A DNA stretch of 35,502 nt from a virus. A program made the position numbers and the translations under genes. The stretch is taken from IMG/VR virus record IMGVR_UViG_3300045988_120629, one strand, 5' to 3'. This document shows, one piece after another, positions 1 to 35,502 of this stretch. How positions within the stretch are numbered: position 1 is the stretch's first letter; the number at the start of each line of letters is the position of its first letter. Below the pieces are notes generated by a model, which saw nothing but the letters and a program-made list of their open reading frames with translations, made no database searches and was not told where the DNA came from.

Positions 1-108
1 AATGGTTAGGACGACAACTTAATATAGTTATAAAAGAAGATGGAAAGGAGAATTAAAATGATTTGTAACTGCAAAAAATGCGTATTCCATAAAGGAGAAA
101 CAGAGTGC
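1..108. repeat. Terminal overlap, copy 1 (identical to 35395..35502); indicates a circular or terminally redundant genome
   Basis: Read directly: aatggttaggacgacaactt...aaaggagaaacagagtgc occurs at both ends of the window, 108/108 identical. Confidence 0.95.
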
Positions 109-258
109 CTATTACCGAAAAGCGAAAATTTTCAAGTTACGATGAATGACAGAGTAATATCGTGTCTTAATAATATTAAAGACGAAAACGACTTGTCGGC
201 AGAAGGTAAAAAAAAATTGAAAAGTGTCCGGAATATGTACCGGATAAAGCAAGCATAG
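58..258 (+). CDS. Hypothetical small Cys-rich protein
   Basis: Track ORF 40..258. The ATG at 58 is preceded by AAGGAG (45..50) at 7-nt spacing. N-terminus is MICNCKKC. No family recognised. The start lies inside the terminal overlap. Confidence 0.5.
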   Translation: MICNCKKCVFHKGETECLLPKSENFQVTMNDRVISCLNNIKDENDLSAEGKKKLKSVRNMYRIKQA

Positions 259-293
259 GGGAAATTGATTGTAAGTATTGAGGAGGTACAAGA

Positions 294-791
294 ATGAACC
301 GAAAAGAAACAACCGAATTTTTGAGCAAGTTACTCGTCCAAAGAAAATTAGCGGGCAAATACTACGCCTCCGAAGTTACACTTGACTTCGGATGCGGCAA
401 AGGTAAAGAAAAGCGTGTTGATTTCGTGCAATTTATACCAAGAAATCAAACCACAAGCGGAATTGAAAAAGGCGAATTTGTTTTCTATGAGGTGAAAAGC
501 TGTAAGGCTGATTACCACAGTGGCAACGGATTGACATTTGAGGGCGAAAGGAATTACATTGTTACGACAATGGAAACCTACAAACAAATAATCAAAGACA
601 AACCGTGGGAAGTGGGTGTATATGTGGCGTGTCCCGAGGACAGAGATATTGTTGACGAGTTTGAAAATCCAACGCCATTAGATGATATAACGGTGTGGTG
701 GACGTTAAAAATCGCAATGGAGGCACACCCAAAGGACCGTCAAAGGTCAATGTCGCAGTTATTATTTTATATGCTAAGGTCGGGAAAGTGA
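294..791 (+). CDS. PD-(D/E)XK-fold nuclease, MmcB-like
   Basis: RBS GAGGAGG lies upstream. RVDFVQF ... FYEVKSCKADYHS matches the D...E-x-K core and the E-[IV]-K-x-S/C-x-A-D signature I associate with the MmcB family. Confidence 0.5.
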   Translation: MNRKETTEFLSKLLVQRKLAGKYYASEVTLDFGCGKGKEKRVDFVQFIPRNQTTSGIEKGEFVFYEVKSCKADYHSGNGLTFEGERNYIVTTMETYKQIIKDKPWEVGVYVACPEDRDIVDEFENPTPLDDITVWWTLKIAMEAHPKDRQRSMSQLLFYMLRSGK

Positions 792-800
792 GGTACAGTA

Positions 801-950
801 ATGACGGTACAAGAATTACAAGAATTTGCGAACGAATTAATTGAAGTTGGCAAGGGCGATTATATAGTGGTGGCGGGTGAAGGATATTCATATGTAACCG
901 AAGAAAGTATAGAAGTTGACGACAGAGAAAAAGAAATCACAATATATTGA
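801..950 (+). CDS. Hypothetical small acidic protein (49 aa)
   Basis: Below the track cutoff. ATG at 801 follows GTGAGGT. Hand translation: MTVQELQEFANELIEVGKGDYIVVAGEGYSYVTEESIEVDDREKEITIY, stop at 948..950. It fills an otherwise empty gap. Confidence 0.4.
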   Translation: MTVQELQEFANELIEVGKGDYIVVAGEGYSYVTEESIEVDDREKEITIY

Positions 951-1000
951 GAGAGGGAAAAAGAAATGAGAAAAAGATTGAAAAAAGAGGAGACCCAAAA

Positions 1001-1351
1001 ATGAGAAAGACATATTGTTCAGTATGTGGAAAAATGATGAACGAAAAAATCGACGAAAACAGTGGTAAACCGTTTAAAATACAAATGTGTTCCGTGAGCT
1101 GTATCAGCGAGGCGTGGCATAATGTCACCGAGGCACTGAAAAAAGGTGTACGTCCCGAATGGGTGTACATCTGCAACGGTGAACAACCGCAACCACAGTC
1201 AAGAAGTAACAATAAACGGTATATATATCACAACAGAATTGTGTTTTTGCAAAACCAAGGGTTCACGATTAAAGAAATAAGCGAAGAATTAAATATCGCG
1301 GTAGCGACGGTATACGGGTCGCTAAAACAGTACGGAAATGAAATGATATAA
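1001..1351 (+). CDS. Zinc-finger plus C-terminal HTH protein (putative regulator)
   Basis: Internal ATG of ORF 947..1351, preceded by AAGAGGAG (985..992). CSVCG...CSVSC motif. C-terminus FLQNQGFTIKEISEELNIAVATVYGSL looks like a sigma-70 region 4 / LuxR-type HTH. Confidence 0.5.
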   Translation: MRKTYCSVCGKMMNEKIDENSGKPFKIQMCSVSCISEAWHNVTEALKKGVRPEWVYICNGEQPQPQSRSNNKRYIYHNRIVFLQNQGFTIKEISEELNIAVATVYGSLKQYGNEMI

Positions 1352-1373
1352 AAAATGAGGGAGAAATAAGCGA

Positions 1374-1706
1374 ATGAGAAAATATAAATCAAAATTTATG
1401 AAACCATACATACGAAAATTAAAGGCGGGTGATTTGAAACGCATAACGTCACAAATGACATTTCAAGCACTGTTCAATGAATGTATTATCGATTATGCAC
1501 GTCGGTACAAAAAACAGGTTTATGTACTGACGTTTGCCGGAAGTCGTGATATTTTAGATGTCAGTATGAACAAAAAAAAGTTAAGAAATTCTATTGTTGC
1601 GATTGATACATCAAACAGAGAATATAACATAATACGGAATTCGTGGAAACGGTCAATACAAAGAATGAAACAAAATGACAGAAGAAAAAACGGAGGAAAT
1701 CAATGA
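1374..1706 (+). CDS. Hypothetical protein (basic)
   Basis: RBS GAGGGAG lies upstream. Co-directional with neighbours, with an ATGA overlap to the next ORF. Confidence 0.5.
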   Translation: MRKYKSKFMKPYIRKLKAGDLKRITSQMTFQALFNECIIDYARRYKKQVYVLTFAGSRDILDVSMNKKKLRNSIVAIDTSNREYNIIRNSWKRSIQRMKQNDRRKNGGNQ

Positions 1707-1855
1707 AAAGATTAATCAATCCAAACCGCCGGCAGAAACTATTTCTTGCCGAACACGGTTTAAAATCGGAAAATTGGAAAATTGAAAAAGAAACACCGGA
1801 ATATTTGTATATAGTCAGTAAAAACGGACAACACAGGCTGTTAAACAAAAACTAA
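1703..1855 (+). CDS. Hypothetical small protein (50 aa)
   Basis: ATGA start/stop overlap with the previous gene, RBS GGAGGA. Hand translation begins MKRLINPNRRQKLFLAEHGLKSENWKIEKETPEYLYIVSKNGQHRLLNKN. Confidence 0.45.
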   Translation: MKRLINPNRRQKLFLAEHGLKSENWKIEKETPEYLYIVSKNGQHRLLNKN

Positions 1856-1890
1856 AAATTGCAATCGATTACGGAACAGGGGGCATATCA

Positions 1891-2298
1891 TTGACGCAAA
1901 AAGAATTACAGGAATACAGAAAAATAATGCGAAATGCAGAGAGCATTGAATATCAGATACAGAAATTGCAGTCGCAAATAAACAAAGTGACGGCAATCGT
2001 CAATGATATGCCACGCGGCGGAAAGTCAACCGATAAATCCGAATTGATTTGCAAATTGATTGATTTACAGGAACAATATAAAACAGAATATTCAACGGCG
2101 GCGGAAAAGTTGAAAACAATCGAGACTGCGATTGCGCAGCTGTCTGACCCACAGGAACAGGCGGTACTGCGATATAAATACATATTAGGACTGAATGAAA
2201 ATAAAATCTGTCAGAAAATGCATTTTGAGAAAACAAAAATATACGAAATTCATAAAACAGCGTTAAAAAATTTGCAAAAAAATAAAAACGCGGAGTAA
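1891..2298 (+). CDS. Late-gene transcriptional activator, sigma-like HTH (DUF1492/ArpU/RinA-like)
   Basis: TTG start after CAGGGGG. The pattern coiled coil ... DMPRGGKS ... QEQAVLRYKYILGL ... IYEIHKTALKNL matches the DUF1492-type small sigma-like activators found just upstream of packaging genes. Confidence 0.65.
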   Translation: MTQKELQEYRKIMRNAESIEYQIQKLQSQINKVTAIVNDMPRGGKSTDKSELICKLIDLQEQYKTEYSTAAEKLKTIETAIAQLSDPQEQAVLRYKYILGLNENKICQKMHFEKTKIYEIHKTALKNLQKNKNAE

Positions 2299-2377
2299 AA
2301 CGGAGTATATTTCGTGTTATTATAGTAATGTGAAAAATTCACAATAGGGTTTTCTCCTTTTTTTTCTATCAATCGGG

Positions 2378-2407
2378 AACCGCCGTAGCGTGTAAACGGC
2401 GGTTTTT
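2378..2407 (+). terminator. Rho-independent terminator after the late activator gene
   Basis: AACCGCCG (2378..2385), loop, CGGCGGTT (2397..2404), followed by a T-run to 2407. Confidence 0.7.
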
Positions 2408-2441
2408 GATTGCAAATTTTTAAAGGAATGGGGACGTTGAA

Positions 2442-3983
2442 ATGGAACTGTTACAATTAGTTGAAAAATTCAAGAGTGTTTTCAGCATAGAAAAAATTGA
2501 AGATGTTGTTGATGAATTAAAATCAACATTGTTAAATGCGGAAAAGTGTCGAAAGCTATGCGAAGATTGGATTTTAATATGTCCCGATTTAACAATAGAT
2601 TATATGCAAATGATATTTCAATATTATTTTGCCGACCGCAAGGAAAAAATGCAAGACTACACACCGAAAAGTCTTGCGGTAGCAGTTGCAGAGTTATCAA
2701 AAACCAAAGATGAAAAAATTTGTTTAGATTTGTGTGCGGGAAGTGGAGCATTGACAATCCAAAAATGGAACGAGAATAACGATTTAAAATTTATATGCAA
2801 AGAATATGATAGTCGTGTTATTCCGTTTTTGTTGTTTAATTTGGCAATTAGAAATATTGATGCGGAAGTTATCCATTGTGATGTATTGTCAGATGAAAAT
2901 TTCAAAACATACAGGACGCAAAAGGGTGATAGATTTGCAACTGTTAAAGAGATAACTAAGAGCGAATTTAAAGCTGATTGTTGTATATCAAATCCACCGT
3001 ACAATATGAAATGGGAACAGCCGGTATTTGCACAATTACAGAATAGATTTTCACAGTGCGAAGTACCGCCGGAAAGTAATGCGAATTATGCGTTTGTATT
3101 GACTGCGTTAGATGAGATTACGGGCAAAGCAAGTTTTATATTGCCGAATGGTGTTTTAAGTACAGACAACCAAAAGGAAAAGCAAATAAGACAGTATTTA
3201 GTTGAAATGAATTTCATAGAAAGTATAATTGTATGTCCGGATAAAATGTTTGAAGTTACGTCAATACCAACGTGTATTATAACATTTAACAAAAATAAAA
3301 AACATTCAACAGTAGAAATGATTGACCTGCGGCAGAGGTATGAAACAGAACAACGAATGCAAAACGGGCAGTTTGGCGGTAAAAGTCACACTAACAGGAC
3401 ATACGCAAAAGAAGTCAAGGTTATATCTGAAAGTCAGATACAAGATGTATTGATACAGATTGAACAGTACGGAAACATAGCGGGTTACTGCAAGGCAGTA
3501 AGCATTGAAGAAATAAAAAATAATAATTATGTATTGGTGCCAAGCCGATACATAGAGTTTGAGAATATAGAAAATGCACATAGACCGTATAATGAAATAG
3601 TTGCGGATATTAACAGAATTATAACTGAAAAAAATAATTGTAAACTAACAATAAACGAAACAATCGCCAAGTCTTTAGGATTTGACATTGAGCTGTTTAA
3701 GCAGGACAACAGTACAAATAATGATTTTTCAAAATTGACAGAAAAAATATGTGGTGAAAAGATTGTTAAAAATGATTATTTTAAAACAACCAAAAATAAA
3801 AACGAAATAACATTTTCAAACAACAGCAAAGAAAACATTTCAAGTATTCTTATGATGATATTTAACACGTGGAAACAACACATATATTATCTAAATCTTG
3901 AAGAAAACAGATATTTAGCAGAGTTACGGGACGCACTGTTGCCGGAGCTGATGAGTGGCAAGATAGATATAAGTGATATATGA
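2442..3983 (+). CDS. Orphan N6-adenine DNA methyltransferase, HsdM-like, with a fused HsdS-like specificity/C-terminal helix region
   Basis: Motifs DYTPKSL, LDLCAGSGALT (motif I) and CCISNPPYNMKW (motif IV, NPPY). The C-terminus LRDALLPELMSGKIDISD resembles the conserved HsdS C-terminal helix. No nuclease partner gene is nearby. Confidence 0.85.
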   Translation: MELLQLVEKFKSVFSIEKIEDVVDELKSTLLNAEKCRKLCEDWILICPDLTIDYMQMIFQYYFADRKEKMQDYTPKSLAVAVAELSKTKDEKICLDLCAGSGALTIQKWNENNDLKFICKEYDSRVIPFLLFNLAIRNIDAEVIHCDVLSDENFKTYRTQKGDRFATVKEITKSEFKADCCISNPPYNMKWEQPVFAQLQNRFSQCEVPPESNANYAFVLTALDEITGKASFILPNGVLSTDNQKEKQIRQYLVEMNFIESIIVCPDKMFEVTSIPTCIITFNKNKKHSTVEMIDLRQRYETEQRMQNGQFGGKSHTNRTYAKEVKVISESQIQDVLIQIEQYGNIAGYCKAVSIEEIKNNNYVLVPSRYIEFENIENAHRPYNEIVADINRIITEKNNCKLTINETIAKSLGFDIELFKQDNSTNNDFSKLTEKICGEKIVKNDYFKTTKNKNEITFSNNSKENISSILMMIFNTWKQHIYYLNLEENRYLAELRDALLPELMSGKIDISDI

Positions 3984-4007
3984 ACGGCGGAAAGAGGTGA
4001 AAAATAA

Positions 4008-4412
4008 ATGAGAAAAAGCTGTCCGTACTGTGGACGTATTCACGACGTTATGTACAAATGCCCACAGGCAAAGCGTAGGCAGAGCCGAAATAAAAAAACG
4101 TATGAATATGACAGATACAGAAATACAATTTCGTGGCAACGCAAACGCAATGAGATAAAAGAACGTGATATGAATATGTGTCAAATATGCGTTCGTGGAT
4201 TGTATAAATACGGTGCACGTCAATACAATACGAACGGTATCAGTGTTCATCACATTGTACCACTTAAAGACAATTACGAACTGCGTGATGAAAACAGTAA
4301 CTTAATCAGCCTTTGCGACTGCCACCATAAAATGGCAGACAGCGGCGAAATTCCGAAAAAAGTATTGCAGAAAATCGCATTAGAGCAGGAACAGACACCC
4401 CCCGGCCATTAG
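4008..4412 (+). CDS. HNH endonuclease (terminase-associated)
   Basis: CPYCG ... CQIC ... VHHIVPL ... NLISLCDCHH. Position is immediately upstream of terS/terL, as in HK97-like cos phages. Confidence 0.85.
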   Translation: MRKSCPYCGRIHDVMYKCPQAKRRQSRNKKTYEYDRYRNTISWQRKRNEIKERDMNMCQICVRGLYKYGARQYNTNGISVHHIVPLKDNYELRDENSNLISLCDCHHKMADSGEIPKKVLQKIALEQEQTPPGH

Positions 4413-4523
4413 AATTTTTTCGGCTGGGGGATTTGTACAGGAAACAGGGGGTATAAGCACGCAAAAAATTCCCAAAATGAAATTTTAAATTAAAATTCAA
4501 AAAATACGAGAGGTGAGGGAGGT

Positions 4524-4994
4524 ATGGCACGACCGGCGAAATCGGTAAAAACACAATCACGACACAACACAAAATCGGAAGAAAAACAACGTCAAGAAGT
4601 CGAAGAGAAAATTCGCGGGAAAGCTGATAACCTCCGACCTCCGACGTATTTGTCGAACAATCAAAAAAAGATTTTCCGAAAGATAAAAAAGGAATTGGAC
4701 GAGAGCGGAATTTTGAGTAATTTGGACGTGTATATTTTAACTCAATTTTCTATTGCAGTTGACCGATTACAGGATATAGAACGCAAAATAAATGATGATT
4801 TTTCATTGATTTTTAATAAAGATTTTATGGCAAGTAAGGACAAATACACAAAAGATTTGTACCGTTGTTGTAATGAATTGTGTCTGTCACCGCAGGCACG
4901 AGCAAAGATAGGCAGTTTAAATTTAACGGCGAGCAAAAACAAAGAGGACCCGCTGTTAAATGCACTGAAAGAGGCGAACGAATATGATGGATAG
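4524..4994 (+). CDS. terS: Terminase small subunit, P27 family
   Basis: RBS GAGGTGAGGGAGG. N-terminus MARPAKSVK..., then PPTYLSNNQKKIFRKI..LDVYILTQFS typical of the P27 family. Overlaps the terL start. Confidence 0.8.
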   Translation: MARPAKSVKTQSRHNTKSEEKQRQEVEEKIRGKADNLRPPTYLSNNQKKIFRKIKKELDESGILSNLDVYILTQFSIAVDRLQDIERKINDDFSLIFNKDFMASKDKYTKDLYRCCNELCLSPQARAKIGSLNLTASKNKEDPLLNALKEANEYDG

Positions 4995-6672
4995 AGAACA
5001 CAAAGCGTATAGATATGCGCAAGACGTTTGCGACGGAAAAATCAACGCGCCGAAATACGTCAAACTGCAATGCAAAGAATTTTTGCAAATTGCAGATGAG
5101 CAAGACAACGAGTTTTGCATATCAAAGAAAAAAGTTCGACTGATAGACAAACTATTAAAATTAATGATTATGCCGTCGGGAATGGCAAAAAATCAAACTG
5201 TATACGAAAGTCTTGCGGGTTTTCAGTTTTTTCTGATTATCTCGGTATTGTGTACGGTATACAGGGGAAATAAAAATAAACGAAAATATGAAACAGCATT
5301 ATTGGAAATATGCCGAAAGAACGGTAAGACAATTATTATCGGCGTCATTTTCATACTGCTGTTTTTTTGTGAACCGAAATTTTCAAAGTTCTATTCGGTC
5401 GCACCGGACGGAACATTGTCAAGAGAAGTGAAAACGGCAATCCGAGAGATTATATTGTCAAGTCCTGCATTAATGGATAGGTTCAAAATTCGTAGGGATG
5501 ATATTAAATGTCTGCTGAATGAGAATGTATATATCCCGTTGAACTATTCCAACTCAAGACTTGACGGACGTCTGCCAAACGCATTTTTGGCGGACGAAGT
5601 GGGAGCATTACCGAACCCGTATGCGATTGAGGCAATGCGTTCAGGACAGTTGACAATACTGAATAAATTAGGCTGTATCATTAGCACTAAATACCCGACG
5701 TTCGATAATCCGTTCGAGGACGAAGTACAGTATGCGAAAAACGTTTTGGACGGAGTAATCAATGACAACAAAGTTTTTGCGTTGCTGTATGAACCGGACA
5801 ACACCAAAGAAGATGAATGGATGAGGGACGACGGAATATTGGAGCAGTCCAATCCGTTAGCGTTAGAAATCCCAAGCATAATGAAAGATTTGAAAGACAA
5901 CAGGGAACGTGCTATACAAATGCCGAGCCGCCGTGAAAATTTTGTTACAAAGCACTGCAACATAATTTATCAAGGAATAGGAACTGAAAGCTATATTGAC
6001 GTTGCAGACGTAAAGGCGTGTCGATTAGAGAACGGCGAGATTGATTGGACCGGATTAGACGTTTATATTGGTGTCGATTTGGCGGAAACAACAGATAACT
6101 GTGCCGTTGTAATGGTGGCATATGTTGACGGAGTGGTTTATTGCGAGCCACTGGCATTTATACCCGAGGCACGGACAGACGAAAAAAGTGCGACGGAACG
6201 TGTGGATTACAGGCATTTTATAAAACAAATGCAGTGCGTGGCGTGCGGTGACAGAGTTGTCGATTACGCGGTTATTGAAGAATATGTAATGAAGATTGAA
6301 GAACAGTACGGCGTCAAAATCATTGATATTGGATATGACCGACGCAATGCAATGTCGTCGGCACAAAAATGGGAGCGTGCCGGCTATAACGTGACGGAAG
6401 TAGAGCAACACTCACGAACTTTGCACGCACCGACAAAACTGTTAAAGGAATGTATTTTAAACCACCAATTTTTATACAAGGCAAACGAATTGTACGAAAT
6501 CAATTACCAAAATGCAAAATGTACAGAAGATACGAACAAAAACAAGTACGTCAATAAAAAACGTTCTGCGGGCAAGGTTGATATGGTTGTCGCTACAATC
6601 ATAGCCGTGTACATAATGCAACAACACGAAATTTTCGACACCGGATTAGATTGGGGCATACAAACAGCATAA
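4984..6672 (+). CDS. terL: Terminase large subunit (Terminase_1-like)
   Basis: 562 aa. Walker-A-like CRKNGKT, LADEVGA ATPase core, C-terminal nuclease region with VGVDLAETTDNCAV. Synteny is terS-terL-portal. Confidence 0.9.
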   Translation: MMDREHKAYRYAQDVCDGKINAPKYVKLQCKEFLQIADEQDNEFCISKKKVRLIDKLLKLMIMPSGMAKNQTVYESLAGFQFFLIISVLCTVYRGNKNKRKYETALLEICRKNGKTIIIGVIFILLFFCEPKFSKFYSVAPDGTLSREVKTAIREIILSSPALMDRFKIRRDDIKCLLNENVYIPLNYSNSRLDGRLPNAFLADEVGALPNPYAIEAMRSGQLTILNKLGCIISTKYPTFDNPFEDEVQYAKNVLDGVINDNKVFALLYEPDNTKEDEWMRDDGILEQSNPLALEIPSIMKDLKDNRERAIQMPSRRENFVTKHCNIIYQGIGTESYIDVADVKACRLENGEIDWTGLDVYIGVDLAETTDNCAVVMVAYVDGVVYCEPLAFIPEARTDEKSATERVDYRHFIKQMQCVACGDRVVDYAVIEEYVMKIEEQYGVKIIDIGYDRRNAMSSAQKWERAGYNVTEVEQHSRTLHAPTKLLKECILNHQFLYKANELYEINYQNAKCTEDTNKNKYVNKKRSAGKVDMVVATIIAVYIMQQHEIFDTGLDWGIQTA

Positions 6673-6687
6673 GGGAGTGAAAGAAAA

Positions 6688-7905
6688 ATGTGGAAAAGAA
6701 AATTTTTTAGACGTGCGGCGGAAGATAGCGGTACAAACATCATTGAATTAATCGCAGGTGTAAGCGATACGATTTCAAAAGACGAGGCTATGAGCATTCC
6801 GACCGTGACAAGTTGTGTAAATTTCATAGCCAATACAATAGCAATGTTGCCGATAGTTCTGAAAGATATTAACGGCGGCGGTAATGTCGAAGATGATTTC
6901 AGAGTTCATCTGTTAAACAGTGAAACAGGCGATAAATTAGACGCATTTCAGATGAAAACGGCGTGGTTATCTGATGTTCTGACAGACGGTGAGGGATATA
7001 TTTTTATCAACCGAAATCGAAACGCCGTTAAAAGTCTGCACTATGTGAAATCGTCAAAAGTTTCCGTAATCGAGGGAACAGACCCGATATTTAAAGATTA
7101 TGACATAATGGTGAACGGTCAGAAATACTGCGATTGGGAGTTTTTAAAACTGACACGTCGCAGTGAAAATGGAGCTACAGGCAAAGGCATAATCGAAGAA
7201 AACAATAAGATGTTGTCAGTGGCATACAACACGTTAAAATTTGAAAACAGTCTTGTCAAATCCGGCGGCAAAAAAGGTTTTTTACAATCGGAAAAACGAT
7301 TAGAGGAATCGGCATTAACCAAATTAAAAAGAACGTGGCAACGATTTTACAGAAACAACGAAGAGAACATAATGGTGTTAAACAACGGTTTAAAATTCAC
7401 AGAGGCGTCATTGTCAAGTGTGGAAATGCAGTTGAAAGAAAACAAAGAGGCAAACGCGATTGAAATAGCAAAGTTATTCAACCTGTCCCCTGAAATAATC
7501 AACGGGACGTGCAGTGATGAAAACTATAACAACGGTATCAAATCGGCAATTTTGCCGATTATCAAAGCCATTGAAACGGCACTGAATAAAGATTTGCTAC
7601 TGCAAAGTGAATACGGCAAGTTGTCATTTTCGATAGATACCAAGACACTGTTAAAAGGCGATATGCAAAAGAGATATGCCGCATATGAAACAGGTATTAA
7701 AAACAATTTCATTCAAATAGATGAAGTCCGAGAAATGGAAGGATTACCGCCATTAGGTTTGGATTTTGTCAAATTGGGATTAAACGACGTTTTATACTAC
7801 CCGCAAAAGGGACAAGTATATACACCAAACACAAATCAGACAGTAGATGTCGAGGAAATGAAAGGGGGTGTTAAAGGTGATAAGAGTGGAAATACGAGCG
7901 AATAG
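6688..7905 (+). CDS. Portal protein, HK97 family
   Basis: 405 aa, directly after terL, with RBS AAGGGAG. Length and sequence character fit Phage_portal. Confidence 0.85.
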   Translation: MWKRKFFRRAAEDSGTNIIELIAGVSDTISKDEAMSIPTVTSCVNFIANTIAMLPIVLKDINGGGNVEDDFRVHLLNSETGDKLDAFQMKTAWLSDVLTDGEGYIFINRNRNAVKSLHYVKSSKVSVIEGTDPIFKDYDIMVNGQKYCDWEFLKLTRRSENGATGKGIIEENNKMLSVAYNTLKFENSLVKSGGKKGFLQSEKRLEESALTKLKRTWQRFYRNNEENIMVLNNGLKFTEASLSSVEMQLKENKEANAIEIAKLFNLSPEIINGTCSDENYNNGIKSAILPIIKAIETALNKDLLLQSEYGKLSFSIDTKTLLKGDMQKRYAAYETGIKNNFIQIDEVREMEGLPPLGLDFVKLGLNDVLYYPQKGQVYTPNTNQTVDVEEMKGGVKGDKSGNTSE

Positions 7906-8524
7906 CGTTCATATTGAGGGCTATGTTTGTGCGACCGGACGTGACAGCCGTCCGATTTCGTCAAGTCACGGCAAGTTCATAGAACGTGTAGAACCGAAAA
8001 CATTCGCAAAGTCGTTAAGACGAAATCCAAACGTTGAATTACGTTTTAATCACAGAGCGGATAAAATTTTGGGTTCGACAGAAACAGGTGAATTGCAACT
8101 GCGTGAAGATAATATCGGATTGTTTGCGTCGTGTGACGTAGCAGACCCCGAAGTTATCGAAAAGGCCAACAAAGGCGAGTTACGCGGTTGGAGTTTTGGT
8201 TTCTATAGTTGTGCTGACGAATGGAAAGACGCTGACGACGGTATGCAACACCGATATTTGAAGGACATTGATATGTCCGAAGTATCAATTCTAAGTGTTA
8301 CACCGGCATACATAGCAACAAGCATTGAACAACGTTCAGACCAAGAAAAAGCATTTGAAAGACGAAGTTATGAGGACGAAAGTCAAGTCGTTAAAGAAAC
8401 AGCAAAGCAAGAGAAGAAAGAAAAGAACGACGAGGACGAAGAAGAAAAACGTGCATTAATTTCACGTTACAAACACGAAGTTGAGTTTTTAAAGATGAAA
8501 GGCGGACAATACAATGAAAAGTAA
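7877..8524 (+). CDS. Prohead maturation protease, HK97 family (S78/U35)
   Basis: Track ORF 7868..8524. The GTG at 7877 has better spacing from AAAGGGGG (7861..7868). EGYVCATGRDS..., Lys/Glu-rich C-terminal tail, positioned between portal and capsid genes. Confidence 0.8.
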   Translation: MIRVEIRANSVHIEGYVCATGRDSRPISSSHGKFIERVEPKTFAKSLRRNPNVELRFNHRADKILGSTETGELQLREDNIGLFASCDVADPEVIEKANKGELRGWSFGFYSCADEWKDADDGMQHRYLKDIDMSEVSILSVTPAYIATSIEQRSDQEKAFERRSYEDESQVVKETAKQEKKEKNDEDEEEKRALISRYKHEVEFLKMKGGQYNEK

Positions 8525-9704
8525 AAAGCAAATATTTAGAGATTTTGAAAGAAAAGCTGCAAGAAAATTTGAAACAAGAGCATTACCGGATTTGATTGAA
8601 CAACGTAATAATCTGGTTGAGGAAATGGAAAACATCATCAAAGACGCAGAAAAGGAAACAAGAGCGTTGACAGATGATGAAACATCAAGATTTGATGAAA
8701 TCAAAAAAGAAATTGACGGAATTGATAAAACATTAAAAGCACAAAATGAGGCAAGAAGTTTGTCAAGTGCTGAATTTGGCGGAGCAAAAAAAGAGAATAT
8801 GGAACAACGTGCGGCGGATGAGGCAAAATTTGAAAAGTTCCTAAGAGGTGAAACAAGGGCGCTAAGCACGTCAGCAGACAGCGGAAAAGCCTTGATTCCA
8901 ACGACAATCGCTGACCGTATTATCGAAAGAGTGAAAGAATTATCACCTATTTACAGTATGGCGACAATATACAACGTTGGCGGTAATTTGTCGTTCCCTG
9001 TTTACGACGATACAACTGATACAGGTGCTACATTAGTGGAAGATATGCAGGAATTGACCGAAAGTTCGGGTAAATTCACGACAATAACACTTGAAAACTA
9101 TATTGTCGGCGTATTGAAACTGATTTCTAAATCATTAATCAATCAGAGCGGTTTTGATTTGGTATCATTTACAATCAATAAAGTAGCTGAAAATATTGCA
9201 GAATTTCTTGAAAAGGGATTGTTAAACGGTCAAAAAAATAAATATCAAGGTGTATTTGAAACAACGAATTTAGTTACATCAGCAAGTGCAAAGGATATTA
9301 TAGCTGATGAATTGATTGACGTTCAAATGACAGTGCCACAGCAGTTCCAACAAAATGCGTGCTGGATTATGAACAAAGAAACACTGGCACAAATCCGAAA
9401 GTTAAAGGATAACGAGGGTAATTACATACTAAACCGCGATATTACAAAAGAGTTCGGTTGGGAGCTGTTGGGTAAGCCTGTATACGTTTCAGAAAATGCA
9501 CCTAAAATCGCGGCAAGCACAACAACTATTGTATATGGCGATATGTCCGGTTTGTATGTCAAATTAGCCAACGCTATGGAAATCAACGTACTACTTGAAA
9601 AATATGCGACACAATACGCAATCGGTGTATGCGGTTACACTGAATTTGACAGTAAAATCGTTGAAAGCCAAAAAATCGCAGGTTTGAAAATGAAAGCTGC
9701 ATAA
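8514..9704 (+). CDS. Major capsid protein, HK97 family, with N-terminal coiled-coil delta/scaffold region
   Basis: 396 aa. Coiled-coil N-terminus followed by an HK97-like fold region (ALIPTTIADRIIERVKELSPIY...). Synteny supports the call. Confidence 0.9.
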   Translation: MKSKKQIFRDFERKAARKFETRALPDLIEQRNNLVEEMENIIKDAEKETRALTDDETSRFDEIKKEIDGIDKTLKAQNEARSLSSAEFGGAKKENMEQRAADEAKFEKFLRGETRALSTSADSGKALIPTTIADRIIERVKELSPIYSMATIYNVGGNLSFPVYDDTTDTGATLVEDMQELTESSGKFTTITLENYIVGVLKLISKSLINQSGFDLVSFTINKVAENIAEFLEKGLLNGQKNKYQGVFETTNLVTSASAKDIIADELIDVQMTVPQQFQQNACWIMNKETLAQIRKLKDNEGNYILNRDITKEFGWELLGKPVYVSENAPKIAASTTTIVYGDMSGLYVKLANAMEINVLLEKYATQYAIGVCGYTEFDSKIVESQKIAGLKMKAA

Positions 9705-9716
9705 TAGGTGGCAGAT

Positions 9717-10001
9717 ATGAAAATCAGCGAATTAACAGATGAATACATAGCCGAATATCTGCGTGCGGAGTATGAGGGCGAAGAACAAACATTTTCAACT
9801 ATTCATACGGCGTCCATTCAGTACATAAAATCGTACACCGGTTTAACTGATGAAGAAATGGATAACTACGAGGATTTGACGATTGCGGCGTTGGTGTTGT
9901 GCGGTGATATGTACGACAATCGACAAATGACAGTGCAGTCTGACAAAGAAAATCCGACAGTTACGCAGATTTTGGCACTGCATTCCGTGAATTTATTGTG
10001 A
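9717..10001 (+). CDS. Head-tail connector (gp6-like)
   Basis: ATG at 9717 lies 6 nt after AGGTGG; the track starts at GTG 9708. Small acidic protein in the expected position. Confidence 0.65.
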   Translation: MKISELTDEYIAEYLRAEYEGEEQTFSTIHTASIQYIKSYTGLTDEEMDNYEDLTIAALVLCGDMYDNRQMTVQSDKENPTVTQILALHSVNLL

Positions 10002-10011
10002 GGTGTTGCTG

Positions 10012-10344
10012 ATGATAAATGCCGGACAATTAAACAGACGTGTTGAAATTTGCGAATTAACAGACGGTATCAATCCTGAAACAGGACGCGACGAGGGACA
10101 GAAATATGTCCCCGTCTGTACCGTTTGGGCGAATGTGAAACACGTTAGGGGTTCAGAGTATTTTACTGCGGCGGCGGTAAATGCCGAAAGAACGGTGACG
10201 TTTACAATCAGATACAAAAAAAATCTGACAGAGGACCACTATATAAAATACGGTGGGACATATTATAATATCCGTGCAATAAACGACGCATCCGAATCGC
10301 ACGACATACAAATCATAACGGCGGAGGCGGTCAACAATGGCTAA
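10012..10344 (+). CDS. Head-tail adaptor / head closure protein (SPP1 gp16-like)
   Basis: ATG at 10012 after GTGAGGTG. The N-terminus GQLNRRVEI is typical of the family. Confidence 0.7.
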   Translation: MINAGQLNRRVEICELTDGINPETGRDEGQKYVPVCTVWANVKHVRGSEYFTAAAVNAERTVTFTIRYKKNLTEDHYIKYGGTYYNIRAINDASESHDIQIITAEAVNNG

Positions 10345-10768
10345 ATACGGCGTTGAATATGAGGGGTTTTCGTCATTGGTACTGAAAATTGAAAATTTAG
10401 GTGTATCAATGAACGAAGTGGCCGACAAAGTGTTGGACGAAGTAGCACCGTTGGCAGTCAGCACATTCAAACCGCACGTTCCATATGACCGAAAGGAAAA
10501 AGACAGTTTTCACGCCCGAAATCACGTTCGGGCGAGTAAAACGCGTGACGGCTACGGCGGACGATATAAGTTAGTTGGAGTGTTTGACGGTGACGGTGCT
10601 AAATTGGATTGGAGCATTGCACAGTATTTATTTTATGTTGAAAACGGTACAAGCAAAATGGTGGCAAGACCGTTTATGAAAAAAGCAGAGGCGGCAGTTA
10701 AATCTGTCGTTGAACCAAAAATGAAATCGGCATTAGAGCAAGAAATCAAGTCAAGATTGGAGGGATAG
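10337..10768 (+). CDS. HK97 gp10-family neck/tail protein
   Basis: YLFYVENGTSKMVARPFM signature. Overlapping start, RBS GGAGG. Confidence 0.75.
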   Translation: MAKYGVEYEGFSSLVLKIENLGVSMNEVADKVLDEVAPLAVSTFKPHVPYDRKEKDSFHARNHVRASKTRDGYGGRYKLVGVFDGDGAKLDWSIAQYLFYVENGTSKMVARPFMKKAEAAVKSVVEPKMKSALEQEIKSRLEG

Positions 10769-10770
10769 CG

Positions 10771-11142
10771 TTGCAAGATACAATGTTAATGATATATCAG
10801 TCATTGAAAAAATCTGCGGCGGTAACGAAAAAAATAGCCGCAATATACAACAATCCGAGAGCACCGGACAAAGACAAAAATTTGTTTCCGCGAATAACAA
10901 TGTTTGAAATGCTGAATAACGATTCCGAATATGCTGATGACAGCGCAATAATGAATACTGTTATCGCGCGTTTGGATATTTGGAGCAAACAGAATAATTT
11001 GTTTGAACTATCAAAGGCAGTAAAAGAAACGTTGGAAACAGATTTTTTGATGTGCAGGGTAGAACTGCAAAACGATATGTACGAATCAGATACAAATATA
11101 TATCACAAACCGATAAATGTAACGTTAAAAATGGAGGTATAA
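10771..11142 (+). CDS. Tail terminator / tail completion protein (DUF3168-like)
   Basis: Call rests on position between the gp10-like gene and the major tail gene. TTG start after GGAGGGA; an in-frame ATG at 10783 is an alternative start. Confidence 0.45.
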   Translation: MQDTMLMIYQSLKKSAAVTKKIAAIYNNPRAPDKDKNLFPRITMFEMLNNDSEYADDSAIMNTVIARLDIWSKQNNLFELSKAVKETLETDFLMCRVELQNDMYESDTNIYHKPINVTLKMEV

Positions 11143-11146
11143 AATT

Positions 11147-11782
11147 ATGCAAATCAGAACAGGTTTAAAAGGATTAAGAATTGCAAAAATAATCAGTGAT
11201 AAAAGTGCGGCAATGACAGGCGGTGAGCCTAAAGTTGAATACGACGAAGTTAAACATTTGCTAAATGTGCAGAATATTGATTTAACTGCAAAAACACAAA
11301 CAACAGACGTAGACAGTGACGATTGCACTGACGTATTGTCAAAGTGTACAGGTTATGACGGTAAGGCGCAAAGAACAATGTTTTCACCGGCAGAACAGGC
11401 AATGTTGTTAGATGAAACATTAACAGAGGACGGAATTTATGTATCAACAGAAAAGGACGACCCTGCCGAATTTGCAACAGGATTTATGACACCGTTAAAC
11501 GACGGTAAAATTTTAGCAGTGTGGCTGTTACGAACAAAATACAGCACAAGTGATTTTTCAGCGGAAACAGCCGGAACTGAAAAACTAAATCCACAGTCTG
11601 ACACAATGTCATTCAAATCAATGGCAAGACGTGCGGACGGTGTTTGGAGAATTTACGGTGTCTTTGACACTGAAAAAGAGGCGGATGCATTCCTGACAGT
11701 AGAAAAAATAAATAAAATCTACGCAAAAGGAACGACATCAACACCTACAGTAAATACAGGTGACACAGTTCCAAAAGAATAA
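11147..11782 (+). CDS. Major tail protein (phi13-like)
   Basis: 211 aa, RBS GGAGG, followed by hairpins/terminator and the chaperone pair, as is usual for major tail genes. Confidence 0.7.
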   Translation: MQIRTGLKGLRIAKIISDKSAAMTGGEPKVEYDEVKHLLNVQNIDLTAKTQTTDVDSDDCTDVLSKCTGYDGKAQRTMFSPAEQAMLLDETLTEDGIYVSTEKDDPAEFATGFMTPLNDGKILAVWLLRTKYSTSDFSAETAGTEKLNPQSDTMSFKSMARRADGVWRIYGVFDTEKEADAFLTVEKINKIYAKGTTSTPTVNTGDTVPKE

Positions 11783-11873
11783 TTAAATAAAAAAAACCGT
11801 CCCACGCAGGACGGTAAAAGGAAAAAATAAGTTTTTATAAATCAAGTATAACACAGAAACGCAAATAAATCAA

Positions 11874-11899
11874 GCACATCATTATGATGTGCGTTTTTT
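11874..11899 (+). terminator. Rho-independent terminator/attenuator after the major tail gene
   Basis: GCACATCAT (11874..11882) pairs with ATGATGTGC (11884..11892), followed by GTTTTTT. A second hairpin CCGTCC/GGACGG lies at 11797..11814. Confidence 0.7.
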
Positions 11900-11922
11900 G
11901 CGTATGAAAGGAGTTTTTGAAA

Positions 11923-12270
11923 ATGGAAGAAACATTAGATTTAACCGCGTGTATCGCAAAGGGCAAGAAGATAAAAATTGAGGATAAGGAATACGAAATA
12001 AAGCTGACATACAGAGCATTGCGAGTATTGGAGCAAATGTACGGAAGTGTCGGCCAAGCTATTGAAATGTTCGGAAACAAGACAGATATATACGGTGATG
12101 TTTTAAATTTTCTATATGCAATGGTTGGCGAAAGGTACAATTTGCGAAAAGTGGATATTGAAGATTGGATTTCGTTGGGTACTATAAATATTTTGTATGA
12201 TGTGGTATATGCCGCAGTAATTTCAGCGTTCGGAGTGCAGGAGGCAACGGAAGAACAGGGGGAACAGTAA
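11923..12270 (+). CDS. Tail assembly chaperone (gpG-like)
   Basis: ATG at 11923 lies 9 nt after AAAGGAG. Acidic C-terminus. Located immediately upstream of the tape measure gene. Confidence 0.65.
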   Translation: MEETLDLTACIAKGKKIKIEDKEYEIKLTYRALRVLEQMYGSVGQAIEMFGNKTDIYGDVLNFLYAMVGERYNLRKVDIEDWISLGTINILYDVVYAAVISAFGVQEATEEQGEQ

Positions 12271-12464
12271 GGCGGGACGCTCCGTACGATTGGGACAAAC
12301 TATATTTTATAGGACGTTACCGCCTGCAATTTTCAGATGATGAATTTTGGGAATGCACACCCCGTAAATTTTGGAAAATTTATGAGATGATGAACGGAAA
12401 CACAAAAACAGCAGAAAAACAGAATAACGATAAACTGCCGAGTTTAGCAGATTTCGGAATATGA
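12201..12464 (+). CDS. -1 frame extension of the chaperone (gpT-like part of a G-T frameshift product)
   Basis: The -1 frame is open from 12201 to the TGA at 12462..12464. Hand translation: ...GRDAPYDWDKLYFIGRYRLQFSDDEFWECTPRKFWKIYEMMNG... It has no start codon or RBS of its own and ends just before the tape measure start. Confidence 0.5.
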   Translation, partial: CGICRSNFSVRSAGGNGRTGGTVRRDAPYDWDKLYFIGRYRLQFSDDEFWECTPRKFWKIYEMMNGNTKTAEKQNNDKLPSLADFGI

Positions 12465-12474
12465 GGTGAAAAGA

Positions 12475-15400
12475 ATGAGTGACGGTACAAATATCAGCAT
12501 TGGTTTTAACACCAAAGAGGCACAACAGGAAATCAAGGCGTTAGGTAATTCAATGAAACAAACGCAAAATGAGTTTAAGGTTACAGACGCCACATTAAAA
12601 ACGACAGGTTCATCATTGGACCGTTTACAGAATAAATATAAATCCCTGTCTACACAGCTAAACCAACAATCACAGATTACACAGAAATATAAACAAATGG
12701 TAGAACAGGCGTCAAAGGCACAGGACGCCGCCCGTCAACGTTTGGAACGTGCGAATGAGGCATACAACAAGGGCAAGACAAGCCTAAAGGCCAACAGCGA
12801 CGAAATGAAAAAGTTGAAAGACGAAGTAAAAAAGGCTGAAAGTGCCGTTAAAACAGCTGATACGAATTTCAATCGTTTCAGTAACAATCTATCGAGAAGT
12901 CAATTAGCAGAGGCAAATTTAAGAAATGAGTTAAAGCAGACGACAGATGAATTAAAAAAACAGTCGCAATATATTACACAGGTTAAAAACAAATATAGCG
13001 AATTACAGGACAAAACTGCAGGTGTCAGAAACGGATTGACTAAAGTCGGTAACACATTAACGGCAACAGTAACAGCACCGTTGGTAGCGGCGGGAACTGC
13101 GGCAGTTAAGCAATATATGGACCTAAATAAAAAATTGGCTAATATCGCAACATTGTCCATAGGTGACGAACGTCTGCAGGAATTGAAAAAGGGTATACAA
13201 GATGTAGCAATAGAAACCGCAAAATATACAGATGATATTGCAGACGGTACATATCAGGTAATATCGGCATTCGGCGACGCTGACGACACAATCGACAAAG
13301 TAAGAATAAACGCAAAGGCCGCAAAAGCCGGATTGGCGACAACGACTGATTCTATCAATCTAACTTCAGCCGTTACAAAGGGTTACGGTGATACGACAGC
13401 CGAGGCAGTAGAACACGTTGCGGATTTGGCATTTAAAACAGTCGAATTAGGACAGACAACATTCCCCGAACTGGCGTCAAGTATCGGTAAGGTAGTCCCA
13501 CAATCAAAGGCGTTAGGTGTATCACAGGACGAATTGTTTACGATATTTGCAACATTGACAGGTGTAACGGGTACAGCGTCGGAAGTATCTACACAGTTAG
13601 GCGCGGTATATACCGGATTAATGACACCGACAGAGGCATTAAAGAAAAAGCTAAATTCATTGGGTTATGAATCGGGATTTGCAATGGTAAAGGCAAACGG
13701 TTTTTCGGGTGCAATGAAGATTTTGGCAGAGGCAACAGGCGGTAGCGAGGAAAAGCTAACAGAACTATTCAGTTCAAAAGAGGCTATTACTGCAATGTTG
13801 GCATTGACAGGTGCGCAGGCTGATACATTTTCAGAAAAATTAGAGAAAATGGGTAATGCCGCCGGAGCGTCAGAAGAGGCATTCAAAAAGCAGTCGGAGG
13901 GCGTAAACAAATCCGGTTTTACGTTTGAGCAAGCAATGGTTAAAATGCAGGTAGCCGCACAAAAATTTGGTGAAAGTGCGGCACCGTTCATTGATAAGGC
14001 TGCAGACGCGGTAAGCAGTTTGGCGGATTGGTTAAGTGGATTGTCTGATGAAGATTGTGAGCGATTATTGAAAATCGGCACAGCATTAGCAATTATCGGA
14101 CCCGCATTGAGTTTGACGGCAAAAGGTATTTCATTCGCAAACGGTATTAAATCGCTGTTTTCGTTTACAAAAGTAGCAGGCGAGGCGGAGACTGCGGCAA
14201 AGGCGGCAGGTGCGGCAGCAGAAACAGCAGGAGCAACAGGAGCAGAGGCAATGGCGGCAGCCGAAGGCGCGGCGGCAAGTGCAACAGGTGCCGGAGGTGT
14301 AGGCGGATTTCTTGCGGCATTAGGCGGTGTTGCCGGAGTGAGTGCAGGAATAACAGCAGTAGTAACAGCACCATTTGCGGCTACATTGGCAGTAGCGAAG
14401 ATTGCAAGTGCAGGAATAGAAAAATATCATCAAAAATTAGGTGAATCGGGAAATGACGCGCTGGCTATGGCACAGGAATATTCGGAAAAAGCAAAGACCG
14501 CCTATGATATGACCGTGGTAGCCGATACAGTAGACGCGTATATTGCACGCTATAAGGAATTGACAGAATTAAAAAATCAAGGACAACAAACCGACGAAAG
14601 CGAGCAGGAACGAAAATTTTTAGAGCAATGGTTTATAGACAACTATAGCGATTTCATCAGCGCCGAAGAACAGAAAAACGGTGTCCGCAGTTCAACACTG
14701 GACATCATAAAACAGATAGTACAGGCACAAAAAGAACAGGCGGAACAGGAAAAGAAACAGAAACAGCAGGAAATCAAGGACGACAGCAGTAAAAAAAGAA
14801 CCAACGCACAAAAATCGTCGGAGGAAATCCCAAAACTGCAAAGCGTCAATAATGAAACAAAGCAACGTATTGAAAATGCTAAAAAGTTAAGTACAGAATT
14901 AGGCGTGTTAAAAACGCAGTATGAGGCAATCAACAGCACAATGTCGGGTGCTGAACGTAGGGCGGCGGTTGAGAAACTGCGTGAGGACAACAAGGAAATA
15001 TTCGACAGTTATCAAAACATTACAGGCGGTCAATTAAATTTTGACAGTTTGGGACAGGCAATAGAAAATGTATCAGAGCAAACGTCGGAGTGGGAAACGA
15101 ATGTAGCAAATAACGAAGAACGAATTAAACAGCACCAAGCGTCTATCGAAAAATACAAAGAGGCACTAATAACACTGCAAAACGAAGTTACAAAAGAGGC
15201 CGTAAACAAAAGCGGTTTTTCGTCTATTGCGGATATATTCGCAAGTGGTGATGAACAAAAAATAAACAAAGCAATTAATGATGTAGTCACGCAATGTCAG
15301 CTGTTAGGTATGACAACAACCGAAACAAGTTTGCAGGTTGCGTTATTTAAAAACGGTTTTTCAAATTTGAGCGAGGCAATGGCGAGCGGTGACAAAAATA

Positions 15401-17478
15401 TGAAAGCCGTAGTAACCGATTTGAACGATTATATGCACAGTGTTTTAGGATTGCCGGATAATATTGAAATCAGCATAAATGCCGAGGGCGATATTACTAT
15501 GATAGACAAAACCAAAGACGGTGTCGAAGAAATAGACGGTCAAAGTGCCGAGGTCAGCGTCAGCGTAGACGGTGGCGAAAGTGAACAAACCATAATGACG
15601 TTGCAAGAATTGATTGACACATACGGAGCAACACAGGCTGTCGCAATTTTGCAGGCTGACAATCAGGCAACCGTAACAATAGACGGTGTTGTTTATCAGT
15701 TGGCGGAGTACAACCAAAAAACAGGTATAGCGACGCTAAAAGCAAACGATTCCGAGGCGGTTATTACAATCAATACAACGACAGGCGAAGTCGATAAATT
15801 TGATAATTTAGAGGGTACGGCAACGCTGAAAGCCGACGGCACAAATGCGGCGGTGGTTATTGATAGCCTGACAAGCAAAGCAAAGGGATTTGAAAAAACA
15901 TATACCGCACATTTTACCGTAAAATCGGACGGAACAGTGTCGAGCGGTTTTTTCAATAGCGGCCAAAAAGGTTTTTTTGCAAACGGTACCGAATCAGCAC
16001 CGGAAGGACCTGCGGTTATAAATGATGAAAAGGGTGTCGCTGACCCGCGAGAATTGGTAAAGCATAAAGGACAATACTATTTGTTTAACGGTCGAAATGT
16101 GTTGGTAAATCTAAGTAAGGGTGATTCGGTTTACACGGCCAAACAGACAAAAGCAATGTTGAAAAAATTACCGCATTACGCAACAGGAACAAACAACACA
16201 GCATTTGAAACAAAAAAAGAAGATTTTGAATACCGTCAGAAAACAAGCGTCGTATCAGATGCCGATGCATTGTTATGGTGGAAAAAAATATTAGAAGAAT
16301 TTGCAAGCGACGCGGACGTTGTGAAAGAGGCTAATATTGAAATCTACGAACTAAACAAAAAAATTAATGACGACGCAATCAAAGATTATAAAAACAGGTT
16401 GAAAAATCAAGCGAGCAAGTCAAAGAATTGGATTGACTATGAAGTCAAAATGCACAATCTGTCAGTAGATGAACAGATTGCGGCATATCAGCGAATGGAC
16501 GACAACTATCTGAATACATTGACCGAAATGACGGAAAATACCGAAATGACGGCTGATGAACTGCAGGACGTATGGGACGAATATTACGAAACAATCCGAA
16601 ACCACGAAATGCAGATTGCAGATTTACGAAAAAAGAAATTAGACGAATTAAACCAACAGTCATTAGACTATATAGCCGAACGAACATATTTTAATGACTG
16701 GGAACAATACGACGACAGCCCCGAGGCGGCATATCAGCGTATTATGGAACGTAATTCACAGGCACTGCAGGACGGCGAAATTACGGAAGAAGAATACAAT
16801 GAAAAAATGACGACCGCAGGACAGAAACTGTATGAGGGACGTTTGGAAAATTCTAAGAAGTGGTTGCAAATGCAAAAGAAGTACGGAGCAATCAGCGAGC
16901 AGGAATATCAAGCCGGACTAAACCGCGTAAAGGACTATACACAAAAATATTACGAACAAGGAATGATAAGCGGTAAGTATTACTATGAGGCTATGGACGA
17001 CGCAAACAGTAACCTGTTTGACAGTATGAGTGAAACGTTGGAAAACTACGTCAACGAATACTATGACGCACAAAAAGAAATGTTGTCAGCGAAAAAAGAG
17101 GCAATCGAGGCGGAATACAAGGCAATCGAGGACGCGGAAACCAAAGCCGAAAGGAAAAAAGAGCTGTCGGAACTGGAGGCGGAACGTGAAAAATATCAAA
17201 ATGCCGTTACGATAGAAGGCAAGAAAAAATTAAAAGAAATCGAAGAAGATATTGCGGACATCAAAAAAACAGAGGCAAAAGAGGCACGCGAGGCGGAAAA
17301 GCAAGCCAAGTTAGACGCAATCGAGGACGAAAACGAGGCACTGGAAAAAGAGCAAAGCAACACACTGAAAGGGTTAAGCAAATATACATCACAGGCATTG
17401 GGAATAATCAGCGGTGGCAATGATGATATGACAAAACAGTTTAACAGTGTTTTAAAATCGTACAATCAGCAACAGTAA
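12475..17478 (+). CDS. Tail tape measure protein
   Basis: 1667 aa from the ATG at 12475 (GAGGTG lies 6 nt upstream; the track starts at GTG 12466). Long coiled coils, an Ala/Gly-rich hydrophobic segment around 14165..14400, and canonical position. Confidence 0.9.
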   Translation: MSDGTNISIGFNTKEAQQEIKALGNSMKQTQNEFKVTDATLKTTGSSLDRLQNKYKSLSTQLNQQSQITQKYKQMVEQASKAQDAARQRLERANEAYNKGKTSLKANSDEMKKLKDEVKKAESAVKTADTNFNRFSNNLSRSQLAEANLRNELKQTTDELKKQSQYITQVKNKYSELQDKTAGVRNGLTKVGNTLTATVTAPLVAAGTAAVKQYMDLNKKLANIATLSIGDERLQELKKGIQDVAIETAKYTDDIADGTYQVISAFGDADDTIDKVRINAKAAKAGLATTTDSINLTSAVTKGYGDTTAEAVEHVADLAFKTVELGQTTFPELASSIGKVVPQSKALGVSQDELFTIFATLTGVTGTASEVSTQLGAVYTGLMTPTEALKKKLNSLGYESGFAMVKANGFSGAMKILAEATGGSEEKLTELFSSKEAITAMLALTGAQADTFSEKLEKMGNAAGASEEAFKKQSEGVNKSGFTFEQAMVKMQVAAQKFGESAAPFIDKAADAVSSLADWLSGLSDEDCERLLKIGTALAIIGPALSLTAKGISFANGIKSLFSFTKVAGEAETAAKAAGAAAETAGATGAEAMAAAEGAAASATGAGGVGGFLAALGGVAGVSAGITAVVTAPFAATLAVAKIASAGIEKYHQKLGESGNDALAMAQEYSEKAKTAYDMTVVADTVDAYIARYKELTELKNQGQQTDESEQERKFLEQWFIDNYSDFISAEEQKNGVRSSTLDIIKQIVQAQKEQAEQEKKQKQQEIKDDSSKKRTNAQKSSEEIPKLQSVNNETKQRIENAKKLSTELGVLKTQYEAINSTMSGAERRAAVEKLREDNKEIFDSYQNITGGQLNFDSLGQAIENVSEQTSEWETNVANNEERIKQHQASIEKYKEALITLQNEVTKEAVNKSGFSSIADIFASGDEQKINKAINDVVTQCQLLGMTTTETSLQVALFKNGFSNLSEAMASGDKNMKAVVTDLNDYMHSVLGLPDNIEISINAEGDITMIDKTKDGVEEIDGQSAEVSVSVDGGESEQTIMTLQELIDTYGATQAVAILQADNQATVTIDGVVYQLAEYNQKTGIATLKANDSEAVITINTTTGEVDKFDNLEGTATLKADGTNAAVVIDSLTSKAKGFEKTYTAHFTVKSDGTVSSGFFNSGQKGFFANGTESAPEGPAVINDEKGVADPRELVKHKGQYYLFNGRNVLVNLSKGDSVYTAKQTKAMLKKLPHYATGTNNTAFETKKEDFEYRQKTSVVSDADALLWWKKILEEFASDADVVKEANIEIYELNKKINDDAIKDYKNRLKNQASKSKNWIDYEVKMHNLSVDEQIAAYQRMDDNYLNTLTEMTENTEMTADELQDVWDEYYETIRNHEMQIADLRKKKLDELNQQSLDYIAERTYFNDWEQYDDSPEAAYQRIMERNSQALQDGEITEEEYNEKMTTAGQKLYEGRLENSKKWLQMQKKYGAISEQEYQAGLNRVKDYTQKYYEQGMISGKYYYEAMDDANSNLFDSMSETLENYVNEYYDAQKEMLSAKKEAIEAEYKAIEDAETKAERKKELSELEAEREKYQNAVTIEGKKKLKEIEEDIADIKKTEAKEAREAEKQAKLDAIEDENEALEKEQSNTLKGLSKYTSQALGIISGGNDDMTKQFNSVLKSYNQQQ

Positions 17479-17481
17479 CAG

Positions 17482-17721
17482 TTGGCAACAACCGGATATA
17501 ACACTATATCAAAAATAGTAGATATGACAAATCAGAAATTGTCCGAAATAGGTCAAAATATTCCGAACGCAACAACCGCCCATAATGAATATACCATTAC
17601 AATCAAACAGGATTTTAATAATAATATCACTGATGAAACGACTGCAATGGCGTACGGTAAATATGCGGGTAGTTCGGTAAAACGTTCAATTTCGGATGCA
17701 TTTTTGGGAGCGGAGGGCTAA
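17482..17721 (+). CDS. In-frame continuation of the tape measure ORF after a TAA stop (separate small protein or readthrough/nonsense-separated C-terminus)
   Basis: Same reading frame as 12475..17478, separated only by TAA (17476..17478) plus one codon. No RBS precedes TTG 17482 or ATG 17524. Confidence 0.35.
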   Translation: MATTGYNTISKIVDMTNQKLSEIGQNIPNATTAHNEYTITIKQDFNNNITDETTAMAYGKYAGSSVKRSISDAFLGAEG

Positions 17722-17724
17722 ACA

Positions 17725-18543
17725 ATGGGATTAACATATCGTGGTAAACATTCATTGCGTGATTTTGGTATGCAAACCAAAATCACCGATTTACCGATAA
17801 CACCGCCGAAAAAGACGGATTACGAGGAAGATATACCGTACAGGGACGGCAGCATAGATTTTTCAGAATCGGGCGGCAGGGTGTTTTACAAAGACAAAAC
17901 AATCGAAGTTGAATTTTATTTAATCTGCAACGATACCGCAAAACGTAATAAAACTATTGAACAGTTTGTAACGTGGATAAACGGCGGAAAAGGTGAGTTG
18001 ATTTTGGACGATATGCCGTTTACAAAGTGGATAGCGTCACCGATAACCGTGGAAGATATGACTATAATGCTACAACGAGCGGGAAAAACCGTTGTAGCAT
18101 TCAGATGTGAACCGTTTAATCAGTTCCTGTATGATACGCAGGGTATTCCGTTAGGCGCGGATATTCCGTTAGATACGGAAATTGAAATAGGTTGGCCGAT
18201 AAATCATATATATGAAATTGCCAACGGTACAAACACATTTAAACTAAACAATGCGGGAACTGCGGCGGTACGACCTAAGATAGTTTTCAACGGTAATTTT
18301 ACATCAGTATCGTTTACCTGCGGCGGAAACACAATAAAATATAATCACAAAACTACGCAATTCACAATCGATTGCGAATTATTCAGCTGCTTTGAGGGTG
18401 ACACCAACACGTCAGAATATTCAAACGGTGATTATATAGAAATCGGACAGGGTGAAAATGAAATAACAATACAGTCAAACGGAACGGGAACAGTCGAAAT
18501 TATTTATAATCCGCTGTTCTATTATACACAGTCGATTTTATAA
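17725..18543 (+). CDS. Distal tail protein (Dit, Sipho_tail family)
   Basis: N-terminus GLTYRGKHSLRDFGM, size 272 aa, RBS GGAGGG, and position after the TMP. Confidence 0.8.
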   Translation: MGLTYRGKHSLRDFGMQTKITDLPITPPKKTDYEEDIPYRDGSIDFSESGGRVFYKDKTIEVEFYLICNDTAKRNKTIEQFVTWINGGKGELILDDMPFTKWIASPITVEDMTIMLQRAGKTVVAFRCEPFNQFLYDTQGIPLGADIPLDTEIEIGWPINHIYEIANGTNTFKLNNAGTAAVRPKIVFNGNFTSVSFTCGGNTIKYNHKTTQFTIDCELFSCFEGDTNTSEYSNGDYIEIGQGENEITIQSNGTGTVEIIYNPLFYYTQSIL

Positions 18544-18559
18544 AACAGGAGGAAATACA

Positions 18560-20326
18560 ATGAATAAAATGATACGTATATACAGTTGCAATGAAACCGA
18601 TTTCAGTTCAAACGGTTTGGCAATTTTGGACGAGGCAAAGGACGTTTGTATTACACACGAATTAAACGGCAGCTACAATTTGCAATTTGAATATCCGATA
18701 GATTCGGCTAAATGGGAATTTATCGCAAACAACCGTATTTGTAGGGTAGGGAATGAATGTTTCCGTATTCGTTCTATTGATAATAATAAAATATACGCAC
18801 TGGCACTGTATATGGACGCACAATTTAAACATATTCAGTATATCGGTGATATGTTGGGAAAAACACCGCGTTATATTATGACACAGCTGTTTAAAAACAC
18901 CAATATACATATAATGACGGACGCAGAGGTAAAATCATTGGGAATGGAATGGGTGAACACCGCAACCGATTTTTTTGAGGCGTCGAAGATAACACCGATT
19001 GTCGGTGTGTCTACGCTGTCAGAAACATTAGAAAAACAATCGACAATGTGCGAATTATATGTAGATAATTATAATTTGGCACTGGTTAAACAAATCGGCA
19101 AGGACAACGGTAACGAATTAACATTACGTTTCAATGCAAAATCGGCTGAATCGTCACGTGACGCGTCTACGTTGATAACGCGACTATATCCATACGGACA
19201 GGACGATTTGGATATATCAACGGTCAATAACGGTAAACAGTATATAGACAGTCCTATGGTTGAAAAAATAGGTGTCTACGAGGGGTTCTCAAATTTTGAC
19301 GAATGCGAAGAACCGGACGAACTGTTAAAACTGGCAAAGTGGCAATTTTCAGAAGATAATTTAGAACGTATTGATATACCTAAATATACAATGACTGTCG
19401 GTTACGTTGATGTTTGCGAGGCGTACAAATATCATAATCTGAACAGGCCGAGCATTGGGGACAGGGTGAAAATTTTCGACAAGAGTATGAATACAAAAAC
19501 GCTGCAAAGAATTATAACAACAAAAATTTATCCGTTCGAGCCGAGGAAATCAACCATTGAAGTGGGACACCCGCAAGTCACTATTGATAGTTTTTTCAAG
19601 GATATTGCTACAACAAATATAATCCAAAAAATACAACGAAACGGCAAGAAAGAAATCAAGACAAGTTATTTGGAAATGATGAGAGAAAACGTCAAAGTCA
19701 GCATAAACGAGGCACTGCAGAATGAGAATATCGCCAAGTATCAGACCGGAGCATTGTTTGAAAGTCCCGACGGTCAAAGTGCTGTCGCAATAATTAAAGG
19801 TCAGTTGGCTATTGCAGGACAAAAAACCGAGGGTGAATGGGATTGGACAACGGTAATCAATGACAATGAAATAATTGTATCTGACGTGTTCACTGGTGCG
19901 TTGTATACAAACCTATGTACAATAATGTCTGCCAACGGCAAATTGACAATAGAAAACAGTTTAATAACAATGCAGGACGAAAATAATATTGTTAGATTTG
20001 AATGTGGTTATAAAAACGGTAAATATGTTTTTTGTTTGTATGACGCTACAGGCGAACAAAACGTGTATATAAATAGTAGCGGCGAGGCGGTATTTGCCGG
20101 AAAGATAACGTCACATAAATCGGCAGAACTGTACGGCGGTTTGACATTGGGTAGCGGAGCAGACAGTTGCATTACATTTATGGGACCTGTCAGAGCAGAG
20201 GGCAGTATTTCGGTAGTAGACCACGAAATGGACATCGATGCGAACTATGTAAGAATAAAAGGTATAGATGTAAAAAGCGAGTTTGACAAACTATGGCAAA
20301 CGATTAGCGAATTAAAAAATAAATAA
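18560..20326 (+). CDS. Tail-associated protein (Tal; Prophage_tail / minor structural protein N-terminal domain)
   Basis: RIYSCNETDFSSNGLAILDEA...ELNGSYNLQFEYP is typical of the Tal N-terminal domain. 588 aa, positioned after Dit. Confidence 0.8.
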   Translation: MNKMIRIYSCNETDFSSNGLAILDEAKDVCITHELNGSYNLQFEYPIDSAKWEFIANNRICRVGNECFRIRSIDNNKIYALALYMDAQFKHIQYIGDMLGKTPRYIMTQLFKNTNIHIMTDAEVKSLGMEWVNTATDFFEASKITPIVGVSTLSETLEKQSTMCELYVDNYNLALVKQIGKDNGNELTLRFNAKSAESSRDASTLITRLYPYGQDDLDISTVNNGKQYIDSPMVEKIGVYEGFSNFDECEEPDELLKLAKWQFSEDNLERIDIPKYTMTVGYVDVCEAYKYHNLNRPSIGDRVKIFDKSMNTKTLQRIITTKIYPFEPRKSTIEVGHPQVTIDSFFKDIATTNIIQKIQRNGKKEIKTSYLEMMRENVKVSINEALQNENIAKYQTGALFESPDGQSAVAIIKGQLAIAGQKTEGEWDWTTVINDNEIIVSDVFTGALYTNLCTIMSANGKLTIENSLITMQDENNIVRFECGYKNGKYVFCLYDATGEQNVYINSSGEAVFAGKITSHKSAELYGGLTLGSGADSCITFMGPVRAEGSISVVDHEMDIDANYVRIKGIDVKSEFDKLWQTISELKNK

Positions 20327-20328
20327 AA

Positions 20329-20352
20329 AGAATAGGGACATAGCCCTATTCT
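20329..20352 (-). terminator. Hairpin terminator between the convergent Tal gene and the minus-strand moron gene
   Basis: AGAATAGGG (20329..20337) pairs with CCCTATTCT (20344..20352). The U-run is present only for the minus-strand transcript (A-run 20321..20329). Confidence 0.65.
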
Positions 20353-20930
20353 GTAACACTATTTATAAACGGTAAGATTTTTGTGGTATATGAATCTAAT
20401 TCTATTAATCTGCGGTCAGTATTGCAACGTTTGATATTATCGACAACTACGTCAAGGGTTTCACTATCTATAATAATATCAGTGCCAAAGTGATAGGAAT
20501 GATTTGAATTATTCGCATTTAATTTATTCAGCATATACTGTATATCTGTTTCATCAATATATGCAACACCGTCAACGTATTCAATTTCTATGCCGTCACT
20601 GGTGTAGTCGTAACCGTCGTCACCTTTAACAATCGAAATTTGTGCGGGTGTAAATGACGGTAGCGGTGTGGGTGTTGGTTCGGCGGCGGTATCTGTATCA
20701 ATCGTAATAGTGTTGTCACTGAAACCGACATTGAAACCACCGACAGCGTCGGCAACGTCACGTAATTTGAAATATGTATTATCGTTGATGTTGTAACCCT
20801 CTATCGCTGTTTCCGTACCGTTTACGGCAACAGGGAACGGGTTAGCCGTTACTGCATATTCTACGGCGAAACCTGTCGCTGTCGCACAGATTATACCGCC
20901 TGTTATAAAACCTAATATAAATTTTTTCAT
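20346..20930 (-). CDS. Secreted or membrane-anchored protein with a copper-amine-oxidase-N-terminal-like (stalk) domain and an unknown C-terminal domain
   Basis: Internal ATG (20930) of track ORF 20346..21134, preceded by AAAGGAGG. Signal/anchor MKKFILGFITGGIICATATGF. VAVNGTETAIEGYNINDNTYFKLRDVADAVGGFNVGFSDNTITID matches the Cu_amine_oxidN1 pattern. A Pro/Thr linker EPTPTPLPSFTP follows. Confidence 0.7.
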   Translation of the reverse strand: MKKFILGFITGGIICATATGFAVEYAVTANPFPVAVNGTETAIEGYNINDNTYFKLRDVADAVGGFNVGFSDNTITIDTDTAAEPTPTPLPSFTPAQISIVKGDDGYDYTSDGIEIEYVDGVAYIDETDIQYMLNKLNANNSNHSYHFGTDIIIDSETLDVVVDNIKRCNTDRRLIELDSYTTKILPFINSVTE

Positions 20931-20954
20931 AGCTTGTAGCCTCCTTTTGTTTTT

Positions 20955-20983
20955 AATATATAATAATTTGTGCATTTTGTCAA
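20955..20983 (-). promoter_or_regulatory. Sigma-A-type promoter for the secreted-protein gene
   Basis: Minus strand: TTGACA (20983..20978), 17 nt, TATATT (20960..20955). Confidence 0.55.
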
Positions 20984-20990
20984 TATTTGT

Positions 20991-21019
20991 TTGACAATAC
21001 AGCATTAATATGGTAATAT
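20991..21019 (+). promoter_or_regulatory. Sigma-A-type promoter (extended -10) upstream of the abi gene
   Basis: TTGACA (20991..20996), 17 nt, TG-n-TAATAT (21011..21019). Confidence 0.6.
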
Positions 21020-21096
21020 AAAAATAAAAAGAAAAAAATTCTAAAAAACTATTGCTTTTTTTAAGCAGATAGAATATAATATAACGCATGAGATAG

Positions 21097-21151
21097 GCCT
21101 CAACACGCCTCTTCGCAATGCGAATGCGTACCATGTTGAGGCTGCTTTTTT
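21097..21151 (+). terminator. Intrinsic-terminator-like structure inside the abi 5' leader
   Basis: GCCTCAACA (21097..21105) pairs with TGTTGAGGC (21134..21142), followed by TGCTTTTTTATTTT. There is a nested palindrome TTCGCAaTGCGAA (21112..21124) and an upstream bulged hairpin at 21049..21072. Confidence 0.55.
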
Positions 21152-21167
21152 ATTTTAGGAGTATTGT

Positions 21168-22025
21168 ATGGAAATAAAAAGACCGACTACAATAGAAGAA
21201 CAAATAAAAATTTTAGGTGGTAGAAAGTTAGTTATTGAAGATGTTGAATTCGCTCAAAATGTACTTTTATCGGTAAATTATTATAATTTTACTGGTTATT
21301 TACATACATATAAAAATGCAGATGACAATTACGAAAACATTTCTTTTAATCAAGCGTATAGAATATATCTATGCGATAGACGTATTAGGTCTACTATATT
21401 ATACGCGATAGAGAGTATTGAACATAATTTAAAGACGAAAATCGCTTATGTAATAGCGATGAATACCTGTGCAACATCTTACTTAAACAAAGATATTTTC
21501 GTGGATGAAGAAGAACACCAAAAACTACTACAAAAATTTGGACAAGCAATAAATAGAAATAGTAAAATACCATTCGTAAAACATCACATAAAGAAATATG
21601 ACAGAAGATTTCCTATTTGGGTAGCTATTGAAATTTCTACCTTAGGAATGGTGTGGAATTGTTATAAAAATTTAAAGACACCTCTAAAAAAGAAGATTGC
21701 ATCAAAATTTAATATAGGTTCCGTTTATTTGGAGAGCTGGATTGAATGTATATCTTATTTACGAAATGTATGCGCACACTATATGAGGTTATATAGATTT
21801 AAGGTACAGAAGACACCTAAAAAGAGTAAAAAACATAGTATGAATAATATATCTCACTGCATATATGACATTATAAATGTAATGCGTTTTTTAATGCCAA
21901 GTAAAGATGAATGGAATAATTACATAATTTCTAATATTGCTCAAATCTTTGAAGAATATAAAGATGTTGTAAGTCCTGAAGATTATGGTTTTCCAAAGAA
22001 CTGGGAAAAAACTTTAACATTATAA
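21168..22025 (+). CDS. Abortive-infection protein, Abi_2 (AbiD/AbiF-like) family, HEPN-type
   Basis: N-terminus RPTTIEEQIKILGGRKLVIEDVEFAQNVLLSVNYYNFTGY and FPIWVAIEISTLGMVWNCY are typical of Abi_2. There is an Rx4H HEPN motif, RNVCAH (R codon at 21762). The gene is visibly more AT-rich than its neighbours. Confidence 0.85.
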   Translation: MEIKRPTTIEEQIKILGGRKLVIEDVEFAQNVLLSVNYYNFTGYLHTYKNADDNYENISFNQAYRIYLCDRRIRSTILYAIESIEHNLKTKIAYVIAMNTCATSYLNKDIFVDEEEHQKLLQKFGQAINRNSKIPFVKHHIKKYDRRFPIWVAIEISTLGMVWNCYKNLKTPLKKKIASKFNIGSVYLESWIECISYLRNVCAHYMRLYRFKVQKTPKKSKKHSMNNISHCIYDIINVMRFLMPSKDEWNNYIISNIAQIFEEYKDVVSPEDYGFPKNWEKTLTL

Positions 22026-22035
22026 TATTGAAATT

Positions 22036-22061
22036 AAGCACGTCTTACGGCGTGCTTTTTT
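22036..22061 (+). terminator. Rho-independent terminator after abi (copy 1 of a duplicated terminator)
   Basis: AAGCACG, loop, CGTGCTT, followed by TTTT. Confidence 0.75.
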
Positions 22062-22107
22062 CGTACCAAAAATGAGGTGACACAATGTACAGACGAATAC
22101 CACCATA

Positions 22108-22130
22108 GCACGCTTACGGCGTGTTTTTTT
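22108..22130 (+). terminator. Second, near-identical terminator (copy 2)
   Basis: GCACGC ttac GGCGTG followed by TTTTTTT. The flanks (..accaaaat) repeat those of copy 1. Confidence 0.7.
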
Positions 22131-22177
22131 AATACCAAAATCCCAATCAATTACGATTTTAAGGAAGGACTGATAAA

Positions 22178-24862
22178 ATGAAATTAAATTTTAATTTTAG
22201 CGGAAAAACGCTGTTAAAGGATTGGTGGAAGATTGTTCGTGATAATTTCACGGCAATTCAAACCGACCACAACACACTGTCCAATAAATTGGATACAGAA
22301 ATAACGCAACGCACCAACGCTGATGTAGGTTTGGCGGATAAAATCACAGCCGAAACCAAGGCGAGGGAAAGTACCGACAATACGTTACAAGGGAATATTG
22401 ACGCAGAGGCGAAAAACAGGCGGGTCGGTGACAGTGAATTGCGAGAACAAATTTTAACCGAACAGACAAACAGAACAAACGCCGACGATATACTGAACGG
22501 CGAGAAAGCTGATAAAACCGATTTGTATGGCAAGGAAACAGATGTTGTCCATACAATAACGCACAGTTTGGAAAAATCAGATTTATCTATAGACATTAAC
22601 ACGTCATACGGTGACGGCACAATAACGATAAACAGTTTGGCGGTGCAGACTAAAATCTTTTTGGACGGGAATTCAGCGATACAAACAGAGCCGATTTCAG
22701 CTTCTTTTTCTGCGGAAAAGGGCGAAGAAGGCGAAAAGTGGGTTAATTTGCTCTATGACCAATATACAGGTAAACTCGGATTAGAAGTTACAGAGCAACC
22801 CGAAGCGGGAAATGTTGCAAAGATAGCGGTAACATATATGAAAGCCGAAGTTGCCGAAATGTATGCGGGTCAACTGAAGTTTGACGGTATCAAAGATTTG
22901 AGAGCATTAAAAACAGACAATAAAAATTCGTTTTTGGCGGCGGTCAATGAAATTGCAACAAAACTGACAACTGAAATTTCGGACAGAGAGGGTGCAGAGC
23001 ATTCACTGACTGAAAAAATCATTACTGAAATTTCAGACCGACAGGCGGCGGACAACGAGTTGAAAGCAAAAATATCAGATATAAATACAGAACTGACAAC
23101 GGATAACCTGTTTTATGATTTATCTAAATACGTCAACAGTGACAACACATTAGTCACTGACGACAGCGGTGTACAGTATTTGTCATATTCGGGTTCGTTT
23201 GAAAACGGAGCGTATTTGTATCACAATTTTGTTGTTGATAATTTCCGCCGTAAACCGAAAACGGAAACCACATTAGAATTGACATTTGATGTGGCGTCAC
23301 GTCATATAGCTGGGGACGGTTGCGACAGTGGCGGTTTGAATATAGGCGAAACAGACGTATTGATTACATACACTGATACAACAACAGAAACATTCGGACA
23401 GTCATATTACACAGCAACCGATACAGGTGATAAAACAATCACGATAAACGGTACATCAGAAACGTATAAAACAACAAAATTTAAAATTGAAATCCCTGTA
23501 ACCAAAGAAATTAAATCAATTTCATTCCGAATTGTATCGGATAACTTTTATACAAACGGTGACCCGACGGGAAATGCGTGTAAACAGAAAACATTAATAC
23601 AGTCGGCTGTTTGTTATGATGATGAATGTGTAGCGGTATTACGTGATGATATTAACGCGAATACATCAAAAATTACTGCCAATACAACAAAAATCACCGA
23701 AATTGATAAAACAGTTACAGACATTGCAAAAAGTCAAATATTTGTCGTGTGTGACGGCGACCACGACGAATTAAAATTACAGGCGGCGATAGATAGCGCG
23801 CCGTATAAAAGTATTATATATCCTGTAGGTGAATTGTGCGTTATCACAAATGCAAATATGAAGTCGGGTTACGGAATGACGGGAACTAATAACGGTGTGG
23901 CAATTCCGTTGAAGGGCGGTATGTCGTTAGACGGTTCGATGTGCGATACAATTATGTTCAAAAACACAAATCCTGCTGAAAAACAGTATATTTTCCATTT
24001 GCCGGATGGCGCTAAAATGCAAAATGTAAAATTTACAGAGGACACGGACACTGTAACGGCGGACACGGTTAATCCGACAGTATTATCAGCGCAAAGTAGT
24101 TCACAGATAATATCCTGTACATTCTACGATATATTCAGTACACATCAATTCGGTGTATCAACGTTTGAAATGAGCAACGTTCTGTTTTTGAACAACGTCA
24201 TAGATACGTTCGCAGGTGCACCGGCAAATAATTTGACATACGAAATAAAAATCGCAGGCAATTCGTTTGTTATGGGTAACAAATTTTTGAATTTCACGCA
24301 AAAAGAACAATCGTTAGGATATATGCTACAGGCGTCAACCGTTATATTTGTAAACAATTATATGTCCGGTTTTACAAATTGCAGTATTGATATAGGCAAA
24401 AAAATAGTAGGCAATATATTTAAAACGTTTACTGATTGCAGTATCGATATAAATGGCGAAATTTCGGACAATGAATTTGCAGCAATTACACAGAACACAA
24501 AAACACCGTTTATATACACCAAGGGGATTACATTAATCAGCGGAAACAGAATGCCTGTTATAAAAATTAATTCCGAATATATCGATTTTATCGAATGCGG
24601 AAATTATGCCGTTATATGCGGAAATTATATGCACATTTCCGCAGGCCCTACGTCGGGACAGTGTAATCTAATATCAGCCAGCAGTCAGACGCTGATAGCA
24701 GATAATATATTTAGGACAACGGCGTCTGTAACGGCAAATGCAGATTTTTCAATTATATACAGCGACGGTAAAACAGTAGTCAAAAATAACGTGACAAACG
24801 CAACATCAATCGGAACGTTCGGCGATACGTGCGTTGTTGACGGAAATGTGACAGGGTGGTGA
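22178..24862 (+). CDS. Tail fibre / receptor-binding protein with coiled-coil shaft and a probable C-terminal parallel beta-helix
   Basis: 894 aa. N-terminal repeats of the R..AD..L type and a TEISDR duplication. The C-terminal third has periodic GN/DN-x-[FM] repeats (VGNIF, SDNEF, SGNRM, CGNYM, ADNIF, KNNV, DGNV). Confidence 0.7.
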   Translation: MKLNFNFSGKTLLKDWWKIVRDNFTAIQTDHNTLSNKLDTEITQRTNADVGLADKITAETKARESTDNTLQGNIDAEAKNRRVGDSELREQILTEQTNRTNADDILNGEKADKTDLYGKETDVVHTITHSLEKSDLSIDINTSYGDGTITINSLAVQTKIFLDGNSAIQTEPISASFSAEKGEEGEKWVNLLYDQYTGKLGLEVTEQPEAGNVAKIAVTYMKAEVAEMYAGQLKFDGIKDLRALKTDNKNSFLAAVNEIATKLTTEISDREGAEHSLTEKIITEISDRQAADNELKAKISDINTELTTDNLFYDLSKYVNSDNTLVTDDSGVQYLSYSGSFENGAYLYHNFVVDNFRRKPKTETTLELTFDVASRHIAGDGCDSGGLNIGETDVLITYTDTTTETFGQSYYTATDTGDKTITINGTSETYKTTKFKIEIPVTKEIKSISFRIVSDNFYTNGDPTGNACKQKTLIQSAVCYDDECVAVLRDDINANTSKITANTTKITEIDKTVTDIAKSQIFVVCDGDHDELKLQAAIDSAPYKSIIYPVGELCVITNANMKSGYGMTGTNNGVAIPLKGGMSLDGSMCDTIMFKNTNPAEKQYIFHLPDGAKMQNVKFTEDTDTVTADTVNPTVLSAQSSSQIISCTFYDIFSTHQFGVSTFEMSNVLFLNNVIDTFAGAPANNLTYEIKIAGNSFVMGNKFLNFTQKEQSLGYMLQASTVIFVNNYMSGFTNCSIDIGKKIVGNIFKTFTDCSIDINGEISDNEFAAITQNTKTPFIYTKGITLISGNRMPVIKINSEYIDFIECGNYAVICGNYMHISAGPTSGQCNLISASSQTLIADNIFRTTASVTANADFSIIYSDGKTVVKNNVTNATSIGTFGDTCVVDGNVTGW

Positions 24863-24866
24863 TATT

Positions 24867-25244
24867 ATGTACAAATTTTATATGAAAAACGGAACAGCAC
24901 AATTTTATGAACACGGTGTTGAAATTGACGGCACGGTGTACGGAATACAAAAAGATAGCGACATATTACGTATAAAACGCAGGATTGTCAATGATAAATT
25001 CGCTGAAACTGACGACAATTTCGATATGGACACAGAAATCGCAAAAATTCAGCATACGGACGTAACGTTGGAACAGCCAACTTCAGAACAACTGTCACAG
25101 ATACAGTCAAAAACATTTGACAGTATGTCGGATATGAAACAATATGTTCAGTCTGTTATGAACGGTGAGCTGACACAGGATGAAATCAACGCAATGCTGA
25201 TGTTACAGATTGCGGAACTGAAAGCAGGTGTTGGTGGTGAATAA
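24867..25244 (+). CDS. Hypothetical protein (fibre-associated, in an XkdW-like position)
   Basis: RBS GGGTGGTGA. Located between the fibre gene and the XkdX-like gene. No motif recognised. Confidence 0.5.
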   Translation: MYKFYMKNGTAQFYEHGVEIDGTVYGIQKDSDILRIKRRIVNDKFAETDDNFDMDTEIAKIQHTDVTLEQPTSEQLSQIQSKTFDSMSDMKQYVQSVMNGELTQDEINAMLMLQIAELKAGVGGE

Positions 25245-25359
25245 AGCGTTAATCAAGAAGTACTATCAAATGGGTATTTACAAAGAGAAACACCTTGACA
25301 TATTCGTCAAAGCGGGAGATATAACGAAAGCAGAAAAACGAGAGATTATGGAGGGTTAA
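25237..25359 (+). CDS. XkdX-family small protein (40 aa)
   Basis: Below the track cutoff. GTG at 25237 lies 6 nt after AGGTG. Hand translation: (M)NKALIKKYYQMGIYKEKHLDIFVKAGDITKAEKREIMEG, which fits the XkdX pattern (..FV..G.IT..E...I.G). Confidence 0.5.
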   Translation: MNKALIKKYYQMGIYKEKHLDIFVKAGDITKAEKREIMEG

Positions 25360-25360
25360 C

Positions 25361-25639
25361 ATGGAAAACGAAAAAGAAGTGTGGGAGCGTCTGACTGCCG
25401 TAGAGCAGTCCACCAAGTCGGCACACCACAGAATTGACGGTATCGAAAAACTGACCGAAAGCGTCCACATCATAGCTACGGAAACTAAGGCAATGCGTGA
25501 GGACGTAAACGATATTACATCACGGGTAGACGAAATAGAAAAACGTCCTACAAAGCGATACGAAACGGTAGTTACCGCCATTATTACGGCAATAGTGGGC
25601 GGTTTGATAGGTTATTTTGTTAAAATGTTAGGATTTTAG
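25361..25639 (+). CDS. xhlA: XhlA-like haemolysin / holin-accessory protein
   Basis: Coiled N-terminus (RLTAVEQSTKSAHHRIDGIEK...) plus a single C-terminal TM helix (VVTAIITAIVGGLIGYFV). Located in the PBSX-like lysis cassette position. Confidence 0.75.
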   Translation: MENEKEVWERLTAVEQSTKSAHHRIDGIEKLTESVHIIATETKAMREDVNDITSRVDEIEKRPTKRYETVVTAIITAIVGGLIGYFVKMLGF

Positions 25640-25667
25640 TATTTTAGAAATTAGGAGGTACATTAAA

Positions 25668-25862
25668 ATGAAAGAATGGCTAAAATGCGCGGGTATTCGT
25701 GCAATAAAAACAGTAGCACAAACAGCAGTTGCCACTATTGGTACTGCTATTGCTATGGGAGACGTAAATTGGGTATTGGTAGGTAGTGCATCTGCACTTG
25801 CAGGAATACTTTCTCTGCTAACATCTATTGCAGGTCTTCCTGAAATCCAAGAAAAGAATTGA
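25668..25862 (+). CDS. Holin (phiLC3 / Phage_holin_5-like, two TM helices)
   Basis: 64 aa, RAIKTVAQTAVATIGTAIA plus a second TM helix, RBS AGGAGG, immediately upstream of the endolysin. Confidence 0.7.
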   Translation: MKEWLKCAGIRAIKTVAQTAVATIGTAIAMGDVNWVLVGSASALAGILSLLTSIAGLPEIQEKN

Positions 25863-25872
25863 GGGGATACAT

Positions 25873-26718
25873 ATGCGAACAATAAATGATGGATTTCCAA
25901 TCAAACAGTTCAATGGTATTGACATTGATACGTCAATACAGTCATCATCGGCAAACTATTACACATACAGTAGTCGTTTGGTGAAATTTATTGTAATTCA
26001 CTACACCGGAAACAAGAAGGACACCGCAAAAGCAAATGCAACATATTTTCATAATGGTTCACGAGGTGCATCGGCACATTTGTTTACTGATGATGATAGT
26101 TGTTATCAATCAGTCGCATTGAATAATGCCGCATGGGCGGTGGGCGGCACAAAGGTATATAAACATGCCGAATGCCGCAACATAAACAGCATATCCATTG
26201 AAATGTGTTGTAGCGGTAATTCTATTGTGTCAGAAAAAACAATCAACAATACCGCATATTTGTGCGCTGAATTGTGTAAATACATAGGCATTACAGCAGA
26301 TACAGTTGATATATTTGTTTTGCGCCACTATGACGTGTGGGACAAACAGTGTCCGGCACAGTGGGCAACTGAGAACAGTGCCGGTTGGACGACATTCAAA
26401 GAAAAGGTTAAGGCGATTTTAAGAAATGAGGAGGGACTGACGATGGAGCAGTACAATGAATTAAAAAATCTAATAGAGAAACAGGCGGCGGAAATTGCCG
26501 ATTTAAAAAACATCAACAAACAGTTGGTAAACGTAGTTCAAACTACAATGATTTACGACTACAACGATAATAATATGCCGCCTTGGGCAAGACCAGCAGT
26601 CCAATCCGCAATGGATTGCGGAGCGGTACAGGGTGATGAGAACGGCAGATTAGGTTTATCCTATAAGGATTTACGTGCCATTGTACGTGAATATCGTTGC
26701 GGATTGTATAATAAATAG
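25873..26718 (+). CDS. Endolysin, N-acetylmuramoyl-L-alanine amidase (Amidase_2/PGRP) with a C-terminal binding region
   Basis: Internal ATG at 25873 after GAGGGGA. VIHYTGN..., ASAHLF, RHYDVWDKQCP zinc-ligand motif. Confidence 0.85.
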   Translation: MRTINDGFPIKQFNGIDIDTSIQSSSANYYTYSSRLVKFIVIHYTGNKKDTAKANATYFHNGSRGASAHLFTDDDSCYQSVALNNAAWAVGGTKVYKHAECRNINSISIEMCCSGNSIVSEKTINNTAYLCAELCKYIGITADTVDIFVLRHYDVWDKQCPAQWATENSAGWTTFKEKVKAILRNEEGLTMEQYNELKNLIEKQAAEIADLKNINKQLVNVVQTTMIYDYNDNNMPPWARPAVQSAMDCGAVQGDENGRLGLSYKDLRAIVREYRCGLYNK

Positions 26719-26722
26719 GATA

Positions 26723-26753
26723 AAAAATAGGTGGCTACGTGCCACCTATTTTT
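26723..26753. terminator. Bidirectional terminator between the endolysin gene and the minus-strand HTH gene
   Basis: AAAAATAGGTGGC (26723..26735), tacgt, GCCACCTATTTTT (26741..26753). An A-run lies on one side and a T-run on the other. Confidence 0.8.
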
Positions 26754-26935
26754 TATTTGTTTTCGTCTGCAATTCTGTTGATTGCTTCAACCAACAATTT
26801 CTCCGCCCAAACAGGCGGTTTTCTGTCGCCCTTTTCCCAATGGGCGAGAGTGCCTAAAGGGATTTCAAACCGTCTTGATAGTTCAGCTTGCGTCAGACCT
26901 GCCGCAAGTCGAGCTTGTTTTATTTTGCAATCCAT
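26753..26935 (-). CDS. Small XRE-family HTH protein (60 aa; Aca-like or antitoxin-like)
   Basis: IKQARLAAGLTQAELSRRFEIPLGTLAHWEKGDRKPP is a classic HTH_XRE with the WE.G.R.P tail. RBS AAAGGTGA. Confidence 0.8.
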   Translation of the reverse strand: MDCKIKQARLAAGLTQAELSRRFEIPLGTLAHWEKGDRKPPVWAEKLLVEAINRIADENK

Positions 26936-26957
26936 ATATTATCACCTTTTATTCTAT

Positions 26958-26985
26958 ATCCCCTGTCATTTGAATGACAGGGGAT
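26958..26985. promoter_or_regulatory. Perfect 13+13 palindrome between the two genes of the accessory operon
   Basis: ATCCCCTGTCATT tg AATGACAGGGGAT, read directly. Confidence 0.6.
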
Positions 26986-26993
26986 AAGTTTAA

Positions 26994-27245
26994 TTAATCT
27001 TCAATTTCAAAATTGATAAATCTTTCAACTTCGTTTTCTTCATCATCTGTTACAACAATTTCATCATCAACGATTTCAGCGTTTAGGTTGTTGTTTCTGA
27101 TTTGTTCAATTAGAAAATCTTTGTATAGTTCGATTGCTTCTGCTTCGCTTTCAGCAGTTACATAATCGCCTGCGTAATTATCACGACTTGCCTCTACTAC
27201 ATTACCGTTTTTGTACATTTCGTTTGTTACCTTAAATCTCTTCAT
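26994..27245 (-). CDS. Small, strongly acidic protein of unknown function (83 aa)
   Basis: RBS AGGAGG. C-terminus AEIVDDEIVVTDDEENEVERFINFEIED. The core TAESEAEAIELYK weakly recalls DpnD/PcfM-like proteins. Confidence 0.65.
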   Translation of the reverse strand: MKRFKVTNEMYKNGNVVEASRDNYAGDYVTAESEAEAIELYKDFLIEQIRNNNLNAEIVDDEIVVTDDEENEVERFINFEIED

Positions 27246-27311
27246 TTTCTTTTCCTCCTAAAATTTATCCTTTTTGTTTGTTATTTGGGGTTTCCCTCAT
27301 TTCTTGTCTTT

Positions 27312-27340
27312 ATTATACCACCCATTGGATGGTATGTCAA
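27312..27340 (-). promoter_or_regulatory. Consensus sigma-A promoter with a palindromic operator in the spacer
   Basis: Minus strand: TTGACA (27340..27335), 17 nt, TATAAT (27317..27312). The imperfect palindrome ATACCACCCATTGGATGGTAT occupies 27315..27335. Confidence 0.7.
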
Positions 27341-27444
27341 TAGTTTTTTCAAAAAAAAATTAAAAAAAATTTGAAAATAATAAAAAAAGTGCTGATAGTC
27401 AAAATATAGTCAAACGTCCAAAATGCAATATAATTTAGAATAAT

Positions 27445-27479
27445 AAAAAACCGCTCAAACGCAGTGTTTAAGCGGTTTT
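27445..27479 (-). terminator. Rho-independent terminator of the integrase gene
   Basis: Minus strand: AAACCGCT, loop, AGCGGTTT, followed by TTTTT. It overlaps the int stop codon. Confidence 0.75.
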
Positions 27480-28981
27480 CAGTATGGTACACCATCGGTC
27501 GGACTTGTCGAACCTGCAAGCACAGCGTCAACGTAGCTGTCAACGTCAACACTGTCGTTTGGTTTTGACGGTGTAAGATTGAATATGTATAATACTTTGT
27601 CGTTCCATAGGTATTCACGATACAACACCAAATTTATTAATTTCTGCCGTTGTTCTGTCGTCTTGAAATCATCAACATCTATATTTTTTAAAAATCTCTT
27701 AAATGCAGTAGCGTTAAAATTATTTTTTTCCGATTGTTTAACAATCAATTCATATTTTAATTTTTCCTTGACATTTTCCAAATCGTTTAGACGTTGTTTT
27801 GTTGACGGGGTAAAAACACCGTTTTCGATTGCAGTCAGCAGATTGTTTATTTTTCTGTCGGTATCTTCAATTTGTGTTCGTAATGTAATTAGCTCCGCTG
27901 AATTACTTTCGGCAGTTTCTGACGCCTGTATGGTGTCTACAACAGAATTTATAATTTCGTCATTCAGAAAATTGTTTAAAATAAATTTAATAGTATTATT
28001 TTCAATAATATCCCTATGAACGGTTGTTTTAGGGCATTTACCACCTGTTTTATTGACGGAACATTTATAATACGTATATATTCTATTCTGATGATTGCGG
28101 CCACTTTCGCCACGGATTGGGTTACGGCAGTAACCACAAAACAATTTACCTACCAATATATACTGTTCTCTTGCAATCCTGCCCGTACGTCTTTTTGCCT
28201 GTAACTGAATTTGTACACGGTCAAATAATTCATCAGATATTATGCGTTGGTTTTCGTCGTGCAATTCCAAATCGCCGTATGTATATGAACCTGTATATCG
28301 GCGGCGGTTTAAAATTTTCCGTAAATATTGATTTCTAAATAGATTTCCGTTTGACGTTCTGTAACCGTGACTATTCAGCCAATCGCATATGTCTTTGTTT
28401 ATTACCCCGTCTGCATACATTTCAAATATTTTTTTGACAACGGGGGCGGTATGTTCATCTGGTACGCATATATTATCAGATGTTTTTTTGTAACCGTATG
28501 GAATCAATCCGGTAGCTTTGAATTTCAACGCTGTTTCACGCATACCTCTTGAAACTTTCTGCGATAGGTCTTTGCTGAAATATTCGGCGAAACCCTCTAA
28601 AACACTTTCCATTAATGCGCCTTCGGGGGTGTCCTCGATGTGTTCCATTACAGAAACGACTTTGACGCCGTTCGAGTTCAATTTCTGTTTGTTGACAGCA
28701 CTGTCATATCTGTTTCGTGTAAAACGGTCCAATTTCCATACTATTATGACATCAAAACCGCCTGTTGCACTATCAGCAATCATTTGTTGAAATTGCGGGC
28801 GGCGGTCAGTTGTTGCCGACATTGCACGGTCTATATATGTATCAACTATATAGTAGTTATATTTTTCTGCGAACTTTTCACAGTCCGCAAGCTGACCCTC
28901 AATGCTCTGCTCTGTTTGGTTACTACACGAATAACGTGCATATATAACCGCTCTTTGTACTTGATTTTTAATTTTTTTCAT
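27479..28981 (-). CDS. int: Large serine recombinase (phage integrase)
   Basis: ATG at 28981 after AAGAGGTG; the track ORF extends to 29011. AVIYARYSCSNQTEQSIEGQ is the resolvase catalytic motif. Recombinase domain, zinc ribbon CGYC...YYKCS...GKCP, and a C-terminal coiled coil are present. Confidence 0.92.
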   Translation of the reverse strand: MKKIKNQVQRAVIYARYSCSNQTEQSIEGQLADCEKFAEKYNYYIVDTYIDRAMSATTDRRPQFQQMIADSATGGFDVIIVWKLDRFTRNRYDSAVNKQKLNSNGVKVVSVMEHIEDTPEGALMESVLEGFAEYFSKDLSQKVSRGMRETALKFKATGLIPYGYKKTSDNICVPDEHTAPVVKKIFEMYADGVINKDICDWLNSHGYRTSNGNLFRNQYLRKILNRRRYTGSYTYGDLELHDENQRIISDELFDRVQIQLQAKRRTGRIAREQYILVGKLFCGYCRNPIRGESGRNHQNRIYTYYKCSVNKTGGKCPKTTVHRDIIENNTIKFILNNFLNDEIINSVVDTIQASETAESNSAELITLRTQIEDTDRKINNLLTAIENGVFTPSTKQRLNDLENVKEKLKYELIVKQSEKNNFNATAFKRFLKNIDVDDFKTTEQRQKLINLVLYREYLWNDKVLYIFNLTPSKPNDSVDVDSYVDAVLAGSTSPTDGVPY

Positions 28982-29010
28982 AAAAATAACACCTCTTAAC
29001 TTGATTTTCA

Positions 29011-29064
29011 AGTAATGTTATGGTACAATATATATGTTTTTAATTGGTGTTCCATAACACTACT
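29011..29064. other. Candidate attP (imperfect inverted repeat next to int)
   Basis: AGTAATGTTATGGTACA (29011..27) and TGTTCCATAACACTACT (29048..64) form 15/17 complementary arms around a 20-nt AT-rich core. Confidence 0.35.
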
Positions 29065-29066
29065 GA

Positions 29067-29103
29067 CCCCGTGACTGCTCCAAACAGTTGCGGGGCTTTT
29101 TTT
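29067..29103 (+). terminator. Strong plus-strand-facing intrinsic terminator with no plus-strand phage gene upstream
   Basis: CCCCGTGACTG (29067..77) pairs with CAGTTGCGGGG (29085..95), followed by CTTTTTTTTATTTTTT. Confidence 0.6.
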
Positions 29104-29641
29104 ATTTTTTGATTGTTAATTCAGTCTTGCAATGCGGACAGGTAACGTTTAACGTTGGTAATGATTGACCTTTCGCATTCTTATATTTCACAGTAAATTC
29201 CTTACCACAATTTTGGCAAACGTGTTTAAAACTAACGTCTTCAACAGGTTTTGAATTTGAATTAATATATCCGCACGAACATTGAATTGTAGTATTAGAA
29301 TTTTTATCGCCACATTTAGGACAAATCCACACATTATTTGTTTTTTTGGTATTGGCCGCAAGCTGTTCTAAATTAGATGGTTGACTACTGTCTGATGTAT
29401 TTAACTGTTCTGTTAGTCTATCCAAAATACTGATTTGTGTTTCCTGATTGTCTAATATAGAATATACTGCATACAGTATCAGCCATATAACGAAATTAGA
29501 CGCCCAAACTGCAAGTGCAACGGTCCAATTAAATGCGTGTTTGCCTGATGTAGCAAAACCGGCGATAATAGCAGCTATAAAATAAATTACTTCGACTATT
29601 ATCAAATTAATCTTAAAAATGTTACTGTGTTTTTTTCTCAT
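29102..29641 (-). CDS. Membrane protein with two N-terminal TM helices and a C-terminal double zinc ribbon
   Basis: ATG at 29641 has AAGGGA 8 nt upstream; the track ORF extends to 29659. CPKCG..CSCGY and CQNCG..CPHCK motifs. Co-transcribed downstream of the repressor. Confidence 0.6.
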   Translation of the reverse strand: MRKKHSNIFKINLIIVEVIYFIAAIIAGFATSGKHAFNWTVALAVWASNFVIWLILYAVYSILDNQETQISILDRLTEQLNTSDSSQPSNLEQLAANTKKTNNVWICPKCGDKNSNTTIQCSCGYINSNSKPVEDVSFKHVCQNCGKEFTVKYKNAKGQSLPTLNVTCPHCKTELTIKK

Positions 29642-29710
29642 CGTAAAAATCCCTTTCATTTTAAATTATTTTATCGGATAATTTTATAAAAATTTGCCCC
29701 CTTTCATCAA

Positions 29711-30124
29711 TTATCCGACGTCTTCCATACCGGAAGAATTATAATCTTCTTTTTTATATTTGTCTTTAACCATATCTATGGTTTGTAAAATATATTCTTG
29801 CCCTTGTTCTGATAGCATTCGGAACGTATTCAATAAATAATTTTCGTTTTCAGTCAGTATAGGACTATTTAAAATGATATTGTCGGCATCATCTTGACCG
29901 TCAACATTATCTAAATATTTTAAGGCTACATTGCCAAATAACAGATAATCAGCAGTTACATCTAATATCTCTGATAATAATTTTATCTTTTCAACATCAG
30001 GTTCACGTTTTCCGCTTTCATATAGCGAATATGTTGACGGTGCGACCCCAATAGATTCAGCTAATTCTTTTTGAGATAAATTTTTATTAAGTCGACACTG
30101 TTTTAAATTATTGAAAAAACACAT
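29711..30124 (-). CDS. CI-like repressor (XRE HTH N-terminal domain)
   Basis: ATG at 30124 after AAAGGCGGTG. LKQCRLNKNLSQKELAESIGVAPSTYSLYESGKREP. Divergent from the cro-like gene. Confidence 0.8.
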   Translation of the reverse strand: MCFFNNLKQCRLNKNLSQKELAESIGVAPSTYSLYESGKREPDVEKIKLLSEILDVTADYLLFGNVALKYLDNVDGQDDADNIILNSPILTENENYLLNTFRMLSEQGQEYILQTIDMVKDKYKKEDYNSSGMEDVG

Positions 30125-30146
30125 AAATAACACCGCCTTTAAAATC

Positions 30147-30287
30147 TTTGCATTTTGATAAATAAAGTATAACAATAAAAAATTGTTTTGTCAACAATTA
30201 TTTTGCAAAATGCAAAGTTTTTTGCGAAAAGCTATTGACAAATTTGCAAAATGCAATTATAATACAATTAAAGTTTGCGAAATGCAA
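30147..30287. promoter_or_regulatory. Immunity switch: divergent promoters and repeated TTGCA-N3-TGCAA operators
   Basis: TTTGCAAAATGCAA at 30202..30215 and 30243..30256. TTTGCGAAATGCAA at 30274..30287. Partial site at 30147..30160. Rightward promoter TTGACA (30235..40), 17 nt, TATAAT (30258..63). Leftward promoter TTGACA (30194..89), 17 nt, TATACT (30171..66). Confidence 0.75.
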
Positions 30288-30306
30288 CGAAAGGAGTGAT
30301 ATACAT

Positions 30307-30510
30307 ATGTATAAAAATTTACAAGCGGAACAAGCAAGAAAAAATATGACAAATCAACAGGTTGCAGATTATTTACACATTTCAAGGGTTTCATATGAAA
30401 ACAAAAAGAAAACAGGAAAATTTGTAGTAACCCAAATCACAGCTCTATGCGAATTGTTTGAATGTAGTTTTGAATATCTATTTGCAACAGACGAACAGAA
30501 AACAGCATAA
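30307..30510 (+). CDS. Cro-like / early XRE HTH regulator
   Basis: ATG at 30307 after AAAGGAG. RKNMTNQQVADYLHISRVSYENKKK is an HTH. First gene of the rightward operon. Confidence 0.75.
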   Translation: MYKNLQAEQARKNMTNQQVADYLHISRVSYENKKKTGKFVVTQITALCELFECSFEYLFATDEQKTA

Positions 30511-30533
30511 GCGGCGGAAAGGAATGAGGAAAA

Positions 30534-30731
30534 ATGAATATAAGTGAGGCAGTAAGAAAAGCTCAAGAAGATAACAAGTACATAGCAAGACCTAAATTCT
30601 TAAATATTAAGATACGACCTACTAACAATCCGGAATGTTGTATTGTTTACAAAAAAAACAAGCCCTCTGCAAAGCGTTGGAATCCGAAAGCAGAGGACTT
30701 GACCGCTGAAGATTGGACGATTGTAGATTAA
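30534..30731 (+). CDS. DUF2829-like small protein (Tad2-like candidate)
   Basis: N-terminus MNISEAVRKAQEDNKYIARP and C-terminus RWNPKAEDLTAEDWTIVD resemble the M.F.EAL..GKK..R ... W.P...DLLAEDWEIV pattern of DUF2829. Confidence 0.45.
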   Translation: MNISEAVRKAQEDNKYIARPKFLNIKIRPTNNPECCIVYKKNKPSAKRWNPKAEDLTAEDWTIVD

Positions 30732-30763
30732 ATAAAAGGTATAAAAGAAAGAAGGTGAAATCA

Positions 30764-30892
30764 ATGAAAGAATATAGCAATATATCAGACGTGACAGAGG
30801 AAAGCATAAAGCCGATTATACCGGATTTAGCAGCATTATTATATGAGTTGTTCTGCAATAAACAGCAGAGCGAAAAAGAGAAAACAGCATAG
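30764..30892 (+). CDS. Hypothetical small protein (42 aa)
   Basis: ATG at 30764 after GAAGGTGA. Hand translation: MKEYSNISDVTEESIKPIIPDLAALLYELFCNKQQSEKEKTA. Confidence 0.35.
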   Translation: MKEYSNISDVTEESIKPIIPDLAALLYELFCNKQQSEKEKTA

Positions 30893-30898
30893 AAAAAA

Positions 30899-30999
30899 CG
30901 GTTCGCAGGCAGATACGAACCGCCTGAATGGTAGCCACCTTTAATACATTTTGAAATTTTAATGAAATCTGATAGGGCGGTTCCTATGTGCCTGCGAAC
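30899..30999. repeat. Long imperfect inverted repeat (24-nt arms, 22/24) with an AT-rich 51-nt spacer
   Basis: GTTCGCAGGCAGATACGAACCGCC (30901..30924) versus GGCGGTTCCTATGTGCCTGCGAAC (30976..30999). Each arm can also fold locally (CGGTTCG/CGAACCG). Confidence 0.8.
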
Positions 31000-31017
31000 A
31001 ACGAAAGGAACGAAGAT

Positions 31018-31146
31018 ATGAAAAAAATTAAGCCAAGAAAAGTAAGAGGAATGCTGAAAGAGGGCAACACGTTAAAAATTAAAATCAAAGCGGTGGATAT
31101 TCCGAGAGATAAAAACGGAATGCCGAAGTTAAAGGAGATAGGATAA
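31018..31146 (+). CDS. Hypothetical small basic protein (42 aa)
   Basis: ATG at 31018 after AAAGGAA. TAATG overlap with the next ORF. Hand translation begins MKKIKPRKVRGMLKEGNTLKIKIKAVDIPRDKNGMPKLKEIG. Confidence 0.4.
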   Translation: MKKIKPRKVRGMLKEGNTLKIKIKAVDIPRDKNGMPKLKEIG

Positions 31147-31385
31147 TGTACGACAAATACATAGAAAAAATAGATAGGTTAAATGAACAGGGCAGGTGTT
31201 TGGCCCTGCAAATGTTGGACGATTTACTGTCCAACAAGAAAAATCGTAAGGACTACGAAAGTCCGCGACAGAAGTTTTTGCGCGAAACGGATGAGGTTTT
31301 AGCATTGGTGAACCGCGAAAGCGGAGCAACGGTAAATGACAAAAAGGTATTGCCGTTGTTCAAAAGGAAAGTGCCTGCGATATGA
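31146..31385 (+). CDS. Hypothetical protein
   Basis: Translationally coupled on both sides (TAATG and ATGA overlaps). Confidence 0.55.
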   Translation: MYDKYIEKIDRLNEQGRCLALQMLDDLLSNKKNRKDYESPRQKFLRETDEVLALVNRESGATVNDKKVLPLFKRKVPAI

Positions 31386-31597
31386 GTTACAGGCAAAAGA
31401 CATACAATCATCAATGTACGGTATGCGGTCAATGGTATATGACATATGTTGACCCGAAGAATATACCGGGGGCGGTAACACCGACAGGCGGTTTTATTTG
31501 TCAGAAATGCAGACAGGCAAAACAGCCTATAACACACCGAACGCCACCGCCCAAAACGGTGCAAATGTCAATCGACGAATTGACACAAAAAAAATAG
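31382..31597 (+). CDS. Zinc-ribbon protein
   Basis: CTVCG ... CQKC motif. Followed by a terminator. Confidence 0.55.
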   Translation: MSYRQKTYNHQCTVCGQWYMTYVDPKNIPGAVTPTGGFICQKCRQAKQPITHRTPPPKTVQMSIDELTQKK

Positions 31598-31623
31598 TGG
31601 TTCAGCCAAACCACTACTTTTTT
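31595..31623 (+). terminator. Rho-independent terminator
   Basis: TAGTGGTT (31595..602) pairs with AACCACTA (31609..616), followed by CTTTTTT. Confidence 0.75.
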
Positions 31624-31700
31624 AAATACTATGTGATATAAAGATACCCACATATCTATTATATCATATATCGAAAAAATAGGCAATAGCAAAAAACAAA

Positions 31701-31724
31701 AAAACCTTGATTTTTCAAGGTTTT
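31701..31724. other. Perfect 10-bp-stem hairpin in the AT-rich region upstream of rep
   Basis: AAAACCTTGA tttt TCAAGGTTTT. Confidence 0.6.
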
Positions 31725-31772
31725 ATAACTTGTTTAAGTAATTAAATTTAGGACGAAAGCAGATTAAGATAT

Positions 31773-32468
31773 ATGGCATACATAGAAAAAACTATCATTG
31801 CAGGTGAACACATTTTCAAAGAGAAAAGTTTCTCCGCAAGATACGGTAAAAAGAATATTCCAAGAGGTCCGAATTGGAATGAATGTTCAGAGGTTCAACG
31901 GCGAAGAAATGAGTTGTTGAAGAAAAAACGCATAGTGTGGAATATCTGTACAAATTTCAAAAAGTCGGATTGGTGGGTGACATTAACATACAGACGTACG
32001 GAACGTCCCGATAGTATGGTAATGGCAAAAAAACAACGCAGTCGATTTATTCGCCGATTGCGTGAAAAATTAAAGAAGAAAGACATACCGTTGACATATA
32101 CCGCAATGACTGAACGCGGTGTCAAGGGTGGGTTACATCATCATTTTATAATCAAAAATGTGTTTGACATAGGTATCATTATCAGCCTATGGGAACACGG
32201 CAAGGTGCATATAGAAAATATATACACTGATTCTATGTATGATTTGGCAATGTATTTTGTAAAAGGCGACAGTGAAAAATCTGAAAAAGACTTCACAAGT
32301 AGCCGAAATATGAAAAAACCAAAAATCAGATACAGAATAATACAATCCGAAAGGTGGACAAGCACACCGAGAGCGAAAAAACACTATGAAATAATACATA
32401 GGTTTGACGGGTTCCACGATTTCAGCGGTTTTCCGTACCAAGAGTATGTAATGGTTAGGCGGTGTTGA
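31773..32468 (+). CDS. HUH-superfamily rolling-circle replication initiator (Rep)
   Basis: Three ordered motifs: WVTLTY (motif I, FLTLTY-like), GGLHHHFII (HUH motif II), and DLAMYFVKG (motif III, Y-x-x-K). Size is 231 aa. Confidence 0.6.
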   Translation: MAYIEKTIIAGEHIFKEKSFSARYGKKNIPRGPNWNECSEVQRRRNELLKKKRIVWNICTNFKKSDWWVTLTYRRTERPDSMVMAKKQRSRFIRRLREKLKKKDIPLTYTAMTERGVKGGLHHHFIIKNVFDIGIIISLWEHGKVHIENIYTDSMYDLAMYFVKGDSEKSEKDFTSSRNMKKPKIRYRIIQSERWTSTPRAKKHYEIIHRFDGFHDFSGFPYQEYVMVRRC

Positions 32469-32471
32469 AAA

Positions 32472-32666
32472 ATGAATGACGGTTGTAACGGCTGTAAATA
32501 CGAAGATACACCGTGCATAATTCGGATATGCGGAAACGCACCGAGAGCAACGGCGGAAGATATTAAATCATTTGAAAAATGTGTAATGTTAAACAAAATG
32601 AAATCAAAAAAGAGAGGTAAACATTATGGAAAGAATGACAGCGGAGCAATTCAGCGAATTAACTAA
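32472..32666 (+). CDS. Hypothetical small Cys-rich protein
   Basis: CNGC...C...C motif. Weak RBS. Overlaps the recU start by 41 nt. Confidence 0.35.
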   Translation: MNDGCNGCKYEDTPCIIRICGNAPRATAEDIKSFEKCVMLNKMKSKKRGKHYGKNDSGAIQRIN

Positions 32667-33198
32667 TGAAAATAATAACAATGGCGAACAAATTTTGAGA
32701 AATAAAGTGAGTTCGGCACGTGGCCGAGCGTTTGAGGGTTTATTGATGAGAGGGTGCAACTATTACCGTCAAAAAGAGATAGCGATAATTAATAAAGTCA
32801 ATGAACCGTACATAGTTACGAAAAAAACAACAGGGAATAAATTCAGCGGTCGTTTTACTGGCAGAGCCGAGCCGGATTTCAAGGGTGTATTGTACGGCGG
32901 TCGTGCTATTGCGTTTGAGGCAAAAAGCACGCAGAAAAGCCGTATACAAAGAAATGCGGTGACAGATACGCAAATGGAGTGGTTAAGAGAACAGAAGGAT
33001 TTTGGAGCCGTTACGTTTGTGGCGGTAAATATACAGGACAAATTTTATTCAGTTCCGTTTGATGTGTGGGACGATATGAAGAATATTTACGGCAAAAAAT
33101 TTTTGATGCCGGAAGATATAGCAGGTTACGAAGTAAAATATGACGGTGCTGTCCGATTTTTAGAGTATGAGGACGGTACAAGAGTTGAGGGGGTATAA
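32626..33198 (+). CDS. recU: Holliday-junction resolvase RecU
   Basis: GRAFEGLL...CNYYRQKEIAIINKV ... PDFKGVLYGGRAIAFEAKST aligns with the RecU core (D..G..G..I.FEAK). Confidence 0.85.
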   Translation: MERMTAEQFSELTNENNNNGEQILRNKVSSARGRAFEGLLMRGCNYYRQKEIAIINKVNEPYIVTKKTTGNKFSGRFTGRAEPDFKGVLYGGRAIAFEAKSTQKSRIQRNAVTDTQMEWLREQKDFGAVTFVAVNIQDKFYSVPFDVWDDMKNIYGKKFLMPEDIAGYEVKYDGAVRFLEYEDGTRVEGV

Positions 33199-33200
33199 AA

Positions 33201-33341
33201 ATGAGCAAAGAGAAAATATTACCGTTGGTATTAATCATAATACAGGTGATGTCAGCTATCCCGTATACAATAACGGGTGATTGGCGACACACAATATACT
33301 GGATTGCTGCGGCGGTGCTGAACATTGCCGTAACATTTTAA
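33201..33341 (+). CDS. Hypothetical small membrane protein (46 aa)
   Basis: ATG at 33201 after GAGGGGG. Hand translation is hydrophobic: MSKEKILPLVLIIIQVMSAIPYTITGDWRHTIYWIAAAVLNIAVTF. Confidence 0.4.
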   Translation: MSKEKILPLVLIIIQVMSAIPYTITGDWRHTIYWIAAAVLNIAVTF

Positions 33342-33359
33342 CGGCTGGAGGTGGGATAA

Positions 33360-33929
33360 ATGAATTTAGAATACATACTGAAATTATGCAAAAAGAACCG
33401 TCAAATAATGCTACTATCATACGGCGGGTATAAATTCCTATCCGAGGGCCACGTGGCGGTTATGGTGCAAGGAATTTGTCCGAAATGGACGGTTGATGAC
33501 TATTTCACTGCAATAGGCGGTGACAATGAGGTCAAAGATATTTTTACGTTGACAGATAACACAGAAAACCCACAACCGGTTATTGATGTTGACGAGTTAA
33601 AAGAGTTACAGCCGTTAAAATATTCGCTGACGTCCGGTAAACAAACATACAAAATGTTTGTTATGGCAGACGGAAAAATAATGATAATACAGGAAAAATA
33701 TTTAGATGTATTTCGTGATGAATTCGCACCGGAATATTATTATCGTGATAATCCGTTAGAACCCAATGTATATGTGGTTGTATCGGGTATATGCGTTGGG
33801 ATAATAATGGCTATGTATTTCGATATGCAACAGTTGGCAGATTTCGGTGGAACGTTGAGCGAGGGTTTCAAACGAAATTTGAAAGACGGATTTTTGGATA
33901 TGGGCGGTCAAATTGAAATAACCGACTAA
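33360..33929 (+). CDS. Hypothetical protein
   Basis: RBS GGAGGTGGG, 189 aa, no confident family. Confidence 0.55.
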   Translation: MNLEYILKLCKKNRQIMLLSYGGYKFLSEGHVAVMVQGICPKWTVDDYFTAIGGDNEVKDIFTLTDNTENPQPVIDVDELKELQPLKYSLTSGKQTYKMFVMADGKIMIIQEKYLDVFRDEFAPEYYYRDNPLEPNVYVVVSGICVGIIMAMYFDMQQLADFGGTLSEGFKRNLKDGFLDMGGQIEITD

Positions 33930-33964
33930 ATCCCAATCGATTGAGAAGAAAGAGAGGAAAAACA

Positions 33965-34078
33965 ATGATAAACACGGTCATAAAACAGATAGATGGGCAA
34001 CAGGCAGGAAAGGAAAATACTGCGCCATATTATGTTGGTGAACAGTTGAAAGACATCATCAGAAAAAGAAAAGGTTGA
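33965..34078 (+). CDS. Short ORF (37 aa), possibly the N-terminal part of a frameshifted gene with 34050..34403
   Basis: ATG at 33965 after AGAGAGGAAA. Ends at a TGA just after an AGAAAAAGAAAAGG tract. Confidence 0.3.
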   Translation: MINTVIKQIDGQQAGKENTAPYYVGEQLKDIIRKRKG

Positions 34079-34103
34079 TGCGGCGGAAAAAGAAAATGAG
34101 AAA

Positions 34104-34403
34104 TTGAAAAAGACCATTGAGAAACTGCAAAAAGAGTCGCGAGTCGGCAGTAATGAAAATATGGTTAAATTGCAGATGTGTTTTGAACAGGCACAGACCG
34201 CAATTATAGCGGTCAAAGACGATTGTGCGGCGGAATGTTATGGCGAATTAAGGATAGGTTTTAACTGCGAATATCTGATTGATATGATTTCAGTGTGTGA
34301 CAGTGAAACTATTACACTTGAGATGTCAAATGCAGTATCGGCAGTGTATGTACACGATACGGGCAATACAACATATTTAGTGTTACCTGTAAGATTGAAG
34401 TAA
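34104..34403 (+). CDS. Beta sliding-clamp (DnaN) C-terminal-domain-like fragment
   Basis: LRIGFNCEYLIDMISVCDSETITLEMSNAVSAVYVHDTGNTTYLVLPVRL matches the DnaN C-terminal signature (IGFN.kYL.D.l......v.l......p.........Y..MPmRL). The frame is open from 34050. The start is uncertain (TTG at 34104). Confidence 0.55.
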   Translation: MKKTIEKLQKESRVGSNENMVKLQMCFEQAQTAIIAVKDDCAAECYGELRIGFNCEYLIDMISVCDSETITLEMSNAVSAVYVHDTGNTTYLVLPVRLK

Positions 34404-34417
34404 GTGAGGAGTATTTT

Positions 34418-35290
34418 ATGGACATAGAACAAATGGCTTTTGAGAGGTTGCGTTTAGGAGCAGAAACCTCAAAACGTATGTATAATGCACCGTTGCTGTT
34501 ATGTTATAGCGGCGGCAAGGATAGTGACGTATTGTTGCAGTTGGCAATTAATAGTGGCATTGATTTTGAAGTTTTACATAATCATACCACAATAGATGCA
34601 CCCGAAACGGTGTATCATATCAGAAATACATTTAAAAAGTTAGAGTTGCAGGGTATCAAATGTACTATCGAAAAACCAACGTATAAGGGTGAGAGGGTGA
34701 CAATGTGGTCGTTGATACCGCAGGTAATGTTACCGCCAACACGATTAATGCGGTACTGTTGCTCTGTCCTAAAGGAAAAAGGGGGGGGAGAAACAGGGCT
34801 ATTGCGACAGGTGTTCGCAGAGCCGAAAGCCGTTCGCGCTCTAAGCGTGGAATATACGAAGATTTCAACAGCAATAAGAACAAAAGAATCGTTTTGAATA
34901 ATGACAATGACGACAAAAGGCGTTGGCTTGAAAGATGTCAAAAGCAGGCGAAAACAGTAATTAACCCCATTGTCGATTGGAATGATGAAAACATAAAGGA
35001 CTATATCCAAAGTGAAAAGATAGACCTAAACCCATTATACTGCGAGGGTTTCAAGAGAGTTGGTTGTGTGGGGTTGTCCTATGGCGGGAAAACATAGATA
35101 TGTTGAATTTCGCAGGTATCCAACATACGAAAAAGCATATATACACGCATTTGACCGAATGCTTGAAACAAGAAAAGCAAACGGCAAAGAGGGGACATGG
35201 CAAACAGGATATGATGTGTTTAGGTGGTGGTTGGATGAGGACTTCAACCAATACGAAATCGGAGAGGAATTTTATCAAAATGAGGAGTGA
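34418..35290 (+). pseudogene. PAPS-reductase-family (PP-loop ATPase) gene split into three ORFs by two compensating frameshifts
   Basis: SGGKDS PP-loop and RYCCSVLKE are in frame A. ATGVRRAESRSRSKRG ... DWNDENIKDYI ... GFKRVGC are in frame B (-1). WGCPMAGK... returns to frame A. The breaks are at the G8 run (34781..34788) and near 35068. Confidence 0.8.
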
Positions 35291-35394
35291 TAACAAATGT
35301 CAAAAAAGAAAATTAAAATCGGTGCTATAAGATATTATAAATGTACAGAAGTGTGACAACCATACTTGTTATTGGTTAACTACAAACGGATTAA

Positions 35395-35502
35395 AATGGT
35401 TAGGACGACAACTTAATATAGTTATAAAAGAAGATGGAAAGGAGAATTAAAATGATTTGTAACTGCAAAAAATGCGTATTCCATAAAGGAGAAACAGAGT
35501 GC
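35395..35502. repeat. Terminal overlap, copy 2 (identical to 1..108)
   Basis: Read directly, 108/108 identity with the window start. Confidence 0.95.

What the first reader, a model, noticed from the sequence alone, without database searches (positions are those of the whole stretch)
20329..22141. Self-contained defence/moron cassette inserted in the middle of the tail operon: HEPN Abi_2 gene plus a divergent secreted Cu-amine-oxidase-N-like protein
An insert of about 1.8 kb lies between the Tal gene (ends 20326) and the tail-fibre gene (starts 22178). It is visibly more AT-rich than the flanking structural genes and carries its own transcription signals.

- Two back-to-back consensus-like promoters: TTGACA-17-TATATT on the minus strand (20983..20955) and TTGACA-17-TGnTAATAT on the plus strand (20991..21019).
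- Its own terminators at 20329..20352, 22036..22061 and 22108..22130.
- One arm encodes an Abi_2 (AbiD/AbiF-like) protein with the HEPN Rx4H motif RNVCAH.
- The other arm encodes a 194-aa signal-anchored protein. It has a copper-amine-oxidase-N-type stalk domain, a Pro/Thr linker and an unknown C-terminal domain.

A prophage-expressed abortive-infection RNase paired with a surface protein (a possible receptor-masking or superinfection-exclusion factor) would be a two-layer anti-phage cassette. Whether the two genes act together is unknown. The insert also places three terminators between Tal and the fibre gene, so fibre expression must rely on read-through, antitermination or an unrecognised promoter.
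Basis: partly seen in the sequence, partly recalled or inferred. Interest (0 to 1): 0.7.

Follow-up and report, generated by a model that had tools for sequence, protein, structure and literature searches.

The report
Abi toxin slot beside tail-tip-matched gene
The 1.8 kb between two tail genes of this gut prophage is not one defence cassette: it holds a resident surface-protein gene matched to the phage's own tail tip, an exchangeable slot now carrying a known RNA-controlled abortive-infection toxin (AbiD/AbiF), and a resident control element for the tail-fibre gene.

Summary
The genes, promoters, terminators and RNVCAH motif are at the stated coordinates. The "two-gene cassette" reading fails.

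- **Surface protein is resident.** The 194-aa gene (20346-20930, minus) follows Tal in 58 of 63 related phage contigs, in either orientation, with its own promoter. Its variable C-terminal domain tracks the last ~75 residues of Tal, not AbiD or the fibre. It is most likely a tail-tip-matched superinfection-exclusion factor; this is inferred.
- **AbiD is cargo.** AbiD lies in an exchangeable slot (~20955-22084). The slot is empty in 12 of 47 related contigs. It holds HicAB in 14, small hydrophobic peptides in 6 and AbiD in 15. The AbiD segment is ~100% identical in DNA across phages with unrelated Tal genes.
- **AbiD's partner is an RNA.** A divergent abiF-motif leader (21099-21141) ends in a terminator just before the gene. 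This matches the published AbiF/RCd22 system of Clostridioides difficile.
- **The last terminator is native.** Hairpin 22107-22125 overlaps the stop codon of a conserved mini-ORF, MYRRIPP* (22085-22108), upstream of the fibre gene in every relative examined here.

AbiD is an ordinary new member of a known family. The Tal-matched protein and the mini-ORF are the interesting parts.

The parts
18560..20326 (+). Tal (tail-tip) gene. Its last ~75 codons (about 20099-20323) are the hypervariable tip segment.
   Evidence: Pfam PF06605 and PF18994. Variability starts at about residue 425-500 within two Tal backbones.
20329..20352 (-). Intrinsic terminator of the surface-protein gene. Its T-run lies on the minus strand only, and it overlaps that gene's stop codon.
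   Evidence: Terminator scan; sequence.
20346..20930 (-). Resident gene for a 194-aa anchored surface protein. Residues 1-80 (membrane anchor plus a Cu_amine_oxidN1-like half-domain) are nearly invariant. A Pro/Thr linker follows, then a hypervariable C-terminal domain (about residues 95-194, bases 20349-20648).
20955..20983 (-). Promoter of the surface-protein gene (TTGACA-17-TATATT).
   Evidence: A promoter-like site lies at the same distance from the ATG in 35 distinct upstream sequences: 86% reach 9 of 12 matches against 26% of shuffles.
20955..22084 (.). Exchangeable cargo interval (hot spot), here filled by the AbiD module.
   Evidence: Comparison with empty sites and other cargo. About 100% nucleotide identity of this segment in phages with unrelated Tal and Dit.
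20991..21019 (+). Upstream plus-strand promoter P1 (TTGACA-17-TGgTAATAT). It is a shared module that drives a 78-aa two-TM protein in L044/L045.
21052..21080 (+). Likely AbiD-proper promoter P2 (TTGCTT-17-TATAAT). Its -10 box sits at the same distance from the conserved leader as in the homologues L204 and L207.
   Evidence: sequence.
21088..21151 (+). AbiD leader RNA: conserved 5' ATGAGATAGG, then a divergent abiF motif (21099-21141) whose outer stem plus T-run (21146-21151) forms an intrinsic terminator just before the AbiD ribosome-binding site.
   Evidence: Fold z = -4.2. RF03085 is the top hit at 19.9 bits, below the gathering score of 37. Homologue leaders score 28-44.7 bits. Alignment and covariation: 5 pairs with compensatory changes, 0 of 500 shuffles reach the score.
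21168..22025 (+). AbiD/AbiF-type Abi_2 HEPN protein (285 aa; RNVCAH at residues 199-204).
22036..22061 (+). Terminator at the right end of the cargo module. Together with the following TTTCGTACCAAAAATGAGGTGACA, it ends every cargo type that was read through to this junction, including HicAB, the 78-aa protein and the L076 cargo. A shorter, related form ends the L013 and L017 inserts.
22085..22108 (+). Conserved mini-ORF MYRRIPP* with its own ribosome-binding site (GAGGTG). Its TAG stop codon overlaps the start of the next hairpin.
   Evidence: Found in 44 of the loci held at that stage, as M[Y/P/H]xxIPP* with ATG or TTG starts; the Pro-codon changes are synonymous. In IMG/VR, 82 of 100 pattern matches carry the complete element and 79 precede the fibre start.
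22107..22132 (+). Native intrinsic terminator in the fibre-gene leader.
   Evidence: Consensus hairpin of 8 pairs with one compensatory pair (CG to UA in 4 sequences).
22178..24862 (+). Fibre-like gene (894 aa) with a conserved N-terminus. It has no Pfam or PHROG family.

Best explanation
The Tal-fibre interval is a composite of three independent units.

**(1) A resident surface protein matched to the tail tip.** The gene sits at the 3' end of Tal and has its own sigma-70-type promoter and terminator. The protein is N-in/C-out: a membrane anchor, a Cu_amine_oxidN1-like half-domain, a Pro/Thr linker and a variable C-terminal domain. That C-terminal domain is matched to the C-terminal tip of the phage's own Tal. 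Most likely the lysogen displays it, and it blocks phages carrying the same Tal tip. It would do so either by binding the incoming tip or by masking what the tip binds. The function is inferred.

**(2) An exchangeable slot, now holding an AbiD/AbiF module.** The slot lies between that gene's ribosome-binding site and the fibre leader. Cargo is swapped by homologous recombination between the conserved flanks. The present cargo is a HEPN RNase toxin preceded by a single abiF-motif RNA whose stem is also a terminator. By analogy with AbiF(Cd)/RCd22, most transcripts should stop there. The short RNA should bind and neutralise the protein, as in a type III toxin-antitoxin system, until infection or stress releases it.

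**(3) A resident fibre-gene leader.** A 7-codon ORF ends in Ile-Pro-Pro-stop, and its stop codon overlaps a terminator hairpin. A ribosome lingering at Pro-Pro-stop would cover the 5' arm of the hairpin and allow read-through into the fibre gene. Untranslated read-through from the lysogenic promoters would terminate. This mechanism is inferred.
For: **Synteny and independence**
- Tal, the small gene and the fibre are adjacent, without AbiD, in phages whose Tal is only ~30% identical.
- L073, a near-identical relative (Tal 99% over residues 1-520), has an empty slot.
- Slot occupancy in 47 distinct contigs: 12 empty, 14 in the 800-830-nt class (HicAB confirmed in those inspected), 5 with small peptides, 1 other, 15 AbiD.
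- The AbiD segment is ~100% identical in nucleotides across unrelated Tal backbones. The flanks are 89-99% identical.
- When loci were collected by Tal rather than by the small gene, 58 of 63 carry the small-gene family within 800 nt of the Tal stop.

**Matching to the Tal tip**
- Convergent group, 49 unique Tal/small pairs giving 1176 comparisons:

| Tal C-terminus | Small C-domain | Comparisons |
|---|---|---|
| >=80% identical | >=80% | 89 |
| >=80% | <80% | 2 |
| <80% | >=80% | 8 (all borderline) |
| <80% | <80% | 1077 |

  By contrast, 342 comparisons have Tal N-terminus >=80% but small C-domain <80%.
- In the co-directional group the conserved N-module lies between the two variable parts. 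The correlation is still r = 0.91 with the Tal C-terminus and 0.07 with mid-Tal.
- The small C-domain does not follow the fibre. L035 has small 100% and fibre 41% identical; L059 has small 59% and fibre 96%.
- The pair alone was copied into an integrase/primase element.

**Own promoter.** A promoter-like site is present in every arrangement.

**AbiD and its RNA.**, and PMC12373285.

**Mini-ORF and terminator.**. The principle that a translating ribosome prevents terminator hairpins, and that polyproline affects this, is in PMC5021804.
Against: - No expression or phenotype data exist for any part.
- The co-variation could be plain linkage, because the segments lie within ~0.6 kb. One partial recombinant (L349) exists. 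The pairwise counts are not phylogenetically independent.
- The C-domain model is confident (pLDDT about 90-96) but matches no known fold in PDB or BFVD. There is no similarity to known exclusion proteins.
- In half of the phages the gene runs in the same direction as the tail operon, so late or structural expression cannot be excluded.
- The abiF match in the window is below Rfam's threshold (19.9 against 37 bits) because of a 6-nt larger loop than in the aligned homologue leaders.
- The mini-ORF region is also highly conserved as DNA, so coding selection rests on few substitutions.
Confidence: 0.7

Rival explanations
1. One reading: AbiD and the surface protein are one self-contained, co-acting two-layer defence cassette inserted as a unit.
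For: They are adjacent and divergently transcribed from back-to-back promoters only 7 nt apart. In the window-type module the promoter of the small gene is supplied by the same sequence block as P1.
Against: The small gene is present without AbiD in 32 of 47 contigs. It also occurs in co-directional phages and in the L006 element. AbiD homologues occur alone. GC content separates the two genes. The same promoter block also serves a different cargo in L044/L045.
Confidence: 0.05
2. The small protein is not an exclusion factor. It is a tail-tip assembly, maturation or structural partner of the Tal C-terminus, or it acts late in infection, for example to stop progeny phage sticking to debris.
For: It is adjacent to Tal in nearly all cases (58 of 63) and co-varies with the Tal C-terminus. 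It runs in the same direction as Tal, 61 nt downstream, in 30 loci. It travels with Tal into the L006 element.
Against: It has a Sec-type N-terminal anchor and a predicted extracytoplasmic domain, whereas tails assemble in the cytoplasm. It has its own consensus promoter and terminator in both orientations. It is antisense to the operon in the window. Its N-module is shared with many host surface proteins carrying unrelated C-domains.
Confidence: 0.2
3. The AbiD module, like the HicAB and small-peptide cargo, serves mainly as an addiction or stabilisation toxin-antitoxin module for the prophage rather than as a defence against other phages.
For: Every identified cargo of this slot is of toxin-antitoxin type: AbiD with its RNA, HicA/HicB, and short hydrophobic peptides. 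PMC12373285 reports that anti-phage activity of AbiF(Cd) could not be shown and proposes a role in prophage maintenance.
Against: Lactococcal AbiD, AbiD1 and AbiF confer phage resistance (cited in PMC12373285). PADLOC classes the protein as AbiD. The two roles are not exclusive.
Confidence: 0.3
4. The element GAATACCNCCNTAGCAC is a conserved RNA or DNA signal rather than a translated leader peptide. It could be part of the terminator, a processing site or a protein-binding site.
For: The stretch is almost invariant at the nucleotide level across loci, and only a few positions vary.
Against: A Shine-Dalgarno sequence lies at the right spacing in every variant, although the upstream sequences are unrelated. 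Start codons are ATG or TTG. All changes in the Pro codons are synonymous, while codons 2-4 vary freely.
Confidence: 0.3

Closest known systems
AbiF(Cd)/RCd22 of the Clostridioides difficile phi027 prophage (Saunier et al. 2025, PMC12373285); lactococcal AbiD/AbiD1/AbiF
   Same: An Abi_2 protein with an R-polar-xxx-H HEPN motif (RNQCAH there, RNVCAH here). It is prophage-borne. A sigma-A-type promoter drives a short structured RNA with an abiF motif (RF03085), then a Rho-independent terminator, then the ribosome-binding site and abi gene.
   Different: Here there is one motif instead of two, and its outer stem is itself the terminator stem. The inner loop is enlarged, so the Rfam score is below threshold. 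The location is a slot between tail-tip and fibre genes rather than the lysis module. Neither toxicity nor RNA binding was tested.
Exclusion proteins encoded next to receptor-binding genes: T5 Llp (beside pb5) and phi80/N15 Cor (beside tail-fibre genes); the lipoprotein Ltp of Streptococcus phage TP-J34 (own knowledge)
   Same: A small envelope-anchored protein encoded beside the tail-tip or receptor-binding gene, expressed from its own promoter, with specificity that follows the phage's own adsorption apparatus.
   Different: No sequence or fold similarity was found. It is a type-II-anchored or secreted protein of Gram-positive Clostridia, not a lipoprotein. It co-varies with the Tal C-terminus rather than with a dedicated receptor-binding protein. 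Its function is untested.
Defence and moron hot spots of temperate phages and satellites, for example P2/P4 hot spots and mycobacteriophage central regions (own knowledge; hot-spot survey 10.1101/2024.10.15.618418 listed, not read)
   Same: Fixed conserved flanks, empty and variously filled states, and cargo with its own promoter and terminator.
   Different: The slot lies inside the late tail operon, directly before a leader-controlled fibre gene. All identified cargo is of toxin-antitoxin or Abi type.
Leader-peptide transcription attenuators, such as pyrBI-type coupling of translation to terminator formation (own knowledge); effects of polyproline and EF-P on intrinsic terminators (PMC5021804)
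   Same: A short translated ORF directly overlapping an intrinsic terminator upstream of the regulated gene.
   Different: The ORF has only 7 codons. The conserved part is Ile-Pro-Pro-stop, with the stop codon overlapping the 5' end of the hairpin. It lies in a phage fibre-gene leader. No experiment exists.
Cu_amine_oxidN1 (PF07833) domain proteins of Firmicutes cell envelopes
   Same: An N-terminal anchor followed by a VNG...TYxxLRxxAxAxG...V motif. Positional homologues match the family (L341 46.8 bits; L090 and L179 18-20 bits).
   Different: The window protein itself does not match. Only about half a domain is recognisable. The AF2 model of that part is of low confidence.

Membership tests
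Abi_2 / AbiD-AbiF (PF07751; PADLOC AbiD) | Full-length match to the family profile above the curated threshold | tested here: met
   Pfam 168.8 bits against a cut-off of 25.6. PADLOC AbiD 287 bits over positions 2-276 of 277. phrog_2158 at 1.8e-61.
Abi_2 / AbiD-AbiF (PF07751; PADLOC AbiD) | HEPN catalytic motif R-[N/H/D]-xxx-H | tested here: met
   RNVCAH at 199-204. R199, N200, A203, H204 and R207 are invariant in alignment A2.
Abi_2 / AbiD-AbiF (PF07751; PADLOC AbiD) | Upstream abiF-motif ncRNA (RF03085) ending in a terminator before the gene | tested here: inconclusive
   RF03085 is the top hit at 21099-21141 and covers the whole model, but scores 19.9 bits against a gathering score of 37. 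The sequence aligns with leaders of homologues scoring 28-44.7 bits. The structure is supported by covariation. A T-run follows.
Abi_2 / AbiD-AbiF (PF07751; PADLOC AbiD) | Toxicity or RNase activity neutralised by the RNA; phage-resistance phenotype | not testable with these tools
   Needs cloning, expression and phage challenge.
Cu_amine_oxidN1 (PF07833) | Profile match of the 194-aa protein | tested here: not met
   No hit at E<=10. hhalign against a PF07833 protein gives probability 34%. Relatives sharing the N-module score below threshold (L090 and L179, 18-20 bits); only the positional homologue next to Tal passes (L341, 46.8 bits).
Exclusion proteins encoded beside the adsorption apparatus (Llp/Cor/Ltp-like, by function) | Envelope targeting signal | tested here: met
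   MKK followed by a hydrophobic stretch at residues 5-23 (KD 1.88). AF2 predicts a helix at 2-18. There is no lipobox. This is prediction only.
Exclusion proteins encoded beside the adsorption apparatus (Llp/Cor/Ltp-like, by function) | Expression independent of the late operon | tested here: inconclusive
   A consensus-like promoter sits at a fixed distance in 35 distinct upstream sequences, in both orientations, and the gene has its own terminator. No transcript data.
Exclusion proteins encoded beside the adsorption apparatus (Llp/Cor/Ltp-like, by function) | Specificity that follows the phage's own tail tip or receptor-binding protein | tested here: met
   The C-domain tracks the Tal C-terminal 75 aa in both the convergent and the co-directional arrangement. 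Linkage is not excluded.
Exclusion proteins encoded beside the adsorption apparatus (Llp/Cor/Ltp-like, by function) | Homology to a known exclusion protein | tested here: not met
   No PADLOC, PHROG or Pfam hit, and no Foldseek hit in PDB or BFVD.
Exclusion proteins encoded beside the adsorption apparatus (Llp/Cor/Ltp-like, by function) | Exclusion phenotype | not testable with these tools
   Needs a host and phage assay.
Prophage accessory-gene hot spot | Conserved flanks, with empty and alternatively filled states | tested here: met
Leader-peptide transcription attenuator | Short ORF with a ribosome-binding site, overlapping an intrinsic terminator upstream of the regulated gene | tested here: met
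Leader-peptide transcription attenuator | Translation-dependent control of termination | not testable with these tools
   Needs reporter fusions or ribosome profiling.

The most novel reading that the evidence does not exclude
The C-terminal tip of Tal and the C-terminal ectodomain of the adjacent anchored protein form a co-evolving specificity pair. This would be a self-type exclusion or immunity system of Gram-positive gut siphophages. The two-part module is exchanged among Tal backbones and has been captured, as exactly Tal plus partner, by a very abundant integrase/primase/sigma element that looks like a satellite. In addition, the fibre gene downstream is gated by a Pro-Pro-stop leader peptide that overlaps a terminator.
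Probability: 0.4. Interest if true: 0.7.

Novelty: new variant of a known kind. Interest (0 to 1): 0.5.

Why it matters
- **AbiD.** It adds a tail-operon example to the recently described RNA-controlled AbiF systems. Here a single abiF motif can itself act as the terminator.
- **A tractable cargo slot.** The locus defines a precisely bounded, recombination-driven slot for toxin-antitoxin and Abi cargo in a large group of human-gut Clostridia phages.
- **An uncharacterised surface-protein family.** It is present in about 90% of these phages, and its variable domain is matched to the tail tip.
  - If it is an exclusion or immunity factor, it gives a direct handle on what the Tal tip recognises in hosts that are hard to culture.
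  - It would also help explain how lysogens partition phage types in the gut.
- **The mini-ORF.** It offers a simple, testable case of translation-gated read-through into a late structural gene.

Tried and rejected
- Megablast of 17700-25300 against GenBank phages found no match. tblastn of the small protein and of its L341 homologue against the same collection gave only weak domain-level hits, so no cultured phage carries the family.
- Rfam at gathering threshold (whole window) and at E<=1 (1.9 kb) found nothing. The abiF hit appeared only when the search space was narrowed.
- PDB sequence searches with Tal and with the small-protein profile gave nothing meaningful.
- Foldseek of the AF2 model against PDB and BFVD gave no hit better than E = 0.1.
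- Alignment A2 was too divergent for a locus scan, so the closer set A3 was used.
- The cluster look-up gave no organism names, so the host is known only as uncultured Clostridia or Lachnospiraceae-like.
- The small C-domain has no paralogue elsewhere in the window, including Tal and the fibre.
- Literature searches found no paper on this protein family.
- I considered and rejected a lipoprotein: there is no lipobox.
- I considered and rejected coupling to the fibre: L035 and L059 are discordant.


Full report
**Context**

The window is a temperate siphophage. It encodes TerL, portal, capsid, a 1670-aa tape measure, Dit (17725-18543), Tal (18560-20326), a fibre-like 894-aa ORF (22178-24862), an r1t-type holin, an Amidase_2 endolysin, a large serine recombinase and an HTH repressor. 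Near-identical contigs come from human-gut metagenomes. No GenBank phage matches at the DNA level.

**Checking the observation**

The stated features are there.
- The minus-strand ORF 20346-20930 encodes 194 aa behind a GGAGG ribosome-binding site. AbiD is 21168-22025.
- The two divergent promoters are the best-scoring sites on their strands in a 9-kb scan: 20983..20955 at 11 of 12, and 20991..21019 at 10 of 12 with TG. Promoter-like matches are common in this AT-rich DNA, however: 47 were found against 35 +/- 6 in shuffles.
- The hairpins at 20329-20352, 22036-22057 and 22107-22125 are found.
- AbiD matches Pfam Abi_2 (2e-49), PADLOC AbiD (4e-86, full length) and phrog_2158.
- RNVCAH is at residues 199-204. 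R199, N200, A203, H204 and R207 are invariant across 19 homologues down to 26% identity.

Four corrections apply.
- Only the AbiD part is AT-rich (GC 0.275-0.28). The small gene has the GC content of its neighbours.
- Hairpin 20329-20352 has its T-run on the minus strand only. It terminates the small gene and does not stop Tal transcripts.
- The 194-aa protein has no Pfam, PADLOC or PHROG hit, even at E<=10.
- Several elements were missed; they are described below.

**The small gene is a resident of the Tal 3' end, not AbiD's partner**

Its family has more than 300 members, none annotated.
- In phages whose Tal, Dit and tape measure are only ~25-35% identical to the window's, the order is Tal, convergent small gene, ~160 nt, fibre. 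AbiD is absent.
- In 64 loci the two stop codons lie 3-58 nt apart.
- When loci were collected by Tal instead (80 IMG/VR loci out of 437 hits), 58 of the 63 with enough sequence carry a family member within 800 nt of the Tal stop. In 28 it is convergent. In 30 it runs in the same direction, 60-81 nt after Tal.
- In the co-directional phages that short gap contains a strong promoter: TTTACA-17-TGgTACAAT or TTGACA-18-TGgTAATAT. The gene is followed by its own terminator.
- Over 35 distinct upstream sequences, a promoter-like site sits at a constant distance from the ATG. Of these, 86% reach 9 of 12 matches against 26% of shuffles, and 43% reach 10 of 12 against 3%.

**Architecture of the small protein**

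- Residues 1-80 are nearly invariant: MKK, a hydrophobic helix, then a VNG...YNINDxTYFKLRDVAxAVGGF motif. A Pro/Thr linker follows, and the last ~100 residues are hypervariable.
- AF2 models the C-domain with pLDDT about 90-96 and the N-part poorly. Foldseek finds no relative in PDB or BFVD.
- The Cu_amine_oxidN1 idea holds only transitively.
  - hhalign against a PF07833 protein gives probability 34%.
  - Homologues L090 and L179 score 18-20 bits, below the cut-off of 24.2.
  - The co-directional positional homologue in L341 scores 46.8 bits.
- The same N-module heads many host proteins with other C-domains: alpha/beta hydrolase, PepSY and lipocalin-like. Some rabbit-gut Clostridia MAGs carry more than ten copies per genome. 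It therefore looks like a generic surface-display anchor.

**The variable domain follows the Tal tip**

Convergent group: 49 unique Tal/small pairs give 1176 comparisons.

| Tal C-terminal 75 aa | Small C-domain | Comparisons |
|---|---|---|
| >=80% identical | >=80% | 89 |
| >=80% | <80% | 2 |
| <80% | >=80% | 8 (borderline: Tal C-terminus 72-79%) |
| <80% | <80% | 1077 |

- By contrast, 342 comparisons have Tal N-terminus >=80% but small C-domain <80%.
- There are 9 Tal N-terminal types, 14 Tal C-terminal types and 18 small C-domain types. Tal variability begins around residue 425-500.
- L059 carries the same tip/partner module (83% and 86%) on a Tal backbone only 44% identical.
- In the co-directional phages the conserved N-module (92-100% identical) lies between the two variable segments. 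The small C-domain still correlates with the Tal C-terminus (r = 0.91) and not with mid-Tal (r = 0.07). One partial recombinant, L349, exists.
- The small C-domain does not follow the fibre. L035 has small 100% and fibre 41% identical; L059 has small 59% and fibre 96%.
- These counts are not phylogenetically independent, and the segments are closely linked. Coupling is therefore strongly suggested but not proven.
- A separate observation points the same way. A very common ~12-kb element carries integrase, repressor, primase/DUF927 and a sigma factor. Its DNA homology to these phages covers exactly Tal plus the small gene (L006 7966-10361, 88-93% identity).

**AbiD is cargo of an exchangeable slot**

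Between the small gene's ribosome-binding site and the fibre leader, 47 distinct contigs show the following.

| Distance from small-gene ATG to mini-ORF | Content | Contigs |
|---|---|---|
| 61-84 nt | Empty; includes L073, whose Tal is 99% identical to the window's over residues 1-520 | 12 |
| 408-467 nt | Tiny hydrophobic ORFs in L013 and L017; a 78-aa two-TM protein in L044/L045; no ORF resolved in L033 | 5 |
| 723 nt | Several small ORFs | 1 |
| 800-830 nt | HicA/HicB in those inspected; includes L035 (Tal and small protein 100% identical) | 14 |
| 1154-1157 nt | AbiD | 15 |

- The AbiD segment is ~100% identical in DNA in phages with no detectable nucleotide similarity in Dit or Tal. The flanks are conserved at 89-99%: the small-gene 5' end on one side, the fibre leader and N-terminus on the other. 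Exchange by homologous recombination in these flanks is the simplest mechanism.
- Every cargo type read through to its right end finishes with the same terminator and junction: AAGCAC...GTGCTT followed by TTTCGTACCAAAAATGAGGTGACA. The L013 and L017 inserts end with a shorter, related form.
- The window-type left end, which contains both back-to-back promoters, is shared with the L044/L045 cargo.
- This AbiD allele (99-100% identical, 307 cluster members) occurs only at this slot in IMG/VR. The next relatives are <=63% identical.
- Homologues of 56-59% identity are single genes. One is in a chromosome and one is in the lysogeny module of another prophage. Neither has a small-protein neighbour.

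**AbiD's partner is an RNA**

- Between the promoters and the ribosome-binding site the leader folds with z = -4.2.
- It is conserved in the 56-59% homologues: a -10 TATAAT, then ATGAGATAGGyCTCrAC.CGCCTCTT...GCGTACCATGTyGrGGC and a T-run. In those homologues a consensus promoter sits directly upstream. This points to 21052-21080 as AbiD's own promoter.
- A narrowed Rfam scan gives RF03085 (abiF RNA) as the top hit at 21099-21141. It covers the whole model but scores 19.9 bits, below the gathering score of 37.
- The same motif scores 28-44.7 bits at the same position upstream of nine other homologues.
- In a ten-sequence alignment the core CGCCTCT...GCGTACCA is invariant. The outer stem shows compensatory changes in 5 pairs. 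Of all cells, 89% are paired, and 0 of 500 shuffles reach the covariation score. Slid controls fall to 24-46% paired.
- This matches the published AbiF(Cd)/RCd22 system. There a SigA promoter drives an RNA with abiF motifs, followed by a Rho-independent terminator and then abiF. The RNA binds and neutralises the toxin, and R202 and H207 are required (PMC12373285).
- The differences here: there is one motif, not two, and its stem is itself the terminator stem.

**The last terminator is native and comes with a mini-ORF**

- In all relatives examined here, with or without cargo, the fibre gene is preceded by four elements in order: a Shine-Dalgarno sequence; a 7-codon ORF; a hairpin that begins in the TAG stop codon; and a T-run. 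In the window the ORF is MYRRIPP* at 22085-22108.
- Variants are MYRRIPP, MYKGIPP, MYTGIPP, MYNGIPP, MPRRIPP and MHRGIPP, with ATG or TTG starts. The Pro codons change only synonymously.
- The hairpin is an 8-pair consensus with one compensatory pair.
- In IMG/VR, 82 of 100 matches to GAATACCNCCNTAGCAC carry the complete element, and 79 of them precede the conserved fibre start.
- I infer that a ribosome lingering at Pro-Pro-stop covers the 5' arm of the hairpin and allows read-through. Untranslated read-through from the lysogenic promoters would be stopped twice. The general principle is documented in PMC5021804. The specific mechanism is untested.
- On the plus strand, late transcripts therefore meet three terminators: the abiF hairpin, the cargo terminator and the leader terminator.

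**Verdict**

- AbiD is a routine new member of a known family, sitting in a well-defined toxin-antitoxin/Abi cargo slot.
- The "two-layer cassette" is not supported.
- The parts worth follow-up are the Tal-tip-matched surface-protein family and the Pro-Pro-stop leader of the fibre gene.

Noticed in passing
L006 7966-10361 (also L007-L011, L060, L062): A ~12-kb element carries integrase, HTH repressor, DnaG-type primase plus DUF927, a sigma-70 factor, Lar and HIRAN genes, and no other structural genes. Its DNA homology to phages covers exactly Tal plus the small gene (88-93%). The small protein of this element (P0056) is listed in 1579 blocks of the collection. It may be a satellite that brings its own tail tip and matching partner.
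   Followed up: partly
window 22085-22132: A conserved mini-ORF, MYRRIPP*, has a TAG stop codon that overlaps the start of an intrinsic terminator just upstream of the fibre gene. It is present in all related phages examined and is tied to this fibre family.
   Followed up: partly
L119-L151 and others (rabbit-gut Clostridia MAGs): The invariant N-terminal module (anchor plus Cu_amine_oxidN1-like half-domain) heads 245-255-aa, ~294-aa and ~411-aa proteins with unrelated C-domains (alpha/beta hydrolase, PepSY, lipocalin-like). Some genomes carry more than ten copies. tblastn with the window's Tal found no Tal next to them.
   Followed up: partly
L013, L017, L076; L044/L045 (the slot between the small gene and the fibre leader): Alternative cargo consists of very short hydrophobic ORFs, for example MSEITINLILILLIVWIIKK and MQILTLVISIIAIIISIAALVNVCKK, and a 78-aa two-TM protein under the same promoter block as AbiD. 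These look like type I toxins.
   Followed up: no
L217 and L218, 318-430: A drum RNA (RF02958, 85.7 bits) lies ~170 nt upstream of AbiD homologues of 37% identity. No abiF motif was detected upstream of these two genes.
   Followed up: no
window 22133-22165; L012-L016 equivalents: Between the leader terminator and the fibre ribosome-binding site, relatives carry a perfect palindrome, AATCCCAATCGATTGGGATT. It could be an operator or a second hairpin. It is degenerate in the window (AATCCCAATCAATTACGATT).
   Followed up: no
window 21049-21072: A hairpin, CTATTGCTT-TTTTT-AAGCAGATAG, lies between the upstream promoter P1 and the AbiD-proper promoter P2. Its role is unknown.
   Followed up: no
window ~20230-20323 and equivalents in the loci: All Tal C-terminal types end in a ~25-residue heptad-like helix, for example DKLWQTISELKNK and LKAQIHEIEKKIAGLES. 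The small proteins also end in a conserved helix, ...IP.D.Y.ST..P.IN.L.
   Followed up: no
L019/L084/L152 (small gene at 10001-10579 in L019 and 7001-7579 in L084/L152): A further arrangement has Tal and the small gene in the same direction, followed by ~4.5 kb of other genes before the fibre-like N-terminus. The slot can therefore be much larger.
   Followed up: no

Follow-up and report, generated by a model that had tools for sequence, protein, structure and literature searches.

In Listeria prophages, the acrIIA1 locus is reportedly an anti-defence operon of a temperate Firmicute phage, situated beside the endolysin gene at the end of the prophage; its promoter is said to be strong and to be autorepressed by way of a palindrome, and its payload genes to vary. 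The helix-turn-helix (HTH) domain of this system constitutes the N-terminal domain of AcrIIA1 and comes first; fusions of this kind include AcrIIA1 and AcrIF24. A related layout is found in the MqsRA and HigBA toxin-antitoxin systems, in which a small gene is followed by a gene encoding an XRE-type HTH protein behind a promoter palindrome. Toxins resembling RelE, MqsR and HicA are usually basic. A further group of relevance is formed by the DNA mimics Ocr, ArdA, AcrIIA4, AcrIIA2 and AcrIF2, which are small, cytoplasmic, very acidic and phage-encoded proteins. In the acrIC7-acrIC6-aca10 operon of Pseudomonas citronellolis (7XI5; PMC9410881), small genes whose products have an unknown fold precede a minimal HTH protein of approximately 60–65 aa, and the site of the HTH dimer is a palindrome of 19–21 bp that obscures the promoter. 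Aca10 contacts DNA through residues Q22, Q37 and R44 and recognises the 19-bp operator ATACGCTCATTGAGCGTAT (PMC9410881).

In the current study, a two-gene cassette on the minus strand of a phage sequence was analysed by computational means, and all of its features were read directly in the 35.5 kb window, i.e. the whole stretch of DNA under analysis. The chances are evenly balanced, in our estimation, that a temperate phage of gut Clostridia carries here an accessory ('moron') operon which regulates itself and follows the plan of acr-aca anti-defence operons. A small HTH gene comes last, an inverted repeat occupies the promoter (at the level of sequence) and variable cargo precedes a conserved regulator, while homology of gene 1 to a known anti-CRISPR or anti-defence protein was not found. 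The acr-aca reading had been put forward in an initial annotation of this DNA; its layout and its operator have stood, and the HTH shows a modest resemblance to Aca10, whereas a relationship of gene 1 to a known Acr has not emerged. The locus shares with the aca10 operon its small genes of unknown fold, its minimal terminal HTH and the predicted binding of that HTH to a promoter palindrome. It differs in that it belongs to a phage of Clostridia, a different phylum from Pseudomonas, in that the half-sites of its operator are one base longer, and in that its cargo is unrelated and has no known anti-CRISPR activity. Unlike the arrangement in Listeria acrIIA1, the HTH here is a separate protein and is encoded last.

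Organisation and genomic context of the cassette

The cassette is flanked by an Amidase_2 lysin gene (25828..26718, plus strand) and a gene for a large serine recombinase (27479..29011, minus strand), and an r1t-type holin is also encoded among the flanking genes. A bidirectional intrinsic terminator at approximately 26718..26758, serving both strands and common to the convergent lysin gene, is kept in relatives and corresponds to the one initially placed at the operon end, while the integrase gene upstream has a terminator of its own (27446..27480). The analysis supports the view that the cassette is an insulated two-gene accessory unit in the slot between lysin and integrase. The proposal that this is a moron slot is strengthened by the finding that the same cassette adjoins the lysis genes at the prophage end in phages with differing integrases and lysins. 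The same phage also encodes Abi_2, another prophage-benefit gene.

The cassette is common to phages with tyrosine or serine integrases, and all contexts examined were phage or mobile-element DNA. In the tyrosine-integrase phages, the integration junction lies approximately 100 bp upstream of the promoter. The possibilities that the palindrome represents the attP of the serine integrase, or that gene 1 encodes an excision factor, were rejected because the identical cassette and operator accompany a tyrosine integrase. A nucleotide search of GenBank phages with the cassette gave no match, no relative of gene 1 was found in the GTDB species-representative genomes, and an Rfam scan of the region returned nothing above threshold. 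The host flank gene matched GTDB entries at no more than 70% protein identity, in metagenome-assembled genomes of Oscillospiraceae and other uncultured Clostridia.

Since the cassette is situated at the prophage end by the lysis genes, runs in the same direction as the lysogeny genes (integrase and repressor) and has its own promoter and terminator, it would also suit lysogenic conversion or superinfection exclusion. The acidic protein would then be expressed from the prophage and inhibit a host or competitor-phage function unrelated to defence, for example by blocking the replication or entry of another phage or by modulating host physiology, and the HTH would merely limit expression. We consider this explanation unlikely. 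Neither a membrane segment nor a signal peptide nor an enzymatic domain is present in the acidic protein, and a promoter of the burst-then-repress type is more typical of genes that are needed immediately on entry; on the other hand, the presence of Abi_2 in the same phage accords with lysogenic conversion, and the allelic diversification of gene 1 would also be in keeping with a conflict between this phage and its competitors. In other respects, the evidence does not distinguish between this explanation and that of an acr-aca-like operon.

The promoter and its spacer palindrome

The promoter comprises the -35 hexamer TTGACA (27335..27340, minus strand) and an extended -10 element, TGG followed by TATAAT (27312..27320, minus strand; TATAAT at 27317..27312), separated by a spacer of 17 nt and with TG at the extended -10 position. 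Exact TTGACA-N17-TATAAT occurs twice in the 35.5 kb window, as against 0.02 occurrences expected from shuffled sequences, and the promoter described as textbook in the initial annotation is one of these two perfect sites. An A/T-rich tract (27341..27400, minus strand) adjoins the -35 hexamer upstream; A/T runs of a similar kind precede the promoter in all lineages, and it is possible that the tract acts as an UP-element-like region.

The spacer is filled by a 21-bp palindrome, ATACCATCCAATGGGTGGTAT (27315..27335, minus strand), which represents the predicted operator and overlaps the last base of the -35 hexamer and the first three bases of the -10 hexamer. Its two arms flank a central base and agree at 9 of 10 positions, and the sequence is unique in the window when up to three mismatches are allowed (none expected). 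Taken alone, a 9/10 palindrome such as that of the window is not beyond chance, and its significance derives from its exact placement in the spacer and from its behaviour in relatives. Among the loci scanned, a perfect 10+1+10 form is the commonest (10 loci) and the 9/10 variant is present in three, the window included. In diverged relatives, the palindrome is replaced at the same position by other symmetric sequences, mostly of the form CCAC-N7-GTGG. The TTGACA-17-TATAAT promoter is also present in approximately a dozen diverged operons whose last gene encodes a homologous HTH (40–55% identical); their spacers differ yet remain symmetric, with the repeat abutting the -10 hexamer (CCACTCATTGAGTGG, ACGCCCAATGGGCGT, CCACCATTATGGTGG, CACGCAATGCGTG and CCACCTAACAAGTGG), and a second operator copy lies upstream in two of them. 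It is therefore well supported, from this pattern of retained symmetry and varied sequence, that the spacer palindrome behaves as an operator across the clade of related HTH operons, and the operator initially assigned to 27315..27335 holds at the sequence level.

The right arm GTGG overlaps the TG of the extended -10 element, and conservation of this arm could be due in part to promoter strength rather than to repressor binding. A simple code linking recognition helix to operator was sought and not found, being contradicted by locus L018, which keeps the window-type operator though its HTH is only 51% identical. Judged from these comparisons, it is likely that the HTH protein binds the palindrome and represses the promoter.

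The HTH protein and its possible relationship to Aca10

Gene 2 (26753..26935, minus strand; RBS GGTGA upstream) is the last gene before the terminator and encodes the presumed autorepressor, a 60-aa XRE-type HTH protein, an assignment from the initial annotation that was confirmed by a match to Pfam HTH_3 (E 8.3e-9). Homologues of gene 2 end many small-gene phage operons. When a profile of six homologues was compared with the PDB, Aca10 was matched (7XI5; E 1.9e-4, 24 bits); the comparison of the single HTH sequence with Aca10, at approximately 30% identity, was not significant (E 0.045). Aca10 is the nearest named relative of gene 2 with a solved structure, the best PDB match being the uncharacterised Atu1735, and other XRE proteins score against gene 2 comparably to Aca10. 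Residues Q16 and R38 of gene 2 align with the DNA-contact residues Q22 and R44 of Aca10, R38 being invariant (alignment A5), while the equivalent of Q37 is not conserved; the WExGDR loop of Aca10 is conserved in gene 2. The minimal Aca10 operator ATACGCTCATTGAGCGTAT matches the operator of a close relative, locus L038, at 15 of 19 positions and that of locus L030 at 12 of 19, and it has the 9-bp core CTCATTGAG in common with L030; for the window's own operator, whose arms contain a mismatch, agreement is limited to 9 of 19. A resemblance of the HTH to Aca10 in sequence, in DNA-contact residues and, for its relatives, in the operator is apparent but modest.

The order of the two genes and the promoter palindrome would also fit a type II toxin-antitoxin or abortive-infection pair in which, as in mqsRA, higBA and hicAB, the toxin comes first, gene 1 encoding the toxin and the HTH acting as an autoregulating antitoxin. 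The best NCBIfam match of the HTH is TIGR03830, the C-terminal HTH of the MqsA family (E 1.2e-6), with a score of 28.3 bits against a cut-off of 61.8; PF15731 was matched at E 0.16, and the antitoxins HipB and HigA are among the weak PDB matches. The WEKGDRKPP tail, initially regarded as antitoxin-like, proved to be general to this XRE subgroup and is not diagnostic of antitoxins, since MqsA, Aca10 and Atu1735 all carry the motif. In contrast to the antitoxins of MqsRA and HigBA, gene 2 has neither a toxin-binding nor a zinc-ribbon domain, its 60 aa being too few for the former, and homologous HTHs pair with many unrelated upstream genes. Gene 1, for its part, is acidic (pI 4.1), unlike the toxins RelE, HigB, MqsR and HicA; it bears no toxin signature in fold or sequence, and a PADLOC scan was empty. 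It is also not always paired, being present without this HTH in 10 loci and fused to an HTH in P0084. A toxin-antitoxin function is accordingly considered highly improbable, and the doubt expressed about it in the initial annotation is borne out by these 10 loci and by the free re-assortment of gene 1 with HTH variants.

Predicted stem-loops of the leader and the intergenic region

The 5' UTR (27246..27311, minus strand) contains a small stem-loop (27286..27299) and the RBS AGGAGG (27254..27259). The stem is weakened in the window by an A.C mismatch; relatives have GAGG-GAAA-CCTC, and a diverged lineage has GAGATG-AACAA-CATCTC in the corresponding position.

A second stem-loop (26957..26986, minus strand) follows the stop codon of gene 1 and has a stem of 13–14 bp, a predicted stability of about -21.6 kcal/mol and no U-tract. 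The underlying 28-bp palindrome (26958..26985) is perfect (13+2+13, or 14+14 when extended to 26957..26986), as previously claimed. It stays behind gene 1 whichever gene comes next, its pairing is kept through one U-A to C-G double change, and another pair shows G-U wobbles, for which base-pairing is possible on the sense RNA alone; in sequence, the palindrome bears no relation to the operator. For the palindrome, an RNA stem-loop is therefore probably a better reading than a second operator, and its candidacy as a further HTH-binding site, given this RNA-type conservation and the dissimilar sequence, is unlikely. Whether the hairpin raises the amount of gene 1 product relative to the HTH is, in our assessment, a matter of equal chances.

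The acidic protein encoded by gene 1

Gene 1 (26994..27245, minus strand), an ORF with AGGAGG 8 nt upstream of its ATG, encodes the presumed cargo or effector, a protein of 83 aa whose C-terminus is as quoted in the initial annotation. The description of this protein as very acidic and without a confident family was confirmed, in that it has a net charge of -15 and a pI of 4.09 and the database scans were empty: no match was obtained in Pfam, NCBIfam, PHROGs, PADLOC or PDB sequences. Gene 1 founds an unannotated family of approximately 40 clusters that is uniformly acidic (median net charge -15.5, range -8 to -22), and its AF2 model is of good quality (pLDDT 88.6, pTM 0.77). At the level of sequence comparison, gene 1 is shown to be a member of a genuine family of folded proteins.

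When 30 family members were searched against Pfam and PHROG, nothing was retrieved, and the HicB Pfam models matched none of the 30. Foldseek comparison of two AF2 models with the PDB returned nothing significant (best E 0.46–0.95, TM 0.3 or lower), the N-domain of HicB (6g1c) appearing at rank 36 (E 3.8, TM 0.35), and comparison of the first model with BFVD likewise gave nothing significant, the best matches being uncharacterised actinophage proteins with a TM of approximately 0.5. The structural check that had been suggested for gene 1 thus revealed no clear homology to a known protein. A profile of the family gave only chance-level matches against PDB sequences, namely a proteasome subunit and the SPbeta 'Sar' repressor (E 0.15–0.16 over a helix). 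Neither sequence nor fold comparison detected a resemblance to a solved structure, those of Acr proteins among them.

Gene 1 shares its small size, cytoplasmic nature, strong acidity and phage origin with the DNA mimics, but its model has no structural match in the PDB. Because gene 1 is without similarity in sequence or predicted fold to a known Acr, anti-restriction protein or DNA mimic, an anti-defence function is argued from the architecture and location of the operon, and we would place it somewhat short of an even chance. Truncated and in-frame-deleted alleles of gene 1 circulate, which indicates that at least some lysogens can do without the gene. In P0077, a member of the gene 1 family is fused to DUF3848, a domain for which a literature search found no papers.

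Gene 1 as a presumed exchangeable cargo

Analysis of gene neighbourhoods revealed that the pair recurs in phage and mobile-element DNA, yet gene 1 also exists without this HTH. Three gene 1 alleles of 83, 93 and 94 aa, 42–66% identical, precede nearly the same HTH and sit between flanks that are 91–94% identical. Between the window and loci L042 and L047, the promoter and UTR are 93–94% identical and the hairpin, HTH and terminator 91–94% identical, whereas for gene 1 the identity falls to 66% at the DNA level and 46% at the protein level. Some loci contain additional inserted genes without annotation, 204 or 189 aa in length. At 10 loci (L019–L028), a gene 1 of 94% identity is preceded by a similar promoter but is on its own, with this HTH absent downstream, and at L018 a gene 1 product of 97.6% identity is accompanied by an HTH of only 51% identity. 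Distant members of the gene 1 family adjoin unrelated genes and no HTH. At least eight unrelated, unannotated cargo proteins were found in similar operons; searches of the cargo genes of related operons against Pfam and PHROG yielded no functional annotation, the sole matches being an HTH domain in one protein and PHROG families of unknown function for a 413-aa protein. Taken across these loci, the comparisons demonstrate that gene 1 behaves as a modular, exchangeable cargo.

A different interpretation is suggested by P0084, in which a gene 1-family domain is fused to a homologous HTH. This fusion is real, having been read on 6 contigs (4 places shown, from 4 samples), and in L088 a homologous HTH is joined to another N-terminal domain, unrelated to the first. 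The acidic protein may in that case not be cargo but a partner domain of the HTH (a sensor, co-repressor or anti-repressor), the two forming a switch with its real targets elsewhere, for instance in superinfection immunity or lysis-lysogeny control. The order of domains, alpha/beta at the N-terminus and then an HTH, is reminiscent of regulators of the HicB and MqsA type, and the 60-aa HTH has no obvious extra domain of its own. Such a split regulator nevertheless appears decidedly unlikely. The operator occurs only once in the window, so that no other target of the HTH is visible there, and the free re-assortment described above, with nearly one HTH serving three alleles, with L018 and the 10 loci without such an HTH, and with distant members beside unrelated genes, is not expected of co-evolving binding partners. 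Regulator and effector can moreover share one polypeptide, as in AcrIIA1, and known Acr-Aca fusions show that fusion need not mean a purely regulatory role.

Proposed mode of action and significance

Under the acr-aca-like reading, the near-ideal sigma-A promoter, with its consensus hexamers, 17-nt spacer, extended -10 element and A/T-rich upstream tract, would fire strongly when no repressor is present, e.g. just after DNA entry. Transcription would cover first the 83-aa acidic protein and then the 60-aa HTH, and the intergenic stem-loop would probably favour the product of gene 1 over the HTH, either through attenuated read-through or through a stabilised, processed 3' end. As the HTH accumulates, it would bind the spacer palindrome as a dimer and exclude RNA polymerase, thereby reducing expression of the operon in the lysogen to a low, maintenance level. 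The acidic protein would constitute the payload and would most likely bind a host protein as a stoichiometric inhibitor, the most probable target being a component of host defence.

More tentatively, and with the balance of probability against it, gene 1 may found a new family of anti-defence inhibitors with a fold unlike those of solved structures, possibly a DNA or nucleic-acid mimic, and the Aca10-like HTH with its CCAC-N7-GTGG operator may be a portable marker of a large pool of anti-defence cargo genes that phages of gut Clostridia carry and that are so far entirely without annotation.

To our knowledge, annotation of the phages of gut Clostridia is poor, and only a few of their anti-defence genes have been identified. 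As a compact and testable case, the locus unites a strong promoter and its predicted operator with a minimal repressor and an acidic orphan protein whose fold is predicted with confidence. The trio of promoter, operator and repressor could serve as a compact, autoregulated expression module for Firmicutes. If the signature of regulator and operator holds, that signature would be usable for guilt-by-association mining, as Aca proteins were.

Results

Organisation of the unit and its phage

The gene blocks of the window (terminase to tail, r1t-type holin, lysin, unit, integrase and XRE repressor, the last at 29711..30175 on the minus strand) are those of a temperate, siphovirus-like phage. The two-gene unit occupies 26712..27400 on the minus strand and, as read from the sequence, is transcriptionally insulated. 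Upstream of it lies a serine-recombinase gene (27479..29011, minus strand; Resolvase, Recombinase and Zn_ribbon_recom domains) with a terminator at 27446..27480, while the convergent Amidase_2 lysin gene (25828..26718) shares a bidirectional terminator (about 26718..26758) with the unit. An A/T-rich tract separates the recombinase terminator from the promoter, which consists of TTGACA (27340..27335), a 17-nt spacer and TATAAT (27317..27312), with a TG ahead of the latter in the extended -10 position. In the 35.5-kb window this precise TTGACA-N17-TATAAT arrangement is found only twice, against an expected 0.02. The spacer is filled by the palindrome ATACCATCCAATGGGTGGTAT (27315..27335), present once in the window, whose arms match at 9/10 positions. 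A 66-nt leader with AGGAGG precedes gene 1, the minus-strand ORF of the 83-aa acidic protein and presumed cargo (26994..27245), and its stop codon is followed by a perfect predicted stem-loop of 13-14 bp (26957..26986), a GGTGA ribosome-binding site and the 60-aa HTH ORF (26753..26935, minus strand; Pfam HTH_3, E 8.3e-9). On re-reading of coordinates, promoter, palindromes, ORFs and terminator, the initial annotation of this unit proved right in every detail.

Two further regions of the genome were noted. A 185-aa protein encoded between the integrase and repressor genes (29102..29659, minus strand) has, by eye, an N-terminal hydrophobic region and gives weak zinc-ribbon matches below the Pfam thresholds; Cys-rich zinc-ribbon-like proteins come after gene 1 relatives in the related loci L030, L034 and L037. 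Inserted between the tail genes and an 894-aa tail-fibre-like gene are an Abi_2 (abortive-infection-like) gene (21168..22025, plus strand; Pfam E 2.1e-49) and an adjoining, divergent 262-aa ORF without family (20346..21134, minus strand), which together look like a prophage-borne defence moron.

Gene 1 encodes a new protein family

When 1.84 billion representative proteins were scanned in full with HMMER, 57 matched with E values of up to 0.001, roughly 40 of them being distinct clusters of 85-105 aa. They carry the motifs NYVGDY(I/V)EAExxEEAI..A.DYL and YYxFxAxE and are uniformly acidic (net charge -8 to -22, median -15.5; pI about 4.05). AlphaFold2 modelling on the family alignment gave a pLDDT of 88.6 and a pTM of 0.77, with the order beta-beta-alpha-beta-beta-beta. 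Foldseek searches of the PDB with two gene 1 models yielded nothing significant (best E 0.46-0.95, TM 0.3 or lower), and the best BFVD matches of the first model were uncharacterised phage proteins (TM about 0.5). No family member matched in Pfam and PHROG scans, nor did gene 1 match NCBIfam, PADLOC or PDB sequences, in keeping with the earlier statement that the protein has no confident family. The gene 1 product is a genuine protein and represents a new family.

Among the variants, P0077 (318 aa) carries a C-terminal DUF3848 domain (E 3e-19), of which no mention was found in the literature searched, and P0058, P0064 and P0067 have C-terminal extensions without a recognisable domain. Many metagenomic copies show varied internal in-frame deletions or truncations (alleles P0022-P0042; L171 2501..2698), with junctions, by eye, at short repeats such as GCTGAAA; the 18-aa deletion allele P0031 was read on three contigs, the two places shown being two samples. 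These deletion alleles are probably inactive because core secondary-structure elements are removed.

The promoter palindrome as a probable operator

In a scan of related loci the commonest spacer was the perfect palindrome ATACCACCCATTGGGTGGTAT (10 loci), and the window's variant with one arm mismatch was found in three loci including the window. In locus L038 the promoter hexamers and leader are kept and the spacer is a different perfect palindrome, TACGCCCA-A-TGGGCGTA; its HTH is 86% identical, with an altered recognition helix (PLRTLSHWEN versus PLGTLAHWEK). Consensus promoters were also scanned in 80 viral loci encoding HTH homologues. About a dozen diverged operons there, whose terminal HTH is 40-55% identical to that of the window, retain the TTGACA-17-TATAAT design, each with an inverted repeat at the same position abutting the -10, namely CCACTCATTGAGTGG in L030, CCACCATTATGGTGG in the L066-L077 group, CACGCAATGCGTG in L091, CCACCTAACAAGTGG in L095 and ACCACCCATTGAGTGGT in L096; L030 and L095 have a second operator copy just upstream of the -35. 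Since symmetry is kept while sequence varies, at a fixed place in the promoter, the spacer palindrome is a putative dimeric repressor site. Such symmetric replacement is what is expected of an operator and fits the initial annotation, and from it we infer binding. The right arm, GTGG, shares bases with the TG of the extended -10, and conservation of this arm may therefore partly reflect promoter strength. Without a repressor site, the cassette promoter would be constitutive.

Just one other promoter in the window has the perfect TTGACA-17-TATAAT form (30235..30263, plus strand). It is directed away from the XRE repressor gene, and its spacer contains a short inverted repeat, TTGCA-AAA-TGCAA; adjoining it is a divergent TTGACA-17-TATACT (30166..30194, minus strand). 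This pair probably forms the immunity switch and shares the cassette's operator-inside-spacer plan. A leader stem-loop was also observed about 13-25 nt downstream of the cassette -10 (27286..27299), where an A.C mismatch weakens the window copy. Among the leaders compared (window, L001, L038, L021 and L066-L083), it reads GAGG-GAAA-CCTC in gene 1 lineages and GAGATG-AACAA-CATCTC in a diverged HTH lineage, with a similar AAGA(A/T)A motif ahead. The element could stabilise the 5' end or bind a regulator as an RNA motif.

The HTH protein resembles Aca10

The HTH is a minimal XRE-type domain with sub-threshold best family matches (the MqsA C-terminal domain, 28.3 bits against a cut-off of 61.8, and a PHROG of unknown function). 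Its best match among PDB sequences is the uncharacterised Atu1735, and a six-sequence HTH profile matched the anti-CRISPR-associated regulator Aca10 (7XI5, 65 aa) at E 1.9e-4. The Aca10 dimer binds a minimal 19-bp palindrome, ATACGCTCATTGAGCGTAT, obscuring the acr promoter, and reads DNA through Q22, Q37 and R44 (PMC9410881). Q22 and R44 align with Q16 and the invariant R38 of the window-type HTH. Compared with the L038 operator, the Aca10 site agrees at 15/19 positions, and it has a 9-bp core in common with that of L030; with the window operator it agrees at only 9/19, because the window half-sites are one base longer. The likeness appears real but modest, short of establishing family membership; the HTH probably works like an Aca10-type repressor.

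The palindrome after gene 1

The initial annotation had recorded a perfect 28-bp palindrome between the genes; the inverted repeat is indeed present, but is better read as an RNA stem-loop than as a second operator-like site. All alleles have it after the gene 1 stop codon, regardless of whether the HTH, a 204-aa gene or a 189-aa gene comes next, and loci with gene 1 alone have a true U-tract terminator in its place. All 13 pairs are predicted in each of seven sequence variants, one being altered on both sides (U-A in three, C-G in three, U-G in one) and another being U-G in four; G-U pairs form in the sense RNA only. The palindrome shows no sequence relationship to the operator and is not followed by a U-run. 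The covarying pair, sense-only G-U pairs, operator-unlike sequence and retention whatever follows argue modestly for an RNA stem-loop, the covariation being confined to one pair, and a protein-binding role is still conceivable. Such a stem-loop might act by attenuating read-through towards the regulator gene or by stabilising a gene 1 transcript at its 3' end; either would raise the cargo-to-repressor ratio. In L042 (about 2455..2484) the loop is TTGA versus TCAA in the window (26957..26986), the palindrome being the exact reverse complement of the window's, i.e. a hairpin flip.

Gene 1 behaves as cargo, exchanged independently of the HTH

Three gene 1 alleles (83, 93 and 94 aa; 42-66% identical) precede an almost identical HTH. 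Between the window and L042 (which has the same serine integrase) or L047, promoter and leader are 93-94% identical and hairpin, HTH and terminator 91-94%, whereas identity in gene 1 falls to 66% for DNA and 46% for protein. Two alleles are joined as a chimera in P0032, and an extra unannotated gene lies between gene 1 and the HTH in L038 (204 aa) and L048 (189 aa). In L018 gene 1 is 97.6% identical and its paired HTH only 51%. Ten IMG/VR loci (L019-L028) encode a 94%-identical gene 1 alone: a terminator follows directly, and such an HTH is missing downstream. In one of these, L021, the promoter TTGACA-ACCACACTTTTTCGTGG-TATAAT occurs before gene 1 and again about 600 bp upstream; as a 29-bp promoter-operator, TTGACAACCACACTTTTTCGTGGTATAAT, it has its two copies at 5309..5337 and 5904..5932, one directly upstream of gene 1. 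Because the identical promoter occurs twice with an unrelated small XRE gene between (ORF 5539..5847), this suggests that a different repressor co-regulates gene 1 and serves two adjacent transcription units. Distant gene 1-family members have unrelated neighbours and lie in other phage or mobile-element settings, and distant HTH homologues stand last in operons with unrelated cargo, for which no functional annotation was found.

P0084 is an in-frame fusion of a gene 1-family domain with a homologous HTH (read on six contigs; the four places shown represent four samples, two labelled pig gut). This fusion would suit gene 1 and HTH acting as partners in one regulatory switch, which is nonetheless quite unlikely given that the two re-assort freely and that the genome has one operator only. 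The acidity of gene 1, its stand-alone occurrence, the same fusion and the lack of a toxin signature contradict a toxin-antitoxin pair, the alternative offered initially, and make it highly improbable.

A mobile cassette at the end of the prophage

Close relatives of gene 1 number 44 in metagenomes, with 23 loci in IMG/VR, and none was found in GTDB species-representative genomes. In L001-L004 and L006 the cassette belongs to an integrated prophage and has host genes (BioY transporter) on one side and lysis genes on the other, and L005 is the un-integrated form, with a tyrosine integrase directly upstream of the cassette. These contigs align at about 99% identity from just upstream of the -35 through the terminator, with unrelated sequence further upstream. 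As the phage with the tyrosine integrase has its integration junction some 100 bp ahead of the promoter and identity starts just before the -35, promoter and palindrome are phage DNA and not an attachment site. Phages that differ in integrase and in lysin (Amidase_2, Amidase_3 or another lysin of 277 aa) have the unit in common; the integrase swap excludes an attachment-site or excision role. By eye, L038 has a tRNA-like sequence (about 2690..2765) some 140 bp ahead of its cassette promoter, which could be the integration target of that prophage. Gene 1 might instead be a lysogenic-conversion or exclusion factor; we consider this unlikely, and the present evidence does not separate it from the best explanation.

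Discussion

The reading with the most support is a negative feedback loop of the Aca type acting on a very strong promoter, whose cargo would be an inhibitor-like acidic protein. That the HTH represses its own promoter is quite probable from the sequence comparisons; an anti-defence role of the cargo is a serious possibility, at somewhat short of even chances. A conserved regulator with exchangeable small cargo is a pattern used for finding anti-CRISPR and anti-defence genes (PMC13551039), and these operons match it in their conserved regulator, conserved promoter design and exchangeable small cargo across loci. The architecture is of a known kind, an acr-aca-like operon with an Aca10-like repressor. 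No description of the cargo family, the RNA stem-loop or the clade-wide promoter-operator design in gut Clostridia phages was found in the literature and databases searched. It is a tentative prospect, on balance doubtful, that the cargo represents a new anti-defence fold and that the regulator/operator signature marks a large pool of such genes.
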